This document shows, one piece after another, positions 1 to 64,000 of a stretch of DNA of 64,000 nt (positions within the stretch are counted from its first letter, which is position 1; the number at the start of each line of letters is the position of its first letter). Location: the IMG/VR virus record IMGVR_UViG_3300025652_000043, positions 19,042 through 83,041 of that record; one strand, 5' to 3'. Source of the stretch: a virus. A model generated the notes under the pieces. It had not been told where the DNA came from and made no database searches. It saw only the letters and a list, made by a program, of their open reading frames with translations. The translations under genes and the position numbers were made by a program.

Positions 1-3000
1 GTAAATGGTATAACTTATGAAAAAGCCTTAGAGCTTAGAGATATGTTATTAGACAACAGTGATGTTGCATTAAACATAGCTGAAGCTGAAGATGCATATG
101 GAATGGTTAGAGGATTAGTTGCCTTAGAAACTACTAATGGATTAATTGATTATCCAAGTTCAGGAGGAAATAAAAAATATAAAAGTTTTTTAACTAAACT
201 TCTTGAAGACAAGTTAAAGGTTATTCAAAACACTTCTAAAGATGTCCCAACTGCCAGAGGAATTTCAATTAAAAATAATGATGGTACTTTTAAAGTTGAA
301 GTTAAACCTTATGTAGACTTCTTAAAAACTAGACTTTCTACTAATATTATGAGTTATAATATGGGTACAGAAGAAAATTGGGCTTCTACCCATAATATTC
401 AACCTATTATTAAAATTAATCCTGTTAGGTCTGAAGAGGTAAAATCTATACAAGAGAATCAACAAGTTGTAAATGAAACTCCTACAGAAACTAAAGTAGA
501 GGACATTAAAGAGGATGTTGCAAAAGCAAGAGAACTAGAACAGCTTAAGGAATTAGACAAGGAAAAAGACTCTTTCTTAGCAAGTATCAATGCTTTAAAT
601 GAGACTACCCCAAGTACAGATGAACTTTCAGATGAAAGTTTACCTGAAATGGATGATGTTACTTTAATAAGAGACTCTCTTAAAACTATAGGGGATCTTG
701 CTGCTAAAGACCAAAGAGATATTATACAGTTTCTTAGAGATTCTCTTTCATTAGTTGTAGGAGTGTCTAAAAAAGATTATAAAAGAGCTGCAAATAAGTT
801 TTTTAAAGATACTTATGTTCCTACACTTGAAAAATGTAAAGAATATATTGAAAAGTATGAAGGTTTTCATAAAACTTTTCCTGATGATAAAGGTGTACAA
901 GCTACTTTATCTACCTTAAGGTCTCAAGAAATAAATTTTGAAAATATTCTAAAGAATGAAGAGGCATTTTTTGATAAAGCTTATGAAGAAGGATTAAAAA
1001 AAGGTAATATTAAAGATTTAGAGGACACTGATGACACTATTAAAAAGGAAGACTTAGACCATAATGAAGAGGAGTCTTTAACTAGAAATTTCTATAGAAG
1101 TTCTAATGAAGATATACATAAAGAAAAAATAGGAGCTAAATTAAAAAGAGTTTTTACAGGAATACCTACAGGTGAAAAAGGTTTTATGGGTACACCTTTA
1201 TATGAAGATTTTGATATGATTTACAATTTCATAGCTACTTATATCTCTAGTCCATTGCCTACTGATCCATCTTTTAATGAAATGGTTAAAAGACTTAAAC
1301 TTATTGAAGCAAAAGTGCCATGGATGAAAGAAGTTATAAAAAGGTTAGAAGAGTCTCCACAAGATACTAAAGCTAGTTTTGTTAGTAATATGTATAAATA
1401 CTCTGCTAATGCAAAATTTGTAATGTTCAATAAAAACAAAGAAAAAGGTATTGAGTCTTCTTTATGGTTTAGTAATAGAAACAATCATATAAGAAAAATC
1501 AAAGAAAGTTGGAATGAAAATTTTAAAAGAAGTAAAATAGTTAAAGGCAATGTACTTGATAAGAAAATATTAAGGGGTTTAGCAGAGCAATATGAATCTT
1601 GGAATCCACAAAATAAACATTCTGAATCTGATGAGGTATTAAAAGATTGGTTAGCTGCATTTGGATTAGAGTTTTCAGATGGTACATGGGAAGACATAAA
1701 GCTTGGAAAACTAGTGTTAACTCATAAATCAGGTAGTAAGCCAATTAGTTTTGAGAACCTATTTAAACCTACATCAAAAGGTAGAAATTATCAATTATTT
1801 GATTCTTTATATAAATATGCTAGAGATAATTCTAAAAAAGAAGGAGATTTAGATTTTACTGAAAATGCAAAACTCTATCCTTTAGAAGACTTAAGCACAA
1901 CAATAAAAGGATTACTAGATTTAGAAGTGCTTTATAATACTTCTACAAAAAGTATTACAAGAAGAGATGGTGGAAAAACTGTTAGTGAACTGGTATATCC
2001 TAGTTTTTTCTTAGATACTATGAGAAATCTAATTAGTTCTGCAAATGATACTGAAGGTGGACATCAATATATTAAGGATTTGATGAATATACCTTTTAGT
2101 GAGAATTCAATGATACTTGAATTATTGCTTAAAAATAAAAACTTTAAAGATATCTTTTCTTATGGTGAAGTTGGATTAATGTCACTTAGAAATCAATATG
2201 AAAAACCTAATGACTATGCTAAAATAGAAGACTTATCTCCAATTGACTATGTATTTCATCAGATGGCTATGTTTCAAGACATGAAAAATGAAGAAATTTC
2301 AGCTACTAGAAAAGGTTTTAAAATGAGAGTGGGAACAGTATCTACTCCTACCAGTTCAGATAAAGGTAGAATGATGTTACTTAAAACTGCTGTATATGAT
2401 TTTTTCAAAACTGATTTAGCTTTTGAGGGAGATGATTTTAAGTTTACTAAAAGGCTTAAAGAAGTCTTATATGCAGATTTAATTGAACCAGAATTAAATA
2501 GAAAAGTTCAACATACTACTCAAGATGTTAAGAAATATAATATAGGTGCAATGAGGTTTAATAATATGCCTTCACTTAATTATATGGTTAATTCTGAAGG
2601 ACTTACTGTAGAGAAATTTTTTGAAAACATTGAAGTTCGTACTGAAAAAGGAGAAAATTTAAGTTCTGAAGAAATTAAAGCAGAATTTAAACTTCAATTT
2701 TTTACAGAAGCTACCAATATTCTTGAACAATCTATAAACTCAGAGGTAAATAGTGAATTAAAAGACATACAAGAATTTGAAGCCAGCAATGACATTAATT
2801 CAAGTAAAGACGGAATTAATAGTACAACTTATTTAAATAGAAAAGACCCATTAAATGAGAGTGACTCTGCTATGCAGAAGAAAAGAAGAGCAATGTTGGA
2901 TTATGTAATAAATTCTAACATAAGTAATATGAATATTATGCAAACTATTTCAGGTGACCCTGCAGTTTACTATAATTCTAAGGTTACACCTTCAATAAAA

Positions 3001-6000
3001 GAGACACATGATTTATCTTCTAAAGAATTAGGAGTGAATATGGGTAAGAGACTTGCACTTATGATTGCTCCTGGTGTTGCTTTATCTAATTCACATAATG
3101 AACAGTATATTCAAATAATGTTAAAAGATAATGATATAGTAGCTCCAAATATAGAGTTAATTGCAGGCTACCATTATGGAAAAAGTATACTTAAAAAAAC
3201 TTATGAGAAAGAAACTTATAAGGTAATTATGGATAAGATTGCTACTGGAGAATATAAAAATGATAGCCCTCAATATGAAGAAATAAAGAAAAAATTACCT
3301 AAAATAGCACCTTTTTTAAGTATTGAAAATACTGATGCACAGGAATATACAACTCTTGCAGAGCATTTAAGAGTACTTAAAGGTTTGGGTAGAATAAATA
3401 AAGAACAAGAAAAAAATATTTTAGATAACAAGGATAATTTATCTGAAGCTGATATGTCTTTAATTCTACAACCTATGAAACCTGTTTATACAGGGGAGAT
3501 TATAGAAAGAGATGAAAAAGGTAAAGTAATGTTTAAGAGAATGGTTTATATTAAATCATCTTCATTTCCTTTAATACCTGAATTAATTAATGGTACTCCT
3601 CTTGAAGGATTGATGAATACCATGAATGAGATTGAGAAAAAACAAACAAAATTTAATGGTGGTAAATATGTTGGAGTTAGAGCTTCCTATGGTAGTGCAA
3701 ATAAATTAGGCTCTACTGAAAGAGAAATAAATCCTACATCTGAAACTGATTTGGCTACACTACTTCAATCTAGAGAAGATGGTAAAGCACCTAAAAGAAG
3801 TGCTTTATTATTAAATAGATCAGGTTTTAAAATTCAACAAGATGTACCTAATAAATCAGCTAAAAATGGTAGTGACCAAGTATCTATGGGTACACAAATT
3901 TTTAAACTATTATTTGGTGATGGTCTTGCACAACATAGTACTAAAGAGTTTGATGGACCACAATTATTAGAAGACTTTCATAGAGCTTTTTCTAAGATGA
4001 TTAATATTAATAAAGATGCTCTTGTTGAAGAATTAGGTTTAGATGAAAATTATCAACCTAAAGATAAAGAGCAATATATGGAAAAGGTAAAAGCTTTACT
4101 TCTTAGAGAAGCTAAAGAAAGAAACTTTTCTGAAAATGATATGAAATCTTTTGACATTGACTCTAGAAAAAACTCTAAAACTGGAGAGACAATTTACTAT
4201 TTCAAACAACCTTTATGGTTGTCAGGCAATAGTAATAAGATTGAGGCAATGTTTAATGCTATTATAAACAATAAAATTTTTAAGCAAAAATTGCCAGGAA
4301 ATTCATTTGTAGTAGCATCTAATAATGGTATCACTTTACAAACTCAAGAAAATTTTGATAAAAAGAATAATAGTATAGTATACTTAGGAGATTATAAAGG
4401 TGGAGAATTACAAGGTAATGAAGTACTTGCACCATCTAGAATTAAACTTAATGGTACACTTATAGACCTTTTTGAGGTAAGTGAAAGTGGAAACTATAAA
4501 TATGTTATAAAAGATAAAGATGGTAGTTTTACTATAAATGAGAAAGCTATAGACCCTGCTTTATTTGAAAATTTTGTATTTAGAACTCCAACATCTTCAC
4601 ATGGTTCAGGTTCAGGTATTAAAATAGTAGGATTTATTCCTGCAGTATTAGGAGATTTAATGATTACTCCTAGTAATTTTGTAACTCAAATGGGTCAGGA
4701 TTTTGATGTAGATAAGCTTACTGCTTATCAGTATCATCATGTCTATAATGAGAAAACTAAAAGAATAGAAATCTTTAATAAAGGACATAAAGAAGCAAGA
4801 TTAAGAAGTTTTAGAAATAAGTTATCTGAAATTGATAATAAAATAAAAAAAGAAGATGAGCTTTCTAAAGAAGAAAAAGATTCTGTAAATAATTTTCTTA
4901 AAGCTTTACTTGCAGATTTTAAAAGTTTTGATAATGCTGAAGAAGCTATAACACAAGTAGATGAGGTAGTTGATAAAATATTAGAAGATGAAGAAATTAC
5001 TTTAGCAAAGAAAAGGGATTCTCTCTTAGAAAAATTAAGAACTATGCCTGCTAAACTTGATATGAAGTTAGCACAAAATATGTTTATAGGTATACATAAT
5101 AAAATTTACAATAGTACAGATCCTTTTATACAAGCTAAAATTAATAAAGTGCTTTCAATGGATACTGCAACTGAACAAGCAGAAAACATTGATAATAAAG
5201 TGAGTAGCTCTAAAATAGTTAACTTAACTTCTCCTAAATATCAAAGAGAAAAATTAATTTCAGGCTCTACTGGTAATTCTGCTATTGGAGTTTATGCTAA
5301 AGGAATGACTCTTAATTCTCTTATACAACAACAAAAAGAAGGAGATAAACTTGAAATTTTAAATGCAGAAGGAGAGAAAAAAGTAAGATTTATAGGAGAC
5401 TTAAAAACAGAAGGTGAATTTGGTTTACTTCAAAATTTAACTATTTCTCCTAAAAAAGAAAATGGAGAAAGAATTGAAGCTACAGAAGTTGAAAAATATT
5501 TTACCAGACCTTTAGTTGAATCTTTAGATGAAAGGGTGAACACTGCTACTGATAATGAAAAAGCTCAAATCTTAGGTAGAGTAGGTATTACTAATATCAA
5601 AAATGTTGCAGTAGATAATTTCTTAGCTTTACAAGGTATTGATGTTGAAGTAAGAGAATTAGATATAGATAAGGGTGAATATGAGGAAGCTAACCCTTTT
5701 CATAAAATAGGTTATTTGCCAGGCACTACTGAGCCTGTATATTATAGTGAACATTCTATTCCTTACTTATTACACTCTCAACCTATTATAAAAGAGTATT
5801 TTAAAAGGTTAAAGAATGGTAGAGCACAAGCAGGAAACTTAACTAAAGATTTAGAAAAAACTATACTTGCTGAATTAATGGGAGACTACAAGATTCAACC
5901 TAAATTCAGTGAAAATTTTACAGGTAAAAAACTTTTTAATAGTCTGTCTAATAATATAGATTCTGAATTTCAAAAAGAAGTTTTATTTCTATATGCAGAT

Positions 6001-8295
6001 TTAATGAAAGATGCAGATAAGGTTAAAGAAATTCAAAGTTCTATTGACTTATCTAACTTGGGTAAATCTATGTGGGAAGCTAAAGATAAAATAGAAAAAT
6101 TTAAAGATTTAGCAACTAATAAGGACTTCAAAAACTTAAGTAATCTTATAGGTGATTTTAATTATAAGGGTGAAGGGGTTTATTTAGGAGATATAAATAT
6201 AGGAGATGTTAAGAATACTAAAATAGAGGGTCTTTATTTTAAACCCACTACTAATCAAGGTATAATGGTTAGTACAGCAGTGTCTCTTGCCAGAAACTTA
6301 TTTTTAAATAACTTTTTTCCTTATTATGACTCTGCTATTGAGATAGCAATGCAAGATATTATTACTGTTTCTGGTAAAAAAGATACTCCTCAATTTAGAG
6401 AAGAAGTTTTTAATAATATAAAGCAATTTATAACCTCTTCAGATAGTAATGGAATATTCTTAGACACTACTAAAAATGTTAGAGAAGACTTATTATTTGA
6501 AAAAGATGGTCCATCTTTATCTACTTATGTAGCAGACACATTAGGAGTTACTGATAAAGAATATTCAAAAGGTATCAATTTACTTGGCAAAAATATTCTT
6601 ATTACTTCTTTTAGTTATGAGAAAGGAGTAAATGGTAAGCCTAGTTTAATAAAGTATGATAATACTGCTGCAGGTAATACTAATGAAGAAGATTTTCATG
6701 TAGCTATGAAAGAATTGCTAGTAAGTGATTCTCCTTTACCACCTAGAAATGGTAGACCTTATACTACTAGAATGTTAGCTCAAGATTTAGTGTCTTATTC
6801 TTATGTATCAGGTGGTATAATTAGTGAAGCTATACAATTTCATAAATTTATTCCTTTAGAGTATTTTGACCAAATTACTGTAAAACAAGTATATAAAGGT
6901 GGCAGAGTCATAGAAATGCCTGTAACTAAAAAAATGCAAGGTTATGATACTAGGATAATGAATTGGAGTGATATGGGCATTTTAGGTAATTTCACAACAC
7001 AATTTATCCAAAATAATCCTACTTTTTCAAGAGCATTATCTAAAGAAGATATAAAATCTTTAAACTATTTAGACAAGACTAAAAGAAGTTTTGAATATTT
7101 TGTTAAAGAGGGAGAAATTTTACCAGAATTTGTAAGGTTATCTGGTAACAGTAGAGCTAAAAACAAACAAGGAAAAACAAGTCTTTATAAATTAGTTTTT
7201 GGAAATACTTATGAGCAAATAGATGTATTAGGTGAATTTGGAATGACTGAATATAGTGCAAAAGAGTCTGATCTAAAAACATCAATAGGAGTGGCTACCC
7301 CTAGAAAAGTATTTACTAAAAAGAATGGAGGATTTACTTATACTCAACCTAAGACTGCACCTTTTGAAGCAAATACAGGAGATAGTGTACTTACATTACT
7401 TAAAAAAGTAAAAGCAGATAATGCATCTTCTAATCCTAATTTATCTGAAATAGCCTCTACTTTAATAGACTTATTTGGAGATAAGGCAATGGAACTTCAA
7501 ATAAAAGTTGAGGAGGATTTAGGACCTGCAGGAGTTTATAGCCCATCTAATAATACTATAACACTCAAAAAAGGTTCTAAAAACTTGGGAGAAACTTTTG
7601 TACATGAATTTATACATGGAGTAACTTCAAAATACCTTAATCCTTATATAAATCACACTACAGGGCAATTAAAAACTGATATTGAAATTCCTAAAGATAT
7701 TCAAGAGATAAATAGTGTTTTTCTTGAGACTAGAAATTATATTATAGATACCTATAAAGAGGAATATGATAATTTTATGTTCAAATGGGAGACTTATAAA
7801 GATGCAAAAAAGAATAAAGAAGCTTCTGGTGTTATTTTTACTCCGAGAGAGAGAAATTTATTCTATTCTACTGTAAATTTAAAAGAGTATCTTGCAATAT
7901 CATTAGGAAATAATCAACTTTTATTAGAGGAAACTTCAAAAGTACCTTATAAATCTACTAAGATTACATTGTCAGAGAAATTGATGAAAGTCTTAAATAG
8001 AATATTTGAAAGTATGGCAGGAAAAGAGAATAGTTTAGCTGAACAAATTATAGGTAAAAATCTTGATTTTATTCAAAAAAGAGCTAATACTTTAGAAAAA
8101 TCTTCTGAGAAACTTCCATCTGAATTAGATATACAAAGGGATTTAGGTTCTTCTCCAAATTTAGATAACTATTATAATGGAAATGCTCCTCCTCTTGACC
8201 AATATGGAGACTTATTTGGTAATGACCAAGATATTTCTTTTGAAAAATTAGTAGAAACAGTAATGTTACCTCTAGGAACAAAACCTTGTAAATAA
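1..8295 (+). CDS. Virion-packaged DNA-dependent RNA polymerase (crAss-like two-barrel vRNAP) with C-terminal zincin-like domain; 5'-truncated
   Basis: Frame is open from position 1, so it likely starts upstream of the window. Catalytic loop MGQDFDVDKL (4699-4713) preceded by FRTPTSSHGS; HEFIH at 7603-7617; >2750 aa; position after the structural block as in crAss-like phages. Confidence 0.88.
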   Translation, partial: VNGITYEKALELRDMLLDNSDVALNIAEAEDAYGMVRGLVALETTNGLIDYPSSGGNKKYKSFLTKLLEDKLKVIQNTSKDVPTARGISIKNNDGTFKVEVKPYVDFLKTRLSTNIMSYNMGTEENWASTHNIQPIIKINPVRSEEVKSIQENQQVVNETPTETKVEDIKEDVAKARELEQLKELDKEKDSFLASINALNETTPSTDELSDESLPEMDDVTLIRDSLKTIGDLAAKDQRDIIQFLRDSLSLVVGVSKKDYKRAANKFFKDTYVPTLEKCKEYIEKYEGFHKTFPDDKGVQATLSTLRSQEINFENILKNEEAFFDKAYEEGLKKGNIKDLEDTDDTIKKEDLDHNEEESLTRNFYRSSNEDIHKEKIGAKLKRVFTGIPTGEKGFMGTPLYEDFDMIYNFIATYISSPLPTDPSFNEMVKRLKLIEAKVPWMKEVIKRLEESPQDTKASFVSNMYKYSANAKFVMFNKNKEKGIESSLWFSNRNNHIRKIKESWNENFKRSKIVKGNVLDKKILRGLAEQYESWNPQNKHSESDEVLKDWLAAFGLEFSDGTWEDIKLGKLVLTHKSGSKPISFENLFKPTSKGRNYQLFDSLYKYARDNSKKEGDLDFTENAKLYPLEDLSTTIKGLLDLEVLYNTSTKSITRRDGGKTVSELVYPSFFLDTMRNLISSANDTEGGHQYIKDLMNIPFSENSMILELLLKNKNFKDIFSYGEVGLMSLRNQYEKPNDYAKIEDLSPIDYVFHQMAMFQDMKNEEISATRKGFKMRVGTVSTPTSSDKGRMMLLKTAVYDFFKTDLAFEGDDFKFTKRLKEVLYADLIEPELNRKVQHTTQDVKKYNIGAMRFNNMPSLNYMVNSEGLTVEKFFENIEVRTEKGENLSSEEIKAEFKLQFFTEATNILEQSINSEVNSELKDIQEFEASNDINSSKDGINSTTYLNRKDPLNESDSAMQKKRRAMLDYVINSNISNMNIMQTISGDPAVYYNSKVTPSIKETHDLSSKELGVNMGKRLALMIAPGVALSNSHNEQYIQIMLKDNDIVAPNIELIAGYHYGKSILKKTYEKETYKVIMDKIATGEYKNDSPQYEEIKKKLPKIAPFLSIENTDAQEYTTLAEHLRVLKGLGRINKEQEKNILDNKDNLSEADMSLILQPMKPVYTGEIIERDEKGKVMFKRMVYIKSSSFPLIPELINGTPLEGLMNTMNEIEKKQTKFNGGKYVGVRASYGSANKLGSTEREINPTSETDLATLLQSREDGKAPKRSALLLNRSGFKIQQDVPNKSAKNGSDQVSMGTQIFKLLFGDGLAQHSTKEFDGPQLLEDFHRAFSKMININKDALVEELGLDENYQPKDKEQYMEKVKALLLREAKERNFSENDMKSFDIDSRKNSKTGETIYYFKQPLWLSGNSNKIEAMFNAIINNKIFKQKLPGNSFVVASNNGITLQTQENFDKKNNSIVYLGDYKGGELQGNEVLAPSRIKLNGTLIDLFEVSESGNYKYVIKDKDGSFTINEKAIDPALFENFVFRTPTSSHGSGSGIKIVGFIPAVLGDLMITPSNFVTQMGQDFDVDKLTAYQYHHVYNEKTKRIEIFNKGHKEARLRSFRNKLSEIDNKIKKEDELSKEEKDSVNNFLKALLADFKSFDNAEEAITQVDEVVDKILEDEEITLAKKRDSLLEKLRTMPAKLDMKLAQNMFIGIHNKIYNSTDPFIQAKINKVLSMDTATEQAENIDNKVSSSKIVNLTSPKYQREKLISGSTGNSAIGVYAKGMTLNSLIQQQKEGDKLEILNAEGEKKVRFIGDLKTEGEFGLLQNLTISPKKENGERIEATEVEKYFTRPLVESLDERVNTATDNEKAQILGRVGITNIKNVAVDNFLALQGIDVEVRELDIDKGEYEEANPFHKIGYLPGTTEPVYYSEHSIPYLLHSQPIIKEYFKRLKNGRAQAGNLTKDLEKTILAELMGDYKIQPKFSENFTGKKLFNSLSNNIDSEFQKEVLFLYADLMKDADKVKEIQSSIDLSNLGKSMWEAKDKIEKFKDLATNKDFKNLSNLIGDFNYKGEGVYLGDINIGDVKNTKIEGLYFKPTTNQGIMVSTAVSLARNLFLNNFFPYYDSAIEIAMQDIITVSGKKDTPQFREEVFNNIKQFITSSDSNGIFLDTTKNVREDLLFEKDGPSLSTYVADTLGVTDKEYSKGINLLGKNILITSFSYEKGVNGKPSLIKYDNTAAGNTNEEDFHVAMKELLVSDSPLPPRNGRPYTTRMLAQDLVSYSYVSGGIISEAIQFHKFIPLEYFDQITVKQVYKGGRVIEMPVTKKMQGYDTRIMNWSDMGILGNFTTQFIQNNPTFSRALSKEDIKSLNYLDKTKRSFEYFVKEGEILPEFVRLSGNSRAKNKQGKTSLYKLVFGNTYEQIDVLGEFGMTEYSAKESDLKTSIGVATPRKVFTKKNGGFTYTQPKTAPFEANTGDSVLTLLKKVKADNASSNPNLSEIASTLIDLFGDKAMELQIKVEEDLGPAGVYSPSNNTITLKKGSKNLGETFVHEFIHGVTSKYLNPYINHTTGQLKTDIEIPKDIQEINSVFLETRNYIIDTYKEEYDNFMFKWETYKDAKKNKEASGVIFTPRERNLFYSTVNLKEYLAISLGNNQLLLEETSKVPYKSTKITLSEKLMKVLNRIFESMAGKENSLAEQIIGKNLDFIQKRANTLEKSSEKLPSELDIQRDLGSSPNLDNYYNGNAPPLDQYGDLFGNDQDISFEKLVETVMLPLGTKPCK

Positions 8296-11200
8296 TGGAT
8301 TGTAAAATAAAATTTAGAAAAGAAGCAGAAAAAGAAGCCTTTGACATTGCAAAATCTAATGGAAAAATAGGTAGTGCAAAAACAAAAGGTCTTCTTGTAT
8401 TTTATCCTGTAAATAAGGAAGGAAAAGTAACTAAAGGTAAAAGTGCAGGGGAAATTGCTAAAAGAAAAGTAAAAGAAATTAATGCACATTTTCAATCTGC
8501 AAGATTTGGAGCTAGTGTAACACTTAATAATGGATTTAATGATGGTGTTGGAATAGATATTAAAATTTCTGAAGCTTATTTAGACTATTTAGTAGCTCAA
8601 AACGAAAAGGCTATTGATATGACTCTTTCAAGAGAAATACAAATTGAAGATGCAAAAAGGGCTGGTATTGAATATGATAATAGATATTTATTTGATGAAA
8701 ATTTACCTGGCAATCAACCTCCAAGTAATACCAATTCTCCTCTTACTCAAAAAGGTATGGAATTTGGAGAATACTATAATAGAAGATTAAAAGCTAAAAA
8801 CTTTATTGAACAAAGAGCTAAAGTTCTTAAAGAGATGAAGGGAAGTCAAAGTCTTCAAAAGAAAAGAGAAATAAAATTTTTTAATGACTTAAAAGATAAA
8901 GAGGAAAATTTATTAAAAAGAATATCAGGAGATATAGCTTCACTTAATACTGGGTCTTATGTCTTAGATAATTTTTTTACTTATTTTAATAGTGATATTA
9001 GTACTATTAATGATATGCTTAATCAAAATCCTAGCCTTGAAAATTTGATGGCTGCTGAAGAGTATATGAAAACTTTAAGATGGGTGTTTAGTGCAGACAT
9101 ATTAGATAGTCCTTTCTTTGCTTATGGTATTGATAAACTAGAAGGAAGTACATTACAAAAATTTAATACGGCATTAAATAGTTTTAAAAAACTTGATAAT
9201 AAATATGTTCAGAAGACCAATAGTATGGCTATGAAAGTATTTAAAGAAGCAGATGAAAATGCAACAGATTTATCTGAAAAAGAAGAGGTACAAAAATTAA
9301 TAGACCTTGTACATAACAGTGAGATAAGTATATTAGAAGAGTATTTTTTACCTTTAGATGGGGATGGCTCTAAAGAAGACACTATTAGAGCTTTAGTTAG
9401 AAAAATATTTGATGACTCTATTTCAAAACAAGAAATAAGCTATCTACAAGATAGGATACTTAATCATAAAGAAAGTTTAGAAAGAGAACTCCCAGTTAAA
9501 AAAAGATCAGGTTTTGGTTTATTATCTACTACATTTGACTATTCAATTTTAAAAAAAACAGCTAAAGATGGTGCTTCAAGACTAATAAGTAAATATTCTT
9601 CTGTTTGGAATGGAGTATTAAAGAATTATAACTATAAAATAAATAGTATAAATTTAAAACTCTCTAAACCAAATAAGACTAGAACTGATTATATAACTAT
9701 AGACAAAATTAGAAAATCTCTTTTTAGAGAATTAAAGAATAATGGAGCTGCATTTATAGCTATAGAATCTTTACCTGAAATGCAAGATTCTGACATGTTG
9801 GAGTCTTTTGAAAGAATAGAAACTTTATTTGCAATACCTAAAGATAACCTTAGAGGGAGATTAGAAGACACTAAAAAAGCTGAAGAATATAAAGAGAGAG
9901 TTATAAAACAACTCCAAGGTAAACATGGTACAAGATTAGTTGCAGAAAGAGAGTATAATAATCTTATAGCAGAGCAAAAAGATAAGATGCTTGATCTTGA
10001 GATTGATTTAGAAAAGGAACTCAATACTGCTCTTGAAAAGGAAGCTAAAAATGTATATTCTGAACTATCAATAGAGAAAAAACAAGAACTAGCAAATTCT
10101 TATCTAAGCAAATCACCATTCTTTCTTTCAAAAAACTTAAAAGAAAAAGGCAATTCTACTATAACTATTCCTCAATATGACCAATCAACTTTAGAGGTAT
10201 CACATTCCTTAGAATATACTACTTTTATACCCTCAAAAGACAATCATTTTGATAAAGATTTCTCTGATAATATTGAATCTAATCCTGTAATTTTAGAAGC
10301 CTGGGAAAATTTTAGTTCTGCACTAAAATATATCAATTCTAATAGAAAGTATATGGACAATAATAAGAATAGAGATACTCTTGATTATATTGATTCATTA
10401 ATTGATACTGCAAAAGAACATAACTTAGAGATAATGGCAAATGCAAGTGCCATAAAAAGGGCACTTAGACCTACTAAAAAATTCTTATATGATGCTTCAA
10501 GTGCTATTACTGAAGCTTTAGGATTAAGAGCACATTTAACTGGTACAACTCAATCTTTAAGAACTGTTTTAACTTCTGTAGATGAGAGAATAAGAGAAAT
10601 TGCACAAGGTTCATATTCATTATTAACTGCAAATGAGATTAAACTCATGAGCAAATATAAAAATGGAATTTTATCAGACAAGGCATTTGAAATACTTCAA
10701 GAACAATTAGGAGTGACTTCAAATAGAATAGACCCTAATACTACTTTAAAAAGACATATTCAAGATATTATAAGAGAAAGAGTCTATAAAAGTCAAGACA
10801 GTAATATGACTAAAGACCTTATAGCTCAACTTGGTATAGTACAAGAGTTTAAAGCTAAAAAAGAAGTTGAGACTAAACTTAAATTTTTAAGGGGATTAAT
10901 TCAAAAAATTAAAGTAGGGTCTAGTATAACTGAAAAATCAAATGTTGCTGAACTTGTTGAAAATTTTATAAATACCCATTTATATGGACATTCTAGAAGA
11001 CCTACAGACAAACTAAAATTATATAAAAGCTATACTGGAGAAGACAAAATGTATATTGAAGCCACTAGAAAGGCTATAGAAGACTTAGAGGAAGTTTTAG
11101 AAATGACTCAAAATGAGTCAGCTAGAAGAAAAATTGAAGCTGATATTAAATCTCTTCAAAAAAATATTGACAATAAGGGACATTTAGTTACAGGACAAAG

Positions 11201-13265
11201 TGTAATAGAAGCTATGTTTGTTAAAACTGCAATTTATGCAGGTTTAGGGTATAATTTTACTTCTCAAATAATCAATAATGCTATAGGTAATTTTGCAGGT
11301 AGACAAAATGATGGTCTACTTTATTCTAGAGGCAATTATCCAAAAGCTCACTCTTATATGAGAACTTGGAAAAGAGCACATATAAAAGGTATGGGCTTTA
11401 GAGGTAAAAAAGCTATTGAAAACAGAAAACTAACTTTGACATTTTTAGATGGACTAGCTTTATATCAAAATTCAGCTAATGATATACAAAATATTGTTAA
11501 TGAGAAGAAATTTGACAGTAAACAGAGGTGGATTTCTCCACTTAAAGCAGTATCAATAACTGAAAGAGAAATACAAAGACCTCAAATATTAGCTATGTTA
11601 GGTGATATGAAAATTACAGATTCACAAGGTAATATACAGCCTATTTTTGATGTAAATAATCATAATAACCCTCATCCTGCTTTTGAATTAATTAATGGTA
11701 ATCTCAAATTAAAAACTGATAAAGATGCACAAGGAAAAAGCATTCCAGGAACAGGATTTGATACTCAAGAAAATAGAGACACTTGGATAAACAAAGTTTC
11801 TAAAGAATATTTAGAATCCTTTAGTGAGTCAGGTACAGTACCTAAAAAAATAGCTGTAATGAATGGTGATTATAGAGACACTTCTACAATCAAATTTAAA
11901 AGACACTTATTAGGTGCAATGGCTATGGTTTTTAAGACTTGGTATTCAGCATATATTTTAAGAAGATATGGAAACGCTTATGGGGTGTATACTAATATGG
12001 CTGATAATCATTCAATAAGGGTTTATACTAATTTAGCAATGAAAGGTGCATTGGCAGGTGCTTTATTAGGTACTGCAACAGCTTTTAGTCCTATTATAGG
12101 TGCAGGAATTGGAATATCAGTAGTGATGTTTAATAAAGCCCAAATGAAAACTAGGATAGAGGTTTTAATCACTAAGATTAAAAAAATGAATAGGACTCTT
12201 GAAGAAGATGTTCAAAAAGATATAGCTAAAATAGCTTTACTTAGTGATAAACTAGCTGAAATAAGTCTTTTATCTGGATTTAGATTGGGTGTCTTATCAG
12301 AAGTAGTTAAATCAACAGTGGGAACTGTTGCAGGAACAGGACTTAAATTAGCTCAATCAACTGTTCAAACACTCACTCCTGGAGGAAAAGCTATACTCAC
12401 TAATGAAATGATTGATAAGGCTCTGTGGATGAGTAAGAAGAAAGGAGAGACAGATGAAGAGTATGAGAAAAATTTAAATAGAGCACATTTCTTATTAGTT
12501 GAGTTGTCTACTACTTTAAAAATGTTAGGTATGAAAAGTTTAGCTCTTGTTTTTTTAAGTGATTTTGGAGATGATGAAGAAGATGAATTTGGGTCTGAAA
12601 CTAATTTTATTAAAAGAATTTGGAATCATCCTAAAATGGCTGCTTATTATGCTGTTACTAATCTTGCTACAAGATTTTCACAAGATATAAATTTAGATGT
12701 AGACCTTGTGTCTAATATAGGACTTATTAATCCTGATATTTTTAAAACTTTAAAAGAGAATTTAACAGCCGTTGGTAAAACAATGATAGGAGATACTAAA
12801 GTAAAAGGAGGTAAAAATGAAGGTAGATATAGAATGGCAGTTGAGTTTAATAAATATGTTCCTATGGGCATAAGAGAAATCACTACTGGTAATGTACCTT
12901 CTCTTGGATTTAAAGGTCTTACTGAAGAGAAAAAATACAATGAAAATTGGATGTCAGAAAGAAGGGATTCTGATGAAGAGCATTTTGATAATATTAAAAA
13001 GAAAACTAGAGCAAAGGAAAAACAAATATTCTTGGAGGATAAAATTGAAGAACATATAAAGAAATTTAAAAAAGAACCTGAAAAAGAAGATATAGAAACT
13101 TATGAAAAAAAGGCATTAAAATATATAAATGCAACATATCCCCCTCTTACTAACTATTTTAAAGAGGATGGGTCTGTTAAAACAGGTTTTGAAAATAAGT
13201 TAGTAAAATATGACACTGACAGAGTAGATGAAATTATAGAAAACAGAAAAAAGAAAAAAGAGTAA
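8295..13265 (+). CDS. Large virion cargo/ejection protein with hydrophobic Gly/Ala-rich C-terminal segments
   Basis: 1656 aa, coupled to the vRNAP gene (TAATG); Gly/Ala-rich hydrophobic stretch (GALAGALLGTATAFSPIIGAGIGISVV) suggests membrane insertion. Function inferred from synteny. Confidence 0.6.
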   Translation: MDCKIKFRKEAEKEAFDIAKSNGKIGSAKTKGLLVFYPVNKEGKVTKGKSAGEIAKRKVKEINAHFQSARFGASVTLNNGFNDGVGIDIKISEAYLDYLVAQNEKAIDMTLSREIQIEDAKRAGIEYDNRYLFDENLPGNQPPSNTNSPLTQKGMEFGEYYNRRLKAKNFIEQRAKVLKEMKGSQSLQKKREIKFFNDLKDKEENLLKRISGDIASLNTGSYVLDNFFTYFNSDISTINDMLNQNPSLENLMAAEEYMKTLRWVFSADILDSPFFAYGIDKLEGSTLQKFNTALNSFKKLDNKYVQKTNSMAMKVFKEADENATDLSEKEEVQKLIDLVHNSEISILEEYFLPLDGDGSKEDTIRALVRKIFDDSISKQEISYLQDRILNHKESLERELPVKKRSGFGLLSTTFDYSILKKTAKDGASRLISKYSSVWNGVLKNYNYKINSINLKLSKPNKTRTDYITIDKIRKSLFRELKNNGAAFIAIESLPEMQDSDMLESFERIETLFAIPKDNLRGRLEDTKKAEEYKERVIKQLQGKHGTRLVAEREYNNLIAEQKDKMLDLEIDLEKELNTALEKEAKNVYSELSIEKKQELANSYLSKSPFFLSKNLKEKGNSTITIPQYDQSTLEVSHSLEYTTFIPSKDNHFDKDFSDNIESNPVILEAWENFSSALKYINSNRKYMDNNKNRDTLDYIDSLIDTAKEHNLEIMANASAIKRALRPTKKFLYDASSAITEALGLRAHLTGTTQSLRTVLTSVDERIREIAQGSYSLLTANEIKLMSKYKNGILSDKAFEILQEQLGVTSNRIDPNTTLKRHIQDIIRERVYKSQDSNMTKDLIAQLGIVQEFKAKKEVETKLKFLRGLIQKIKVGSSITEKSNVAELVENFINTHLYGHSRRPTDKLKLYKSYTGEDKMYIEATRKAIEDLEEVLEMTQNESARRKIEADIKSLQKNIDNKGHLVTGQSVIEAMFVKTAIYAGLGYNFTSQIINNAIGNFAGRQNDGLLYSRGNYPKAHSYMRTWKRAHIKGMGFRGKKAIENRKLTLTFLDGLALYQNSANDIQNIVNEKKFDSKQRWISPLKAVSITEREIQRPQILAMLGDMKITDSQGNIQPIFDVNNHNNPHPAFELINGNLKLKTDKDAQGKSIPGTGFDTQENRDTWINKVSKEYLESFSESGTVPKKIAVMNGDYRDTSTIKFKRHLLGAMAMVFKTWYSAYILRRYGNAYGVYTNMADNHSIRVYTNLAMKGALAGALLGTATAFSPIIGAGIGISVVMFNKAQMKTRIEVLITKIKKMNRTLEEDVQKDIAKIALLSDKLAEISLLSGFRLGVLSEVVKSTVGTVAGTGLKLAQSTVQTLTPGGKAILTNEMIDKALWMSKKKGETDEEYEKNLNRAHFLLVELSTTLKMLGMKSLALVFLSDFGDDEEDEFGSETNFIKRIWNHPKMAAYYAVTNLATRFSQDINLDVDLVSNIGLINPDIFKTLKENLTAVGKTMIGDTKVKGGKNEGRYRMAVEFNKYVPMGIREITTGNVPSLGFKGLTEEKKYNENWMSERRDSDEEHFDNIKKKTRAKEKQIFLEDKIEEHIKKFKKEPEKEDIETYEKKALKYINATYPPLTNYFKEDGSVKTGFENKLVKYDTDRVDEIIENRKKKKE

Positions 13266-13284
13266 GGTTTTACCCTTACTCTTT
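13257..13284. terminator. Bidirectional intrinsic terminator at the convergence of the + and - blocks
   Basis: aaagagtaagg-ttttac-ccttactcttt hairpin with A tract to the left and T tract to the right, between convergent genes. Confidence 0.8.
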
Positions 13285-13288
13285 ATTT

Positions 13289-13546
13289 TTATGCCATATA
13301 TCCATAAGTACTAAGATTCATTTCTAACATATTAAATAATTCTTTTAATATGATATTTAGTCCAATTTCTCCTTCAATGTCTAATAATTCATCTGCATAA
13401 GTGGCTTCTTGTCTATATAATTGACCATTAGTAGTTATAGATAATACTACTAAAGTTGCAAAGATGTTTTCTTGTTCAGCTTTTGCTATAGTTACATCTA
13501 CTCCTCTTTCTTTTATTCTTAAAATAGTTTTAATTAAGTCTGACAT
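13289..13546 (-). CDS. Hypothetical protein
   Basis: 85-aa ORF on the coding strand of the block, ending at the terminator. Confidence 0.6.
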   Translation of the reverse strand: MSDLIKTILRIKERGVDVTIAKAEQENIFATLVVLSITTNGQLYRQEATYADELLDIEGEIGLNIILKELFNMLEMNLSTYGYMA

Positions 13547-13624
13547 TTATTGTAAGTATTAGAAATTAATTTTATATTTGAGTCTTGTTTATTTTTCTAT
13601 AAATAATCTGCTATTATTCAATTC

Positions 13625-13657
13625 AAAAGCCCAAAAATTTGTCTTTTTTGGGCTTTT
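13625..13657 (-). terminator. Intrinsic terminator
   Basis: aaaagcccaaaaa-tttgtct-tttttgggctttt inverted repeat. Confidence 0.65.
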
Positions 13658-13659
13658 AC

Positions 13660-13830
13660 TTATATACTAATTTCTAATTTTACACCTATCATATAATGAA
13701 AATTATTAGGTTTTAAATTGTAGGTCAATAAAATATAATCTATATAGTCAAAAGACTCTTCATCTCCTTTAGGATCTGGTGTACAAATAGTTCTACCTTC
13801 TATGTAGTCTAGTATTGTTAAGTATTTCAT
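13660..13830 (-). CDS. Small hypothetical protein (~56 aa, MKYLTILDYIEGRTICTPDP...), absent from the ORF track
   Basis: Manual translation; ATGA overlap with the dUTPase stop; ends just before a terminator. Confidence 0.55.
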   Translation of the reverse strand: MKYLTILDYIEGRTICTPDPKGDEESFDYIDYILLTYNLKPNNFHYMIGVKLEISI

Positions 13831-14330
13831 TCTTCTCCTGTGCTACCAAATCCACCATCACCTCTCTCAGTTATATCCAAGTTCTCCTGAACATTCCATA
13901 AAGCATGCTGAAATTTTGTTAATACTCCTTGAGCTAATCTGTCTCCTAAATTAATTTTACAAAGAAAAGGACTATTATTAATAAGAATAAGTCCTATTTC
14001 TCCTCTGTAATCTGAATCAATTATTCCTGGAGCATTAGCAACTATTAATCCCCTTTTTAATGTTAAGCCACTCCTAGAAACAATATTAAGGACATATCCT
14101 TCAGGGATTGCCATAGTAATGCCTGTTCCTATTAAAACTCTTTCAAACCCTCTTAAAGTGATATATCCCTCACTTGTAGATTGCTTTAATTTCTTATCTA
14201 AAGGAACTTCTTTATTTCCTTTAAATAATTTCTTAAAAGATTTAGCTCTCAAATCAAATCCTGCTGAACCTTCACTTTCATATTGAGGAGGAAATACTCC
14301 TTCCTCACATTTAATTTTTACTTTTAACAT
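13827..14330 (-). CDS. dut: Trimeric dUTPase
   Basis: Motifs AGFDL, RSG, GIIDSDYRGEI, RLAQ and RGDGGFGSTG. Confidence 0.97.
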   Translation of the reverse strand: MLKVKIKCEEGVFPPQYESEGSAGFDLRAKSFKKLFKGNKEVPLDKKLKQSTSEGYITLRGFERVLIGTGITMAIPEGYVLNIVSRSGLTLKRGLIVANAPGIIDSDYRGEIGLILINNSPFLCKINLGDRLAQGVLTKFQHALWNVQENLDITERGDGGFGSTGEE

Positions 14331-14386
14331 ACTTTTGTTCTTTTAGTTTAATTTTACTTATTCTGTAGGTATAAAAATACTATTTC

Positions 14387-14746
14387 CTATCCATTTAAAT
14401 AAGGTTTAATTAGATTAGTTAGTTTTTGAATAGTGTCAAAAAGATGATTTAACACTTTAATATTAGCTTCTGACTGTGGTTTCCATTCATATTTATACAT
14501 ATGATATCCCTCTTTACCATAAGTGTTTATGGACTTTTCTAGTGGAATTGTATCTGGAGTTATAATCATTATTGCATACACATTCTTTACAGTAAGGATT
14601 AAAGGTTTATTAATCTCTTTCATGTTTTTTATACTGTTTCCTCTAATAGATATGTATGTCTTATTAAAAGTATTATGTATTTCTAATCCTTTAGTTATTT
14701 CAGGATAAAAGAGGAATACACCCTCTTTAAAATCTGCTATCTTCAT
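14387..14746 (-). CDS. Hypothetical protein
   Basis: 119-aa ORF overlapping the upstream gene end. Confidence 0.55.
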   Translation of the reverse strand: MKIADFKEGVFLFYPEITKGLEIHNTFNKTYISIRGNSIKNMKEINKPLILTVKNVYAIMIITPDTIPLEKSINTYGKEGYHMYKYEWKPQSEANIKVLNHLFDTIQKLTNLIKPYLNG

Positions 14747-15410
14747 TTTCTAAAATTTTAATTAATCTTTTTCTAAACCATAAACCTTTAGGTACATTGT
14801 GAACAATATTTAAGATATATTTTTTATATCTTGTTGAACTCTCTTCAAGTTTAACTATTTTTTTTCTAAGAAGTTTTATCTGATCTAAGTGTCCTGTAAT
14901 TTCTTTATCTCTAATAACTAAAATTTTATTTGCTTTTTGAAGTTCTTCATTTCTAATTTGAAGCTCCTTTTTAATATCACTAAGAGTGTCTAAATCTCTT
15001 TTAGTATCTTCAGATAAAGATTTTTTAAGTTCCTTTTTAATGTCTCTGGTAACTTCATCTAAACCCTTTCTAGTTACAGTTCTATCTGTAGTAAATTCAT
15101 GAGTTTTAGTTTCAAAGAAAGTGTCCAAAAAAGTATAAAAACTTTCTTTATTGTAAACATGTTTTTCATTAGCCCTTAATCTTTGTAAAATTATATCAGG
15201 ATTATGATAAGTTAATTTGGTTTCTGAAGTTCTTTTTAAAACTTCTATAGTTACCATTTTATCGTTACCTCTTAAGAGCTTTATTTTTTCATCTTTTAAA
15301 GCTAATATTTCTAAATTATAAGCTTCATTTCTTGATACTGCCTTTTCAAGTAATGAAGCTTTTTGCTCCATTAATTTATACTCAGTCATATCCATTTCTA
15401 TTTTTGCCAT
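14727..15410 (-). CDS. Hypothetical coiled-coil protein
   Basis: 227 aa, Lys/Glu/Leu heptad-rich. Confidence 0.6.
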   Translation of the reverse strand: MAKIEMDMTEYKLMEQKASLLEKAVSRNEAYNLEILALKDEKIKLLRGNDKMVTIEVLKRTSETKLTYHNPDIILQRLRANEKHVYNKESFYTFLDTFFETKTHEFTTDRTVTRKGLDEVTRDIKKELKKSLSEDTKRDLDTLSDIKKELQIRNEELQKANKILVIRDKEITGHLDQIKLLRKKIVKLEESSTRYKKYILNIVHNVPKGLWFRKRLIKILENEDSRF

Positions 15411-15549
15411 TCTGTTATTCTTTTAAAATGTTATTTTTATTTTATAAAGTGTTCATTTATTACTACTAACAGAATAATACCTATTAATATTAGTATAATA
15501 TAAAATGAAACTTTAGCTTTTTGTTCGTACCTTTTTTCTTCTTTTGAGG

Positions 15550-15774
15550 TCACAATTTCTCTATTTCTTGTTTAACTTCTTCTAATTCTTCCATTCTATC
15601 AATTATAAATGACAGTTGAACTCTATCAGATTTTAATTCATCCCAAAATTTATATTCTCTATCCACACAAATCAATGCACATTTTTTAGTTCTATCAAAT
15701 CTAATAATAGTTCCATCTACTTTTCTAAATGTAAACCTATCAATTAACTCTTTTGCTTCTTCTTTTGGTGTCAT
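15550..15774 (-). CDS. Hypothetical protein (probable start MTPKEEAKEL)
   Basis: The track's start at 15810 lies inside a terminator hairpin, so the second Met is preferred. Confidence 0.55.
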   Translation of the reverse strand: MTPKEEAKELIDRFTFRKVDGTIIRFDRTKKCALICVDREYKFWDELKSDRVQLSFIIDRMEELEEVKQEIEKL

Positions 15775-15794
15775 AATTTCTATTATATTAAAAA

Positions 15795-15818
15795 AGGGGT
15801 AGCTTTTCAACTACCCCT
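15795..15818 (-). terminator. Intrinsic terminator after groEL
   Basis: ggggtag-cttttcaa-ctacccc hairpin with A tract on the + strand to the left. Confidence 0.7.
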
Positions 15819-15859
15819 AAAAACATTATCTAAAATTGAAGAGTTCCTAAATCAACCAT

Positions 15860-17485
15860 TTAGAATAATGAACCACCTTGACCTTGTGGCATAGGTGGAT
15901 TTTTCTCCATGAGTGTAGTAATAGTGCACTCTGTAGTTAACAGCATACCTGCTGCTGAAGCTGCATTTTCCAATGCAATTCTAGTTACCTTTACAGGGTC
16001 TATAATTCCAGCCTCTATCATATCAGCTTCATAAGAATTATTCCTTGCATTAAAACCAGAATTTTTCTTTCTTGATTTTAATACATTAGCAATAACTACA
16101 GAACCTTCTGCTCCTGCATTCTCTGCTATACATCTAATAGGGCTTTCAACAGCTTTTAGCACTAACTGTGCTCCAAGCAATAGAGTGCCTGTTAGAGGAC
16201 TTAAATCAACTTTGGCTCTAGCTTGTAAATAAGCTACACCACCACCAGAAACAATACCCTCTTCTAAAGCAGCCTTAGTTGCATTTTTAGAATCTTCTAC
16301 TCTGTCCATTTTCTCTTTCATTTCAGTCTCAGTAGGTGCTCCTACATAAATTACTCCTACACCACCTTTAAGAGAAGCTATTCTTTTTTTAAAGTCATTG
16401 GTTTCATAGTCATTTTCTGCACTTACCATTAAAGATTCAATTTCTTCTACTCTAAAGTTAATAATTTCAGGTTCACCTTTACCTCCTATTAAAATAGTGT
16501 CATGAAAATCAATCCTAACAGAGTCACATTTTCCAAAATCATCAGAAGTTACTTTATTCAAGTATTTACCTCTTTCTTTTGATACAATTTTACCTCCTAA
16601 AACAGTTTGAATATCTTCTAAATAGGCTTTTCTTCTTTCTCCAAATGCAGGTGGCTTTACTATAGCTACTTTCATTTGTCCTTCATAAGCATTAACCACT
16701 AAAGTTTCTAATGCTTGTCCTTCTACATCTCCTATAATCAACAAGGATTTTCCTTGTCCTATAGACTTATCTAAAATGTTTTTTAAAGGTGTACCAAAAC
16801 TATTAAGTTTATCTTCACACATAAGTACATATACATCTTCAAGGTGTACTTCACCTTTCTTTTTGTCATTGACAAAATAAGGAGAGATGTATCCTGAACC
16901 AAATTTCATACCTTCAGCAAGGTCTACATGAGTTGTAGTATCTTTAGATTGTTCTACAGATATAACACCTTCTTTACCTACTTTGGCATAAGCCATACCA
17001 ACTAATTCTCCTATTTCTTCATCATTATTAGAAGAAATAAAAGCAATTTGATTTAGTTCTTCATCTTCATTTCCTATTTCTACTGATAGTTTTTTAAGCT
17101 CATCAATAAGAAGTTCAGCTCCAATTTTAATACCTCTCTGTACTGCTACAGGGTTATGTCCATTAGAAATTAACCTCATACCTAGCTTAATAAGGGATTG
17201 AGTAAGTACTGAAGCAGTAGTAGTTCCATCTCCTGCTTTTTCATTAGTTTTAGATGCTGCAGCTTTTACAAATTGTGCACCCATATTTTGTAATCTATTA
17301 GGGAGTACAACCTCTCTAGCTACAGAAATACCATCTTTAGTAATTCCTGGATCACCAAAAGCTCTTTCAATCATTACATTTCTACCTTGTGGTCCTAAAG
17401 TCACTTTTACTGCATTTGCTAGGGCATCAACCCCTTTTTTCAATTGCTTCTTGGCTTTTTGTCCATGTACAATTTTTTTACTCAT
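15860..17485 (-). CDS. groEL: Chaperonin GroEL
   Basis: VKVTLGPQGRNV, TKDG, AGDGTTT, ALEEGIVSGGG, GIIDPVKV; 541 aa. Confidence 0.98.
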   Translation of the reverse strand: MSKKIVHGQKAKKQLKKGVDALANAVKVTLGPQGRNVMIERAFGDPGITKDGISVAREVVLPNRLQNMGAQFVKAAASKTNEKAGDGTTTASVLTQSLIKLGMRLISNGHNPVAVQRGIKIGAELLIDELKKLSVEIGNEDEELNQIAFISSNNDEEIGELVGMAYAKVGKEGVISVEQSKDTTTHVDLAEGMKFGSGYISPYFVNDKKKGEVHLEDVYVLMCEDKLNSFGTPLKNILDKSIGQGKSLLIIGDVEGQALETLVVNAYEGQMKVAIVKPPAFGERRKAYLEDIQTVLGGKIVSKERGKYLNKVTSDDFGKCDSVRIDFHDTILIGGKGEPEIINFRVEEIESLMVSAENDYETNDFKKRIASLKGGVGVIYVGAPTETEMKEKMDRVEDSKNATKAALEEGIVSGGGVAYLQARAKVDLSPLTGTLLLGAQLVLKAVESPIRCIAENAGAEGSVVIANVLKSRKKNSGFNARNNSYEADMIEAGIIDPVKVTRIALENAASAAGMLLTTECTITTLMEKNPPMPQGQGGSLF

Positions 17486-17750
17486 CTTCTTTTAGTTTAC
17501 AAATTAAATTATCTTCTGTTGTATGGATGTATTCTACACCCTCAATTGATACTTTAGAAAAGTCATACTGACCATATACTACTATATCTCCTATAGAGGT
17601 ATTTATAACCTCTTCACCTATTCCTACTACTTTACCTGCTAACTTTACAGTATCAGGTTCAACAGTATCAGGAATGATGTAGTCCTCATTTTCAGAGGAC
17701 TCATCTTCCATTTCTATGAGAATTCTTTTCCCATAAATACTTTCAATCAT
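17478..17750 (-). CDS. groES: Co-chaperonin GroES
   Basis: 90 aa directly upstream of groEL; IIPD, GKVVGIG, GDIVVY, IEGVEY pattern. Confidence 0.85.
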   Translation of the reverse strand: MIESIYGKRILIEMEDESSENEDYIIPDTVEPDTVKLAGKVVGIGEEVINTSIGDIVVYGQYDFSKVSIEGVEYIHTTEDNLICKLKEDE

Positions 17751-18348
17751 ATTTTGTTTTCTTTTTAGAATTAATAAATAATTTCAAATTAAAATACTCT
17801 TCTTCATCTTTCAAAGGAAGGTCTAATTCTCCAGTCCAATCATTATGTCCAACATTAGTTTTAAACATTTTGTTAATTTTTTCAACAAAAGGTTCAACAA
17901 GATTTGGATTTTTTAATAAAACATTTAACTCTTCTGGTCTGCTACTGAAAAGTTCAGATGCAACTTCAGAATCATACATTTTACTATAACTACTGATTTG
18001 GAAAAATTCATAAGTTTCTTTAAATTTTTCAGGTACTTTAATGACTATCATATGTAAATGTCCTTTGTGAATATCATCAAAAGGATAATCAAACTCATAA
18101 TAAGGTTGATGTCTCATCCACTGAATAGTAGCATTAAAATTTCTTCTTGAAAATTTAGTATCAATTAAAATGAAAATACTGTGTTCTATGAGTATGCCCA
18201 TATCTATAAGGGCAAAATCTCCTATACCTAAAGCTAACTTAAATAGATTGGTGAACTTCTTTTCAAAAGTTTCACCATAATCTATCAAAGTTGAAAGTAA
18301 ATATTTCTTAGTTTTATTGGTATAGATACTTCCTAACTGTATTTTCAT
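17743..18348 (-). CDS. Hypothetical protein
   Basis: 201-aa ORF tightly packed in the operon. Confidence 0.65.
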   Translation of the reverse strand: MKIQLGSIYTNKTKKYLLSTLIDYGETFEKKFTNLFKLALGIGDFALIDMGILIEHSIFILIDTKFSRRNFNATIQWMRHQPYYEFDYPFDDIHKGHLHMIVIKVPEKFKETYEFFQISSYSKMYDSEVASELFSSRPEELNVLLKNPNLVEPFVEKINKMFKTNVGHNDWTGELDLPLKDEEEYFNLKLFINSKKKTKYD

Positions 18349-18354
18349 TTCTAT

Positions 18355-19524
18355 TTAAATGATTAGGTCTCCATTATTTTCCATGACTACCTTATCCACT
18401 TCATATCCATTTTCCTCATGCCATTTATATAGCTCAAGAGCATATTCAAAACCTATAATAGGTTTATACTTAATAGGATGAAAAGGAGAATGAATTTGTC
18501 CTTTTTCTAAATCTGCTCTACTATGTGAAATTAAATATATTTCTGGTCTTCCATATTTACCTAAATCTAATTGTTCTTCAGATAGTGTAAACATTAGAGG
18601 TGACCCTTGAAAATATTGTGTTTCACCTGTCAACTTATTAGTTTTATACTTAGTAGTTTCAACCATAAACTTAAAAGGTAGTATTTCAAATTCTTCATTT
18701 ACTATTTCTTTTAATTCTATGAGTGTTTCCACATTTTCAGGGTTACTTAACAATGCATTAAGACCTTCTGTATAAAAAGAACCTTGGAAATTATATCCAA
18801 ATTTCTTAACTGCATCAGGGAATTCAACTGGAAATCCTGATGTTGTTTTAAGGTCAATTGGTAATATAGTTTCATTTAGAGTATCAACAATAACTATATC
18901 CAATAAAACTTTACATTCTACATCATCGTAGGTAAAGTATATTGGAACTTGAAAGAAGAAATTAACACCTAATGTACCTACTGTTTTAAGGTATTTACTG
19001 GTATACTTATTAGTTTCTAAAGACATAATAATATTACTTATGATATTTGATTCTACATCAGACAAAATCTGCTTTCCAAAAGCTAATTTTAAATCTTCAA
19101 AATAATCAAATCCCATTTCTGCAATTTTATTAATCCTAGTTTCTTCTTTCCATCTTGTCTGGTATTTATGGTCATCTGCAGAAGCTAGTATTGCATCAGA
19201 CCAACTATGTAGAGTTCCCACATCAATTGAACCTGAAACTTCAACAGCATGATCAAATACTTGATTAATCATACTCATAACTGTATCAGAGGGTTTTATA
19301 ATTCTAGACACATGATATTGCTCATTAAAAGCTTCCTTTCCTTGAGTTATCTGATAATCCACTGCTGAACCTATTACTAGATGTCCTTTTTCTTCATAGT
19401 ACATCTCTTGTTCAGTCTTTGCTAGAAAAGCTATTCCTCTTCTTAAATTCTTTAAATAAGAATTAGATGCTGCTTTTCTTTCAAAATAATCTATTACTTC
19501 TTCTTGTTTTCCTAATCTATACAT
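18355..19524 (-). CDS. PD-(D/E)XK exonuclease (exonuclease VIII/RecE-like)
   Basis: IGSAVD, KVLLD...IDLKTT and YNFQGSFY motifs. Confidence 0.8.
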   Translation of the reverse strand: MYRLGKQEEVIDYFERKAASNSYLKNLRRGIAFLAKTEQEMYYEEKGHLVIGSAVDYQITQGKEAFNEQYHVSRIIKPSDTVMSMINQVFDHAVEVSGSIDVGTLHSWSDAILASADDHKYQTRWKEETRINKIAEMGFDYFEDLKLAFGKQILSDVESNIISNIIMSLETNKYTSKYLKTVGTLGVNFFFQVPIYFTYDDVECKVLLDIVIVDTLNETILPIDLKTTSGFPVEFPDAVKKFGYNFQGSFYTEGLNALLSNPENVETLIELKEIVNEEFEILPFKFMVETTKYKTNKLTGETQYFQGSPLMFTLSEEQLDLGKYGRPEIYLISHSRADLEKGQIHSPFHPIKYKPIIGFEYALELYKWHEENGYEVDKVVMENNGDLII

Positions 19525-19952
19525 AAATCTGCTAGTTTTAAAAGTTCTTTAAAATCATTTAAAGTCATACTGACTATTTCATCAAATTCATTTCTTTTTC
19601 TTCCTCTACCAGTATCCTTTTTATGAATTAGAATATTCATATTCTTTAATTCAGGATAATGTGATGGAAAATTCTTCTTTACTTCTTCTTTAATTTTAGC
19701 CAACTCTTTGCTAACTATAAGACCTCTCTGTTTTCCAGCTTTAATCTGAATATTAAATGGTTCAGTAAAACATAAATCTATGCCTGAATCATCATGCAGC
19801 CTACTAGCTGCTCTTGAGGTTTTACATTTTTCAAATGCTGGTCCTAGTGCCCGAAACAAAGCAGCATAGTGCCTTTCAGCATCATGCCCCTTTGTTCTAT
19901 TCCTACTGCCTTGTGATCTAACTTTTCTCACAGGCTTATTCTCTTCTGCCAT
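19512..19952 (-). CDS. Holliday junction resolvase-like PD-(D/E)XK nuclease
   Basis: KGHDAER...GIDL...NIQIK pattern resembles Hjc-type resolvases. Confidence 0.65.
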   Translation of the reverse strand: MAEENKPVRKVRSQGSRNRTKGHDAERHYAALFRALGPAFEKCKTSRAASRLHDDSGIDLCFTEPFNIQIKAGKQRGLIVSKELAKIKEEVKKNFPSHYPELKNMNILIHKKDTGRGRKRNEFDEIVSMTLNDFKELLKLADLCID

Positions 19953-20618
19953 TTATATTGCCTTATTAAAAGCAAATAAATACTCTTTCATTTCTGTAAT
20001 AGACTTAAATTTAAGCCTTTTCAAGTTACTCTTAAAGCACCTATTCACTATATTATTAGTAATAATAACATCTACACCTTTATTAGAGTGAGGTAAAATT
20101 ATCTCTCTATAAAATTTATTGTAAATGGTTTTGTATTGTGCAGAGGTACAAAATTTATTTGACACAAGAATTGCAAATTTAGAATAGTCTAAGGGTCTAC
20201 CTTCCCTATCTTCTTCATGCATTTGCTTTGTATATTCAGTCTTAACAACAACAGAAAATAATATTTCTATATCTTCTTCAATTTTTCTAAAAAGAATACC
20301 TTTCATTGCAAACAATGGCTCTTCCATTGATTTAGTTTTGAAAGCATTAGGAACAGAATTTAAGTCTAAAAATTTATAAAGTAATTTATAACCTTTAGCT
20401 ACATTCTGTCCAGGAAGATAGTTTGGAACTCCATAATGAATTATTTTACCACTGTAGATACCCATATTTATAGTGGATGCCGTAATAGGTATATATTCAT
20501 TATCAGAGGAAATTCCAACAGCATTGCTATAAAACTCCACTGCTTCTCCTGCTCTTTCTTGTCTTTTTTTTAAATTAGAAAAATATTTGTCTCTTTTTAA
20601 TGTTATTAAGTCTATCAT
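19953..20618 (-). CDS. Hypothetical protein translationally coupled to the E1 gene
   Basis: 221 aa; ATGA overlap with the ThiF gene. Confidence 0.65.
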   Translation of the reverse strand: MIDLITLKRDKYFSNLKKRQERAGEAVEFYSNAVGISSDNEYIPITASTINMGIYSGKIIHYGVPNYLPGQNVAKGYKLLYKFLDLNSVPNAFKTKSMEEPLFAMKGILFRKIEEDIEILFSVVVKTEYTKQMHEEDREGRPLDYSKFAILVSNKFCTSAQYKTIYNKFYREIILPHSNKGVDVIITNNIVNRCFKSNLKRLKFKSITEMKEYLFAFNKAI

Positions 20619-21289
20619 GATGTCAAATTTATTGGTATAAAATACTCATGATAAAATGGAACTTGTCTTACTACACTACCTACTTTAATATTAGTCATAT
20701 GATTGGTAAAAAATCCAACCATTAGACTAGCTATCATAGTAGCTGAGTGAGAAGTCTGTTTCATAGTACAATTTTCTTCTTCTACCTCTGAATCATCAAA
20801 TAAATGTTCATCAAAATATTCTCTAGCATTAGTAGGAGTGACACAAAAAATCTGCATTTGCTCCATTAATAGTCTACCGTCTATTAATATTGCATTAGGA
20901 TTTTCACTGTTATCTCTCCACCATACCTCAAACATTTCTTTTCTAGCTTTCATATTATCAAAAGCTGCAAACATGTATTCATGTCCCATTGACTCTAAAG
21001 TGAATGGTTCATTAAATATTGTGATATAGCTGTCAGAGTACTCTAACACAATATTTTTCAAAGCCTCAACTTTGTCTAGTCCTATATGTTTTTTTCCAAA
21101 TAATTGTCCACCTAAATTGTGCTGTTCAATTATATCAAAATCATATACAACAGGACTAAACCCTGCTCTGGCTAATAAGAAAGTTAACCAACTTCCTATT
21201 CCTCCTGCACCACCAATTAAGGTATTAATTTCCTCTTCAGGAAACCATGGTGCATCTTTAAATCTACTTCTTATTTCTGTCTTATTCAT
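20615..21289 (-). CDS. E1/ThiF-family adenylyltransferase (Ubl-activating enzyme-like)
   Basis: GAGGIGS, DFDIIEQHNLGGQ, DNMKAR, IDGR; candidate catalytic Cys174 (EENCT); no CxxC zinc motifs. Confidence 0.92.
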   Translation of the reverse strand: MNKTEIRSRFKDAPWFPEEEINTLIGGAGGIGSWLTFLLARAGFSPVVYDFDIIEQHNLGGQLFGKKHIGLDKVEALKNIVLEYSDSYITIFNEPFTLESMGHEYMFAAFDNMKARKEMFEVWWRDNSENPNAILIDGRLLMEQMQIFCVTPTNAREYFDEHLFDDSEVEEENCTMKQTSHSATMIASLMVGFFTNHMTNIKVGSVVRQVPFYHEYFIPINLTS

Positions 21290-22457
21290 GTACTGCTAAT
21301 TTTGTAAGCATTGCTTCTAAAGACATTTTAAGTGGTGCACATATTGGATACACACCCTCAAAATCCTCTAATATTGCCATTACTCCTATTGTTGTATCAA
21401 TAAAAACTTCTGTGTTAATCTCTCCAAATACATCCCAAAACTTTTCAAATAGTGCTGGATACATTATTAGAACTTTATTAATATATTCTTCTGAATGTAC
21501 CATGCCTAAAGTATTTTCAAGTGTATCCTCTAAATCTTCTCTATCATTTATAGGAAGATTACCTAGATTTATTACATTTTGTAAAAAACTTTCCATTCTT
21601 TTTTCTTTAATTTGTACATCAGGTGTCATGGAAAAAGAGTTGTTCCACATATCAGCATCTAAATCTTCCATTTCTTTATCCATCATAGCATCATTAGATC
21701 TAAACCCATTAAAATTACCTGGACTTACATAAGGATTTACTTTTGAAAATGGATTTAAAAGCTTTTGACTTTCAAATTGTTTTACATTTTTTTTAAAAAC
21801 TTTTTGCTTTAAATTAGAAGCATTAATAATCTCTAAAGTTCTATCAGCAAAATCTTTAGGAACTTTAACAAATGTCTTAGGTTCACTAATTTTACAATCA
21901 AAATGAAACATAACTTGTCTTTCTTTTTTCAAAGTTAAATCCCATGGTTGTCCTGCTTCATCTTTACATTCATAAGCTTTTATAGTACCTCTAAAAGCAA
22001 CTTTTGCTACTTTCTCTCCTCTATTATTCACTACTAATGATAGATAATAATTGTGAAATTCAGTATTATCATCTAATTCATCCATATCAGTTCCAGAAAA
22101 ATAACTTTTCATATTATGATGGGAGTGAATCATTCCAATTTTCCAAGCTAAAGTTTCAGGATTATCCATTCTATATGAAATAAAATTTTCTCCTAATTCA
22201 TATCCTGTTGCACCTGTAGTACCTTTATCCATAGGGTATACATCTTGTACAACAAGTTTCATCTTACTAAAATTGGTTATACTACCCTCTACAGTATAAA
22301 ATAAAACTCCTGACCATTCTACTTTATTAATTTTCTGGCATAAATAGTCTATTTTTTCTTGTACTTTCTTTGGTATTTTCAATGGTATCAAGTTGTTCAA
22401 TAATATATCTTCTAATTCTACTTTTTTGAATTTTTGATTCAATTCTTTTTGTGACAT
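21282..22457 (-). CDS. JAB/JAMM metallopeptidase with C-terminal extension
   Basis: EWSG followed by IHSHHNMKSYFSGTD, an exact E...HxH-x7-S-x2-D JAMM consensus. Confidence 0.9.
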   Translation of the reverse strand: MSQKELNQKFKKVELEDILLNNLIPLKIPKKVQEKIDYLCQKINKVEWSGVLFYTVEGSITNFSKMKLVVQDVYPMDKGTTGATGYELGENFISYRMDNPETLAWKIGMIHSHHNMKSYFSGTDMDELDDNTEFHNYYLSLVVNNRGEKVAKVAFRGTIKAYECKDEAGQPWDLTLKKERQVMFHFDCKISEPKTFVKVPKDFADRTLEIINASNLKQKVFKKNVKQFESQKLLNPFSKVNPYVSPGNFNGFRSNDAMMDKEMEDLDADMWNNSFSMTPDVQIKEKRMESFLQNVINLGNLPINDREDLEDTLENTLGMVHSEEYINKVLIMYPALFEKFWDVFGEINTEVFIDTTIGVMAILEDFEGVYPICAPLKMSLEAMLTKLAVHE

Positions 22458-23499
22458 AATCTTTTATTGTTTTAGTTATGAAGAAAGGTTTAACTGTTTC
22501 TTCATTTGGAATTACTTTAAATTTTTTTATTTCTCCTTTAAATATGAAATCAAAATTTCTATATTCTTCTTCTTCAGACATGTAATAAGAAAGGTCTTTA
22601 GGTATATTTCTATAAGTATAGTAATTACCTTTACTGTCTTTTTGTGCAATATGATCAGGTGGATAATCACCATTATGGTCATATATTTTAAGATACTCTT
22701 CAAAAGCAGTATCTTGAGCTATTTTAACATTATCTCTTGTGATTATAAAGTTAATATTAGATGTTCCTTTCTTTTCAATAAGGTCTATATAATATTTTCT
22801 TATATGTTGTGGAGAAACATTTCTACATTCTCCTCCACCTATTACATTAGCAATTTTTATATGTGGTGTACCTTCTAAAGATTCCCAATTTAAATACTCT
22901 TCTAATTGCATTAGAAATAATTTAAATATGTCTGGTTTAAAACCAGAAGACAACATTGTTAATACTTGTCTAATTTCACTTGTACCTAAACAAAATGAAT
23001 TAAATGTTAATCCACTCTTACCTTCTAAAGGAAAGTAACTTTTATAGTTTCTTGATGGTAAATGGCTGTGCTGATAAGAAGAAAATATTTCTCCTTCTGT
23101 AGCTGTCATTCTTTTACCTTGAAAACTATGAAAAGTAAATCCGTTATTATGACTATAAGGTAAAAGCTTAATATATAAATCAACAATTTTATGTCTCATT
23201 CCAGGAGAATTAGTAATATTAATCTCAGGAAAATATAAAATAAAATCTAAAGTAAAATACCTTTCTTTGTCAACTATTAAACCCTCATTTGCATTGACTT
23301 TTTTATTGTACCTTAACAAGATATCCCATTTTTCAGGATATACAGCATCTAAACAAGATGCTATTGAGTCAATTTTCTCATTGACTCCTTTATAATTTAA
23401 ACTAAGTTTACCATATTTCTCTATGGCTTTAACAGACCTAATCTTTTTCTCAATAGAAGACCTGTTAAATGCTTCTATATAAATATCTTTTCTGTTCAT
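22327..23499 (-). CDS. Putative prokaryotic E2 (Ubl-conjugating) domain protein
   Basis: YQHSHLP (H144/H146) then FCLG (C170), resembling the E2 His...CL(G/D) signature; lies between the Ubl and JAB genes. Confidence 0.6.
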   Translation of the reverse strand: MNRKDIYIEAFNRSSIEKKIRSVKAIEKYGKLSLNYKGVNEKIDSIASCLDAVYPEKWDILLRYNKKVNANEGLIVDKERYFTLDFILYFPEINITNSPGMRHKIVDLYIKLLPYSHNNGFTFHSFQGKRMTATEGEIFSSYQHSHLPSRNYKSYFPLEGKSGLTFNSFCLGTSEIRQVLTMLSSGFKPDIFKLFLMQLEEYLNWESLEGTPHIKIANVIGGGECRNVSPQHIRKYYIDLIEKKGTSNINFIITRDNVKIAQDTAFEEYLKIYDHNGDYPPDHIAQKDSKGNYYTYRNIPKDLSYYMSEEEEYRNFDFIFKGEIKKFKVIPNEETVKPFFITKTIKDYVTKRIESKIQKSRIRRYIIEQLDTIENTKESTRKNRLFMPEN

Positions 23500-23513
23500 T
23501 TTTTTATTTTAAA

Positions 23514-23548
23514 TAAAAAGCCAAAGACACTATATCTTTGGCTTTTAT
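23514..23548 (-). terminator. Intrinsic terminator between the Ubl-fusion and E2 genes
   Basis: aaaagccaaaga-cactata-tctttggctttt, followed by a T tract on the - strand. Confidence 0.75.
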
Positions 23549-23563
23549 GAGTTATAAATATTT

Positions 23564-24544
23564 CTATCTAACATCATTAAATTGACTTCTCATGTCTTGC
23601 AACTTTTGATTCAATTCATTTTGTTTTTTCTCTTCAGCTTCAGCTTTTTTTCTTTCTTCTTTTTCAGCTTTAGCTTTTAATTCAGCCTCCTCTTTAGCTA
23701 AAGCTTCTTTTAAAGCTATTGCAGCTTTTTCTTTAATCTTTTTAGCTTTCTTAGCTTCTTTTGCTAACTGTTTGGTCCAAATTTTAGTAGCCTTATTAAG
23801 CTTTTTTTCTAGTCTTTTAGTAATAGCTTCTATATCTTCATGTAAGTCTTCATCTAACTCACTAAAATTAACTACTCTAAGTAAAGAAATTGCATCAACT
23901 AAAGAGTCTAAACTAATATGAGAATTATCTTTAAAATGAGCTAAATTAACCTCCTTCTCTTCAGTTGTAGAAATTTTTTGAGCATTTTCCTTTACAGACT
24001 TAACAATATTAACAACTTTTTGAGCTTTTTCAATAATATTATTAATCCTAGTTTCTTCAATATCATCTTTTTTAGGCTTTTCAGCTTTCACCTTTTTAAC
24101 AGGTGTTTTCTTTACTTTTGGTGTAACTGATGTCATACCTAAATCTTCTAAAGCTGGTATTGTACCAGTATAGTTGCTTAATAATGCTCTTAAGATTTCT
24201 GTACCTTTAATGGTGTAATTTTTACCACCTCCATTAAAGTAGTCTTTAGCAGTTCCATCACCAGCCACAAGCTCTTTAATTGTAGCCCTAAGTTGCTTAT
24301 AACTATAAGCTGATACATCTGCACCAGCTTTAGTTTTTTTGTTCATTAGAAATAAGGTAAAACCTTCAGTAGGTAATACAGCTCCATCAGCTTCTAATGT
24401 TAACTTATTCTCTCCAATAACAGCTTTCATCTTGTTATAAGAAACATTATTTGCATCTAAATCATTTTGTAACTCACCCCAATTTTTGGCATCAGTGGTC
24501 ACTTCTTTTTCACCCATTTGGGTGGAGAAAACTTTTACTATCAT
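23564..24544 (-). CDS. Putative ubiquitin-like (beta-grasp) domain fused to a helical and Lys/Glu/Ala-rich coiled-coil tail
   Basis: First 74 aa show a beta-beta-alpha-beta-beta-beta pattern ending FTLFLMNKKTKAG, then low-complexity sequence; sits upstream of E2, JAB and E1. Confidence 0.6.
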   Translation of the reverse strand: MIVKVFSTQMGEKEVTTDAKNWGELQNDLDANNVSYNKMKAVIGENKLTLEADGAVLPTEGFTLFLMNKKTKAGADVSAYSYKQLRATIKELVAGDGTAKDYFNGGGKNYTIKGTEILRALLSNYTGTIPALEDLGMTSVTPKVKKTPVKKVKAEKPKKDDIEETRINNIIEKAQKVVNIVKSVKENAQKISTTEEKEVNLAHFKDNSHISLDSLVDAISLLRVVNFSELDEDLHEDIEAITKRLEKKLNKATKIWTKQLAKEAKKAKKIKEKAAIALKEALAKEEAELKAKAEKEERKKAEAEEKKQNELNQKLQDMRSQFNDVR

Positions 24545-24565
24545 CTATAAAATTTTTGTTTGTTA

Positions 24566-25624
24566 TTATTTTATTAATTTATTCTCTAACAAGAAGTTTG
24601 TTAGAGGTACTTTACCTTTATTTTTTATAAGGTCTGCAGGATCAGAAATTTTATCTCTTAATAGACTTGTTTTAAGATGAATACCCCTTGATTTTTTAGG
24701 GTAAACACTATTAATTTTATCTACTAATTTTTCTGAAGCAATTATTCCTGCTCTATCATTATCAAAAAATACTATAATCTCCTTAAATCTCTCTAGGAGT
24801 GGATACAATATTTCATCATTTGGGTACATTCCTTCATTTTGAAAAGCTATAACATTTAATCCTTGATTTTTAAGAATTCTCCAATCCTTATAAGATTTAG
24901 TTATTATTAATTGCTTTCCTTTTAAGGGTAAATTATTTAGTCCCCAAATATCATTTGCACAACAATTTGTAGCCCATTTACCTTTTCCTTTTTTATCAGG
25001 TGTATATATTTTAACTCTAGGATTAAAATTACCCACTAGATAAGACCTAGTTTGAGGTCTTATTACTACATGAGACCTTAATCTTTTAGAAAAAACTTTA
25101 TACCAAATTATAGGGAAGACATTATCTTCTATAAGGTCACTCCTACTAATTTCTAAAGGAGACCAGAAATCCTTATCTCCAAGAGAGTTAAACATTCTGA
25201 CTTTAAATGGCATTTCATGTGAGATTTTCTTTTTACTTTTTACTTGAATAATCTCTTTCTTTTTATTGGCAACATAATCAGAGTCATCATGATGACCTGC
25301 TAATAAATTTAGTTTAAAATGGTCATTAACTATTTCTAAAGATTTATAAAAAGATACTTCAAAATGGTCTTGTACCATATTAAAACAATCTCTATGTTTT
25401 CTTTTTTGAATAGGTTCTGCCCAATCTATAAACCAAAAAGTATTTTTATACCATTCAAAATAGCAATCAGGTAGGTTATCTTTTCTAAAAGGAGAATGAA
25501 CATATTGATGTTCTGTAGGCATATAACCTAATATCATTTTAAAAATGTCTTGTTGTGAAATTTTAGCTAATATATCCTCTTTAGATATATAAACTCTTGC
25601 TTCTCTATAACCATATCCACCCAT
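24566..25624 (-). CDS. DNA primase (TOPRIM, crAss-like)
   Basis: HSPFRKDNLPDC N-terminal region, IITKSYKD and FFDNDRAG, KISDPAD. Confidence 0.85.
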   Translation of the reverse strand: MGGYGYREARVYISKEDILAKISQQDIFKMILGYMPTEHQYVHSPFRKDNLPDCYFEWYKNTFWFIDWAEPIQKRKHRDCFNMVQDHFEVSFYKSLEIVNDHFKLNLLAGHHDDSDYVANKKKEIIQVKSKKKISHEMPFKVRMFNSLGDKDFWSPLEISRSDLIEDNVFPIIWYKVFSKRLRSHVVIRPQTRSYLVGNFNPRVKIYTPDKKGKGKWATNCCANDIWGLNNLPLKGKQLIITKSYKDWRILKNQGLNVIAFQNEGMYPNDEILYPLLERFKEIIVFFDNDRAGIIASEKLVDKINSVYPKKSRGIHLKTSLLRDKISDPADLIKNKGKVPLTNFLLENKLIK

Positions 25625-25652
25625 TATTGTCTTTGCTATTTATGTTAATATA

Positions 25653-25684
25653 AAAAGAGGTCAAGTATTAACTCAACCTCTTTC
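25653..25684 (-). terminator. Intrinsic terminator
   Basis: aaaagaggt...acctctttt imperfect hairpin after the 25696-26475 gene. Confidence 0.55.
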
Positions 25685-25695
25685 TACTTATTTTA

Positions 25696-26475
25696 TTACC
25701 AATCTCCACCATCAGAAGCTGATGCAGAACTTTGCATAGCAGCACCACCTGCTGATTGAGCTTCTTTTTGCTGATGAGCAAAATTAGATTCCATAAACCA
25801 TCCATTTCTAGTGAAAGGATGCTTATTTCCATCTGTGTCAACATACCTCAATGCAACTTCATTTAAAGCTGCTGCTGGGTTTTGTTGTTTCTCCCATTTA
25901 CCTACAGGAGCAATAGATGCTTGTAACCATCTACCATGCTTCATGTTCTTTGGAAACTCTAAATAAGTGTTCTTAGCTTCTCCACCAATTTGCCATTGCC
26001 ATACTCCAAAGCCATCAAGAGGCTTTGTAGCAAAGTCTTCAGGTAAAAGATTAGCTAAAATGTCACAAAAGTGTTTGAATCCACTTATTTGTGTTTGCAA
26101 AGCAGCTTGAATATCTGCTTTAGGTACAAAACAACCAACAATGTGAGTCAAAATTTGACTTAACAATTGTTTCTCTGCTGCAATAGCAGGATGATTAGGG
26201 TCAGTAACTTCTACTTGTCCCCCTGTAGCTTCATCTTTCACATAAGCTCTTGTGATAGGAAACTTTCTGTATCCTCTATCATTTCCATCAATAGTGAACA
26301 TGATGTCCATTGCTTCTAAATCTGCTCCATCTTTTCCACCATGCATAGTGTGTTGAAACTTGGTAAGTCTTACATTACCTGCATTTAAACCAAAGACAAA
26401 TGAACTCTCTTTAGCTTTATGCTCTGAAAAGCCATACCCTGACTGTGCAGGAGCTTTTGCGTTTGTATTATCCAT
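25696..26475 (-). CDS. Probable single-stranded DNA-binding protein
   Basis: Lies downstream of the Sak4-like ATPase; flexible Ala/Ser/Gly tail ending in acidic-aromatic DGGDW. Confidence 0.5.
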   Translation of the reverse strand: MDNTNAKAPAQSGYGFSEHKAKESSFVFGLNAGNVRLTKFQHTMHGGKDGADLEAMDIMFTIDGNDRGYRKFPITRAYVKDEATGGQVEVTDPNHPAIAAEKQLLSQILTHIVGCFVPKADIQAALQTQISGFKHFCDILANLLPEDFATKPLDGFGVWQWQIGGEAKNTYLEFPKNMKHGRWLQASIAPVGKWEKQQNPAAALNEVALRYVDTDGNKHPFTRNGWFMESNFAHQQKEAQSAGGAAMQSSASASDGGDW

Positions 26476-26531
26476 AAATTTTATTGAATTTATAAAGTTA
26501 TAAAATTATTTTTTACCAGTCTAATAGATGA

Positions 26532-26849
26532 TTAAAATTCATCTGAAATTTCTGGATCTTGAGCTATAAGTTCTGGTATTTCCATTACCTCTTCCATTAT
26601 TGGTTGTGGGTCTGTAAGCTCTGCTGTTCCAACTTCTTCAGTATCATCTATTAAGACAAATCCTGGGGCAGGAGTAGTTTTTCTTCCTTTCAATTTTTCA
26701 TGAGAAAATAAAGCTTTCATATCTTTTCCTGAAAGCTTGTACTTTGCTTGAATCATTGCTCTTGTTAGCCCATTTCCTAAATCAGCTAATACTCCACTTA
26801 CTGTTAACTGCACTGTTGTTGGTGCAGTATTTTCACTTAAATCTGACAT
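26532..26849 (-). CDS. Small HTH-like protein with acidic tail
   Basis: GLTRAMIQAKYKLSGKDMKALF helix pattern; acidic C-terminus. Confidence 0.5.
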   Translation of the reverse strand: MSDLSENTAPTTVQLTVSGVLADLGNGLTRAMIQAKYKLSGKDMKALFSHEKLKGRKTTPAPGFVLIDDTEEVGTAELTDPQPIMEEVMEIPELIAQDPEISDEF

Positions 26850-26879
26850 ATCTGTCTATTTTTAATATTAATTAATAAA

Positions 26880-27629
26880 TTATTGTTTTACTACTTCCTT
26901 TTTTGTTTCAACTCCATGGTTGTAGTTATGTAGAGCTTTTGCCACTGCACCTAAATCATTAAGAATATAAACATCCTCAAACATTCCAACAGGGGACTTT
27001 GCAGGGAATTGTCCATCAAAGTTGGTTACAAATGATTTTGTAACTTTCTTTTCTTTATCATCCCATTCTTGTTTCCCATAAAGAACTATTGTAAACAGTC
27101 CTTCTAAGGTCACTTTACTATCTAGCATTTTACCAATAGTTTTCATTTTATAGCTAGTTTGAAAACTATTCTCAATCACTTCTGAATGAGTAAGTACAAA
27201 GAAGTTTAAATCTTCTCTTCCCATAATTCCAGCATTGATTACATCATAAGCATTTTTGGCAAGTTTATTAAACTTATCAAAACCTGCTTTTAATGCATTA
27301 GCCATAAATTCTTCAGACATTAAATATTGATAATCATCAATAACAATGTTTTGAATATCAGGTCTATTTGCATTAACAAAGTTTATTACTTTGATAATGT
27401 CATAAGGATTAGAACTTCCTAAATAGTTTCCTATTTTAGGTGGTCCTTTACTTATGTCTACTGGTGTGTACTTATTTTTCCATCCTCTAAATGGAAGTGG
27501 TTTACTCTTTACATTAATTAGAAAAGTCTCTTCAGGCTTTAGACCCATAATACCTAGTTCAGGTATATGTCCTAAAGATGTGGTTTTTCCAAATCCACTC
27601 TCTGTTACTACTGCTACTGCATTTGACAT
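26880..27629 (-). CDS. P-loop ATPase, Sak4/AAA_24-like recombination protein
   Basis: ESGFGKTTS Walker A, IVIDD Walker B, AKSP motif. Confidence 0.82.
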   Translation of the reverse strand: MSNAVAVVTESGFGKTTSLGHIPELGIMGLKPEETFLINVKSKPLPFRGWKNKYTPVDISKGPPKIGNYLGSSNPYDIIKVINFVNANRPDIQNIVIDDYQYLMSEEFMANALKAGFDKFNKLAKNAYDVINAGIMGREDLNFFVLTHSEVIENSFQTSYKMKTIGKMLDSKVTLEGLFTIVLYGKQEWDDKEKKVTKSFVTNFDGQFPAKSPVGMFEDVYILNDLGAVAKALHNYNHGVETKKEVVKQ

Positions 27630-27643
27630 AAAATTTGTCTCTT

Positions 27644-28822
27644 TTAATAATCTCCATATCCATCTCTCTCTACCAATTCTTCAAACATATTAATGTTTCC
27701 TTTCATGATAGTTCTAAAGTGTATAGGACATTCAGTATCTCTACTTTCTACAAGGTGTATTGAGATATAATTTGGATATAATTCATCATTAGCTGTATTC
27801 TTAATCTGCAAACCAAAGTGCTTAGTAAGACCATATTTATCATCATTAGGATTCATCATTGTAAAGATATAATCTGCCTCCTCTGAAAGGTTTCCTGTCT
27901 CTTTAATGTCATCTCCTGTTGGATAAATAAACTCACTATTATACTTTAATCTTTGCACATCACTCATACCTCTGTTAAGGTGAATAATATCAATAAATGT
28001 GAAACCACACCAATTCCTAAATTCCACTTGATATTCAATCATTTTATCTACAGTCTGCTTCTTGTGAAAATTTCTTTCAGCTTTGAGCTTCCTTAAATGG
28101 TCTGTAATAATAATGGTGAATTTATTGGGGTTATTAGGTATCCAGGATTCTCTTTTCTCTTTCATCTCATAGAGTGGAGAGCCATCATGGTCTTTACCAA
28201 CTTCAATTTTGTAATGGGTTTTATTCCATGTACCATGTTGAGATGAGTATCTTCCTAGATAGTTTCTGATTCCTGTTGGATTATCTCTGACTTCTACAAA
28301 TTCAATTAAACCTTTTTCTAGTTGTTTGCCTTTTTGATCGTACTTACCAAAAAGAGGGATAATTTTATTATTGTATATTTCAAGGACAATTCTTTGATGC
28401 TCTTCTGATGGTATAATAACTTTATCTTCATTATCTCTCATTTTACCCTCAAGGTAATTTGGAGTTAAATCATATACTTCATTTTTCCAATCAAAAGTTG
28501 TAATTCCATAATCTCTTGCCATGAAGAAAGTTACATACTTAAACTCCTTCTTAACTCTACTTATTTCAAATGAAAAATATATCCATTCTACTTCTAAGTT
28601 TTTAGGGTTCCCCCTGTTCAATTCTTCTAGATAATATTCTGATGGACTTATAACAAAACCAAAATCAGTAAAGGTAGTTTTACCTACTTTTGGACCTGCT
28701 GCAATTCCATAGATTGCTTCTCTTTGAATACCTCCAACTAATCTATCTATTTTAGATATTCCTGTAGGTAAACCAAAGTTTAGACCTTTCAGTCCTTGTT
28801 GAAATCTATATTCAAAGTTCAT
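27644..28822 (-). CDS. DnaB-like (SF4) replicative helicase
   Basis: PTGISKID, AGPKVGKTT, FSFE, ITDH, HLNR, DIKETG...EEAD. Confidence 0.85.
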   Translation of the reverse strand: MNFEYRFQQGLKGLNFGLPTGISKIDRLVGGIQREAIYGIAAGPKVGKTTFTDFGFVISPSEYYLEELNRGNPKNLEVEWIYFSFEISRVKKEFKYVTFFMARDYGITTFDWKNEVYDLTPNYLEGKMRDNEDKVIIPSEEHQRIVLEIYNNKIIPLFGKYDQKGKQLEKGLIEFVEVRDNPTGIRNYLGRYSSQHGTWNKTHYKIEVGKDHDGSPLYEMKEKRESWIPNNPNKFTIIITDHLRKLKAERNFHKKQTVDKMIEYQVEFRNWCGFTFIDIIHLNRGMSDVQRLKYNSEFIYPTGDDIKETGNLSEEADYIFTMMNPNDDKYGLTKHFGLQIKNTANDELYPNYISIHLVESRDTECPIHFRTIMKGNINMFEELVERDGYGDY

Positions 28823-28823
28823 A

Positions 28824-29378
28824 TTATCTCATTTTACTACTTCTACCATCCACTGTACCTGAAACTTTAACTAGCTCAACATACTGTTCCAATAAACTCA
28901 CTCTACTAACTCCTGTACCCTCATAAATAAATTTATGAGCAGATTTTAAATATTGTGGGTCTGAAACAGTTTTGATATAGGCTTCAGTTGCAGCTTTTAC
29001 ATCTTGCATCCTTATTTCAGGGTTTTCTGCAAAAAACTTTTTCATTCTACTTACTACAGCAGATTTAGTTCCTTTTCTATCAGGATTTATCCTTCCAAAA
29101 GTTTCTCTAAATCCCTCAGTCCAAGCAAATGCTTCTTCTTTCTCTTCATTAAACAATGGAACTTTCCATTTTAAGGTATGTGGCTGTGAAGAGTTATCTT
29201 TATAAATTCTTTCCACTATACCTAAAGCATTAACTTGCTTTCTAGTTACTTCTGATATACTCTCTGTGTCTATGCCAAAATAAATGCCTAATAGATAAAG
29301 CTTTGCTTCACCTTTGTTGACTTTATATGAGCTTAAACTAGCAAGTATATCAGAGTTAATTGTTACTATTTTTGCCAT
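28824..29378 (-). CDS. Hypothetical replication-associated protein
   Basis: 184 aa immediately upstream of the helicase; role inferred from position only. Confidence 0.55.
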   Translation of the reverse strand: MAKIVTINSDILASLSSYKVNKGEAKLYLLGIYFGIDTESISEVTRKQVNALGIVERIYKDNSSQPHTLKWKVPLFNEEKEEAFAWTEGFRETFGRINPDRKGTKSAVVSRMKKFFAENPEIRMQDVKAATEAYIKTVSDPQYLKSAHKFIYEGTGVSRVSLLEQYVELVKVSGTVDGRSSKMR

Positions 29379-29823
29379 TTATTATTTTTATTAAAGGTTC
29401 AGGACTACAAATTCCATATCCTGCAGACATTACATCATTAATAGATAAACAAGGTTTATCCATTAAAACATATTCTTTAGCTTTTTCTACTGTTGAAAAT
29501 GCTTTATAAACACCAGGTTTCCTTTTTATCAAGTTAACATGACTTTTAGAAAAAGGTATACAATATTGATATTTAGCATTAATAACCCATGCAATCTTAT
29601 CACCTTCAAACACATCAACACCATCTTCTGTTATAAGTAATGGTTTTTCAGATATTTTATCATCGTCTTCTGAGCCTAAATGTAATTCAACTTCTGTTAT
29701 TTTTCCTTTCTTGTTAGTGTATGTCCAAGTATTCCAGAGTCCTTGTTCTTTATAAAAGGACTCTTTCATATCTTCTAAATCCTCTTCTGAAAAATATATT
29801 TTAACTTTCATCCTCTTCATCAT
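29356..29823 (-). CDS. Hypothetical protein (start may be 29811)
   Basis: ORF track; overlaps a small zinc-ribbon ORF at its 5' end. Confidence 0.55.
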   Translation of the reverse strand: MMKRMKVKIYFSEEDLEDMKESFYKEQGLWNTWTYTNKKGKITEVELHLGSEDDDKISEKPLLITEDGVDVFEGDKIAWVINAKYQYCIPFSKSHVNLIKRKPGVYKAFSTVEKAKEYVLMDKPCLSINDVMSAGYGICSPEPLIKIINGKNSNN

Positions 29824-29935
29824 ATCCTACTGGATTTTTAATTATTTCTCCACATTCACATTCTACTCTTGTTGGATTTTCTTTGTCTTTACCAAAATTA
29901 TCTCCACATGTGGGACATCTTAAATCTACTGCCAT
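29801..29935 (-). CDS. Small zinc-ribbon protein (44 aa), absent from the ORF track
   Basis: MAVDLRCPTCGDNFGKDKENPTRVECECGEII...: CxxC and CxC pairs. Confidence 0.65.
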   Translation of the reverse strand: MAVDLRCPTCGDNFGKDKENPTRVECECGEIIKNPVGYDEEDES

Positions 29936-29946
29936 ATCTCTTGTTT

Positions 29947-30126
29947 TTAATTGGTTATAATATAAGCCCTGTCATTAGGCTCAATTGTTATTGATAAATT
30001 TAATGGAATACCTTCAGCTCTTACCCTAACTCTATTTTTCCTGTCTATTCCATCTTCTACAACTACAGCTTTTCTTATAAGACCGTTGTCATTTACTTCT
30101 ACTAAATCTCCTTTTTTAAACTCCAT
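29947..30126 (-). CDS. Small SH3/KOW-like protein (59 aa), absent from the ORF track
   Basis: MEFKKGDLVEVNDNG...AVVVE...RVRV pattern; fills the gap between neighbours. Confidence 0.6.
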   Translation of the reverse strand: MEFKKGDLVEVNDNGLIRKAVVVEDGIDRKNRVRVRAEGIPLNLSITIEPNDRAYIITN

Positions 30127-30128
30127 GT

Positions 30129-30422
30129 TTATTTTTTCTTTTTTAATTTTGGTTTGTCCATTAAACTATTATACCACTTAACATATCTTACTAAGACTTC
30201 ATAAGTGTTTTTTAACATGCTATTTTCAGTGTCTACACACCATATCATGTCATTTTTCCTAATTTGTGATTCAAGGGAATTAACTGTCAGTTCACAATTG
30301 ATTTTTTCAACTATTAACATTAGATACTCCCATGATTCATCAAATTGCATGTAATTCTTAGAATCAACATATTTCTTAGTCTGAATATCTCCTAAGTAGT
30401 CCATTAATAAGACATTGCTCAT
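30129..30422 (-). CDS. Hypothetical protein
   Basis: 97 aa; ATGA overlap with the helicase gene. Confidence 0.6.
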   Translation of the reverse strand: MSNVLLMDYLGDIQTKKYVDSKNYMQFDESWEYLMLIVEKINCELTVNSLESQIRKNDMIWCVDTENSMLKNTYEVLVRYVKWYNSLMDKPKLKKKK

Positions 30423-31546
30423 ACTTCAGATTGATTTAACATATTCTTAAATCTTAGATATTCAATTTTAGCTTTATCAAAATTCTCTAAAGTAGATTTT
30501 ATCCAACTTTCATCTTGAGTGCCAATTAATGAAACAATCCAAATGGTTGCTTGATAATCTTTTTGATCTAAGAGTGTTCTAGCTATCTTTTGAGATGTTA
30601 ACCCATTTTTATCTGAATCACATTGAGTTAAAATAAGGTGGTCTATTGCTCTATAAGTAAAGCCTGTTCCACCAGCATTAACCATGGCTATTTCATCAAT
30701 CTCTCCTGCCTGAAACTTCTTTAAATCTATATTATCAGTTTTACTATGATAAGTATGTTCACATAAAAGTTCTGCTTGTGCAATTGTAGCTGAAAAAATC
30801 AATTTTCTACCTATTAAATGTTCTTTAATCAACCACTGTGCAGCTTCAGTTTTAGCAGGAGAGTTCTTAATTGCCCTCATCCTAGCTAAAATTCTAAATG
30901 TCATATCTGACCTTCTTTGAAAAATAGATTGTTGAGCCATATTATGTAAATAAGTATATTGTTTCTGTTCAGAGGTCAAAAACTTTTTATCCTTATTACC
31001 TGCTTCAATCTCCTTCTTAGTGCCCATATCAACTTCTACAACTTTAATACTATAGTTAGCTAAAAGCTTAAGATTCACTGCATTAGTGATACTTATGTTA
31101 ACTAATACTTCAAGGTTTAACTTCTTATAAAGTTCTTTCTTATGGTCATGCTTACTAGCTGTACCTGTCATAGAGATAATATTGACATAATCAATACTTC
31201 TATTTAACAGGTTTTCAAGATTATTTTCAGTTGCAAATTGCTCCTCATCAAGAATAATCATATCAAAAAATCCTACTATTTTATTAAGTGACATCCAAGT
31301 CACAGTAGTAAGTTTTTTCAAATATCTTTTAGCTCCCCAATTTTCAAATTCTGCAGGTATATCTTTCTCAGCTAATTCTGAGGAAGGTGTTACCCATAAA
31401 ATAGATTCTGGTTTTTCTCTCTTAATAATATCAATTCCTATTTTAGTTTTACCTACTCTAGGAGCTAATATTAATCTTCCATGTGGCTTGTGTTCAAGAC
31501 CATCCACAATTTCTTTCTGTATTCTACTTTTTTCTTTGTTGTTCAT
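30419..31546 (-). CDS. Superfamily 2 helicase
   Basis: APRVGKT, ILDEEQ, MTGT, QKIAR motifs. Confidence 0.88.
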   Translation of the reverse strand: MNNKEKSRIQKEIVDGLEHKPHGRLILAPRVGKTKIGIDIIKREKPESILWVTPSSELAEKDIPAEFENWGAKRYLKKLTTVTWMSLNKIVGFFDMIILDEEQFATENNLENLLNRSIDYVNIISMTGTASKHDHKKELYKKLNLEVLVNISITNAVNLKLLANYSIKVVEVDMGTKKEIEAGNKDKKFLTSEQKQYTYLHNMAQQSIFQRRSDMTFRILARMRAIKNSPAKTEAAQWLIKEHLIGRKLIFSATIAQAELLCEHTYHSKTDNIDLKKFQAGEIDEIAMVNAGGTGFTYRAIDHLILTQCDSDKNGLTSQKIARTLLDQKDYQATIWIVSLIGTQDESWIKSTLENFDKAKIEYLRFKNMLNQSEV

Positions 31547-31731
31547 GATTCTTTTAATTCTAATTCTCTATGTTTATCTGATTTATGTGCTACCATTAGT
31601 GTAGCCAAACTAGAATCATCAAAAATCTTAATGTGATTTACAATAAGATTCATACAAATTTTTGTTTGCTCATGAGTTTTACAACTAGATATTATTCTAA
31701 GTATCCATTGAGCCACTTTATATTTATTCAT
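31543..31731 (-). CDS. Hypothetical protein (probable start MNKYKVAQW)
   Basis: Short ORF between the polymerase and helicase genes. Confidence 0.5.
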   Translation of the reverse strand: MNKYKVAQWILRIISSCKTHEQTKICMNLIVNHIKIFDDSSLATLMVAHKSDKHRELELKES

Positions 31732-31741
31732 AATTTTAAGG

Positions 31742-33682
31742 TTAGTGAACATCTGCATATGAATGTCCAAATTGGACATCTATATCTAGTGCTCTGTTTA
31801 ATTTTAATTCTTCATTTACTTTTGCTACTGCATTTTTTAAGATATTGGTTGTTACAGTTCTATGTAATATATCATCTACAACAGGGGCAACCACTTCATC
31901 ATGAAATTGTCCACACATCTTAACTCCTTCATCTCTACAGTTTTTAACCCATCTATCAAAGGCATACACTCCTGTTCCTTGATTAAGAGTAGAAAACCTA
32001 TCCTTATAGAACCTTAGTGAATACCAAAATTTAGATACTGGATTATATAGCCACATTTGAGTGCCAACTTCTTTAGTTATACAAGCTTTTGCTATTTCTT
32101 TTACAGACCAATTCTTTTTCCAATAAATCTTTAATAAAGTAGCACACTGTCTAACTGGCATACCTGTTGTTCTAGACATAGTAAGCTCTCCAACACCATA
32201 AACTGCTCCATAATTAACAGTTTTAAAATTTGACCTTTCTTTATTTATGATAGTATGTTTAGTAATATCATGCTCAGAATATTCTGCATCATGATTCCAA
32301 AGCTTAAACCATTCTATATTCTCAATTGAAAGTCCCATTTCTCCATTAGTCACTTCATAACCAAGTTCTGCTAAATCTAAATGGGGATCAAATCCAGGAA
32401 CATTCATCACTTCAACATATTCAGGGTCAAAGAAATATATATAGTGTTGTTTAGTTCTATCTTCTAATGAAGACATATCTGAACCACATAATACATAACC
32501 TTCTTCAGCTACCAAGCACCCTCTAATATGTACACCATCTCTCCAATCATTTTTACCTGTTGGTTTTGGTAAGTTTACAATTATAGAATGTTTAAATCTT
32601 AAAGTATTTGTTATTCCTGCTATTTTAGCTTGTAAAAAACCTTCTTCATCTACATCTCTTAGAAAACCTTTTAAAAGTCCTATTCTATGTTTAATGACAT
32701 AGTACATATCTAACTGTTCTAAAGTTGGTTCTACCTCATATAATAGCTTAATTGAAGGACATAATCCCTCTCCTCTAGGTAAAGACATTTGTTCTATCTT
32801 CCTAATGCTACCATCATCTTCTTTTTCATATTTAAAAGTTACAGGAATCCAACCTAAACTATAGAACCAATTTTTAAGTTGTAAAGGAGAATTAGGATTA
32901 CCAGGCTCTCTATTTTTCTCTATTTTTAGAGGTCCTTCAAAGTCTTCATCTAACCCTAATTCATCTAATAAAGATAACCAATTCTCTCCTAATTTACTAA
33001 CAGTATTATCTCTCTTTAGAAACTTTTTTGGCTTGTGAATAGATTTATAATTGATTTTTTCAGGCATAATATCTACTAGAATTTCTTTTCTAGTTTCAAA
33101 TTCTGTTTCAAATAAATTTAAGTTACTATTACACAATGGAATATCAAGTTTCCATCTCATTTCTTCTTGCTCTCTTGCACAGTCCATTTTATACATCAAG
33201 TATCCAATAAACCTTTTAATTTGCTTATCATCATTGTCATAAATAACTCTAAGATGAGTTATTTGCATATTAAACAGTGAAAGATTAATTTTTACATCTT
33301 CTCTTACTCTATTAATATAAACTTCAATAGGTTGTGTAGTCCAATCTGTTACCTTTGGCTTGGGGATGCCAAACATAGCACCATAATTATCAAGACCATG
33401 GCTGTTTCTTTCAGGCTCTAAGTACCAAGACAAAATAAGAGTATCAATTAATCTAATGTCTTTGTTCACTCCTAAAATCTTTTTCCACACAACACTATCA
33501 AATCTTGAAATGTTATGACAAATTAAAGTTAAATCATCTTGTAAAAGAAATCTCTTCATTTGCTCATAATCAGTAATTTCACCTGATTTTCCTGTATCTA
33601 AATTATGCCAACCTAATACATGAATTTTAGTAATAGTATCTAATAAACCATCAGTTTCTAAATCAATTATATATTTTCCCAT
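31742..33682 (-). CDS. polA: Family A DNA polymerase with 3'-5' exonuclease (T7-like, Tyr at the 762-equivalent position)
   Basis: DLETDG exonuclease motif, motif A DMSSLEDR, motif B KTVNYGAVYG, motif C FHDE. Confidence 0.95.
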   Translation of the reverse strand: MGKYIIDLETDGLLDTITKIHVLGWHNLDTGKSGEITDYEQMKRFLLQDDLTLICHNISRFDSVVWKKILGVNKDIRLIDTLILSWYLEPERNSHGLDNYGAMFGIPKPKVTDWTTQPIEVYINRVREDVKINLSLFNMQITHLRVIYDNDDKQIKRFIGYLMYKMDCAREQEEMRWKLDIPLCNSNLNLFETEFETRKEILVDIMPEKINYKSIHKPKKFLKRDNTVSKLGENWLSLLDELGLDEDFEGPLKIEKNREPGNPNSPLQLKNWFYSLGWIPVTFKYEKEDDGSIRKIEQMSLPRGEGLCPSIKLLYEVEPTLEQLDMYYVIKHRIGLLKGFLRDVDEEGFLQAKIAGITNTLRFKHSIIVNLPKPTGKNDWRDGVHIRGCLVAEEGYVLCGSDMSSLEDRTKQHYIYFFDPEYVEVMNVPGFDPHLDLAELGYEVTNGEMGLSIENIEWFKLWNHDAEYSEHDITKHTIINKERSNFKTVNYGAVYGVGELTMSRTTGMPVRQCATLLKIYWKKNWSVKEIAKACITKEVGTQMWLYNPVSKFWYSLRFYKDRFSTLNQGTGVYAFDRWVKNCRDEGVKMCGQFHDEVVAPVVDDILHRTVTTNILKNAVAKVNEELKLNRALDIDVQFGHSYADVH

Positions 33683-33964
33683 TTATTTTTCTTGATTAAG
33701 TTTAAAAATTTTCTCTAATAGTTTATTGTTCTCTGCTTGAAGCATCTTATTCTTTTTGTGTGCTCCTATCATTTCTTGTCTATAAGAAACTAACCTAGAA
33801 AATCTTGAACTATATGTTTTGAAATCTTTTATGAATTTTAATTTATTATCATTTATGATTTTAACATTTTGTTCTTGTCTTCTAAGTTGTTTCTTGAGTT
33901 CTTTTATATAAGAGTTAGCTATTATTAGCTTCTCATAGTCTGTAAGTCTATTATACTTAAACAT
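33683..33964 (-). CDS. Hypothetical coiled-coil protein
   Basis: 93-aa ORF in the operon. Confidence 0.55.
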   Translation of the reverse strand: MFKYNRLTDYEKLIIANSYIKELKKQLRRQEQNVKIINDNKLKFIKDFKTYSSRFSRLVSYRQEMIGAHKKNKMLQAENNKLLEKIFKLNQEK

Positions 33965-35234
33965 TATACAAAATCACTAAATTAGATGCTCTAGTCACTG
34001 CAGTGTATAAAAGTCTATTTCTTTCTTCTAATACTCTGTTTCTCATAACATCTTTAATATTAATCACAACATCTTTATAAGTTGAACCTTGACTCTTATG
34101 CACTGTAATTGCATGGTTGTATTTATAACTTAAAAACTGTTCTGAAAATTCATAATACTGTCTCCAATCAATAGCTCTACTAATCGCCATAGCTTTTAGT
34201 TTTCTTACATTATTATGGTGAAGTCCTATAAAATTTTCATGTATAGCATAAATATTACCATTCACAACATAAACTTCATATTCAAAAGCCTCTTGAGCAC
34301 AATAGAAATTTCTAATAGTAGTCTCTAGTGTCTCCACTTTAATCTCTTGATTATTGTGTAAAATATCATCTTCAGATATAATATAAGGTGCATTAAGTAC
34401 AAGAGTCTCTCCCCTTTCAATTAAAGCAGGAGTGCCATATATAGTAGCCCTTACTGAAAAGTTAATAGAATCAACTTCAGCATTAGTCCAAGCTAAATAT
34501 TTAAGATTGTCAGTACCATTTTCTTCAGCAAGTTTATAAATAATTTTTTGCCTATCATTGGAGTATAAATATCCTCTTCTTTGGTCTGCTTCCCCCACTA
34601 CATCCTCTTTTTTACTTTGAATAAGAGGTAAATTTCTACTCAAATCAATAATAGAATTTCCTTCTGCTTGTCTAATTATTTCAGTAAGTTCAATAGTAAA
34701 CCAGTTTTGATGAAATACAGGTGAATGTACTTCCTTAACAGGATTAACTTGTTTCTCATCTCCAATAAAAATAACAGGAAAATTATATTGTTCTAGTAAC
34801 CCCAATTGATAGTCATTAAGCATAGAAGCTTCATCAATAACTAATAAACTACATCTAGCAAAAGGTGGATCACTTTTTCTAAAACTCTGTACAAATCTTT
34901 TGACTCCTGTTCTCTTATCAATTTGAGGTTTAAGCTTTAAACCTGCATGAACAGTACAAAAAACTACAGGGTCTTTATCCTCTTCCATAGCAATTTTAGT
35001 CTTTAAAACTGATAATGCTTTATGAGTAGGTGCTGAAATATAAACATAACCCCTATTTTGTGGGCTTTTCATAAACTCATCTAATAGAAAGTTTACTAAA
35101 GTAGTTTTACCTACTCCTGCAGAACCAGTAAGAACTATTCTTTTTCTCTGGTCTGATAATTCAAATAGTACTTTTTCTAACCTTTCTTTTTGATGGTCAG
35201 TTAAAGTAATATTAATTAGTTTTCTTGTCTCCAT
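33957..35234 (-). CDS. SF1B helicase, Dda/RecD-like
   Basis: GSAGVGKT, APTHKA, IDEASM, GDEKQ, IIRQ, TVHKSQGSTY, YTAVTRA. Confidence 0.93.
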   Translation of the reverse strand: METRKLINITLTDHQKERLEKVLFELSDQRKRIVLTGSAGVGKTTLVNFLLDEFMKSPQNRGYVYISAPTHKALSVLKTKIAMEEDKDPVVFCTVHAGLKLKPQIDKRTGVKRFVQSFRKSDPPFARCSLLVIDEASMLNDYQLGLLEQYNFPVIFIGDEKQVNPVKEVHSPVFHQNWFTIELTEIIRQAEGNSIIDLSRNLPLIQSKKEDVVGEADQRRGYLYSNDRQKIIYKLAEENGTDNLKYLAWTNAEVDSINFSVRATIYGTPALIERGETLVLNAPYIISEDDILHNNQEIKVETLETTIRNFYCAQEAFEYEVYVVNGNIYAIHENFIGLHHNNVRKLKAMAISRAIDWRQYYEFSEQFLSYKYNHAITVHKSQGSTYKDVVINIKDVMRNRVLEERNRLLYTAVTRASNLVILYNV

Positions 35235-35247
35235 GTTTTAAGTGTTA

Positions 35248-35281
35248 AAAACCCTAAACTAGACACAGTTTAGGGTTTTAT
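35248..35281 (-). terminator. Intrinsic terminator
   Basis: aaaaccctaaact-agacac-agtttagggtttt. Confidence 0.7.
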
Positions 35282-35299
35282 TTATAATAAAAGAGACAA

Positions 35300-35680
35300 T
35301 TATTCCTCTTCTTCTGTTGGCTTATTGAGAGCACTATCACCTGAAGCAATAGCATCTCTAGTTAATAGCATAAGAGTTTCTACTTGAATTTCTTTTTTCT
35401 TTAAGTCTTCAATAAGTTTTTCAATATGGTTTTGATACATATTACTTCTGCTTTTAGCATTAATAGCTAAAAACATTAATTGATAAGCACTAAGGGCATG
35501 TGAATTATAAAATTCAATAGCTTCCACTATGTTAGTGATTTTTGATGCGGGATTAGCTGAGGTTTTTTCTACTCTTATTGCTTGATCTAAATCTTTTTTC
35601 AATAATCCAAACTTACTCTCTAATTGTTCTAGTACAAAAGCCTCTTTTGGGTCTAGTGTATCTTCTTCTACTTTTTTCAT
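35300..35680 (-). CDS. Hypothetical protein
   Basis: 126-aa ORF. Confidence 0.6.
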   Translation of the reverse strand: MKKVEEDTLDPKEAFVLEQLESKFGLLKKDLDQAIRVEKTSANPASKITNIVEAIEFYNSHALSAYQLMFLAINAKSRSNMYQNHIEKLIEDLKKKEIQVETLMLLTRDAIASGDSALNKPTEEEE

Positions 35681-35694
35681 TAATTACTTTAAAT

Positions 35695-36228
35695 TTATAT
35701 GGTTTTTACTAGTTTACTATGGATATGGTATCTTTTTTCTACTGAAGGAAAATATACTACTAAATTAGAGTGGTGGTCATGTTCACAATGTCCACAATTA
35801 AAAGTAAAATCTTCTTTTGCAACTACAATTCCTGGTACTTCTAAAAAAGACTTTTCAGGTAAGTCATGATTCTTACTTAACTGATTTTTACTTAGATATT
35901 CATGCATGTAACATCCTGCAAATTCATCTATCAAAATTACAGAATCTCCAATTTCTTTATCTTCTCTATTAAATTGTGTTTCTGTTGCTATAGAATTTTT
36001 AAGTGCTTTTAAAATTCTCTGCATTTCTTTTTGAGTATTTTCTTTACTAAAACCTATATGATTTACTTCAACACCAATGCCTACTTTAGCTAGAGCATCT
36101 TTAAATACTTCCATAAATCCATCAATCTTGAATTTTTTCTGTTCTTTTGACAAATAATCTTTTAATTGATTATCAAGAAAGTTTTTTAATTTCTTCTTAC
36201 TCTCTTCAAATTCTTCTGTGCTTTCCAT
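35695..36228 (-). CDS. Hypothetical protein with Cys/His cluster
   Basis: CGHCEHDHH motif near the C-terminus. Confidence 0.6.
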   Translation of the reverse strand: MESTEEFEESKKKLKNFLDNQLKDYLSKEQKKFKIDGFMEVFKDALAKVGIGVEVNHIGFSKENTQKEMQRILKALKNSIATETQFNREDKEIGDSVILIDEFAGCYMHEYLSKNQLSKNHDLPEKSFLEVPGIVVAKEDFTFNCGHCEHDHHSNLVVYFPSVEKRYHIHSKLVKTI

Positions 36229-36229
36229 A

Positions 36230-36418
36230 TCAATTAAAATGATTAATATCCTCTTGGATAGATTCTAAGTCTTTTTGAAGCTGAATTTCTCTTTCAGTTT
36301 TTTGTCTCTTCTCTTTCTTTTTTAGCTTTATTTGTAGAATAAAAACTACTAAAGCCACTATTATACCACATAAAAGTGCTATAATATTTATACTAGTTAT
36401 TAGTAAGTCTGTTTTCAT
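36230..36418 (-). CDS. Small single-pass membrane protein
   Basis: N-terminal hydrophobic helix followed by a basic patch. Confidence 0.6.
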   Translation of the reverse strand: MKTDLLITSINIIALLCGIIVALVVFILQIKLKKKEKRQKTEREIQLQKDLESIQEDINHFN

Positions 36419-36681
36419 TGTTTTCTGTTTTAAAATATTTGCTTTTAACTATAATTCTTCTACCTTTTCTTTTTAGATTGGTAGTAAACTGTTGTACTAG
36501 TACTGGAACTCTTTTTCTCATGGTCTTTTATATGTTAGTATTTGCATTGTAAAAACTAAAAAGGATATATTTAATACCCACTTTAGTCTAGGATTGAAAT
36601 TGTATTTAACTGCTGATATTGATGGTGTAAAATAGAAAGCTTGTATTCTATAATTATACATTGTATATTTAAATGATATTT

Positions 36682-37353
36682 TCATAATAAGTTTTCTTTA
36701 ATCCAATCTATGTTATCAATAGAGGCTTGAATACTACGAGTATTTGGAACCCATCTGTCATCTTCTAACATTTCAAAATCTTCTTTTAAGTTAGATAACC
36801 TTCTCAATATTTCTTCTCTATCGTACACCTTCTCTTCAATTGCACTAAGTATAATACAGTTGTTTGAGTCTAGTTTAAGTATATCATTTCCTTCAAAGTA
36901 TCCTAAACAATTAGATGATGTATTAATACAGTCCTCTTCAAGCTTACCACATTTATAACATTTAATTATTTCTTCACACTCAACTTCCCAATCTTCCTTA
37001 CCACCTGATTCAACAAATGCTTTAAGAAATGATTGTGATACATTAGATAATGATGTATAAGGGATAATATCTTCTTTAGTAAATAAATTATCATCACTAG
37101 TTGCTATGATTTTTAACCAATCTACCCAACTATTAGTAAGTACACACTTGACTTTTTTAACTTTGTTTAGATGATATTTATGTACCATCCAATCCCCCTC
37201 TTCAATATTTTCATCTGATGTGATGTAGATATGTTGATATTTTAAACCAAATCCTATTAAATTATTACTGTAATGTAAATGTTGAAAATTAGTTTGAAAT
37301 ATATGTGTCTTATCTTTTGTTGGCAATAATATTGCCTTTACTTGTTTTTTCAT
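36682..37353 (-). CDS. Hypothetical protein
   Basis: 223 aa with an internal Cys cluster (CYKC...C...C). Confidence 0.6.
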   Translation of the reverse strand: MKKQVKAILLPTKDKTHIFQTNFQHLHYSNNLIGFGLKYQHIYITSDENIEEGDWMVHKYHLNKVKKVKCVLTNSWVDWLKIIATSDDNLFTKEDIIPYTSLSNVSQSFLKAFVESGGKEDWEVECEEIIKCYKCGKLEEDCINTSSNCLGYFEGNDILKLDSNNCIILSAIEEKVYDREEILRRLSNLKEDFEMLEDDRWVPNTRSIQASIDNIDWIKENLL

Positions 37354-37392
37354 TCTATTAGTTTTTCTATACTTTTGGATATATATGTATCA

Positions 37393-37438
37393 TAATCGTA
37401 TCACTATCGTATATTATCGTGTCTTATCGTATCTCGTT
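37393..37438. repeat. Helically phased (T)ATCGT repeats
   Basis: atcgt at 37395, 37406, 37416 and 37426, plus tcgt at 37434; intergenic. Confidence 0.75.
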
Positions 37439-37543
37439 ACCAAGCACGAAACCCATATAAGTTAATCATAATAGCAAACAACGTTATAATTATAATTGTT
37501 GCTACTATTAATACTTTTACTTGTAAGCTCATATTTTTCATAA

Positions 37544-38263
37544 TCAAGGTATTTTAAATAAATAAATTCTAACTCCTACTCTAACATCCCATCGTAATGC
37601 TTTCATTTCATTACCAAAGTTATCAAATTTTTCTGCTGTAAATACATTAGTATTTGCTATAAGAGTGGCATAACTATTTAAATGATATCCAAATGTAAGA
37701 TTAGTACCAATAGATAAATTTGTCTCTGGTCCAAAATAACTATTATCTCTACTATATGGTCTTGAATCTACTCTGTTAATAACAGATAATTCTATACCAA
37801 TAGAAGTTTCAAATAAATGGTTAATAATATTAGGTTTATAATCTATACCTAAATATGTATATTTTTGATATTCAATTTCTTTTAGGTATTCATATCCAGC
37901 CCATATATTTACATCTAAATTAGGAATTGTAACACCAAATATAAATTCAGGATTAAATACTCCTCCTTCTCCATGTGGTCCTTCAATTACCATTTTCATA
38001 TCTACTGCTCCAGATACAAAGAATGTTGGTACTCTTTCATGTTTTAACTGTGCTTGTACATTAAAAGAGAATGCAAGAAATAAAATTAGTAATTTAATTA
38101 TTTTAGCTCTTTTGGCATATCTTATAAGATTCTTTATCTCATTTTCTTCCATATAAATTACTTTATTTTCATGGTGATTTACTGCTAGACATATTCTGTA
38201 CCCTTCATCATGAATGTACACACCATCTCCAAGGTGTTCAGGTTTTAATAATTCTTCTGCCAT
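37544..38263 (-). CDS. Outer-membrane beta-barrel-like protein with an internal signal peptide (possible fusion of two genes)
   Basis: After ~55 aa: KLLILFLAFSFNVQA/Q signal-peptide-like segment, amphipathic beta strands, C-terminal WDVRVGVRIYLF. Confidence 0.6.
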   Translation of the reverse strand: MAEELLKPEHLGDGVYIHDEGYRICLAVNHHENKVIYMEENEIKNLIRYAKRAKIIKLLILFLAFSFNVQAQLKHERVPTFFVSGAVDMKMVIEGPHGEGGVFNPEFIFGVTIPNLDVNIWAGYEYLKEIEYQKYTYLGIDYKPNIINHLFETSIGIELSVINRVDSRPYSRDNSYFGPETNLSIGTNLTFGYHLNSYATLIANTNVFTAEKFDNFGNEMKALRWDVRVGVRIYLFKIP

Positions 38264-38291
38264 TGTTTTTTGTTTTTAATTAATTAATATA

Positions 38292-38355
38292 ACCCTCTTT
38301 CTTATTAGCTGTATCCCTTTTAAGTTCAACATTAAAGGCTAATAAGAGTAGGGTC
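38292..38355 (-). other. Conserved long hairpin with internal loop, copy 1
   Basis: accct-ctt-tcttattagc ... gctaataaga-gt-agggt (+ strand); homologous to 39082-39181. Confidence 0.7.
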
Positions 38356-38638
38356 ACGTAGTTGCTATTCATTACTAGTTCATTTGTATGAACCTTAACT
38401 ACTTAACATACTACTAGGATTCCTCCAAACTTTGTTTATAGGTTGCATTCAACCACCAGGAATATTATTGAGAGCTTCCTGAAGTTTTTTCTCTCTAGTT
38501 TACCCTGTCAATTCAGGATTAGTATCTTTATGTGAATATTACTCAGGTTCCAACCACTTAGGTAACCAATCAATAGATTGATAGCCCTACTGAGCTAGTA
38601 AGTGTCATGTCTATTCTAAATTCACAAAGGTTCAATGT

Positions 38639-38992
38639 TTAGCCATTATTTTTAATTCCTTTTAATAAAGTAGCACCTGTAATATTTAATTTATATCTTC
38701 TAATATCACTAGGATAACCTTTGAATGTTATATCAACCAAAGGTGTCCATCTACTACTCCAGACACAACCATCTTTATCAGTATCTTTTATCCAATTATA
38801 TATTTCTATACACTCTTCAGCATCTTGTTGGTGCTCAGGGTCTTTTAATTGTCTGGTTAAGTGGTTCATTAATTTTCCCATATTTTCTATTTTATTAAAA
38901 ACTCTTTGCCCAAATTTCAGTAGGATATTGATTTGGCAAGGATGAAAGTCCTCTCTTGTACCCATAAGCACCAACACATCTACAATAAACAC
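38639..38992 (-). CDS. Hypothetical protein (start may be MGKLMNHL near 38881)
   Basis: ORF track; N-terminal part doubtful. Confidence 0.5.
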   Translation of the reverse strand: MFIVDVLVLMGTREDFHPCQINILLKFGQRVFNKIENMGKLMNHLTRQLKDPEHQQDAEECIEIYNWIKDTDKDGCVWSSRWTPLVDITFKGYPSDIRRYKLNITGATLLKGIKNNG

Positions 38993-39081
38993 AACTGCTG
39001 ATACAGTTTGTATAATATTGTAAGAGCATTTATAGTCTTACATTATATCGTTTATCTTCAAATCAAAGAGTTTAATTATTG

Positions 39082-39181
39082 GACCCTTGTATCTCATTAG
39101 TTTAGTGCACAAAATAATTGGCTATTGCTATTTCAAAAGCTTAGTGCAAAAGTTGAGGCTATCACTAATGAGAGTAGGGTC
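39082..39181 (-). other. Conserved long hairpin with internal loop, copy 2
   Basis: gaccct-tgta-tctcattagt ... actaatgaga-gt-agggtc (+ strand), with compensatory changes relative to copy 1. Confidence 0.7.
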
Positions 39182-39317
39182 ACTATTATTGAAGTAATTA
39201 TACTAAAAATCTAAAAGGCTTTGTGTCTCGTTTCACTCTACCTTTTAGATTTAATACTCATGACTAATAAACTAACCAAACCAAATTTAAACATGAGCAT
39301 ATAACAAATATAATTAA

Positions 39318-39578
39318 TTAATCAATATAATTTGATGCATTCTCTAAAACATACCATTGTTTAGGTCTACCATCATCATATTTAAAAGCTTTCCATTCTC
39401 TTTCATCAAATGCATATCCTGCTGCTGCAAAATGTCCATTATCTACTACTACTACCATTCCAGGTAGGAATTTCTCATCTGTCACTTTTACTGCTCCTGC
39501 AGCTTCTAAATTGTGACATTTTGATGCAAATGAAGCACCAATATGTACTCCATTAATAACATTAATATACTTTCCCAT
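39318..39578 (-). CDS. Hypothetical early protein
   Basis: 86 aa, globular composition (VVVVDNGHFAAAGYAFD). Confidence 0.7.
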   Translation of the reverse strand: MGKYINVINGVHIGASFASKCHNLEAAGAVKVTDEKFLPGMVVVVDNGHFAAAGYAFDEREWKAFKYDDGRPKQWYVLENASNYID

Positions 39579-39580
39579 TT

Positions 39581-39895
39581 TTATTTGGTTTTAAGCTTAA
39601 ACTTTTGATGAAATTCATGAGACTCTCTCACAAACATTAGTCCGTTTCTTTTATATGCCACCATGGTGCTATCATCTTCACATCCATTTGTTGCATTAAT
39701 TACTTGAAGATTAACAAGAGTGTATTCATCTCCTGTCTTCTCATGTATATATTTTACCATTTCTTTTTGGTTTTGCAATAAGGATATTTTATTCTTTTTA
39801 TTAATATTTCTCCTTACTTGTGCTTTAAACATTAATAATATTAATATGACTACTAATGTTGACATCACAATGTTTACTATTTTACTTGTATCCAT
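39581..39895 (-). CDS. Membrane-anchored protein with a small beta domain (DUF1653-like)
   Basis: N-terminal TM helix; Y.H.KTG..Y...NAT...VAY...FVRE..EF..KF pattern. Confidence 0.55.
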   Translation of the reverse strand: MDTSKIVNIVMSTLVVILILLMFKAQVRRNINKKNKISLLQNQKEMVKYIHEKTGDEYTLVNLQVINATNGCEDDSTMVAYKRNGLMFVRESHEFHQKFKLKTK

Positions 39896-40003
39896 TACTA
39901 TTTGGTTTTATTATTAAAGAACAATATGATTATTAAAATCCATATCATCATAAGATAATCCCATATATTAAAAAAACTATCTGCATGCATAATTTAGCTA
40001 TAT

Positions 40004-40231
40004 TTAATTGTTATCAAAATCATCTTCTAAGGCAGATTCAGGGAACATTTTATCCCAATCTTCTTTGGTATTTCCTGTCATTATGAACTCCCTTTGTTCT
40101 GCATTTAAATTAGGGAATACATCTTGAATACATTTGACTCCTTTAGCATACTCATATAATTGAGCTTGAGTTACTGGTAAGTCCATTACATTGGCTTTCC
40201 CCGTTATAGGGGATACTTTACTTACTTTCAT
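40004..40231 (-). CDS. Small phage protein
   Basis: SPITGK...IQDVFPNLNAEQREFIMTG...WDKMF resembles a small phage protein family; not verified. Confidence 0.7.
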   Translation of the reverse strand: MKVSKVSPITGKANVMDLPVTQAQLYEYAKGVKCIQDVFPNLNAEQREFIMTGNTKEDWDKMFPESALEDDFDNN

Positions 40232-40429
40232 TTGATTAAAATTTAACAGTTATTATTTGGATTTGTGCTTGAGAACTTGTAATATTGATATCTCAATATC
40301 ACTTTGTTGGGCTACTAACTATGTTTTAGACCACAAGGGTCTAAAAGTCTTTTGAAGGTGCAGGAAACTTTGCTTTATAAAAGCTAAATTTAGAGTAAAA
40401 AAAAAGAATTAGTTAGGGTAAAATAATAA

Positions 40430-40464
40430 TAAGAGTAAGTACAGTTATTTGTACTTACTCTTAT
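40430..40464 (-). terminator. Intrinsic terminator
   Basis: taagagtaagtac-agttattt-gtacttactctta. Confidence 0.7.
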
Positions 40465-40479
40465 GTATTATAGAGGAAA

Positions 40480-41097
40480 CTAGTTTCCTACTAATGCTTG
40501 ACCTGCAACTACATTTTCTCCTGTCATTTCTGATTGGATAACTTGTGAAGCATAGAAATCATCTGCTACAGAGTTTCTATTGTCAACATCTTCTTTTGCA
40601 ACCATTGAAAAGAATACTGATCTATACTGAGGCTTATTGTTATCATCTAAGATAAGCTGACCTTCCTTTGCATGATTTTCACCATATCTCACAACTTGTG
40701 AGTCTGCAAATTCATCCATTGTTCTTAGTCCTTCTTGTATAGCATAAGCTTGGTTAGAAGTTAAGATTGGATGATTAGACATTATTCTATATAAACATGA
40801 AGTAGAAGGAATTTTCCCTATTACGTCATCTATTGATGCTACTGCAAAAGGAACATCAATCCAACATACTCTGTTTTCTTCATTTGTGAACTCTTGTTCA
40901 GCAAATCCGAAATCAGCAAGTGCAAATGGGTTATCTTGCAAATCATTCTTGATTTGTTTAGATGGGTAATAACTGACAGTTTTAATAACTTGTCTCAATT
41001 GGGCAGTTTTAGTGCCTTCTTTTTGGTACTCTCCTACATAAAGTTTGTCAACACTAATAGGTGTTGCATTTGTAGTTTTTCTAATTGAATTTTCCAT
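40480..41097 (-). CDS. Hypothetical early protein
   Basis: 205 aa, flanked by an early promoter motif (41333) and a terminator. Confidence 0.75.
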   Translation of the reverse strand: MENSIRKTTNATPISVDKLYVGEYQKEGTKTAQLRQVIKTVSYYPSKQIKNDLQDNPFALADFGFAEQEFTNEENRVCWIDVPFAVASIDDVIGKIPSTSCLYRIMSNHPILTSNQAYAIQEGLRTMDEFADSQVVRYGENHAKEGQLILDDNNKPQYRSVFFSMVAKEDVDNRNSVADDFYASQVIQSEMTGENVVAGQALVGN

Positions 41098-41370
41098 GGT
41101 CTTTGTTTTAGATGGAATTAATAAAAATGTGTTTTGGTCTCTAGTTTTACAAGTGAGAAGCTTGGCATATTAGGCTATGTTACAAAATGTATTTGAATTT
41201 TGGTATTGCTAAATATAGTGGTTATTTGGTGACTGTGTTCTATTGCACACATTATCAGCCTGTTAGCCTTAATACTTGAAGTAATACTTTAACCAATTAC
41301 ATTCTACTTAACAGCTTAACTTTTACTGCTTGAATTAGTGAGGGTATTGCATTGGGAAAAACAAATTGAT

Positions 41371-41600
41371 TAAAAAACCACTCCTATTTAGTTATTCAAC
41401 TAATATAAGAGTGGTCTGAGTCATTTTTCCATTTTTATTTAATAGGTACAAAGAAAGCTACCAATAAACTCAATTCTATTTACACACATCAGGATGTTAA
41501 ATAGTATGGTAGTAAACCAAATCCCTAACAAGCTATGTAGCCTGATCTGAATTAAATACATATATGCAAGGACTACATTAAGTTAGTACTTTGCCTTGCT
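41371..41600 (-). ncRNA. Candidate structured small RNA (alternatively a 40-aa ORF, 41439-41561)
   Basis: Own promoter motif (41602) and terminator (41372-41415); 5' stem GCAAGG/CCUUGC; nested hairpin 41458-41512; contains the reverse complement of the early-gene leader. Confidence 0.5.
41372..41415 (-). terminator. Intrinsic terminator
   Basis: accactc...gagtggt stem followed by a U tract on the - strand. Confidence 0.7.
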
Positions 41601-41703
41601 TAAATTAGTGAGGGTTTTGAACTGGGAGTTAATAAATAAATAATCCTTTATACCTTTAATAGAGTATAAGTTGGGGTATTGAATAAAAAATAAAATAGAA
41701 AAG

Positions 41704-41735
41704 AAACAAGATGTCTAATTAAAGACACCTTGTTT
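41704..41735 (-). terminator. Intrinsic terminator
   Basis: aaacaagatgtc-taattaaa-gacaccttgttt. Confidence 0.65.
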
Positions 41736-41738
41736 ATT

Positions 41739-42047
41739 TTAAAGCTCTTGTTCATACTTAGCAAGAGCTACTTTATCTATTGATTCTTCTGATGCAAATA
41801 AAACATTATGTACTTGCATAGATGATTTAATATCTTTAGTAATCTTGTTTATTAATACTTCAAATGTATTAATATGGTTTTCCAAAAGAATAACTCTTGA
41901 CTTTTTGTGTGATGGTGTGTTTACCTCCATCTCCACAAATGCCATAGTTAATTCATCCCATTGGTCTCTGATTGCTATTAATTCTTGAGTTGACAAGTCA
42001 ACTGTTTTGCCTACAATGGCATCTGCTCTTCTAAGTTTTAAGTCCAT
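41739..42047 (-). CDS. Early hypothetical protein (helical)
   Basis: 102 aa in a promoter-leader-terminator cassette. Confidence 0.75.
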   Translation of the reverse strand: MDLKLRRADAIVGKTVDLSTQELIAIRDQWDELTMAFVEMEVNTPSHKKSRVILLENHINTFEVLINKITKDIKSSMQVHNVLFASEESIDKVALAKYEQEL

Positions 42048-42118
42048 ATTTATATGTATTTATGAATGACAATGTTGTCTATAATTAGTGGGGGTCTTGA
42101 ATTGAGATTAAAAGAAAA

Positions 42119-42150
42119 AGAATCCAGGTACATTGCTGTACCCAGATTCT
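42119..42150 (-). terminator. Intrinsic terminator
   Basis: agaatccaggtac-attgct-gtacccagattct with A tract to the left. Confidence 0.65.
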
Positions 42151-42156
42151 AACATG

Positions 42157-42411
42157 CTAAAACTCTGCTACTGTATTAGAGTCTTTGATGTTTATCATAC
42201 ATGCTTCCATGTAATCCCCATCCTCTACTAGAAATGCTATTTCAGCATTTATATCAAGGTCTCCTTGAGCTTTGTAGGTTTTCCCACTTGCTCCTACTAC
42301 GAAGAACTTACCATTTTTAGGGTTTTTCTTCAACTTCATGCTTGGCTCATTAGCCAATGATTTGAACTCACTAATTGTTAGGAATTCAATGTTACCTGAT
42401 GTATTTTCCAT
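42157..42411 (-). CDS. Early hypothetical protein (small beta-rich)
   Basis: 84 aa in a cassette. Confidence 0.75.
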   Translation of the reverse strand: MENTSGNIEFLTISEFKSLANEPSMKLKKNPKNGKFFVVGASGKTYKAQGDLDINAEIAFLVEDGDYMEACMINIKDSNTVAEF

Positions 42412-42551
42412 AATATATGTATTTAGACGACTTTTAGTTTATATCGTCATAAACTAGTAAGGGTTTTGAATTGGGAAATGAAGAAAAAATAAACAATATA
42501 CCTCCACTACTACACTATATTATTATCAACTAATAACCTTATAAAGGTTTA

Positions 42552-42597
42552 AAAAATAACCCAAGTGTATCTCTACACTCAGGTTATTAGTTACTAC
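42552..42597 (-). terminator. Intrinsic terminator, near-duplicate of 43086-43131
   Basis: aataacccaagtgta-tctc-tacactcaggttatt-agttactac. Confidence 0.75.
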
Positions 42598-43010
42598 ATT
42601 TTGTCTATGACCTTAGAGGCTTTATGAGATATAGCTTTGTCCTTGAACATCTCTCTCTTCTCATCAACAGACAACAAGTCTTCACACTCATAGTACAGTT
42701 CTCTTTCCTTAGCAAGGTCATTCATTAAGTTTATAATGACAGACTGATGCTTATAAGCTTTGATAAACTCTGCCAAGTCTTTATCACAAGACTCTATAAG
42801 GTCTTCACTTTCCAATAGTTTAGCACCTACTAATCTAGATTGTAAGATACTAATAAGGAAAACAGATTGACTATCACTAACTGTTTGACCAAAGTCAAGT
42901 CTAGTGTTACCAACATTGAATACTGTTCTGAGTTCAACAGCTCTAGCTTCTTGTAGATTAACATTGATAGTGTCTACACTCAATTTCAACTCAATAAATA
43001 ATTCTAACAT
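42594..43010 (-). CDS. Early hypothetical protein
   Basis: 138 aa in a cassette. Confidence 0.75.
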   Translation of the reverse strand: MLELFIELKLSVDTINVNLQEARAVELRTVFNVGNTRLDFGQTVSDSQSVFLISILQSRLVGAKLLESEDLIESCDKDLAEFIKAYKHQSVIINLMNDLAKERELYYECEDLLSVDEKREMFKDKAISHKASKVIDKM

Positions 43011-43085
43011 AATACATGTATTTAAGATAGTAAATTCAGCTTACTATCTCAAACTAGTCTGGGTATTGAAATATGTAAAAAACAT

Positions 43086-43131
43086 AAAAATAACCTAAGT
43101 ATATCTCTATACTTAGGTTATTAGTTACTAC
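43086..43131 (-). terminator. Intrinsic terminator, near-duplicate of 42552-42597
   Basis: aataacctaagtata-tctc-tatacttaggttatt-agttactac. Confidence 0.8.
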
Positions 43132-43487
43132 TTTTCAATATCAAAGCTCTTATGAACTTTGTTTAAAGTCTTCTTCATACCTATAGTAGGTATAATTGCA
43201 AAGACAACACCTGAAGAGTAGAATGTCAACATGTCTTTTTCAGGTGTACCATGCATACACTTAGGATAGAGACCAATACCTGAAGTAGAAGTATGTCCAT
43301 CTTTCTCTTCAAGATGTACTACCATAGAATATCCTTCCTGATTCTCCATCCACTCTATGTCAGTAGATATGCCAACTACAGTTTCACCATAGTTATCTCC
43401 TCCAAATAGGAAAGCAGAGATGACTAGTTTCTCTAAATCAGAATAGTAAGTTGCTGTTTCCTTGTTAATGTCAATAAGATTCTTCAT
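43128..43487 (-). CDS. Early hypothetical protein
   Basis: 119 aa in a cassette. Confidence 0.75.
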   Translation of the reverse strand: MKNLIDINKETATYYSDLEKLVISAFLFGGDNYGETVVGISTDIEWMENQEGYSMVVHLEEKDGHTSTSGIGLYPKCMHGTPEKDMLTFYSSGVVFAIIPTIGMKKTLNKVHKSFDIEK

Positions 43488-43562
43488 AATATATGTATTT
43501 AAGATAGCTTTTAGATTATACTATCATAAACTAGTGAAGGTATTGAAATATGTAAAAAAGAA

Positions 43563-43588
43563 AAGAGTAAGCCAGAAGCCTACTCTTG
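43563..43588 (-). terminator. Intrinsic terminator
   Basis: aagagtaagc-cagaa-gcctactctt with A tract to the left. Confidence 0.65.
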
Positions 43589-43593
43589 TTCTC

Positions 43594-43917
43594 TTAGATA
43601 CCATGTGTTGTGTAACATGTATCCATCATCTCATTTAATGTCCACTCTACTTCATGTTGAAGTTCTTCTTCAGGTGTATAGTCTTCATCAGGATATTCCA
43701 CTTCTGCTAGAGTTTCATAAGACTCTCCAGTTTCATGGTCTTTCCAAGTTAAGACATACTGGTCTTCACTTATTCTATTAACAGTGATAGAACAACATCC
43801 TCTCTTACTTTGTAAGATGTAATGGTCATTTGATGGTTTGCTTAGGAGAGTCAGTCCAACTAGGACTGCAACAACTAAGACTAGTACGGGCAATATATAT
43901 TTGTCTTTCATATTCAT
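43594..43917 (-). CDS. Early membrane-anchored protein, probably leaderless
   Basis: N-terminal TM helix and acidic C-terminus; the promoter motif abuts the ATG. Confidence 0.7.
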   Translation of the reverse strand: MNMKDKYILPVLVLVVAVLVGLTLLSKPSNDHYILQSKRGCCSITVNRISEDQYVLTWKDHETGESYETLAEVEYPDEDYTPEEELQHEVEWTLNEMMDTCYTTHGI

Positions 43918-43981
43918 AAATTAGTTAAGGTATTGAGTGATAGTTAAAGGGAGGTGATACTATACCACCCCCCTATTGGTA

Positions 43982-44284
43982 TTATGTACAGTTATGTACC
44001 CAATACTTATGTCCACATATAGGACATTGATGATACTCCAACCAAGCATAGTATGGAGTGCTATCTAAACCAAGTAGTACTGTCTCAGTTCTATGAATAG
44101 CTTCCATCATCTCAGGTACAGGAGCATCACATTGTACACAATGAGTATGAGCATTCACCTCAATGTTTTCTATCTTGTCTGTACTACAGTCAACAAGATC
44201 TCTCCAATCTCTACTGATATGGTCTATAGCATGTATAGTACCATCTATACTCCATATAAGAGTATAACTTCTTCTTGTGTTCAT
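43982..44284 (-). CDS. Early zinc-ribbon protein
   Basis: HCVQCD...QCPICG. Confidence 0.72.
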   Translation of the reverse strand: MNTRRSYTLIWSIDGTIHAIDHISRDWRDLVDCSTDKIENIEVNAHTHCVQCDAPVPEMMEAIHRTETVLLGLDSTPYYAWLEYHQCPICGHKYWVHNCT

Positions 44285-44359
44285 TACACATATGTATTTA
44301 ATATGGCTCTCACTTGTGGGCAGAGAGCCTACTCCCTTACTTAGTCAAGGTGTTGTCAC

Positions 44360-44587
44360 CTAGAATGGCAGGTCATCATACAATTCCCTGTCATCTAGAT
44401 TACAATCATCCTCTACATCATACCAGTCCTCACATTCAATGTCTTCTGGTATATCATTCCCTATGTAGTAATAGTCTACATAGTGATACACATCAGATAG
44501 ACACTCTCCTGTTGAGAAAGTCTGACCATGATAAGTGTCACACTCCTTGGTGTCACACATAGATTGATAGATAAATACTAGATCCAT
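44360..44587 (-). CDS. First early gene: small, highly acidic Cys/Tyr-rich protein ending in DDLPF
   Basis: 75 aa, Asp/Glu-dominated; follows the outermost early promoter. Confidence 0.7.
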   Translation of the reverse strand: MDLVFIYQSMCDTKECDTYHGQTFSTGECLSDVYHYVDYYYIGNDIPEDIECEDWYDVEDDCNLDDRELYDDLPF

Positions 44588-44772
44588 GTCTCTATAGGTT
44601 AATACTCTCCACCATAATATATATTCATGGCTGAGAATACTTGGTTATCTCCCAATTCAAGGGGGGAGTTTCCCTTTCCTAAAACTAGTGGGGGTGTTGT
44701 TATAATAGGCATACATATTCCATAACCCTACAAAAATTTTTTTCTAAATAATTTTTAGATATTTCACTTAAT

Positions 44773-44805
44773 ACTTAAATTGTATTAATATTTTTCTTAA
44801 CTTTG
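44773..44805 (+). promoter_or_regulatory. Candidate late promoter (ACTTAAATTRTATTAATATT plus a TAnnTTTG -7 box)
   Basis: 19/20 identity with 53281-53300; TAACTTTG at 44798-44805 matches the Bacteroidota -7 consensus. Confidence 0.6.
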
Positions 44806-44809
44806 ATTT

Positions 44810-45649
44810 ATGATGACACCAGAAAAACAAAAAAGAGAATTAGACCGTTGTAAAAATGGTCATAAGGATATGACAGGAGAAGAGTACTTTTTCTATAATT
44901 ATTTTAAGATAGGTGGACAGTTGCCTAATCCTAGAACATATACCAAAGAAAGGTTCAAAAAACATAAGGAAGCTATTGAAGCAGATAGAATTTTATGGGA
45001 CACTAAGGTAAGGAGAAATAGAATTCATAGTGGTAGACTAGCAACAACAATGAAAGCAAGAGCTGAATTTCTAGCTAAGTTTCCATTGACCCCAGAAGAA
45101 GCATTTACCACTAAATCTTGGTTTGAGAAGGAAGTAGATAATAAGAGTAAAGAGTTTTGGGAGACAGTTAAGGTATCTCTTAGTAAAGAGGAACTTTTAA
45201 ATGGTGGAAAACCATTATCATTTCTACCTAATAAGTTGACACAAGCACAGGTAGATAATTTTATTAAACAGTGGAAAGATGCTGTACCAATTTGGAAGGA
45301 CAATTTAGTAGGTCCTCCTATTGTAACAGGTACAGCAGGGGAAATACCAAATTTTGAGGATAGAAGGAATCATCCTGATTTTAAAGGAAAAGAGTTTTGT
45401 GAAAGATGTGAAATGTATCCTCAATATAAAGATGGGTTTTGTGCATCCTGTATACATTCAGGAGAAGTTTCTATAGTTGAGAAAATGAAACCTCTGCAGT
45501 ATTTGAATAACTTTAATATGGCTATGTCTCAGATTGAAGGACTTAGTAGTAATGAAGAAAAAATAGAAGCTTATAAAGATGTTTGGATAAAAATATCTAA
45601 ACTGTTAGCTAAAGAAGGAATTGACTTTAAACCGAAATTTAAGAATTAA
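44810..45649 (+). CDS. Mosaic protein containing terminase-large-subunit-like peptide segments
   Basis: ELDRCKNGHKDMTGEEYFFYNYFKI, FPLTPEEAF and IVTGTAG resemble segments of the TerL at 48753; also a CxxC...CxxC finger. Confidence 0.6.
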   Translation: MMTPEKQKRELDRCKNGHKDMTGEEYFFYNYFKIGGQLPNPRTYTKERFKKHKEAIEADRILWDTKVRRNRIHSGRLATTMKARAEFLAKFPLTPEEAFTTKSWFEKEVDNKSKEFWETVKVSLSKEELLNGGKPLSFLPNKLTQAQVDNFIKQWKDAVPIWKDNLVGPPIVTGTAGEIPNFEDRRNHPDFKGKEFCERCEMYPQYKDGFCASCIHSGEVSIVEKMKPLQYLNNFNMAMSQIEGLSSNEEKIEAYKDVWIKISKLLAKEGIDFKPKFKN

Positions 45650-45661
45650 AAGAAAAAAAGT

Positions 45662-46018
45662 ATGGCAACAATTAAAAAGAAATTAACATTACCCAAGAAT
45701 GAATATTACTCTAAACATTTGAGTATAGTGAATGTATTTCTTCCAGTGAAGATGACACCTAAAGAAATTGAAGTGTTAGCTTGTTTTATGTCTTTGGAAG
45801 GGGATATTGCAGAACAAAGATTTGGTACTTCAGCTAGGAAACTAGTTATGAGTACTATGAATCTTAAACCAGGAGGTTTAGGTAATTATTTTAAGTCTCT
45901 TAAACAAAAGAAGTTTCTTAAAGAGTTAGGACATAATAAGTTTGAAATATTATCTATGTTATATCCAACTCCAGAATATCAGAACTATATGTTTCAACTT
46001 ATAAAGGTAGAAGATTAG
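45662..46018 (+). CDS. Putative winged-HTH DNA-binding protein
   Basis: MTPKEIEVLACF...ARKLVMSTMNLKPGGLGNYFKSLKQKKFL, a MarR-like pattern. Confidence 0.6.
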   Translation: MATIKKKLTLPKNEYYSKHLSIVNVFLPVKMTPKEIEVLACFMSLEGDIAEQRFGTSARKLVMSTMNLKPGGLGNYFKSLKQKKFLKELGHNKFEILSMLYPTPEYQNYMFQLIKVED

Positions 46019-46446
46019 TGGCTAGAGTAGTTTACACAGAGGAGTTGATAAGGAAATTTTATGAAGAAGTTTCTAAAGAGTATCCAGAATATCCTATGGC
46101 TACAATTGATAAGATTGTAAGAGCAGAGTTTAGAATGGTGAAAGATAAAATGACCAATGGTGAACTAGAGGATATTAGGTTACAGTATTTATTTAAACTA
46201 ACAGTGTCTCCACAAAGAGTTATGAAGCAATTAAGATTTATGACTTTAAAAGAGGTAGGAATGTCTTTAAGTAAAAGGCAGTATTATATGGAGTTACTAT
46301 TGAATCATGTTAAAAAGAACAAGAAAAAATTTAAAAAGTATGAAGGAAGAATTAAAAAGTACACAGGATACACAAGAAAGCAAATTGATAGGGGGGAATA
46401 TCTTAGTGATGGACATAGCAGCCCTACCAAAAGCACAAGGACTTGA
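46018..46446 (+). CDS. Possible HU/IHF-like DNA-binding protein
   Basis: IDKIVRAEFRMVKDKMTNGELEDIRLQYLFKLTV resembles the HU helix2-beta1 region; basic protein. Confidence 0.45.
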   Translation: MARVVYTEELIRKFYEEVSKEYPEYPMATIDKIVRAEFRMVKDKMTNGELEDIRLQYLFKLTVSPQRVMKQLRFMTLKEVGMSLSKRQYYMELLLNHVKKNKKKFKKYEGRIKKYTGYTRKQIDRGEYLSDGHSSPTKSTRT

Positions 46447-46744
46447 TGTAGAAAAATGGGCTACTATTATTAGGGAAGAGGGAGTTTTGTTTTATGACTC
46501 CAAAGCTGGAGATAAGCCAGAATTTATAAACCCTGATGAAAAGATTGTGATGTATGATGTTAAGGATGAACAAGTGATGAAAGATTTAGAAGAGATTTTA
46601 AATTCAAAAGAAGTGAATCCTGAATATAAAGGTGAGTCAGAGGTATTGGAGGATGGAACTATGACAGGGAATTTTGAGACAACATTTCCAATAGAAAATT
46701 TAGAAGAAGTACATAATCAATTAGAACAAGAGTTAGATGACTAA
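46409..46744 (+). CDS. Acidic hypothetical protein (probable start MDIAALPK)
   Basis: The track's start at 46307 overlaps the previous gene heavily, so an internal Met is preferred. Confidence 0.55.
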   Translation: MDIAALPKAQGLDVEKWATIIREEGVLFYDSKAGDKPEFINPDEKIVMYDVKDEQVMKDLEEILNSKEVNPEYKGESEVLEDGTMTGNFETTFPIENLEEVHNQLEQELDD

Positions 46745-46958
46745 TCTTATTTATGATCCAATATTAGGTTTAGTGGGGTGGGAATTTATTAATACTGAAG
46801 AGCCTATTATAGGTGTTCCCTCTGAGACTAAAGAAGCCATTAAAAAAATATTAGAAAATAGGTCTAATCTTATGAAAAATATTATAAACAAAATGCCACC
46901 TAATAGAAGAGTTAAAATGCAGAAAGATTTTCAGTGGCAATTAAGAAAGTTTAAGTGA
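46737..46958 (+). CDS. Hypothetical protein
   Basis: 73 aa with overlapping start and stop codons. Confidence 0.55.
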   Translation: MTNLIYDPILGLVGWEFINTEEPIIGVPSETKEAIKKILENRSNLMKNIINKMPPNRRVKMQKDFQWQLRKFK

Positions 46959-47380
46959 TGAATAGATATTATTTACCAACAGAAGAGGAGTTTGAAGTTG
47001 ACCTAGAGTTAGAAGTATATGATGAAGATGAAAATTCATGGTCTCCACATACTCTCAATTCAAATTCTAAGAGTGCTTTTCTACCTCTACTTAAGTCTGG
47101 AGATATTAGAGTTAAATACTTAGATTCTCAGGATTTTGGAAAATTAGGTTACACTGTAAAAAAGACCTTTTTACATGAACAAGAAAATATTATTGGATAT
47201 AGTGGAGAAGTTCCAGTAACGGAGATAATTAATGTTTATGATGAAGAAGCTTTAGGTGTATATAAAGGTGGAACTGAAATAGGGATATTTTATCCTTTTG
47301 ACCCTAAGATTAATCTTAAGATTAATAGTAAGAAGTATTTAATTAAAAACTTAACCAAGTTAAGAGAAATATTAAAATGA
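46955..47380 (+). CDS. Hypothetical protein
   Basis: 141-aa ORF in the operon. Confidence 0.6.
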   Translation: MMNRYYLPTEEEFEVDLELEVYDEDENSWSPHTLNSNSKSAFLPLLKSGDIRVKYLDSQDFGKLGYTVKKTFLHEQENIIGYSGEVPVTEIINVYDEEALGVYKGGTEIGIFYPFDPKINLKINSKKYLIKNLTKLREILK

Positions 47381-47766
47381 AAGCAAAAATAAATTATGTT
47401 AATATAAAGTCTTACCTTGTAGGCAATTTTAGGTATAGACTTTATTATAGTAAATTTAAGTGGTTAATAAAGAATCACATAGTAGAGCAGATTGATTGGA
47501 GAACTCAAGTAATGGACAAGCAATGTTACGACCAAGGTTCTTGTATATTATGTGGATGCCCAACAATTGCATTACAAATGTCAAATAAAGCTTGTGATAA
47601 ACCTTGTTATCCTACTATGATGAATAAGTCTGATTGGTTTGTTTTTGAACATGGAGGGGTAGTTTATGATAAAGAGACAGATTTTTGTTGGCAAATGATA
47701 AATAAGGAGTTTATAAAGTTTAAAACTAATACTGAAAGAAATAATGAGTTGGAAAAACGCAAATAG
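47377..47766 (+). CDS. Cys-rich putative zinc-binding protein
   Basis: C...CILCGC...CDKPC cluster. Confidence 0.65.
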   Translation: MKAKINYVNIKSYLVGNFRYRLYYSKFKWLIKNHIVEQIDWRTQVMDKQCYDQGSCILCGCPTIALQMSNKACDKPCYPTMMNKSDWFVFEHGGVVYDKETDFCWQMINKEFIKFKTNTERNNELEKRK

Positions 47767-48037
47767 AGATTTAGGAGCTGTTAAAGTAGGAAGTGAAACT
47801 AAACTAGTTTATGAATGGTCAGGTGCAGAAATAAAGATTTATCATTTGATTAGTTCTTGTGGATGTACTACTCCTGTATTTGATAAAGAGTCTCAAGAAA
47901 TAAGAGCTGTATATAAAGCAGGAAAAGTGCCTAAACATTTAAAACATATTGGAAGATACACTACTAAAAAGAAAATAAGGATAACTAGTTCTAAAGGAGA
48001 GCATGAATTAACTTTTAAAGCAATAGTCATAGAATAA
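47744..48037 (+). CDS. DUF1573-like Ig-fold protein
   Basis: DLGAV...SSCGCTTP signature; no signal peptide. Confidence 0.7.
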   Translation: MSWKNANRDLGAVKVGSETKLVYEWSGAEIKIYHLISSCGCTTPVFDKESQEIRAVYKAGKVPKHLKHIGRYTTKKKIRITSSKGEHELTFKAIVIE

Positions 48038-48597
48038 TGGATTTATTTAAAGTAGAAGGGAATTTAGTTGTACCTACAGAGCATGCTTTGATAATACCAC
48101 CTTATAGTGATATTTGGAATAGAGATAAAGATGCTGAAAAGTTAACTGCTAAAAGAGAGTTTGCTTATATTGAACTCATGTGTAGTTATAAGAAGAGCAA
48201 TGTTTTTAGAGGTTATTCAGAAGATAAAAGACATACAGAAATCTTAAAGGCTATTTATAAAGAAGATGCTGAAAGTTTTATAGTAGATGAATTAATAAAA
48301 GAAGGTATAAAACTTTATGAAAAACTTAGAGTAGAAGCCTCTCCTACATTACAGTATTATTTGTCAGCAAAAATAGGTGCTGAAAAAATGGTTGAGTGGT
48401 TGTCTACATTTGATATGGAAACTACAAATGAAAGAACTGGTTTGCCACTTTATAAACCTAGAGAAATAACCTCAGCATTAAAGGATAGTTATGATGTAAT
48501 GAAAACTTTAAATGCTATGGAAGAAAAAGTAAATGAACAGATATTTGAATCTGTCAAGACTATAGCGAACAAAGAAATTAATCATTTTGAAATGTAA
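48037..48597 (+). CDS. Protein upstream of TerL (candidate terminase small subunit)
   Basis: 186 aa, helical; position upstream of TerL. Confidence 0.45.
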   Translation: MDLFKVEGNLVVPTEHALIIPPYSDIWNRDKDAEKLTAKREFAYIELMCSYKKSNVFRGYSEDKRHTEILKAIYKEDAESFIVDELIKEGIKLYEKLRVEASPTLQYYLSAKIGAEKMVEWLSTFDMETTNERTGLPLYKPREITSALKDSYDVMKTLNAMEEKVNEQIFESVKTIANKEINHFEM

Positions 48598-48601
48598 GCA
48601 T

Positions 48602-48751
48602 ATGATAGTAACAGAAGCACTTAATGAACATATAGTTGAAAAAATATCTTTTCATGAACAGAAGAGAGTTTTTTGTGAAAGTATAGAGGATTATGAACAA
48701 TGTGTGTATCATAGAAATGAAATAAAAAGACTAAAAGATATGTTACATTAA
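48602..48751 (+). CDS. Small UVR-motif-like protein (49 aa), absent from the ORF track
   Basis: EDYEQCVYHRNEIKRL resembles the UvrB/UvrC coiled-coil motif. Confidence 0.55.
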   Translation: MIVTEALNEHIVEKISFHEQKRVFCESIEDYEQCVYHRNEIKRLKDMLH

Positions 48752-48752
48752 T

Positions 48753-50825
48753 ATGGAGATAGCCCCAGAAATTGATATGGTCAGAGCACCTGATGGTAAA
48801 TGGATAGACACTACTGTGTTTAGAAAAGAAGCTATTAAGTTTAAGAAGTATGGCTACTTCTGTTCAGATTATTGGGGGACCCCAGGTTGGCAAGACTATT
48901 GGGAAGAACAGTTAAAAAGATGTCAAGAAGGTTATGAAGTAAACGGACACAAAGTTACAGGACATCACTACATGTATATGAACTTTTGTCAGATACAAGT
49001 AGTAAAAAAATTAGAGGGCAAGAAAGCATCTAAAAAAGAAACTACTTTCCCAGATTTCTGGGATGGAGATTATGACTATTTTTGGTCACTGGAAATTGCT
49101 AGAAATGGTATTACTCCAGAAGAACTAGAAAAGTTAGCTCTAGAGGTACAACCACATCCAAATCATTTGAAAGGTGGGTATCATATGATAGTAGGAAAGA
49201 GTAGAAGAAAAGGTTATAGTTATAAGAATGGAGCAATTTCTGCTAACTATTATAATACTGAAAGGAAGGCTCAAGTAATCATTGGAGCTTCTGAAAAGAA
49301 GTTTTTATATCCAAAGGGAACAATGGGTATGACAAGTGATTATTTGAATTTCTTAAATGAGTTTACAGGATGGAGAAAATCCAGAGATTATGTAGACAAA
49401 CAAGATCATAAGAAAGCTTCTTACAAGAAGAAAATCAATGGGGTAGATATTGAGTCTGGTTATCAGTCTGAAGTATTTGCCCTAACCTTTAAGGATAATG
49501 CAGATGCAGCAAGGGGTAAGGATGGAGTAGTTGTCCTCCTGGAAGAAGCAGGTGCATTCCCAAACTTAAAGGCATCTTATGCAGCAATCAAACCAGCACT
49601 TACTGCTGGACAATACATTACAGGACAAATCATTATTTTTGGAACAGGTGGAGACATGGCAAGTGGAACAGTAGATTTTGCTGATATGTTTTATAATCCT
49701 TTAGCTTATGGTATTATGCCATTTGTTAATATATGGGATGATAATGCAGAAGACACTTCATGTGGTTTCTTCCACCCTGTTACAAAAAATCTAGAAGGAT
49801 TCTATGATTTACAAGGTAATTCTGATACTGAAGCTGCATTAGAGTTTGAAACAAAAAGAAGAAAGACAATACTTGAGAGCAGTAACAACACTTCTGCATA
49901 TCAGCAACATATACAAGAGTTTGCTCTCAAGCCGTCTGAAGCTTTCCTTACAGTATCAACCAATGATTTTCCAATAATAGAGTTAAGAGCACAACTTAAC
50001 AGAGTTATAAGAGGGAAGTTAATGTTAACTAAAGGTACTCCTGTAACATTAAGAAGAAGTGAGGGTAAAATATTGGCAGAACCTGATTTAATTAATAAGT
50101 TAAATCCTATAATACATTATAAGGTAAAGCAAAAAGATTTAGTGTCTTGTCCTATTATATATGAGTTTCCCTCTAATCCCCCTAAAGGCTTATATAAAAT
50201 AGGATATGACCCTTATAGACAAGACCAAACTACAGGAGTTTCTTTAGCTGCAATTTATGTATATAAAACAGTTCAAAGAGGAAACTCTACTAAAAATATT
50301 ATTGTAGCACATTATGTGGGAAGACCACAAACTGCAGACTCAGTAAATAGAATAGCTGAAATGTTAGCTGAACTTTATAATGCAGAAATAATGTATGAGA
50401 ATGAAGTTCCTGATGTTAAGAAGTATTTTGAAAGACGTAAAAAATTAAGTTTATTAGCAGCACAACCTGATGGGGTAATATCTAAGAATATTAAGAATTC
50501 AAGAGTGGCAAGAATCTATGGCTGTCACATGAATGAGAAACTTAAAGATGCAGGTGCAAAGTATATTAAACAGTGGCTATTAGAGGAGAGAGATTTTGAT
50601 GAACATGGTAATGTATTAATTAATTTAGATTTTATATATGATATTGGTTTATTAGAAGAGTTGATACTTTATAATAAAAAAGGTAACTTTGATAGAGTTA
50701 TGTCACTTATGATGGTTATGTTCCAAATAGAGGAAGATGAACTTGGAAAGGAACATGGAGAAACTGGAGAGATAAATCAAAATGCAGTAGACTTACTAGC
50801 ATTAGACCTATATAGTAGAAATTAA
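48753..50825 (+). CDS. terL: Terminase large subunit
   Basis: KSRRKGYS Walker A, LLEEAG Walker B, FGTGG, nuclease GYDPY...NFDRV; precedes the portal gene. Confidence 0.93.
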   Translation: MEIAPEIDMVRAPDGKWIDTTVFRKEAIKFKKYGYFCSDYWGTPGWQDYWEEQLKRCQEGYEVNGHKVTGHHYMYMNFCQIQVVKKLEGKKASKKETTFPDFWDGDYDYFWSLEIARNGITPEELEKLALEVQPHPNHLKGGYHMIVGKSRRKGYSYKNGAISANYYNTERKAQVIIGASEKKFLYPKGTMGMTSDYLNFLNEFTGWRKSRDYVDKQDHKKASYKKKINGVDIESGYQSEVFALTFKDNADAARGKDGVVVLLEEAGAFPNLKASYAAIKPALTAGQYITGQIIIFGTGGDMASGTVDFADMFYNPLAYGIMPFVNIWDDNAEDTSCGFFHPVTKNLEGFYDLQGNSDTEAALEFETKRRKTILESSNNTSAYQQHIQEFALKPSEAFLTVSTNDFPIIELRAQLNRVIRGKLMLTKGTPVTLRRSEGKILAEPDLINKLNPIIHYKVKQKDLVSCPIIYEFPSNPPKGLYKIGYDPYRQDQTTGVSLAAIYVYKTVQRGNSTKNIIVAHYVGRPQTADSVNRIAEMLAELYNAEIMYENEVPDVKKYFERRKKLSLLAAQPDGVISKNIKNSRVARIYGCHMNEKLKDAGAKYIKQWLLEERDFDEHGNVLINLDFIYDIGLLEELILYNKKGNFDRVMSLMMVMFQIEEDELGKEHGETGEINQNAVDLLALDLYSRN

Positions 50826-50837
50826 AAAAATAAAAAA

Positions 50838-53240
50838 ATGGCTGAGATGACAACAGGAAAGGTTAGGCTTTCTTTAAGAGAAAAAAATTCCAATAAAAAA
50901 CAATGGTTTAAAGATAAAGCCGATAAATTGAAAGGTGCTGCTTTTGGAGATTCAGGGCATTCTTTTGATGGTGCAATTTCAGAATATAAAAGAAAGAAAG
51001 TAAACTATGATTTGTTTAATAATATTGTAAACAAAGAAGACTTTCAATATGTATGTAAACCTTTTGGTGCAGAAGCAGGGGACTTACCTGCAAACTTTAC
51101 TAATAAAGATATAGTGTCTCCAAGAATAAAGGCTGCTTTAGGTATGGAAATGAAAAGACCTTTTTCTTTTAAAACCTTAGCAGTAAACGAGGAAGCCACT
51201 ACCAGAAAAGAACAGCATAAATTTAGTTTAATTAAAGAGTATACTGTCTCTACAATTATGCAACCTATACAAGCTGAAATAGAAGCTAAGTTTCAAGAGC
51301 AAACTAAAGGGAGAGAACTTACTGAAGATGAGCAAGCACAAATTAATCAGCAAATGGCTGAAGAGATGAAAGCTATGACTCCACCTGAAGTACAGAAATA
51401 TATGGAGAGAAAACATCAAGATCCTGCTGAAGCACAAATGCATCAGATATTGCAAGGTATTGCACAGAAAGAAGATGTTAAAAGAAAGTTTGACAAAGGC
51501 TGGAAACATGCTTGTTTATCAGGGGAAGAGGTATATTGGGTAGGTCAGGTTAGAGGTAAACCTAGTTTAGGAGTGACTAACCCTATTAGATTTGATTATG
51601 ACAAATCACCAGACATGGACTTTATTGAAGATGGAGAATGGGGTGTTGCAGAATATAGAATGACTCCTAGTCAATTAGCTGCACATGCTGATGGAGAACT
51701 TAGTAACACTCAACTTGATGAAATTTTTAGTGATGGGGGAGGTGCTCAATCTTACGATTCAGAATGGAATTTTAGTGATGCTGAATCTAAATCAGATAAT
51801 ACTGTATCTGTATATCATTGTGTATGGAAAGATTTAAGAAGAATAGGATTCTTAACTTTTATAGACCCAAAAACAGGAGAAGAACATGAAACTGTTGTAG
51901 GAGAGGATTATAGAAAGAATTTAGATGCAGGAGATATTAAAATAGATTGGGAATGGATACCAGAGACCTATGAAACTTTTATAGCACAAAATGATATTTA
52001 TTTTAAAATGAGACCTATAGAAGGTCAACATAAAGATTTAAATAATCTGTTTGAATGTAAGCTACCTTATTATGGGGCTGCTTATGATAACCTTAATTCT
52101 GAAACTACTTCATTGATGGATAGAATGAAAGTATGGCAATACTATTACAATATTATTATGTATAGAATAGAATTGCTTATGGCTTCAGATAAAGGTAAAC
52201 TAATGCTTATGAATATTAATGCTATACCAAAATCTGCAGGAATATCTATGGAGAAGTGGTTGTATTATGCTGAAGCTTTAAAGATAGGTTGGATTAATCC
52301 TAATGAAGAAGGTAATAAAGGTTTAGATGTGACTAACATGGCTAAACAAATGGATATGTCTTTAATGTCTGATATTCAAAAATATGTAGACTTGGCAAAT
52401 TATATAGATTCTCAATGTGGTAAATCAGTAGGAATTACTGAAACTGCATTAGGTCAAATGGAAGAAAGACAAGCAGTGGCAAATACAAGACAAAGTAATG
52501 TTGCTACTTCTAATATATTAGAGCCTTATTTTGATTTACATAATCATGTAAAAAGAAATGTACTACAGGCTTTAGTAGAACAATGTAAAATTAGTTATGT
52601 AGATTCTGATGATGATTTCTTAACATTTACTTTAGATGATTTATCAGTTCAAATGCTTAAAATAGATGGAGAATTATTAGACTCTTCTACTTATGGTATT
52701 TTTGTAACTAGCTCATCTAAAGCTCATGAAGCTGTAGAACTAGTTAAACAATTGGCACATGCTGCTCAACAGAACAATGCAATTAAAATGTCTTCTGTTA
52801 TTAAGGTAGTAAGAAGTGAAGGTATTCAAGAAGCTGAAGAGCTACTTGAAACAGGAGAAAGAGAACAAAGTGCAGAACTACAACAAAATCAATTACAAGC
52901 TATTCAAGAGCAAGGTAAGAATGATGAGAAAGCTAGACAATGGGCTAGAGAAGAAAAGGAAATTGATCAAGCTAATATACTTGAACAAATTGCAGCTAAA
53001 GGTGTACTTGACTTACAAAAACAAGCAATGTTATCTATGGGATTCAATGAAGACAAAGATATGGATAATGATGGTGTCCCTGATGTACAAGAAATATTTA
53101 GAGATGGGGTAGATGCGAATCTTAAAATGAGAAAACAAGACTTGGATGAAAAGAAATTTGAAGAAGATAAAAAACAAAATAAAGCTAAAAATGCTATTGA
53201 AAATAAAAAGATAGATAAGGCTACAACTAAGAAAAGCTAA
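50838..53240 (+). CDS. Portal protein (crAss-like)
   Basis: 800 aa after TerL; SLMDRMK..Q..YNI and VGITETALGQ patterns; coiled-coil C-terminus. Confidence 0.88.
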   Translation: MAEMTTGKVRLSLREKNSNKKQWFKDKADKLKGAAFGDSGHSFDGAISEYKRKKVNYDLFNNIVNKEDFQYVCKPFGAEAGDLPANFTNKDIVSPRIKAALGMEMKRPFSFKTLAVNEEATTRKEQHKFSLIKEYTVSTIMQPIQAEIEAKFQEQTKGRELTEDEQAQINQQMAEEMKAMTPPEVQKYMERKHQDPAEAQMHQILQGIAQKEDVKRKFDKGWKHACLSGEEVYWVGQVRGKPSLGVTNPIRFDYDKSPDMDFIEDGEWGVAEYRMTPSQLAAHADGELSNTQLDEIFSDGGGAQSYDSEWNFSDAESKSDNTVSVYHCVWKDLRRIGFLTFIDPKTGEEHETVVGEDYRKNLDAGDIKIDWEWIPETYETFIAQNDIYFKMRPIEGQHKDLNNLFECKLPYYGAAYDNLNSETTSLMDRMKVWQYYYNIIMYRIELLMASDKGKLMLMNINAIPKSAGISMEKWLYYAEALKIGWINPNEEGNKGLDVTNMAKQMDMSLMSDIQKYVDLANYIDSQCGKSVGITETALGQMEERQAVANTRQSNVATSNILEPYFDLHNHVKRNVLQALVEQCKISYVDSDDDFLTFTLDDLSVQMLKIDGELLDSSTYGIFVTSSSKAHEAVELVKQLAHAAQQNNAIKMSSVIKVVRSEGIQEAEELLETGEREQSAELQQNQLQAIQEQGKNDEKARQWAREEKEIDQANILEQIAAKGVLDLQKQAMLSMGFNEDKDMDNDGVPDVQEIFRDGVDANLKMRKQDLDEKKFEEDKKQNKAKNAIENKKIDKATTKKS

Positions 53241-53280
53241 ATTTGGCTATTAGGGATAATCTCTAAAAGTTAAGTTTTAA

Positions 53281-53314
53281 ACTTAAATTATATTAATATT
53301 AATACTTAAATTTA
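53281..53314 (+). promoter_or_regulatory. Candidate late promoter, second copy
   Basis: acttaaattatattaatatt followed by TAAATTTA, 6 nt before the ATG at 53321. Confidence 0.55.
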
Positions 53315-53320
53315 CGTAAC

Positions 53321-54481
53321 ATGCCAAAAGAAAAAGATACCCAAAAAGAGTCTACAGAAGCATCTGTAGCACAAGAAACTGCACTAGAAAATTTTGAATG
53401 GGATGAAGGTGGAGGAGACTTCTTTGGAATTGATGATTCAGCAATAGAAAAAGAAGATGTAGTTCCTGTTAAAAAGGAGGATGAAGAGGAAGATGTCTCT
53501 AAAACAAAAGAAGAAGAGGAAGACAATGAAGAAGAAGAAAGTTTTTTTGGCTTAGATGAAGAAGACATTAAAAGTGGTGAAGAGGATGATAATGAAGAAA
53601 TCACTCCTAAAAATAAAACTGAAGAGGATTTAAACTCCTATGCAGAAAAACTGAAAGAGAATGGAATCTTTCAGAATATTGAAATTCCTGAAGAGGAATT
53701 GACAGAAGATAAGTTCATTGAATTACAGGATTTAGAGATAGAATCAAGAGTAGATGAAGCTTTTGAAGGTTTCTTCAAAGAGATGGATGATGATGGTGCT
53801 GCTTTTCTTAAACATAAAAAGAACGGTGGTAGTACAGAAGACTTTTTTAAAGTTTATGGTACAACATCAGAATTACCTGAAGGAGATTTGGATGATGAGC
53901 AGTATCAAGAAAAAGTCAGCAGATATTATTATGGGCAAGTAGAAGGTGATTCTACAGAAGACATAGATGATAAGATTGAGTGGCTTAGAGATACTGGCAA
54001 ATTAGAGAAATACTCTCAAAAATTTGATTTGAAAATCAAAGAGAAAGAAACTAAAGATAAAGAGGATTTAGTAAAAGCCAACAAAGCAGCAGAAAAAGTT
54101 TCTGATGCTAATAAAAAAGCTTTTGCAAATAGTGTCCAAGAGGCTTTGGATAACACTGACCAAGTGGACAACTTTACATTTACTAAAGAAAGTAAAAAAA
54201 GTCTATTACCTTTTATCACTAAACCTACTGTAAAAATTGGTCCAAACAAGTATATAACAGGCATGCAGAGTAGATTAAGCACAGCACTTAAAAACCCTGA
54301 AAAAATGCTAGTACTTGCACAATTATTACAGAATGATTTTGATGTCAGCACTATAATACAAAATGCTACTACTGTGAAAACAAAGAAGCTAAAAGCTGAT
54401 ATTCAAAGAAAGAAATCTGTTAAACCTAGTAGTTCAGGTAGGACAGGGCACAAAAGAAGTTTAGCTGATGTAAACTTTTAA
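53321..54481 (+). CDS. Probable scaffolding protein
   Basis: Very acidic N-terminus, coiled coil and basic C-terminus; between portal and MCP. Confidence 0.65.
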   Translation: MPKEKDTQKESTEASVAQETALENFEWDEGGGDFFGIDDSAIEKEDVVPVKKEDEEEDVSKTKEEEEDNEEEESFFGLDEEDIKSGEEDDNEEITPKNKTEEDLNSYAEKLKENGIFQNIEIPEEELTEDKFIELQDLEIESRVDEAFEGFFKEMDDDGAAFLKHKKNGGSTEDFFKVYGTTSELPEGDLDDEQYQEKVSRYYYGQVEGDSTEDIDDKIEWLRDTGKLEKYSQKFDLKIKEKETKDKEDLVKANKAAEKVSDANKKAFANSVQEALDNTDQVDNFTFTKESKKSLLPFITKPTVKIGPNKYITGMQSRLSTALKNPEKMLVLAQLLQNDFDVSTIIQNATTVKTKKLKADIQRKKSVKPSSSGRTGHKRSLADVNF

Positions 54482-54517
54482 AAATAATAATTAATTAAAA
54501 ATTAAAACTTTCAAATT

Positions 54518-55975
54518 ATGGCAAAAGGATTAGTAGGTAATAAGCTTATTACCAAACAAATGCCTTGGCATGCAAACATGACTGAACTCAATCATTTGGG
54601 TAAAGCTCTTATTGCAAAGCCAGATAAGTTTGAATCCAAAATTGGGCAGTTATTTACTGCCGAAAGGTATTCAGATAATCCTTTGACAGCTATGGCTATC
54701 AAAGAGGGCAGACAAGAAAACACCAATTCCTCTATGTGGGAATGGGACATGAGACCAGCTACAACTAGACCACTAGTGGTTTTAGAAGATGTACAAGCAG
54801 GTGACACAACTAAAGGTAAATACAAAGCAGTATTTAAAATTAAGTTGGATGAAAACTGGTATGAGCCAGGAGATATTATTACTCCAGGAACTTCTAATAA
54901 GAAGTACCAATGTAGAGTACAAGAGGAAAGAGTTCCTCATGGAAAAGGATACATCTATACATTACGTTTAATGTCAGATAATCCTCAGCTTTTTGTCCCA
55001 GTACAATATTTTAAAGCAGGAACACAATGGGGGAAACTTTACTCTCAATATGCTGAAGCTGAAACACAATCTGGTAGCACACAATATGCTTTGCCTATCT
55101 CTATGGCAAACAGAATGTCAAGATTCAGAAAGAAATACAAAGTAACAGGAGATGCTCATGATGAAGTATTAGCTGTGAAAATTCCAGATTCAATGGGCAC
55201 GTACCATGATTCATGGGTTAAGTTTGCTGAAGTTGAATACTGGCAACAGTGGTACAGAGAAATTGAAAGAGGATATTGGTACTCACGTAGTACAGATACA
55301 GTTCTTTCAGCTAATGGTAGACCATTAAGAACAGGACCAGGATTACAAGAGATGTTAGAAGACTCTCACGTTCAAAGATTCTCACATTTAACTGCAAGGT
55401 TAATTGAAGAATATTTGATGGGTATTTTCTACTCTAGAGTTAAGCCAGGTGCAGCAAGAAAAATTAAAGGATATTCAGGTGAATATGGAATGATTAACTT
55501 CCACAGAGCTATTCAAGATTGGGCACAAAAAACTGGATTTATTCAGGTAGTTGACCAAATGTTTATTCAAAAAGGTAGTTCAAGCTATAATGATAACTCA
55601 TTATCTGCAGGTTACCAATTCACTAAGTATAGAATGGCTAATGGAGCTGAACTAGAATTGATTCACAATCCTCTTTATGATGATAGAGAAATCAATTTTG
55701 AAATAGACCCTGTTACAGGTTATCCTTTAGAGTCTCAAAGAATTACATTCTTAGATTTCTCTGGACAAGGAAAATCATCTAACTGTAGAATTGTTAACAA
55801 GAATAAGTCATATAAACTTGGGTATGTTGCTGGTTTATGTAATCCTTATGGACCTAATGATGGTAAATTAATGAGTCACTCAGGTAACTTCTATGAAATG
55901 CATGTTGAGAAACAATCAGGTATGCATATTGAAGATATTGGAAGATGTGGTGAATTGATTTTATCAAGAAACTAA
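54518..55975 (+). CDS. Major capsid protein (crAss-like HK97 fold)
   Basis: 485 aa; GPGLQEML and YQFTKYRMANG...IHNPLYDD; follows the scaffold gene and precedes a terminator. Confidence 0.88.
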   Translation: MAKGLVGNKLITKQMPWHANMTELNHLGKALIAKPDKFESKIGQLFTAERYSDNPLTAMAIKEGRQENTNSSMWEWDMRPATTRPLVVLEDVQAGDTTKGKYKAVFKIKLDENWYEPGDIITPGTSNKKYQCRVQEERVPHGKGYIYTLRLMSDNPQLFVPVQYFKAGTQWGKLYSQYAEAETQSGSTQYALPISMANRMSRFRKKYKVTGDAHDEVLAVKIPDSMGTYHDSWVKFAEVEYWQQWYREIERGYWYSRSTDTVLSANGRPLRTGPGLQEMLEDSHVQRFSHLTARLIEEYLMGIFYSRVKPGAARKIKGYSGEYGMINFHRAIQDWAQKTGFIQVVDQMFIQKGSSSYNDNSLSAGYQFTKYRMANGAELELIHNPLYDDREINFEIDPVTGYPLESQRITFLDFSGQGKSSNCRIVNKNKSYKLGYVAGLCNPYGPNDGKLMSHSGNFYEMHVEKQSGMHIEDIGRCGELILSRN

Positions 55976-55994
55976 GTCTAAGGGAAAAGATTAT

Positions 55995-56020
55995 AGGGGG
56001 TAATTGATTTTACCCCTTTT
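55995..56020 (+). terminator. Intrinsic terminator after MCP
   Basis: ggggtaa-ttgatt-ttacccc followed by a T tract. Confidence 0.75.
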
Positions 56021-56113
56021 AATTAATCAGAGAAGATGTAAAAATCAAATGCACACTAACACAACATATAGTGTGATTAAAAGAAAATAAGTATTAAACT
56101 AAAAGAAAAAATT

Positions 56114-56908
56114 ATGTCAAAAGTAGAAATTAGACCATTAAGCATCCCTAAATGGCATGGTAAAGAAGGTCAAGAAGCTTTCACACAACCTCATACAATA
56201 GAAGCGTTATATGACCATAATAGTGGTGGTTATGCAACTGGATTAACTGAAGGAGAAGTAGAAAAGTATCAAAAGAAGTTAAAGGTAGACTTATCAAGCA
56301 CTTTCAATCAAGAAGAACCCCATCCTTTCTGGAATAGTAAAATGGCTAGGGTTAAATTGGAGAATGCAACTATGATTCTTGATGATAGTATAGCCCTTGA
56401 ATTTGTCAAAGTTAAAATGTTAAAAGCTAGTAAGTATGTGGCTAATAGTATGAAAGAATGGGAAGATGGATTGTTTCCTGAAGCAACACATGTAATATTT
56501 GATGAAACTGAAGAAGAAGACATCAAAGCAAGTAAAGCTAAGAAAAGACAGGAAGCAGTTAAATTGTCCCTAGACCTCTCAGCAGAAGCACAAGCTAATA
56601 TCATTCAGATATTAACTAATAAATCTGTTAGAGGTAAAAGTGCCAACTATTTGGTTGGAGAGATTGATGATCTGATTCAAGACAGATTAAGTGATTTCAT
56701 AAGAGAAGCAAAGAAAGATAAGAAAGACTTATATACAACTGCTGCAGTTATGGAAGCTATTCACAGAAATGTTTTGACAAAAGAAGGAACAGCAATTTTC
56801 TATTTATCAGATAAAATTGGCTATGACTTTGAATCTGCTGTTGAGTGGTTTAAAGACCCACAAAACCAAAACATGAAGACTAGTATATTAGGGAAACTTA
56901 ATAATTAA
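56114..56908 (+). CDS. Conserved crAss-like protein downstream of MCP
   Basis: 264 aa; synteny with the crAss capsid module. Confidence 0.6.
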   Translation: MSKVEIRPLSIPKWHGKEGQEAFTQPHTIEALYDHNSGGYATGLTEGEVEKYQKKLKVDLSSTFNQEEPHPFWNSKMARVKLENATMILDDSIALEFVKVKMLKASKYVANSMKEWEDGLFPEATHVIFDETEEEDIKASKAKKRQEAVKLSLDLSAEAQANIIQILTNKSVRGKSANYLVGEIDDLIQDRLSDFIREAKKDKKDLYTTAAVMEAIHRNVLTKEGTAIFYLSDKIGYDFESAVEWFKDPQNQNMKTSILGKLNN

Positions 56909-56927
56909 TCTTCTAAATACAATTAGA

Positions 56928-57647
56928 ATGAATATTAAAGAGATGCATTATGATTTCAAGCAAAAGCTAAATAAGGTTGACTCTCAACAGTATAGGAATT
57001 TAAAAGTTCCTGAAATTGATTGGAAACTAAATGAAGCTATTGTGTTATTTGTTAAAATTGTAGCAGAGCCTAAGCATGCAACAAAGCTTGGGTTTGAAAC
57101 TAGTCAGAGAACTATAGATGATATTAGAACTCTAGTTGTTAATGATGAAAATTTAACGCTACTCTTTACTGAAACTGAGTCTGTTTCTTTTGAATTACCT
57201 GATAATTATTTTGATTATATAGGTACTCAAAAGCTAATGATAGAGAAAAATGGATGTGAAGCTTCTGCAATAAATGTAATTCTAAGACAACATGATGATA
57301 ATTTTGAAGCTAGTCCATTTGATAGAAGTTCTTTTCTTTGGAGAGAAGTAAATATCAGATTTAATGAAGATGGCATTAAAGTTTTTACATCAGGAGAATT
57401 TGAAGTTCCTAGCTTAAGTATTAATTATATTAAACAACCTGCATCTGTCAATAACAGTGAGAGTTTTGTAGGAGGTCAATATATAACTTTAGCAGGAGTA
57501 ACTTTAGACACTAATGTAGATTGTGATTTGCCTTGGCAAGTCCACAATGAAATTGTAGATTTAGCAGTAGCTATAACTACAGGAGATTTACAAATACCTG
57601 ACTATGCAATAAAGAAAGATAAGTTGAATTATAATCAACTATCATAA
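56928..57647 (+). CDS. Tail ring/adaptor protein
   Basis: EIDWKLNEA...LPDNY...YIKQP...LPWQVHNEIVDLAV pattern of ring/adaptor proteins. Confidence 0.68.
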   Translation: MNIKEMHYDFKQKLNKVDSQQYRNLKVPEIDWKLNEAIVLFVKIVAEPKHATKLGFETSQRTIDDIRTLVVNDENLTLLFTETESVSFELPDNYFDYIGTQKLMIEKNGCEASAINVILRQHDDNFEASPFDRSSFLWREVNIRFNEDGIKVFTSGEFEVPSLSINYIKQPASVNNSESFVGGQYITLAGVTLDTNVDCDLPWQVHNEIVDLAVAITTGDLQIPDYAIKKDKLNYNQLS

Positions 57648-57673
57648 GTCAAACAATTTAAAAATTAAAAATT

Positions 57674-58711
57674 ATGTCAAGAAATAATGATGTATTTCAA
57701 GTATTAGTTCCAACAGCAGCAGTAGCCGTAACAGGTGGAGTTGCAACAGGAACTACTTTAGATGCTTTAACAGAAGGACAAATTGGTGCTTTTGGTTATG
57801 AGAGTAATGTAGCATTAGATCCTACAGCTAAACCAACAGTTCCTTTTTACTTAGCTGTAAAAGTGTTGAACCTAGATGGACAAGAGGATATTGTAAAGTC
57901 TACTGGACACAGTATTAATCCTAAAAATGAAGTGAGTTATACTCACAAAGCATATACTGCTCCAGTGCAGATGGTGACCTCAAGCCCCTTTAAAGTAATT
58001 CAATGTGGGAATGAAGTTGGAGTTAAAATTGAGATTAGAAATCAAGAAGCATACAGATTAAATGGTTATAATCAAGTTGTAAAAAACTTTATTGTTCCTA
58101 CATCTGAATGTATAGATTGTGAAACTAGTTGTCAAGATGGAAATTGTACTGATGTTTTAACAGCATTAGTTGCTTTAATTAACTCTGATGAAGATGGTTT
58201 AGTTGTGGCAACACAAACTGCTCCAACAGCTACAGACCCATTAGAAGCATGTGATTCAACTGCTGCTGGATATGTAGCAGGAGAGTTGATTTTAACTGTT
58301 CAAGCAAAAGCTTTTGCAGATTGGTGTAGCATTAACTTAAACTATTTTTCTCCAAGACAGACAGAGATAATTGTAACTCCTATTGATGGATTTGAAGCTA
58401 CAGTTATTGATACTGCAATGGTATATGAAGATGGTGCAGGTTATGATGTTAAGCAAATGGAGTATGAAGCAGGTGGATGGAATGGGAAACCAGGACCATA
58501 TAGAGCTTCTGATTTAATGGGAGTAGCTTTTGAAGGCTTTCAGTATTTTGCTGATGCAAGTAAAAACTATGATGTTTATCATGCTTCTTATGACTTAGTA
58601 TCTGTTTCAGGATGGAGAAAAGATGACCATTTTGCAAGAACTGTTGTAGCTGCAGAAAACGGAGCTACTGCAACTTTGATAACTACTTTCTTAGATGTTA
58701 TCTTTGGATAA
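57674..58711 (+). CDS. Probable auxiliary capsid/structural protein
   Basis: 345 aa, Thr/Ala/Val-rich, followed by a terminator; synteny with the crAss auxiliary capsid gene. Confidence 0.55.
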   Translation: MSRNNDVFQVLVPTAAVAVTGGVATGTTLDALTEGQIGAFGYESNVALDPTAKPTVPFYLAVKVLNLDGQEDIVKSTGHSINPKNEVSYTHKAYTAPVQMVTSSPFKVIQCGNEVGVKIEIRNQEAYRLNGYNQVVKNFIVPTSECIDCETSCQDGNCTDVLTALVALINSDEDGLVVATQTAPTATDPLEACDSTAAGYVAGELILTVQAKAFADWCSINLNYFSPRQTEIIVTPIDGFEATVIDTAMVYEDGAGYDVKQMEYEAGGWNGKPGPYRASDLMGVAFEGFQYFADASKNYDVYHASYDLVSVSGWRKDDHFARTVVAAENGATATLITTFLDVIFG

Positions 58712-58740
58712 GAACTAAATAGTTAGTAATATTTATATAA

Positions 58741-58778
58741 AAAGAGGCTTGGGCACTTAGCCTTAGCCTCTTTTTTAT
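58741..58778 (+). terminator. Intrinsic terminator
   Basis: aaagaggct...agcctctttttt. Confidence 0.75.
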
Positions 58779-58810
58779 TACCTTATACACATCAATTAAA
58801 AAATACAAAA

Positions 58811-59506
58811 ATGGCAGAAGTAAGTTATACTTTAACTAGAGTTCAAGATAAATATTATATAGAAAATACTCAAGGAACAATACTTAACTATTCCTTAATA
58901 AAAGTTCACTCTATCATAGGAGAAGAAACCATATCTGAAGGCACTATTGCAATAGGAGGTACACTTACAGTTCCAATTACTAAAGATGGAATATATAAAG
59001 TAACTCTTACTGAGGGGATTAATTCAAGTCTAATTGACTTGGAATATTATTTAAACCTACAAGTATCAGCATTAGAAGATATCTTTACTACACTATGTCC
59101 CTGTGATTGTGGATGCAATGATTGTACAGAAAAAGAATTGGATTGTTGCAATATAGTAACAACAAAAGATAAAATAGATACTTATAACATGCTTACAAGT
59201 CCTGCACTTGCAAACTATTTTAATGTAGTTAATGGACAAGCTTTATCACTTATAGAAGAACAAACATATTGTATTATAAATGAAGAACACATTTATGGAA
59301 CTTCTATGTATAATAATAAATTAAGTAAGCAAATAGTTGCTTTAAACTATATGGCTTGGTATTTATATGAACTTGATACTTTTGGAACTGATGATACTCA
59401 AATAGCTTATATTAAAGCTAAATTTAAACAACAAAGTATTTACTGTTGTATTTATAAATTAGGAATAGATATTAAAGCTATTGAAGAAGCAGTAGCACTC
59501 ATTTAA
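58811..59506 (+). CDS. Cys-rich structural protein (tail hub-like, inferred)
   Basis: CPCDCGCNDC...CC cluster; in the structural operon. Confidence 0.5.
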   Translation: MAEVSYTLTRVQDKYYIENTQGTILNYSLIKVHSIIGEETISEGTIAIGGTLTVPITKDGIYKVTLTEGINSSLIDLEYYLNLQVSALEDIFTTLCPCDCGCNDCTEKELDCCNIVTTKDKIDTYNMLTSPALANYFNVVNGQALSLIEEQTYCIINEEHIYGTSMYNNKLSKQIVALNYMAWYLYELDTFGTDDTQIAYIKAKFKQQSIYCCIYKLGIDIKAIEEAVALI

Positions 59507-59525
59507 AAATATTTAATAAAATAGT

Positions 59526-61037
59526 ATGGCAAGTATAATAAAACAAATAGCGTGGTTATATGGCAGAGTAAAATGCCTTACTGAAGAGATACAAGAATGT
59601 TGTGGTTTAAATACTGGTAATAGAATATTATCAGGAAATTTACGTTGGGATACTGGATACAGATATCAAGTTGTAGGATTAACTTATGAATTTGAAGGAA
59701 GTACTTATGAAATACCAACTACACTATTAACTTTTTCTCCCCCTATAGAAGGGCTTTCAAGACAAGATGTTGTTTATGTAAACAGTCAAGGTCAACTAGG
59801 AATATTAGAAGGGGAGTCTGCTCTTATTTCTGCTGAACCCATTTTAAATGAAAGCATACAACTTAAGTTTACTGTAATTGATATTAACTCTGTAACCTCA
59901 AACTCTCAATCCAATAAGATATTAACTGGAGGTTATATTTCATGGAGTGGAGGATTTACACATTTTATAACCCCTTTAACTTATATTATTCAAAATGACT
60001 CATATGCAAGTTTAGGAGGTAGTGTCACTTTTACAGATAGTGATGCCACATATAATAGAAAAGATGCTTTAGTAGTAGATACTAATGGTGACTTAATAAT
60101 TATTACAGGAGTGCCTTCAGAAATACCTGCAGAGCCAGTTATAGATGAACTATTGTATTGTTTAATATCTTATGTTTCTATTCCAGCTAATTCAACAGTA
60201 ATTGAAAATGTTGCACAAGAAGTTGTATACAGAGAAAATGCTGGAGACCCTACAGAATGGGAAACAAGTACAGATTCACTCCTAATAGCATTTGAAGATA
60301 ATACTTTCCCTAATAATGGTGTAAACTGTATTATACAATCAGAAGAAAATATAGCTGCTTCACTTAAATCAATTACATTTAAAAAACCTTCTACAGTTAC
60401 TTTTTCAGATTATACTGCATTAGAATTTTATATTAGATTAGATAAAGCAGTACAAAATAATGATTATCTTATTTCAATATCAATGACTGTTGATGGAGAA
60501 ACTGCTGTTGATAGACATATTTTATTAAGTGGAAATAGTAATTATGACCAAACTTTAGCAGGGGAATATCAAAGAGTTGTAATACCTATGGAATTTTTTA
60601 CAAATGTTCCTGCAGAATTTGATTCAATAATATTTACTTTTACAGATGGGTATCATGGAGTTTTTAGATTAGATGATATTTCTCTTGTAAGTGGAATTGG
60701 AACACCTCCTACTTCAGTAAATACTTATTTAACATTAGAAGATACTGATGATATAAACTATTCAGGAAAACAAGACTATGTTCCACAAGTAAATCAGTCA
60801 GAATCAGGACTTATTCTTGTAAGAAAGTATTGGATTAGAATAGATAATAATGATATTAGTGCTGACTTACATAAAGCAGAAGGTAATAGAAGTCTAGGAG
60901 ATATAGAAGATGGAGACATTGTAAGAAGTGCAATATTTAAAAGTAGTAATATATTTTTACCTTATGGTGAATATGATTCTGGAATAGGTCTAAGTACAGA
61001 TATAGACTCTTATATTATACCTTTAATGTTTAATTAA
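59526..61037 (+). CDS. Fibre protein with a duplicated beta domain and a carbohydrate-binding-module-like domain
   Basis: Two NxIL(S/T)G..W...RxD.V.V...G...AEP repeats; FSDYTALEFYIR...YQRVVIPM..F...RLDDISL resembles CBM11/galactose-binding folds. Confidence 0.6.
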   Translation: MASIIKQIAWLYGRVKCLTEEIQECCGLNTGNRILSGNLRWDTGYRYQVVGLTYEFEGSTYEIPTTLLTFSPPIEGLSRQDVVYVNSQGQLGILEGESALISAEPILNESIQLKFTVIDINSVTSNSQSNKILTGGYISWSGGFTHFITPLTYIIQNDSYASLGGSVTFTDSDATYNRKDALVVDTNGDLIIITGVPSEIPAEPVIDELLYCLISYVSIPANSTVIENVAQEVVYRENAGDPTEWETSTDSLLIAFEDNTFPNNGVNCIIQSEENIAASLKSITFKKPSTVTFSDYTALEFYIRLDKAVQNNDYLISISMTVDGETAVDRHILLSGNSNYDQTLAGEYQRVVIPMEFFTNVPAEFDSIIFTFTDGYHGVFRLDDISLVSGIGTPPTSVNTYLTLEDTDDINYSGKQDYVPQVNQSESGLILVRKYWIRIDNNDISADLHKAEGNRSLGDIEDGDIVRSAIFKSSNIFLPYGEYDSGIGLSTDIDSYIIPLMFN

Positions 61038-61050
61038 AATGAAAATTAAA

Positions 61051-64000
61051 ATGAAAAAATATTTAAGCCTTTTAGTCTTGTTGATGCTTACCATTAATAT
61101 GGTTCAAAGTCAACAAACAGAAAGAATTAGTGCAAGTCATAATGCTGTTTTATATAGAGAATCTAGTACTACTTGTAATGACCCTATTATTTATGAAATA
61201 CCTAATCAAACAGTTGTTTACAAAAACTATTGTCTAGATAAATTTAGAGAATGGACAGGAACACTTTGGAGAGATTTTGGCAATAATAAACTATATAAAA
61301 CATATTCTCATAGTGTACAAAAATTTGATGCTGGTCAAGGTCCTATAGATGTTTGGTTAGGAATGAAAACATTGACTACTTCTAGTCCTGTATTTAATGT
61401 AAATACTGGTCAAGCAGATTTAGTAAATGTAGTTGCTTCAACAGCTATTAGTTCTTCTATGCTTTCTCCTAGAGATACTTATTTATCTAATATTCAATTT
61501 CAAGGAAATGTAGGTACTCCTATTTCTATAGCTTTAATAATGTTATATGATAGTACAACAACAATATTATATGAAAATAATACTGTAAATGATGAGAGCA
61601 ATGCTAATTTTCTTTATGACCCTGATACTACAACTGTAATACCAGAAGGAGCAATATTATATTTTTTAATAAAGCCTTCAAGTACAGGACTATATGGTTC
61701 TTTTCAATTTCATATAACAGAAGTTTTAGGAACAGAGTTATCTGAATATGATTCAGGAGGAGGAACTGGAGTGTCTAATCATGCTCTTTTAACTAATTTA
61801 GATTATTCAAATGCAGCACATACAGGTTTTGAGCCAGAAAAAGGTGCAGATGATTTTTATGTAACTGGTGCTGAAAAAGTAGTTTTAAGTAATACAAGTA
61901 ATTCAAATTCAGGAGATCAAGATATTGATGGAATAGTAGATAATGCTACTGCAATAGGAGTTATACAAGGAGAACAAACTACTCAAAATACTAATATCTC
62001 TAATAATGCAACCAACATAGGAGATAACATAACTAATATAGGAGATAATACTACTAATATAGGAAATAATACTTCTAACATCTCTACTAACACCACTAAT
62101 ATAACTAACAATATAGATAATATCTCTACCAACACAACAGATATTTCTAATAGAGTTCCTTATGAAGGGGCTACTACAGATGTAATTTTAGGCAATAATA
62201 CCCTTACTTCTATAGACTTTATTGATAGTGATGGTACTCTTACCTTAACAGGTTCTACTGTAAGTTTAGATAATAATATTACAGGTAATATTTATTACTC
62301 TAATGCTGATCCTAGTACTGCAACATCATTAAGTGTAGCTAATTTAAAGAAGGGTGGGTTTGCAGTTTATTATTCTAATACACCAACTATAGCACCTAGT
62401 TTTTCTAATGCCACTATTTATGGGGTAAACACATGGCAAGCAAATGTAACTTTACAAATTTATGTTTATTCTCATGATGGTATAACTGCTCAATATTTCT
62501 TTGCCAATGCAATAGCAGGTGTAGAAGGAGGTGGGTACGTACCTTATATCAATGCTGTAGATGATGTTAATTTAGGTCTTAATAATATTCTAGCTACAAA
62601 ATTTATAGATATTGATGGTACTGAAAATAAAACAGGTGCAGTTATAGAATTAGATGATAATGTAACAGGTACAATTTATTACACTAGAGCAAATCCTAGT
62701 GATAGTTTGACTTTAAGTGTGACTAATTTAAAAGCAGGCGGTTATTCTGTTTACTATTCTAATACTGAAACAAAGCCAGAATTTACTAATGCTACACTAA
62801 ATGGTACAAGTACTTGGGTAGCAAATGTAACTATGCAGATTTTTATATATACTCATGATGGAACTACTGCTGAATACTTCTTTGTTAATGCAACATCTAC
62901 ACCCACTTTAGATGAGGTTTTAACAACAGGAAACATAGGCACTACTGGTATACCAATAATACTCAAGGGAATAGGGTCTAGTGAAGCGAACTATACAGGT
63001 GATTATGCAATATTTAATTCTAGTTTAGGGCAGGGAGCAATTACCTCTTTGTTTTCAAGAATGAGTGCGTTAAATGGTGATTATACTGATTACAGACATA
63101 ACAATATTGTTTTTGCAGACTCTACTTTAAATATTTCGCAAACGTTAAACATGTCTAGTGTTATACAAGATGGTACAATTACAATACCTAATGTAACTGG
63201 TGAAATGGGGATAGTAAATGGTTATAAACTTCCATTAGCAGATGGCACAGCAAATCAAGTAATTAAAACTGATGGTGCAGGTGTATTAACTTTTGGAGAT
63301 GAATCTCCTAGTGAAGCTGAAACAGACCCTACATTTACAGCTTCTCCTGCTTTTTCAACTACAAATGCAAACGGAACAAATACAGGTGATAATGCAAATA
63401 ATTCTCAGTATTCAGGTCTTGTTACTAATGCCACTCATACTGGTGATGTAGCAGGTTCTACTGCTCTTACAATACAGACTGATGCTGTTGATATTTCAAT
63501 GCTATCTGCAACTGGAGCTGCAGGCAGTACTACCTATTTAAGAGGTGATAATACTTGGGCAGTAATACCACCTGCTGGAGCAGAAATTAATGATCTAACA
63601 ACAGAAGTAACTTGGACTGATATACCAATAGACAATGTACCAACAGGAACAACAGGTACAACTGTTGCCTTTGGAAATCATTTACATAATAACGTTTACC
63701 AACCTCTTTTAGAAATCTATTCTGAAAGTGGAACTTTAGCAGGTGGAGATGGTATAGGTCTTATAGGAGACTTTAATCCTGTTGGAAATACTGGCTCTGG
63801 TATATATTTTGACCAAAATTATGATGATGGTAAATCTTTTATAGATTGGATAGAAATACATTCAGCAGATGACCTTTCAATATCTTCTATTGGTTCTGAA
63901 ATTTCAATGGGAGGAGGAATTAATTTGACAGGTAATTCAATAACTTCCACTTCTACGGGTAGTCAAGAACATACTGGTTCTAATTTAACTTTTCAAGCTA
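61051..64000 (+). CDS. Long fibre/adhesin-like protein, 3'-truncated, absent from the ORF track
   Basis: No stop seen to the window end (alternative start 61039); signal-peptide-like N-terminus, IxxNTxx heptads (61980-62150), tandem ~125-aa duplication, LPLADGTANQVIKTDGAG fibre motif. Confidence 0.8.
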   Translation, partial: MKKYLSLLVLLMLTINMVQSQQTERISASHNAVLYRESSTTCNDPIIYEIPNQTVVYKNYCLDKFREWTGTLWRDFGNNKLYKTYSHSVQKFDAGQGPIDVWLGMKTLTTSSPVFNVNTGQADLVNVVASTAISSSMLSPRDTYLSNIQFQGNVGTPISIALIMLYDSTTTILYENNTVNDESNANFLYDPDTTTVIPEGAILYFLIKPSSTGLYGSFQFHITEVLGTELSEYDSGGGTGVSNHALLTNLDYSNAAHTGFEPEKGADDFYVTGAEKVVLSNTSNSNSGDQDIDGIVDNATAIGVIQGEQTTQNTNISNNATNIGDNITNIGDNTTNIGNNTSNISTNTTNITNNIDNISTNTTDISNRVPYEGATTDVILGNNTLTSIDFIDSDGTLTLTGSTVSLDNNITGNIYYSNADPSTATSLSVANLKKGGFAVYYSNTPTIAPSFSNATIYGVNTWQANVTLQIYVYSHDGITAQYFFANAIAGVEGGGYVPYINAVDDVNLGLNNILATKFIDIDGTENKTGAVIELDDNVTGTIYYTRANPSDSLTLSVTNLKAGGYSVYYSNTETKPEFTNATLNGTSTWVANVTMQIFIYTHDGTTAEYFFVNATSTPTLDEVLTTGNIGTTGIPIILKGIGSSEANYTGDYAIFNSSLGQGAITSLFSRMSALNGDYTDYRHNNIVFADSTLNISQTLNMSSVIQDGTITIPNVTGEMGIVNGYKLPLADGTANQVIKTDGAGVLTFGDESPSEAETDPTFTASPAFSTTNANGTNTGDNANNSQYSGLVTNATHTGDVAGSTALTIQTDAVDISMLSATGAAGSTTYLRGDNTWAVIPPAGAEINDLTTEVTWTDIPIDNVPTGTTGTTVAFGNHLHNNVYQPLLEIYSESGTLAGGDGIGLIGDFNPVGNTGSGIYFDQNYDDGKSFIDWIEIHSADDLSISSIGSEISMGGGINLTGNSITSTSTGSQEHTGSNLTFQA

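Follow-up and report, generated by a model that had tools for sequence, protein, structure and literature searches.

INTRODUCTION

To our knowledge, tagging kits that serve a ubiquitin-like protein (Ubl) with E1, E2 and JAB enzymes are so far known from studies of cells and of the defence of bacteria against phages. Like the phage locus described here, the Bil operon (BilA-BilB-BilC-BilD) consists of four separate genes for Ubl, E2, JAB and E1; JAB pre-processing exposes the C-terminal glycine of the Ubl, cysteines are the candidate carriers on E1 and E2, and no E3 gene is described (PMC10557695; PMC11601596). No E3 is evident in the phage cassette either. Type I Bub (BubAB/BubCD/BubE, formerly 6E.1) shares with the phage an N-terminal Ubl fusion, cut by the JAB just past a conserved glycine, and a minimal, probably homodimeric E1 of the UBA5/ThiF type (PMC11601596). 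For BubCD/BubAB (PMC11601596) as well as BilC (PMC10557695), the JAB has been shown to process a Ubl precursor at its conserved Gly. Type II CBASS Cap2/Cap3 also joins E1-like, E2-like and JAB activities. The tail assembly proteins TAPI and TAPK of lambdoid phages and T1 resemble the phage precursor described here: a Ubl domain whose C-terminal glycine is conserved is fused to a C-terminal domain, and a JAB peptidase is predicted to cut at that glycine. Unlike our locus, their clusters have no E1 or E2 and belong to tail-assembly modules, and their JAB is coupled to an NlpC/P60 domain (PMC1779556). A literature search found no description of the operon analysed here.

RESULTS

Organization and distribution of the cassette

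Five co-oriented genes span positions 19953-24544 on the minus strand of the window, that is, the whole stretch of 64,000 nt that was analysed (Table 1). The source is a freshwater crAss-like phage. A primase gene lies upstream (TIGR01391, E 1.2e-8; phrog_12622, 8.1e-61), and sequence-model searches found a RusA-like resolvase and an exonuclease VIII-like gene downstream. The first-pass annotation had described five contiguous, co-oriented genes inside a replication block. The ORFs, their orientation and the primase and recombination neighbours bear this out, but the genes are not simply contiguous, because the 390-aa E2-like ORF and the 391-aa JAB ORF overlap by 131 nt. The motifs that it named (JAMM, GxGGxG, Cys174, HSH/FCLG and KTKAG) can all be read in the translations and, by sequence comparison, their residues are no chance features, being conserved among relatives.

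Table 1. Features of the Ubl cassette in the window.
Feature	Positions	Strand	Description	Basis
Ubl precursor	23564-24544	minus	326 aa	ORF
Ubl domain	24323-24544	minus	beta-grasp; residues 1-74 of precursor	fold model, Foldseek, VIA-align
Precursor tail	23564-24322	minus	C-terminal; residues 75-326 (252 residues)	model and conservation
Hairpin	23516-23546	minus	followed by U-run; terminator- or attenuator-like	RNA fold
E2-like protein	22327-23499	minus	390 aa; UBC/UEV-like core ~15-210, then 180-residue C-terminal region	ORF; AF2 and VIA-align
JAB/JAMM protein	21282-22457	minus	391 aa; MPN+ metallopeptidase, catalytic domain ~ first 190 residues	ORF; motif and Pfam
E1	20615-21289	minus	224 aa; minimal ThiF/MoeB-type adenylating enzyme with Cys174	ORF; Pfam ThiF
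Fifth gene	19953-20618	minus	221 aa; fast-evolving, position-conserved partner	ORF; synteny

We compared 80 related viral loci, chosen via the E2 family and including near-duplicates (69 have distinct Ubl sequences); 75 of them carry Ubl, E2, JAB and E1 in one order and on one strand. The family occurs in cultured FpV4-like, crAss001-like and DAC17 phages, and the operon is retained in phages whose hosts and habitats differ widely. The fixed order, together with the fold, Pfam and motif evidence given below, agrees with the initial view of a phage-borne cassette of Ubl, JAB, E1 and an E2-like protein.

A ubiquitin-like domain with a variable tail

Two RNA-library contigs map on the Ubl gene with 0 differences, a weak hint only. 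In the AF2 model the Ubl domain has the strand order beta-beta-alpha-beta-beta, with pLDDT 86-95 for residues 1-70, whereas the end (71-74) is flexible. All Foldseek matches listed were ubiquitin-family or Ubl/UBX proteins (TMt 0.56-0.69, E from 3.1e-3), and VIA-align matched the domain to the TINCR Ubl (Z 8.4, rmsd 2.1, 67 of 75), to a ubiquitin fusion (Z 8.3) and to the human MoaD-type 5mpo_B (Z 8.2). For the N-terminus of the product starting at 24544, where a beta-grasp fold had been predicted, AF2, Foldseek and VIA-align agree on a ubiquitin-like fold. The domain ends in KTKAG (residues 70-74), of which T71, K72, A73 and G74 are the same in all of 25 close relatives. A K-x-K-[SA]-G ending, with variants, was found in 75 distinct relatives, and the family ending is [SA]-G instead of G-G. 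Gly74 is the predicted activated C-terminus of the Ubl.

The modelled tail consists of a small helical domain (~82-135), a low-confidence K/E-rich linker and a long helix (232-321), and VIA-align of residues 197-298 returned generic helical matches only. A conserved F-x-D-V stands at its end (F322 invariant, D324 and V325 in at least 90% of close relatives); in the same relatives, conservation is far higher in Ubl residues 1-74 than in the tail. Tail length varies from 0 to ~300 aa, and where the Ubl is free-standing a small acidic ORF follows it instead of the fused tail. Twelve free-standing Ubl genes (75-89 aa) encode 1-11 residues past the conserved Gly, 1-4 in 10 of the 12. Ubiquitin, NEDD8 and SUMO are made as precursors with residues beyond the conserved Gly. 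Family comparison and model together show the phage Ubl as a precursor with a removable tail, like the ubiquitin precursors.

The hairpin follows the Ubl stop (23564) and precedes the E2-like start (23499). RNA folding of 23495-23575 (minus strand) gave an MFE of -18.7 kcal/mol (z -4.27), which none of 200 shuffles equalled; the hairpin was absent from the listing of a consensus terminator scan.

JAB peptidase and E1

The JAB protein carries HSHHNMKSYFSGTD, which fits HxHx7SxxD, with Glu47 upstream. Among 53 sequences H111, H113, S121 and D124 do not vary, E47 is kept in at least 90%, and the C-terminal half of the protein is poorly conserved. The exact JAMM motif noted earlier is therefore both complete and conserved. 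Pfam Prok-JAB scored the window protein under its cut-off of 25 (20.5 bits, E 4.6e-4) and matched 23 of the 53 relatives at E<=0.01 (best 1.4e-7). A PADLOC JAB model matched at 0.0072, and a profile search against PDB sequences found no solved JAB.

The earlier assignment of a ThiF/E1 with a candidate Cys174 held: Pfam ThiF matched well above its cut-off of 28.1 (54.8 bits, 9.9e-15), the motif GGAGGIG forms the GxGGxG loop, and Cys174 is present in 99% of 69 sequences. G27, G29, D50, D52, N58, Q62, K73, D111, R116 and R139 are invariant, and R9 is found in at least 90%. The best sequence matches are minimal homodimeric UBA5-type E1s and ThiF/MoeB, which share the single adenylation domain; against the PDB the profile found UBA5 (3.6e-13), MccB (6.1e-13), MoeB (1e-10), PaaA (1.1e-10) and ThiF (2.1e-10), and also Uba1, UBA3 and Cap2. 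The likeness covers the N-terminal half only (18-123); the window E1 differs in having only two cysteines and no zinc-binding CxxC pairs, and its 224 residues include no UFD or rhodanese extension. Given this partial alignment, Cys174 is a putative crossover-loop residue; its position downstream of the adenylation core recalls C250 of UBA5 (PMC11601596). PADLOC Cap2-type 'E1-E2' models matched the E1 part (E down to 3.3e-8), and the best named NCBIfam matches were ThiF/MoeB models, all far under their cut-offs. In GenBank, related phage E1s are annotated as 'thiamine biosynthesis protein'. Alignments and models show predicted active sites of JAB and E1 that are complete, and the Ubl domain, the JAB/JAMM peptidase and the minimal ThiF-type E1 are well supported.

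The E2-like protein and the fifth gene

The 390-aa protein belongs to a family of 3,177 representatives (E<=1e-3) and contains the motifs HSH (144-146) and FCLG (including Cys170). S145, H146, C170 and G172 are invariant, Cys170 in all 135 diverse relatives and in all 71 locus-derived sequences. The AF2 model (pLDDT 91.6, pTM 0.86) was matched by a wide VIA-align search mostly to UBC/UEV/RWD folds (36 of 50 listed matches are E2, UEV, RWD, Cap2 or BubB by title; best Tsg101 UEV, Z 5.7), and in the PDB to the TSG101 UEV at Z 6.1 (rmsd 3.8, 132 of 139), scores within the range that the tool itself calls common. The best matches of the model are UEV domains, which are catalytically dead relatives of E2. 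Ubc9 chain 3-143 aligns to model residues 37-224; counting back from the C-terminal anchor, in place of a residue-level alignment, would roughly leave no more than a few residues between C170 and Cys93 of Ubc9. No E2-family sequence model in Pfam, NCBIfam or PADLOC matched the protein, none of 111 relatives had an E2-family match among the matches listed (25 of 58 matched families), and Foldseek against the PDB returned nothing at E<=1e-3. Of the earlier E2-like claim, the invariant Cys170 and a UBC/UEV/RWD fold by VIA-align stand, but sequence models and Foldseek lend it nothing significant. On the model, the protein is probably the carrier enzyme (E2).

The fifth gene had no match in Pfam, NCBIfam, PHROG or PADLOC; its profile matched nothing in the PDB, an Atlas search gave no usable lead, and the family alignment has no invariant catalytic-type residue. 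The family was matched in 39 of the 80 loci, and in 74 of 79 a co-directional ORF begins -120 to +150 nt from the E1 end.

Comparison with known systems

The phage cassette is distinct from Bil, Bub, CBASS Cap2/Cap3 and PRTRC. The kinship with PRTRC, Bil or CBASS cassettes proposed in the first-pass annotation fails as membership: PRTRC models score far under their cut-offs, the phage E1 is a single 224-aa adenylation domain whereas Bil has an IAD-AAD-CYS enzyme, and E1 and E2, fused in Cap2, are unfused. Bil also differs from the phage set in that the latter has a 390-aa E2-like protein with a large extra C-terminal region and no E2 sequence-model match, a 252-aa tail on the Ubl, and a place in a phage replication module instead of a bacterial defence island. 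Cap2 is a single E2-E1 fusion that conjugates the CD-NTase itself without a separate Ubl; it turns up both as a fold match to the E2-like model (Z 3.9) and as a sequence match to the E1, but the phage has a dedicated Ubl and no nucleotidyltransferase in the operon.

BubB (9eav_D) is another structure that the E2-like model matched in fold (Z 4.6, rmsd 3.5, 113 of 128), and the invariant Ser-His pair (S145, H146) recalls its catalytic Ser-x-His (PMC11601596). Bub, however, fuses Ubl to E2 and JAB to E1, whereas the phage keeps the four apart and attaches a helical tail to its Ubl; Bub E1s use a Tyr and have no crossover-loop Cys, and BubB uses a Ser (oxyester chemistry) (PMC11601596). In contrast, the phage E1 Cys is near-invariant and the E2-like Cys invariant. 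No cassette protein matched the Pfam family corresponding to BubE/DUF6527.

DISCUSSION

We consider it rather likely that the cassette is a phage-encoded, thioester-type Ubl conjugation pathway, and the conservation of both candidate carrier cysteines (E1 C174 and E2-like C170) supports this at the sequence level. Points against it are the modest fold scores and missing sequence-model matches of the E2-like protein, the JAB score under its cut-off, the partial alignment of the E1, the equally good fit of the beta-grasp to MoaD, its [SA]-G ending and the lack of an evident E3. The hairpin with its U-run after the precursor gene suggests that the phage probably makes more of the tag than of the enzymes that serve it. 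JAB would cut past Gly74, giving a 74-residue Ubl with a K-T-K-A-G end and a separate helical, acidic tail protein. The minimal UBA5/ThiF-type E1, as a homodimer, would adenylate Gly74 and probably load the Ubl on Cys174, whose crossover-loop location is an assumption, and the Ubl would pass to Cys170 of the UBC-like protein. The large C-terminal region of this protein, perhaps with the fifth gene product, may choose the targets, phage or host proteins on which the Ubl would finally be attached to a lysine. Possibly, JAB could reverse the tagging as well.

The main rival is a sulfur-carrier pathway, in which a ThiS/MoaD/TtuB/QbsE-type Ubl, trimmed by JAB and adenylated by E1, would become a thiocarboxylate sulfur donor to a nucleotide, cofactor or small molecule, with the E1 and 390-aa protein cysteines relaying persulfide sulfur. 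The Ubl fits 5mpo_B as well as ubiquitin, the top named NCBIfam matches of the E1 (though far under cut-offs) and its GenBank label point the same way, and JAB, E1 and a trimmed carrier co-occur in the CysO/Mec+ and QbsE/QbsD pathways (PMC1779556). Yet Rhodanese, Aminotran_5 (cysteine desulfurase), ATP_bind_3 and PAPS_reduct, each detected in 13 or 14 of 14 control genomes, matched nowhere in the entire virus record of 83,041 bases (88% complete by CheckV), which upholds the earlier remark that sulfur-transfer genes are absent; sulfur could still come from host enzymes. The E1 also lacks a rhodanese domain, and one fixed member of the operon is UBC-like and has an invariant Cys. We regard this pathway as quite unlikely. 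That the module only processes is very improbable: the Ubl would be a cleavable N-terminal folding or solubility partner of the helical tail, as in ubiquitin-ribosomal protein fusions, JAB would just free the tail, and E1 and the 390-aa protein would act elsewhere, for example in peptide or nucleotide adenylation like MccB and PaaA, both among the top PDB matches of the E1. The tail does behave as a separable module: most relatives have it fused, and some encode it as a small acidic ORF of its own. But free-standing Ubl genes still have a short removable tail after the conserved Gly and are still accompanied by JAB, E1 and E2, and the greater conservation of the Ubl is the opposite of what a mere carrier would show.

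As possible purposes, the first-pass annotation had proposed modification of host or phage replication proteins and the countering of host Ubl-based defence. Counter-defence against host Bil, Bub or type II CBASS concerns purpose and is compatible with a conjugation mechanism. JAB could strip host Ubl or CD-NTase conjugates, or a decoy Ubl could flood or mis-charge host enzymes. Bacterial Ubl systems do target phages (PMC11601596; PMC10557695), and the PADLOC matches of E1 and JAB would fit, but a full cascade of four genes in strict synteny, joined by a fifth that evolves fast, exceeds the needs of a deconjugase or decoy, the operon lies in the replication module and not with early anti-defence genes, and it is kept across those very different hosts and habitats. 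We find this purpose unlikely.

For the thioester-type conjugation pathway, the location beside primase and recombination genes suggests that the cassette acts during genome replication. Beside its primase gene, this crAss-like phage carries a Ubl of its own, a protease to trim it, an E1 to activate it and a protein that is probably its carrier, with which it is predicted to tag proteins.

Gene order and putative expression signals of the cassette

The five genes of the cassette are flanked upstream by a gene for a DnaG-type primase (TIGR01391, E = 1.2e-8; phrog_12622, E = 8.1e-61) and downstream by genes for a RusA-like resolvase and an exonuclease VIII-like PD-(D/E)XK protein. The cassette is therefore within a replication and recombination block, where the first-pass annotation had placed it. 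The source record comprises 83,041 bases, with a completeness of 88%. A complete pair of genes for GroES (90 aa) and GroEL (541 aa) is found just downstream of the recombination genes.

Features of the cassette and of related loci. Positions are those of the window, except where preceded by the handle of a related viral locus (L-numbers).
Feature	Location	Strand	Basis or placement
Ubl precursor, 326 aa	23564-24544	minus	ORF call
E2-like protein, 390 aa	22327-23499	minus	ORF call
JAB, 391 aa	21282-22457	minus	ORF call
E1, 224 aa	20615-21289	minus	ORF call
Fifth gene, 221 aa	19953-20618	minus	ORF call
Overlap of 131 nt	22327-22457	minus	E2 ORF 3' end and JAB ORF 5' end, different frames
14-pair hairpin, then U-run	23516-23546	minus	Ubl-E2 spacer
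Precursor C-terminus (F-x-D-V)	23564-23578		conserved in close relatives
RNA contig	24047-24285		within Ubl gene
RNA contig	24359-24509		within Ubl gene
GroES/GroEL pair	15860-17750	minus	downstream of recombination genes
Two tandem Ubl-precursor genes (148 and 157 aa)	L072:4760-5751		ahead of E2 gene
GIY-YIG/NUMOD ORF	L030:4760-5632		between Ubl and E2 genes
LAGLIDADG ORF	L038:1404-2150	minus	between two JAB-gene halves
LAGLIDADG ORF	L072:7480-8118	minus	between two JAB-gene halves
LAGLIDADG ORF	L031:8750-9562		between two E1 pieces
LAGLIDADG ORF	L023:8171-8965		between JAB and E1

ORFs and protein families were called with custom scripts in 80 related viral loci, fetched through the E2-like family and with near-duplicates included; 69 of these have distinct Ubl sequences. 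The survey returned the order Ubl-E2-JAB-E1 on one strand in 75 of the 80 loci. Four of the exceptions (L038, L048, L057 and L092) are cut by contig ends, and in the fifth, L085, no match to Ubl was found. As in the window, the ORF for E2 runs into that for JAB in 66 of the 69 loci, by a median of 83 nt when the longest-ORF starts are used. The overlap looks real at least in part, because residues from about 24 on seem to be required for the JAB fold and no internal ATG precedes residue 66. Possibly, the overlap reflects translational coupling. Homing-endonuclease ORFs invade the operon in some relatives, at the positions listed in the table.

The spacer between the Ubl and E2 genes has a median length of 63 nt (69 loci), and the hairpin predicted in the window spacer has an MFE of -18.7 kcal/mol (z = -4.27), a stability reached by 0 of 200 shuffles. 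The hairpin came to light by folding alone; a scan for consensus terminators gave no minus-strand site in this spacer. A terminator or attenuator at the predicted hairpin would allow the tag to be made in excess over the enzymes. The one RNA library in which part of this stretch is present contained two contigs that match the window with 0 differences, both within the Ubl gene, and elsewhere yielded only 18-34-nt scraps, with no full-length contig of E2, JAB or E1; DNA can be present in such a library, and parts left uncovered prove nothing. The contigs on the Ubl gene are weakly consistent with an excess of tag. At the gathering threshold, Rfam had no match in window positions 17000-27000, and among six relatives whose genes are split it detected a tRNA only and no intron family.

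The Ubl precursor: a beta-grasp domain and a separable tail

Residues 1-74 of the Ubl precursor are nearly invariant across 25 close relatives and end in an invariant T-K-A-G, and the precursor beyond residue 74 is far more variable, except for a short helical segment and the F-x-D-V end. Ubl matched no sequence model of Pfam or NCBIfam, and a profile of the precursor found no relative among PDB sequences, only coiled-coil noise. An AlphaFold2 model based on an alignment of the 25 relatives showed a beta-beta-alpha-beta-beta order for residues 1-70 (pLDDT 86-95), with residues 71-74 flexible. When the model was compared with the PDB using Foldseek, the matches listed were solely ubiquitin, NEDD8, SUMO, ISG15 and Ubl/UBX domains (73-79 columns, TMt 0.56-0.69); the E-values start at 3.1e-3 and none reached 1e-3, as expected because the 74-residue domain sits in a 326-residue query. 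VIA-align, run against 48,161 chains, returned the TINCR Ubl at Z 8.4 (rmsd 2.1, 67 of 75), a ubiquitin fusion at Z 8.3 and the MoaD-type subunit of human molybdopterin synthase at Z 8.2. Together, the model and the two structural comparisons indicate that the Ubl domain is a ubiquitin-like beta-grasp with a flexible tail ending in a conserved Gly, in agreement with the fold proposed for the N-terminal 74 residues in the first-pass annotation. By its fold alone, the domain could be either a protein modifier or a sulfur carrier.

We then have 75 distinct Ubl sequences, from matches in the 80 loci together with the first 12 loci. Most share a K-x-K-[SA]-G end of the beta-grasp, with some variants, and the tail that follows the Gly is between 1 and about 300 residues long. 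Most relatives have Ser before the Gly, where the window protein has Ala. Twelve of the Ubl genes are free-standing (75-89 aa) and encode 1-11 residues past the Gly, 1-4 in 10 of the 12 (for example ...S-G-I, ...S-G-E, ...G-K, ...S-G-N-E and ...S-G-V-N-V). The precursors of ubiquitin, NEDD8 and SUMO have the same layout, with a short extension past the Gly. This match in layout argues, at the level of sequence, that the Gly is the functional C-terminus and would be exposed by a peptidase.

In 9 of the 12 loci with a free-standing Ubl gene, a small acidic ORF of 30-105 aa lies 3' of it, in the gap between Ubl and E2 (L030, L036, L045, L058, L066, L076, L080, L082 and L091). The end of this ORF often resembles that of the fused tails, as in ...R-Q-L-N-G-Q or ...E-L-G-G, or is a terminal aromatic residue. 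Thus, the tail appears to be a separable module and not a linker, and judging from these sequences it seems to be a gene in its own right that is usually fused to Ubl. In close relatives the otherwise variable tail closes with the conserved F-x-D-V, and in more distant ones with a short motif that contains a Gly and an aromatic residue. Such an end could act as a peptide on which a partner protein docks. One locus has two Ubl-precursor genes in tandem.

E1 has a single ThiF domain with a conserved cysteine

E1 belongs to the Pfam ThiF family (PF00899), scoring 54.8 bits (E = 9.9e-15) where the cut-off is 28.1. Among 55 relatives there is no variation at G27, G29, D50, D52, N58, Q62, K73, D111, R116 or R139, and conservation of R9 and C174 is at least 90%; in a set of 69 E1 sequences, 99% have C174. 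A ThiF/E1 protein with a candidate catalytic Cys174, as first annotated, is thus upheld by the Pfam match, by the invariance of the ATP-site residues and by the conservation of the cysteine. A profile of the phage E1 matched E1 proteins among PDB sequences at E-values of 1e-13 to 1e-6, including UBA5 (3.6e-13), MccB, TcdA, Uba1, UBA3, MoeB (1e-10), ThiF (2.1e-10) and Cap2, and all of these matches cover the N-terminal half alone (profile positions 18-123). The protein has one ThiF domain (residues 22-191) and is without a rhodanese, UFD, IAD or inserted Cys domain; its relatives are 194-381 aa long, mostly 220-260. It is a single-domain E1 of the UBA5/ThiF size class, presumably homodimeric, and we infer that C174 lies in the crossover loop.

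JAB has an intact JAMM motif

The exact JAMM motif claimed for JAB was read in the translation as E47 together with H111-x-H113-x7-S121-x-x-D124, and it is conserved among 53 relatives, with H111, H113, S121 and D124 invariant and E47 at least 90% conserved. Matches to known family models are marginal for the window protein: Prok-JAB (PF14464) gave 20.5 bits, under its cut-off of 25, and the PRTRC_A and PADLOC JAB models matched with E-values of about 1e-3 to 1e-2. Prok-JAB matched 23 of the 53 relatives at E ≤ 0.01, the best at 1.4e-7. No solved JAB was found in the PDB by sequence, with either a single sequence or a profile. Conservation is poor in the C-terminal half of the protein (about residues 200-391).

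The E2-like protein probably has a UBC fold

The 390-aa protein matched no model of Pfam, NCBIfam or PADLOC, including UQ_con and Prok-E2_A to E, and a 13-sequence profile found no relative in the PDB. When 111 relatives were searched at E ≤ 1, no E2 family was among the 25 listed of the 58 families matched. In BFVD only uncharacterised crAss-like proteins matched, and the ESM Atlas model is poor (pLDDT 0.29) and gave no lead. The family is nonetheless large, with 3,177 representatives at E ≤ 1e-3 in a library of 1.84 billion proteins. S145, H146, C170, G172 and E206 are invariant across 135 diverse members, and C170 is also present in 71 of 71 locus-derived sequences.

An AlphaFold2 model based on the 135-member alignment reached a pLDDT of 91.6 and a pTM of 0.86. 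In it, N-terminal helices are followed by four long strands in antiparallel arrangement (58-130); a long loop with H144-S145-H146 and C170 leads into helices 175-184 and 189-203, after which come 180 more residues. C170 lies five residues ahead of the first of these two helices. This order fits that of the UBC fold (N-terminal helix, four-stranded sheet, active-site loop, helices). Foldseek found nothing in the PDB at E ≤ 1e-3, with Cap2 and Ubc9 appearing only at a probability of ≤ 0.1. VIA-align against the 48,161 chains returned a single chain at Z ≥ 5, the UEV domain of Tsg101 (Z 5.7, rmsd 3.9, 132 of 143), with BubB (9eav_D) at Z 4.6 (rmsd 3.5, 113 of 128) and Cap2 at Z 3.9. By title, 36 of the best 50 rows are E2, UEV, RWD, Cap2 or BubB and 9 are unrelated; the other 5 are complexes that we take to contain an E2/UEV/RWD-type domain. 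When the top 995 Foldseek chains were re-aligned, the TSG101 UEV scored Z 6.1 (rmsd 3.8, 132 of 139) and Ubc9 Z 4.0-4.4. Since Z values below 8 are common with this tool, we regard a UBC fold of the modelled protein as probable. In the alignment, residues 3-143 of Ubc9 pair with model residues 37-224, and counting back from the C-terminal anchor puts Cys93 at about model residue 174, near C170, which is a rough positional argument. The E2-like assignment made at first reading is therefore retained in part: it has in its favour the invariant Cys170 and a list of folds dominated by UBC, UEV and RWD domains, and against it the lack of a match to any E2 sequence model and of a significant Foldseek match. 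PMC11601596 describes a catalytic Ser-x-His in BubB. The invariant S145 and H146 are reminiscent of it, and we therefore keep in view that, by analogy, the protein may use a serine/oxyester route.

A position-fixed gene downstream of E1

The fifth-gene family was matched in 39 of the 80 loci. A co-directional ORF starts between -120 and +150 nt from the end of E1 in 74 of 79 loci, and at least 17 of 32 distinct neighbours that do not match the family at first match it weakly (E ≤ 1e-4 against that small set). The fifth protein had no match in Pfam, NCBIfam, PHROG or PADLOC or in a profile search of the PDB, and its relatives share no invariant residue of a catalytic type. Feature scores in the ESM Atlas were at most 0.86 and the model had a pLDDT of 0.34, with no usable lead. 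We read the fifth gene as coding for a fast-evolving partner that is fixed in position.

The cassette differs from the known prokaryotic Ubl systems

The first-pass annotation had linked the cassette to the PRTRC, Bil and CBASS systems. As membership, this kinship did not hold. Against the models for PRTRC_ThiF and PRTRC protein A (TIGR03735/TIGR03736), scores were 22.7 bits against a cut-off of 144.75 and 18.9 against 101.8; because these are far under the cut-offs, the cassette is not PRTRC. Nor is it a Cap2/Cap3 system of type II CBASS, because Cap2 is a single E2-E1 fusion that acts on a CD-NTase, whereas the phage cassette has separate E2 and E1 genes, a Ubl and no nucleotidyltransferase. 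The PADLOC "E1-E2" models matched the phage E1 gene only, at the profile positions of the E1 half.

Bil is the closest system in its working. Both have separate Ubl, E2, JAB and E1 genes, and the phage residues suggest that the cysteine chemistry of Bil is shared; in Bil the Ubl is pre-processed to expose the Gly, and a like cleavage is predicted for the phage from the precursor tails. Bil E1, however, is defined by IAD, AAD and CYS domains, and the 224-aa phage E1 with its one ThiF domain rules out membership. Type I Bub resembles the cassette in having a fused Ubl precursor that is cut at the Gly, as predicted for the phage, and a minimal E1 of the homodimer type. In contrast to the Ubl-E2 and JAB-E1 fusions of Bub, the phage has four separate ORFs, as do 75 of the 80 loci, and the fusion partner of Ubl is E2 in Bub but, according to the model, a helical tail in the phage. 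The crossover loop of Bub E1 has a Tyr and no Cys, and Bub E2 has a Ser, whereas the phage proteins have C174 and C170. Bub also has the BubE (DUF6527) protease, to which nothing corresponds among the Pfam matches of the phage cassette; its proteins, the fifth included, matched no Pfam family beyond ThiF and JAB. Type I Bub is thus ruled out by the unfused genes, the cysteines in E1 and E2 and the lack of a BubE match. As it belongs to none of Bil, Bub, Cap2/Cap3 and PRTRC, we class the cassette as a third, virus-encoded architecture among prokaryotic-type Ubl cascades.

A possible conjugation pathway and its alternatives

We lean towards the view that the cassette is a thioester-type Ubl conjugation cascade. 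JAB would cleave the precursor after Gly74, and E1 would adenylate Gly74 and probably carry Ubl on C174. Ubl would then be passed to C170 of the UBC-like protein, whose C-terminal region, perhaps together with the fifth protein, would pick lysines on phage or host proteins. What we observed are the folds, the conserved motifs and the way the precursors are laid out; each chemical step is our inference. The targets during infection might include factors of replication or recombination, or defence proteins of the host.

A sulfur-carrier pathway is the main alternative; in such pathways JAB, E1 and a trimmed carrier do co-occur. The beta-grasp of Ubl fits MoaD as well as ubiquitin, and sulfur could be supplied by the host; the record is also 88% complete. 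Against this reading, the 83-kb record had 0 matches to rhodanese, cysteine desulfurase, ATP_bind_3 and PAPS_reduct (PF00581, PF00266, PF01171 and PF01507), each of which was detected in 13 or 14 of 14 control genomes, so that the absence of sulfur-transfer genes noted at first reading stands for these four families. Moreover, E1 is without a rhodanese domain, and the operon fixedly includes a UBC-like protein with an invariant Cys. Two other rivals are a counter-defence purpose and a role in processing only.

Relatives, habitat and meaning of the cassette

Among cultured phages, the FpV4 group of Flavobacterium psychrophilum is nearest in E1 protein sequence (58% identity), followed by crAss001-type phages of Bacteroides and other Steigviridae (39-41%). 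Cultured phages with relatives of the cassette are FpV4 (F. psychrophilum), crAss001 (Bacteroides intestinalis) and DAC17 (B. thetaiotaomicron). The matching gene run follows the primase in FpV4 and cr111_1, where its annotation goes no further than "hypothetical", "contains metalloprotease domain" and "thiamine biosynthesis protein ThiF". The cassette DNA had no megablast match in the phage collection. A narrow-pattern scan of cellular genome contigs gave five pattern matches and no confirmed one, which says little on absence from cells. The region is mostly covered by DNA contigs of at least 99% identity from three other freshwater studies (runs with less than 0.2 of the sampled words were left out), so the phage is a freshwater one. 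A relative of E1 was found in 79 phage records and one of the E2 family in only 71; the difference includes four Xanthomonas phage records and one Erwinia phage record, which may have a related ThiF-type gene without the remaining cassette.

The crAss-like group dominates the human gut virome, and about half of its genes are without a function. To our knowledge, prokaryotic Ubl conjugation has been shown for cellular systems only, most of them anti-phage; here the attacker itself bears a complete and strictly conserved kit. We found no description of the operon, in crAss-like or other phages, in the full-text literature, and subscription papers on crAss phages or supplementary annotation tables may name some of the genes. 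A word search of PMC10557695 and PMC11601603 gave no mention of phage-encoded or crAss systems, and in PMC1779556 the phage case is limited to a Ubl and JAB pair in lambdoid tail clusters.

We consider the case evenly balanced that crAss-like phages, including the abundant Crassvirales of the human gut and the FpV4-, crAss001- and DAC-type phages, run a complete ubiquitin-type cascade of their own. Alongside Bil and Bub it would stand as a third family in architecture, with a UBA5-like, Cys-bearing minimal E1, a giant UBC-like E2 in which the extra domain would act as an integral receptor for substrates, JAB as a protein of its own and a Ubl that is freed from a tail protein, and it would tag host or phage proteins covalently during infection. 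If the cascade is active, four or five conserved genes listed as "hypothetical" in crAss-like phages would gain a name, and the early history of ubiquitination would gain a new minimal architecture of E1 and E2. The gain to the phage to be asked about would then be replication control, takeover of host factors or counter-defence. If true, this would be the first ubiquitination system of a virus of bacteria.

What the first reader, a model, noticed from the sequence alone, without database searches (positions are those of the whole stretch)
41371..41627. Candidate small RNA carrying the antisense of the leader shared by five early mRNAs
Seen: five early genes have UUAAAUACAUAUAU-like leaders just before AUG (+ strand copies at 42051, 42413, 43012, 43489, 44288). 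The unit driven by the 41602 promoter has the same promoter and 5' hairpin layout but carries the element inverted (41552-41565), so its RNA reads AUAUAUGUAUUUAA. That is 14/14 complementary to the 43487 leader, 13 contiguous nt to 42411, 12 to 42047, 14 with one G:U to 43010 and 18 with two G:U to 44284. The rest folds into a nested hairpin and ends in a terminator. Inference: one trans-acting sRNA could jointly shut off or tune translation of the early cassettes. Caveats: the core is quasi-palindromic and AT-rich, and a 40-codon ORF starts inside the element.
Basis: partly seen in the sequence, partly recalled or inferred. Interest (0 to 1): 0.8.

Follow-up and report, generated by a model that had tools for sequence, protein, structure and literature searches.

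The report
Candidate anti-leader RNA in crAss-like phage
A freshwater crAss-like phage has a small, probably non-coding gene whose RNA would carry the exact mirror image of the short sequence that precedes the start codons of five of its early genes, so it may switch those genes down together by base pairing, although no transcript has been seen.

Summary
Five minus-strand early cassettes carry TTAAATACATATAT-like leaders just before ATG. One exact inverted copy lies at 41552-41565, inside a promoter-hairpin-terminator unit.

The antisense-sRNA reading is partly supported.

For it:
- The unit has the best match to the clade's promoter consensus and a strong terminator.
- The element is largely unpaired.
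- A roughly 86%-identical strain breaks the 40-codon ORF with a frameshift and mostly non-synonymous changes, while its terminator is unchanged.
- A distant relative (L004) has a different shared leader and one inverted copy of that leader, in a hairpin loop.

Against it:
- No transcript of the unit was seen.
- The 14-bp A/U duplex is weak, and unrelated start regions pair equally well with other parts of the RNA.
- Shuffled versions reach 12 or more contiguous pairs in 12 of 2000 trials.
- Conservation of the element itself could not be checked.

Closest known: the P1/P7 c4 antisense RNA, and the start-associated sequences of Cluster K mycobacteriophages. Earlier follow-ups in this scan reported similar "anti-leader" candidates in at least eight other phage genomes (unchecked here).

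Confidence is about 0.45. I class it as a new variant of a known kind.

The parts
41602..41621 (-). Phage promoter motif TTCAAAACCCTCACTAATTT that drives the unit
   Evidence: 0 mismatches to the 14-nt core AACCCTCACTAATT; it scores 26.0 bits, the best of this phage's own sites, against a matrix built from 38 distinct sites in 14 relatives' loci. The RNA polymerase that reads it and the start site are inferred, not shown.
41566..41599 (-). 5' hairpin (GCAAGG ... CCUUGC) at the predicted 5' end of the RNA
   Evidence: it forms in the local fold of the first 72 nt. The full-length minimum-energy fold instead pairs this region with downstream sequence, so it is plausible but not robust. The five protein cassettes have a hairpin at the same place.
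41552..41565 (-). Anti-leader: the RNA reads AUAUAUGUAUUUAA, the exact complement of the 43489-43502 leader (pairing extends to 41551-41569 for the 44284 leader)
   Evidence: Opening energy 2.43 kcal/mol; per-base unpaired probability 0.22-0.90.
41439..41561 (-). 40-codon ORF (hydrophobic) that starts inside the anti-leader; probably not a conserved gene
   Evidence: One search lists it; in the variant strain of run X8 there is a 1-nt deletion at 41483 (codon 27) that gives a stop straight after, and 10 substitutions in codons 26-41 (8 non-synonymous, 1 synonymous, 1 stop lost); no homologue, and the peptide itself is not in the protein collection. The AUG lies 5 nt after the hairpin, with U at -3. 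Codons 1-15 are not covered by the variant and codons 16-25 are unchanged, so a peptide of about 26 aa is not excluded.
41418..41551 (-). Body of the RNA between the anti-leader and the terminator; weakly constrained at its 3' half
   Evidence: the variant contig shows 13 substitutions and 1 deletion in 41422-41486, and none in 41487-41516. No robust structure.
41372..41417 (-). Intrinsic terminator: long hairpin with an inner stem, then a U-run
   Evidence: -20.6 kcal/mol, z -5.31, 0 of 200 shuffles as good; no change in 41373-41415 in the variant strain, although both flanks are 14-21% diverged. The simple scan misses it because its loop limit is 8.
42050..42063 (-). Target leader 1 (before the ATG of the 102-aa ORF, 41739-42047)
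   Evidence: 12 contiguous pairs.
42413..42426 (-). Target leader 2 (before the ATG of the 84-aa ORF, 42157-42411)
   Evidence: 13 contiguous pairs; helix -10.6 kcal/mol.
43012..43025 (-). Target leader 3 (before the ATG of the 138-aa ORF, 42594-43010)
   Evidence: 14 pairs with one G:U; -11.6 kcal/mol.
43489..43502 (-). Target leader 4 (before the ATG of the 119-aa ORF, 43128-43487)
   Evidence: 14 of 14 Watson-Crick pairs; -11.6 kcal/mol at 37 C and -16.3 at 20 C.
44288..44301 (-). Target leader 5 (before the ATG of the 100-aa ORF, 43982-44284)
   Evidence: 19 contiguous pairs including two G:U; -19.2 kcal/mol, the best of 94 start regions.
41332..41351 (-). Next promoter (context): it drives the 205-aa gene through a 5' UTR of about 234 nt
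   Evidence: 23.2 bits. RNA-library contigs of two studies cover 40458-41301 and 40504-41307 and stop there, while a DNA contig runs on. This is a weak hint of a 5' end just downstream of this promoter.

Best explanation
Positions 41372-41621 (minus strand) form a self-contained and most likely non-coding transcription unit in the early-gene array of an uncultured freshwater crAss-like phage. The order is: consensus phage promoter, 5' hairpin, a 14-nt 'anti-leader', about 130 nt of poorly constrained sequence, and a strong intrinsic terminator.

The predicted RNA is about 230 nt. Its exposed anti-leader pairs with positions about -15 to -2 of five early mRNAs, all of which carry the same A/U-rich leader just after their own 5' hairpins. 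Ribosomes of Bacteroidota do not use Shine-Dalgarno pairing and depend on an unstructured leader. Turning this stretch into a duplex should therefore lower initiation, and perhaps expose the mRNA to double-strand-specific RNases, on all five cassettes at once. A structured, terminator-capped RNA would outlast the mRNAs, so repression would grow as infection proceeds.

Shown: the sequence elements, their non-random arrangement, the loss of the reading frame in a natural variant, and a parallel leader/anti-leader pair in a relative.

Inferred: that the unit is transcribed, where the RNA starts, that pairing occurs, and the direction of its effect.
For: 1. One inverted copy sits among five forward leader copies. 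No other copy with up to 1 mismatch occurs in the 64-kb window, and only these six exact 11-mers occur in the 83-kb record. Outside the leaders' own opposite strands, it is the only site complementary to all five leaders.
2. The inverted copy is on the transcribed strand. It lies directly after a 5' hairpin, in the place the leader occupies in the protein cassettes.
3. The unit has the best promoter score of the phage against a matrix built only from relatives: 26.0 bits against 23.6 to 6.7 for the other seven. It also has a very strong terminator.
4. The element is accessible, with an opening cost of 2.43 kcal/mol.
5. The variant strain in DNA run X8 carries a frameshift and a substitution pattern of 8 non-synonymous to 1 synonymous in the only sizeable ORF. 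Its terminator hairpin has no change.
6. There is no ORF of 25 aa or more on the other strand, no protein homologue and no Rfam family.
7. Relative L004 (63% identity in the neighbouring 205-aa protein) has a different shared leader with 4 forward copies, 1 reverse copy and 0 control copies in 32.9 kb. The reverse copy, 16 nt long, lies in the loop of a strong hairpin. It matches distant leaders (16 nt) better than the adjacent one (11 nt).
8. ORF-less units driven by the same promoter occur in relatives L253, L309 and L213. Abundant, stable early non-coding RNAs are reported for the crAss-like phage phi14:2 (passages of 10.1101/2020.03.07.982082).
9. [quoted passage not shown]
Against: - No transcript of the unit has been seen.
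- The duplexes are A/U-rich and weak: -11.6 kcal/mol or less for four of the five targets at 37 C. Five unrelated start regions among the 94 tested reach -11.7 to -13.8 with other parts of the RNA.
- 12 of 2000 dinucleotide shuffles reach 12 or more contiguous pairs.
- The core CATATATG is palindromic, so about half of the match comes free if the unit simply keeps a leader-like CAUAUAU before its own AUG.
- Whether the element is conserved is unknown, because the variant contig ends at 41516.
- The leader and its inverse were not found in any fetched relative of this phage. The comparative support therefore rests on one other phage.
- The RNA would be made from the same promoter class as its targets, so a timing mechanism has to be assumed.
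- No RNA chaperone is known for the unknown host.
Confidence: 0.45

Rival explanations
1. Gene-less or decayed cassette. The unit is a remnant of the modular early array. Its leader was flipped by recombination at the quasi-palindromic leader core. An RNA may be made, but it regulates nothing.
For: - The core CATATATG is a perfect palindrome, and one leader copy (43012) holds a 12-nt palindrome.
- Cassettes share promoter, hairpin and terminator junctions, which favours shuffling.
- The 3' half of the body is 21% diverged in the variant strain, as unconstrained DNA would be.
- The pairing energies are no better than chance matches elsewhere in the RNA.
Against: - Only the roughly 14-nt element is inverted, in place between the hairpin and the body. 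It is not a larger segment.
- The unit keeps the best promoter in the phage and an invariant terminator, which is unexpected for a dead cassette.
- A second phage with an unrelated, non-palindromic leader also has exactly one inverted copy, displayed in a hairpin loop.
Confidence: 0.2
2. The repeated element is a protein-binding site: a DNA operator about 25-36 nt downstream of the promoters, or a site for a RegA-like translational repressor on RNA. The copy at 41552 is just one more site in the other orientation.
For: - The element is quasi-palindromic.
- It lies at a similar distance from the promoter in all units: 19-26 nt in four cassettes and 36 nt in this one.
- Protein-based shut-off of many early mRNAs, one repressor to many targets, is known for T4 RegA (recalled; the review PMC3014915 was seen only in the listing).
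Against: - An RNA-binding protein would not recognise the complement.
- In L004 the shared leaders lie inside operons, far from promoters. They are not palindromic, and the inverted copy is in an RNA hairpin loop. This points to an RNA-level role.
- No candidate regulator was identified: the early proteins have no known families.
Confidence: 0.13
3. The unit is a small protein gene. The AUG inside the element starts a hydrophobic membrane peptide of 26-40 aa, and the match to the leaders is a by-product of a shared start context.
For: - A 40-codon ORF with a membrane-helix-like core exists.
- CAUAUAU precedes or overlaps the AUG, as in the real cassettes.
- Codons 16-25 are unchanged in the variant, which would still encode 26 aa.
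- Relatives have short early ORFs of 25-60 aa after the same promoter.
Against: - The variant has a frameshift at codon 27, and its codons 26-41 carry 8 non-synonymous changes, 1 synonymous change and 1 lost stop. By codon position the changes are 3, 5 and 2.
- Only 5 free nt separate the hairpin from the AUG, and -3 is U. The real cassettes have 17 or more free nt, and four of the five have A at -3 (abstract of PMC6847099).
- There is no homologue, and the peptide is absent from the protein collection although the neighbouring 205-aa protein is present on 5 contigs.
- The shared start context explains AUAUAUG but not the following UAUUUAA.
Confidence: 0.12
4. Cis-acting element. The anti-leader acts only within read-through transcripts, folding back on a leader of the same RNA molecule. 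An example is the 42050 leader, 485 nt upstream. In L004 it would be the leader immediately downstream.
For: In L004 the loop can pair with the adjacent downstream leader over 11 nt, as a pseudoknot.
Against: - In this phage a terminator (41704-41735) and a promoter separate the nearest upstream leader from the element.
- The unit's own terminator is strong, and RNA contigs of the next gene do not extend into it.
- The L004 loop matches distant leaders better than the adjacent one.
Confidence: 0.05

Closest known systems
c4 antisense RNA of phages P1 and P7 (immI operon c4-icd-ant)
   Same: A phage-encoded RNA that is not transcribed opposite its target. It blocks translation by pairing of short exposed segments with the region around the ribosome-binding site of a phage mRNA (passages of the review PMC12197685). 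The L004 version, with its anti-leader in a hairpin loop upstream of genes in the same operon, resembles c4 even more closely.
   Different: - There is no sequence or structure match to any Rfam family.
- This unit has its own promoter and terminator, rather than being cut from the target's transcript.
- It would have five targets that share one leader, rather than one target.
- The phage is apparently virulent, the host is SD-less Bacteroidota, and the role would be control of early genes rather than immunity.
Start-associated sequences (SAS/ESAS) of Cluster K mycobacteriophages (Pope et al. 2011, PMC3203893; passages read)
   Same: - A short asymmetric repeat lies 3-7 bp before the start codons of a subset of non-structural genes.
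- All copies face one way, except for a single copy in the opposite orientation in several genomes.
- About half of the copies are preceded by an inverted repeat, like the 5' hairpin here.
- The authors left open whether an RNA or a protein binds the repeat.
   Different: - The sequence is unrelated (GGGATAGGAGCCC) and includes an SD-like core.
- There are 11-19 copies per genome.
- The hairpin arms there have a consensus, whereas here each hairpin is different.
- In the passages I saw, the oppositely oriented copy was not interpreted as an RNA gene.
sar RNA of phage P22 and OOP RNA of lambda
   Same: Small phage RNAs that repress a phage mRNA by pairing near the start codon.
   Different: They are transcribed from the strand opposite their single target (recalled, for sar), so the complementarity is automatic. 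Here the RNA is encoded 0.5-2.7 kb away from its targets, and the match must be maintained by selection.
T4 RegA translational repressor
   Same: A one-to-many shut-off of early phage mRNAs through an A/U-rich site at the start codon (recalled; the review PMC3014915 was seen only in a search listing).
   Different: RegA is a protein. Here the proposed repressor is an RNA.

Membership tests
C4 antisense RNA family (P1/P7 c4; an Rfam family, accession recalled as RF01695) | Match to the family's sequence and structure model | tested here: not met
   Rfam scan of 38000-46000 at E up to 1 gave only a chance miRNA hit elsewhere. The whole window at gathering scores gave 0 matches.
C4 antisense RNA family (P1/P7 c4; an Rfam family, accession recalled as RF01695) | Short segments complementary to the ribosome-binding region of a phage mRNA encoded elsewhere | tested here: met
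   12-19 contiguous pairs with positions about -22 to -2 of five early mRNAs.
C4 antisense RNA family (P1/P7 c4; an Rfam family, accession recalled as RF01695) | RNA processed out of the same transcript that carries the target | tested here: not met
   The unit has its own promoter motif and terminator. In relative L004 the anti-leader is inside an operon.
Trans-encoded base-pairing small RNA (generic) | Own promoter and Rho-independent terminator around a short unit with no conserved ORF | tested here: met
   Promoter motif 26.0 bits. Terminator z -5.3. The ORF is frameshifted in the variant strain, but its first 25 codons were not assessed.
Trans-encoded base-pairing small RNA (generic) | Single-stranded seed | tested here: met
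   Opening energy 2.43 kcal/mol for the 14 nt. The element is unpaired in the local fold.
Trans-encoded base-pairing small RNA (generic) | Seed conserved, or co-varying with its targets, in relatives | tested here: inconclusive
   The variant contig ends at 41516, before the seed. No close relative was retrievable. One distant relative (L004) has its own matched leader/anti-leader pair.
Trans-encoded base-pairing small RNA (generic) | Detected as a discrete transcript that affects its targets | not testable with these tools
   Only assembled contigs of two metatranscriptomes could be laid. None lies on the unit, and that proves nothing.
Start-associated sequences of Cluster K mycobacteriophages | The 13-bp consensus GGGATAGGAGCCC | tested here: not met
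   The leader here is TTAAATACATATAT. The consensus is taken from PMC3203893.
Start-associated sequences of Cluster K mycobacteriophages | Repeat a few bp before the start codons of non-structural genes, one orientation, plus a single opposite copy | tested here: met
   Five copies ending 1-5 nt before ATG, all on the minus strand, and one on the + strand.
Small membrane peptide / type I toxin-like gene | Reading frame kept under purifying selection | tested here: not met
   In codons 26-41 of the variant: a 1-nt deletion, 8 non-synonymous changes, 1 synonymous change and 1 lost stop. Codons 1-25 are not informative.

The most novel reading that the evidence does not exclude
Leader/anti-leader pairs may be a recurring, co-evolving regulatory device of phages, here in crAss-like phages of SD-less Bacteroidota. 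One small RNA, or one hairpin loop inside an early operon, would hold the complement of a leader shared by a whole class of early mRNAs. It would set or end their translation by pairing: an RNA counterpart of T4 RegA. On this reading, the leader changes between phage lineages and the anti-leader follows it.
Probability: 0.3. Interest if true: 0.8.

Novelty: new variant of a known kind. Interest (0 to 1): 0.6.

Why it matters
How crAss-like phages switch their early genes off is unknown. The one transcriptome study I read found abundant early non-coding RNAs of unknown function and no early promoter motif. A small RNA that pairs with a leader shared by several early mRNAs would give a simple, testable mechanism for class-wide post-transcriptional control. 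This would be in hosts whose ribosomes ignore Shine-Dalgarno sequences and are especially sensitive to leader structure.

It would also suggest an explanation for the single oppositely oriented copy that accompanies start-associated repeats in Cluster K mycobacteriophages. The seed and the five natural targets are short and defined, so reporter tests with compensatory mutations are straightforward.

Tried and rejected
**Close relatives.** None could be found.
- blastn of 41100-42100 against 50,697 phage records gave no match.
- Single-protein scans of IMG/VR with the 205-aa and the 84-aa proteins found no relative.
- Profile scans gave 11 IMG/VR loci and 5 metagenome loci at 39-66% identity. 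None has the TAAATACATAT leader.
In the screen none had more than one promoter-like site, so I took them for chance hits.
- The exact terminator hairpin found nothing.
- A scan for the L004 loop gave 117 stretches. A local blastn found no further relative of the L004 region apart from L005, which starts downstream of the hairpin.

**Generality of the device.** I looked at 8 loci and 15, 23 in all.
- Only this phage and L004 have a leader word shared by three or more ORFs together with an inverted copy.
- L190 has two short shared words and no inverted copy.
- The other loci have no shared leader, so the test does not apply to them.

**RNA evidence.** Contigs of the two metatranscriptome runs that I laid (X13, X14) have no piece on 41308-41827. 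The only other pieces are 35-nt fragments at 41828-41862 that run on into unlike sequence, and nothing lies on the target cassettes. I note only that the unit was not assembled where the neighbouring 205-aa gene was, at depth 3.5-5.4.

**Other checks that led nowhere.**
- RNA.duplexfold on full-length sequences gave unrealistic multi-loop duplexes. I replaced it with contiguous-helix energies.
- A global alignment of the unit with the L004 region showed no homology beyond a shared 12-mer at the predicted 5' end.
- An AAATACAT word in the 5' UTR of the 205-aa gene (41194) is within chance: 18 copies in the record.
- The tmRNA idea: relatives FpV4 and phi14:2 have tmRNA-like genes in the equivalent non-coding gap. 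This window has none.
- Sigma-70-like promoter matches are at chance level: 19 found against 21.7 expected.

**Literature.** Searches for an anti-leader RNA in crAss-like phages, or a one-to-many phage sRNA acting on early leaders, found none in the listings I saw. Supplementary files were not consulted. Supplementary file 1 and the supplementary tables of the phi14:2 preprint may hold promoter and transcript data that bear on this.
Full report
**What the DNA is.**
- The window is bases 19042-83041 of an 83,041-bp IMG/VR virus record.
- It encodes a Crassvirales major capsid protein (Pfam Crass_capsid, E 2.5e-134) and giant proteins of 2750 and 1656 aa. It is therefore a crAss-like phage.
- G+C content is 30.5%.
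- DNA runs that hold it are freshwater and sediment metagenomes.
- The nearest cultured relatives, judged by the 205-aa protein next to the finding, are Flavobacterium psychrophilum phages of the FpV4 group, at 46% identity.

**The early array.** Between 41332 and about 44700, all on the minus strand, lie eight copies of a promoter-like motif (consensus here TTCAAAACCCTCACTAATTT).
- Its 14-nt core AACCCTCACTAATT recurs in related phages. I collected 38 distinct sites from 14 relatives' loci, with consensus TCAAAACCCTCACTAATTTnnAGnATTA.
- Most units here run: promoter, short 5' hairpin of unit-specific sequence, an unpaired leader TTAAATACATATAT(T), ATG, a small ORF, and a terminator.
- Terminator-like sites number 11, against 1.7 +/- 1.4 in shuffles.

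**Check of the observation.**
- With up to one mismatch the 14-mer occurs five times in the window: four leaders on the minus strand and the exact copy on the + strand at 41552-41565. Shuffles gave 0.30 +/- 0.59, and 0 of 100 reached five.
- The fifth leader (42050) has two mismatches.
- In the whole record the 11-mer TAAATACATRT occurs five times on the minus strand and once on the + strand.
- Complementarity between the predicted RNA and the leaders is 12, 13, 14 (one G:U), 14 and 19 (two G:U) contiguous pairs.
- Genome-wide, seven sites have 10 or more Watson-Crick pairs with three or more leaders. Five are the trivial opposite strands of the leaders. One is an 11-nt match outside the window. 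The seventh is this element, which is the only non-trivial one that matches all five.
- The control is sobering. 12 of 2000 dinucleotide shuffles of the RNA reach 12 or more pairs, and 22 of 2000 reach 10 or more pairs with three leaders. This is because both partners are rich in AT repeats.

**Anatomy of the unit.**
- The promoter at 41602-41621 is the only one in this phage with no mismatch to the clade core. It scores highest, 26.0 bits, against the matrix built from relatives alone.
- Taking the RNA to start at 41601 (an inference), the first 72 nt fold locally into the GCAAGG/CCUUGC hairpin. The element stays fully unpaired.
- In the full-length ensemble the 14 nt cost 2.43 kcal/mol to open.
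- The terminator (41372-41417) is very strong: -20.6 kcal/mol, z -5.3.
- The middle of the RNA has no convincing structure. The full-length z is -2.66, and the first 72 nt give z -0.21.
- No Rfam family matches.

**Coding or not.**
- The only ORF of 25 aa or more within the unit is the 40-codon frame that starts in the element. A 38-codon TTG frame (41648-41764) lies upstream of the promoter, over the terminator region of the neighbouring gene.
- It has no PHROG hit and no homologue. It is not even present in the protein collection that holds the neighbouring protein on five contigs.
- Its AUG lies 5 nt after the hairpin and has U at -3. The real cassettes leave 17 or more unpaired nt, and four of the five have A at -3. 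In Flavobacterium johnsoniae, initiation depends on low structure and on A at -3 (abstract of PMC6847099).
- A natural experiment helps. DNA run X8 contains a second strain, about 86% identical, at depth about 16. Its contigs cover 41242-41393 and about 41386-41516.
- Within the covered part of the ORF (codons 16-41) this strain has a 1-nt deletion at codon 27 that creates a stop straight after. It also has ten substitutions: eight non-synonymous, one synonymous and one that removes the stop codon. By codon position they number 3, 5 and 2.
- That is not how a conserved protein evolves.
- Caveats: this rests on one assembled contig. Codons 1-15 are not covered and codons 16-25 are unchanged, so a peptide of about 26 aa cannot be excluded.
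- The same strain has no change in the 43 nt of the terminator hairpin, although both flanks are 14-21% diverged. This argues that the unit's 3' end is functional.

**Expression.**
- Contigs from two metatranscriptome runs of different studies cover the 205-aa gene and its long 5' UTR, up to 41301 and 41307. They stop there with no loose end, while a DNA contig continues across.
- No RNA contig lies on the unit itself, which proves nothing either way.

**Strength of pairing.**
- As simple helices, the duplexes are -19.2 kcal/mol for the 44284 leader, the best of 94 start regions in the record. They are -11.6 for 43010 and 43487 and -10.6 for 42411. The 42047 helix is below the top 14.
- Five unrelated start regions reach -11.7 to -13.8 with other parts of the RNA.
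- At 20 C the 14-mer duplex is -16.3.
- Energetics alone therefore do not single out the targets. What does is that the same exposed segment meets the same position, about -15 to -2, in five mRNAs. That follows directly from the repeated element.

**Comparative evidence.**
- No relative close enough to align the unit could be fetched.
- At the level of the system, however, there is a parallel. Locus L004 (an IMG/VR contig; 63% identity in the 205-aa protein) has its own shared leader, TTTAAAACCAAGAAAA, directly before four start codons.
- Its 32.9-kb record has four forward copies of the 13-mer, exactly one reverse copy, and none of the reversed-word control.
- The reverse copy (16 nt, L004:3976-3991) is on the same strand as the genes. 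It sits in the apical loop of a strong hairpin between two early ORFs.
- It matches the distant leaders over 16 nt, but the leader next to it over only 11 nt.
- So two phages with different leader words each keep one matched inverse on the transcribed strand.
- Of the other 21 loci examined, none has a leader word shared by three or more ORFs except L190, where the sharing is weak and there is no inverse. The sample is therefore two out of, at most, three applicable cases.
- Relatives also show ORF-less units behind the same promoter (L253, L309, L213).
- In phi14:2, early intergenic RNAs are more abundant than most mRNAs and persist late (passages).

**What it most likely is.** I read the unit as a non-coding RNA gene whose product pairs with the shared early leader and lowers translation of the five cassettes. 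Confidence is about 0.45. The sequence facts, the variant data and the L004 parallel are shown. Transcription, pairing and effect are inferred. The rivals are:
- a functionless, gene-less cassette with a flipped leader (0.2);
- a protein-binding site in the other orientation (0.13);
- a small hydrophobic peptide gene (0.12);
- a purely cis-acting fold-back (0.05).

**Relation to known systems.**
- It would work like the c4 RNA of P1/P7: exposed antisense segments acting on the ribosome-binding region of a phage mRNA encoded elsewhere. It is not a member of that family, because there is no Rfam match, it is its own transcription unit, and it has many targets.
- The leader set itself, with one oppositely oriented copy, closely parallels the start-associated sequences of Cluster K mycobacteriophages. 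[quoted passage not shown]
- Functionally it would be an RNA analogue of T4 RegA (recalled).
- Earlier follow-ups in this scan reported similar anti-leader candidates in at least eight other phage genomes, including Bacteroidota phages. Those notes are unchecked by me and are not independent evidence. They do mean that this is one more instance of a recurring pattern rather than a singular oddity.
- My literature searches found no published description of such an RNA in crAss-like phages.

**Verdict.** I class it as a new variant of a known kind, with interest 0.6.

Noticed in passing
L003:5021-5435 (Flavobacterium phage FpV4, KT876724.1) and L432:4031-4502 (Cellulophaga phage phi14:2, NC_021806.1): Both phages have a tmRNA-like gene in a long unannotated early gap. 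FpV4 scores 58.2 bits (gathering score 47, E 1.3e-21). phi14:2 scores 46 bits, just under the gathering score (E 3.6e-16). ARAGORN missed the FpV4 one. The phi14:2 match lies in the g004-g006 intergenic region, which the 2020 preprint reports as an abundant, stable early non-coding RNA of unknown function. This window has no such gene.
   Followed up: partly
L253:6064-7000 (IMGVR_UViG_3300026877_000099): Four to five tandem ORF-poor units of 195-270 nt. Each starts with the clade promoter and ends with an inverted copy of the first 20 nt or so after the promoter, so the RNA ends could pair. Each is filled with GGTATTAC-like repeats. This may be an array of non-coding RNAs.
   Followed up: no
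window 41332-44700 (minus strand) and 14 relatives' loci: The early promoter motif is conserved far beyond this phage: 38 distinct sites, consensus TCAAAACCCTCACTAATTTnnAGnATTA. It was not found within 3 mismatches in the first 14 kb of phi14:2, where the preprint also saw no common early motif.
   Followed up: partly
window 41098-41331 (minus strand): The conserved 205-aa gene (phrog_16309, function unknown) has a 5' UTR of about 234 nt that is present in RNA-library contigs of two studies. In relatives, a basic ORF of about 55 aa follows the equivalent promoter (L200:5099, L250:7694, FpV4 L003:3673, probably L013:4637). That ORF is missing here.
   Followed up: no
window 41242-41516, run X8: A second strain, about 86% identical, coexists with the reference strain in one freshwater sample. 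Its intergenic DNA is 14-21% diverged, yet the terminator hairpin at 41373-41415 is unchanged. A further X8 contig fits only 41669-41706 and runs on into unlike sequence on both sides, so the variant appears to be arranged differently upstream of the unit.
   Followed up: partly
L003:5375-5387 (FpV4): A 13-nt complement of the leader word shared by the ORFs at L003:2452 and 9200 lies inside the tmRNA-like gene. Given the many leader words tested in A/T-rich DNA, this may be chance.
   Followed up: no
L309:9617-10400, L200:1218-1576, L292:2926-3341: A conserved early protein of about 90 aa (M..I.E.K.QLG.S.LNLNT...W..HWDN..RVAV) follows the clade promoter in several relatives. In L309 it is present as two diverged tandem copies.
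   Followed up: no
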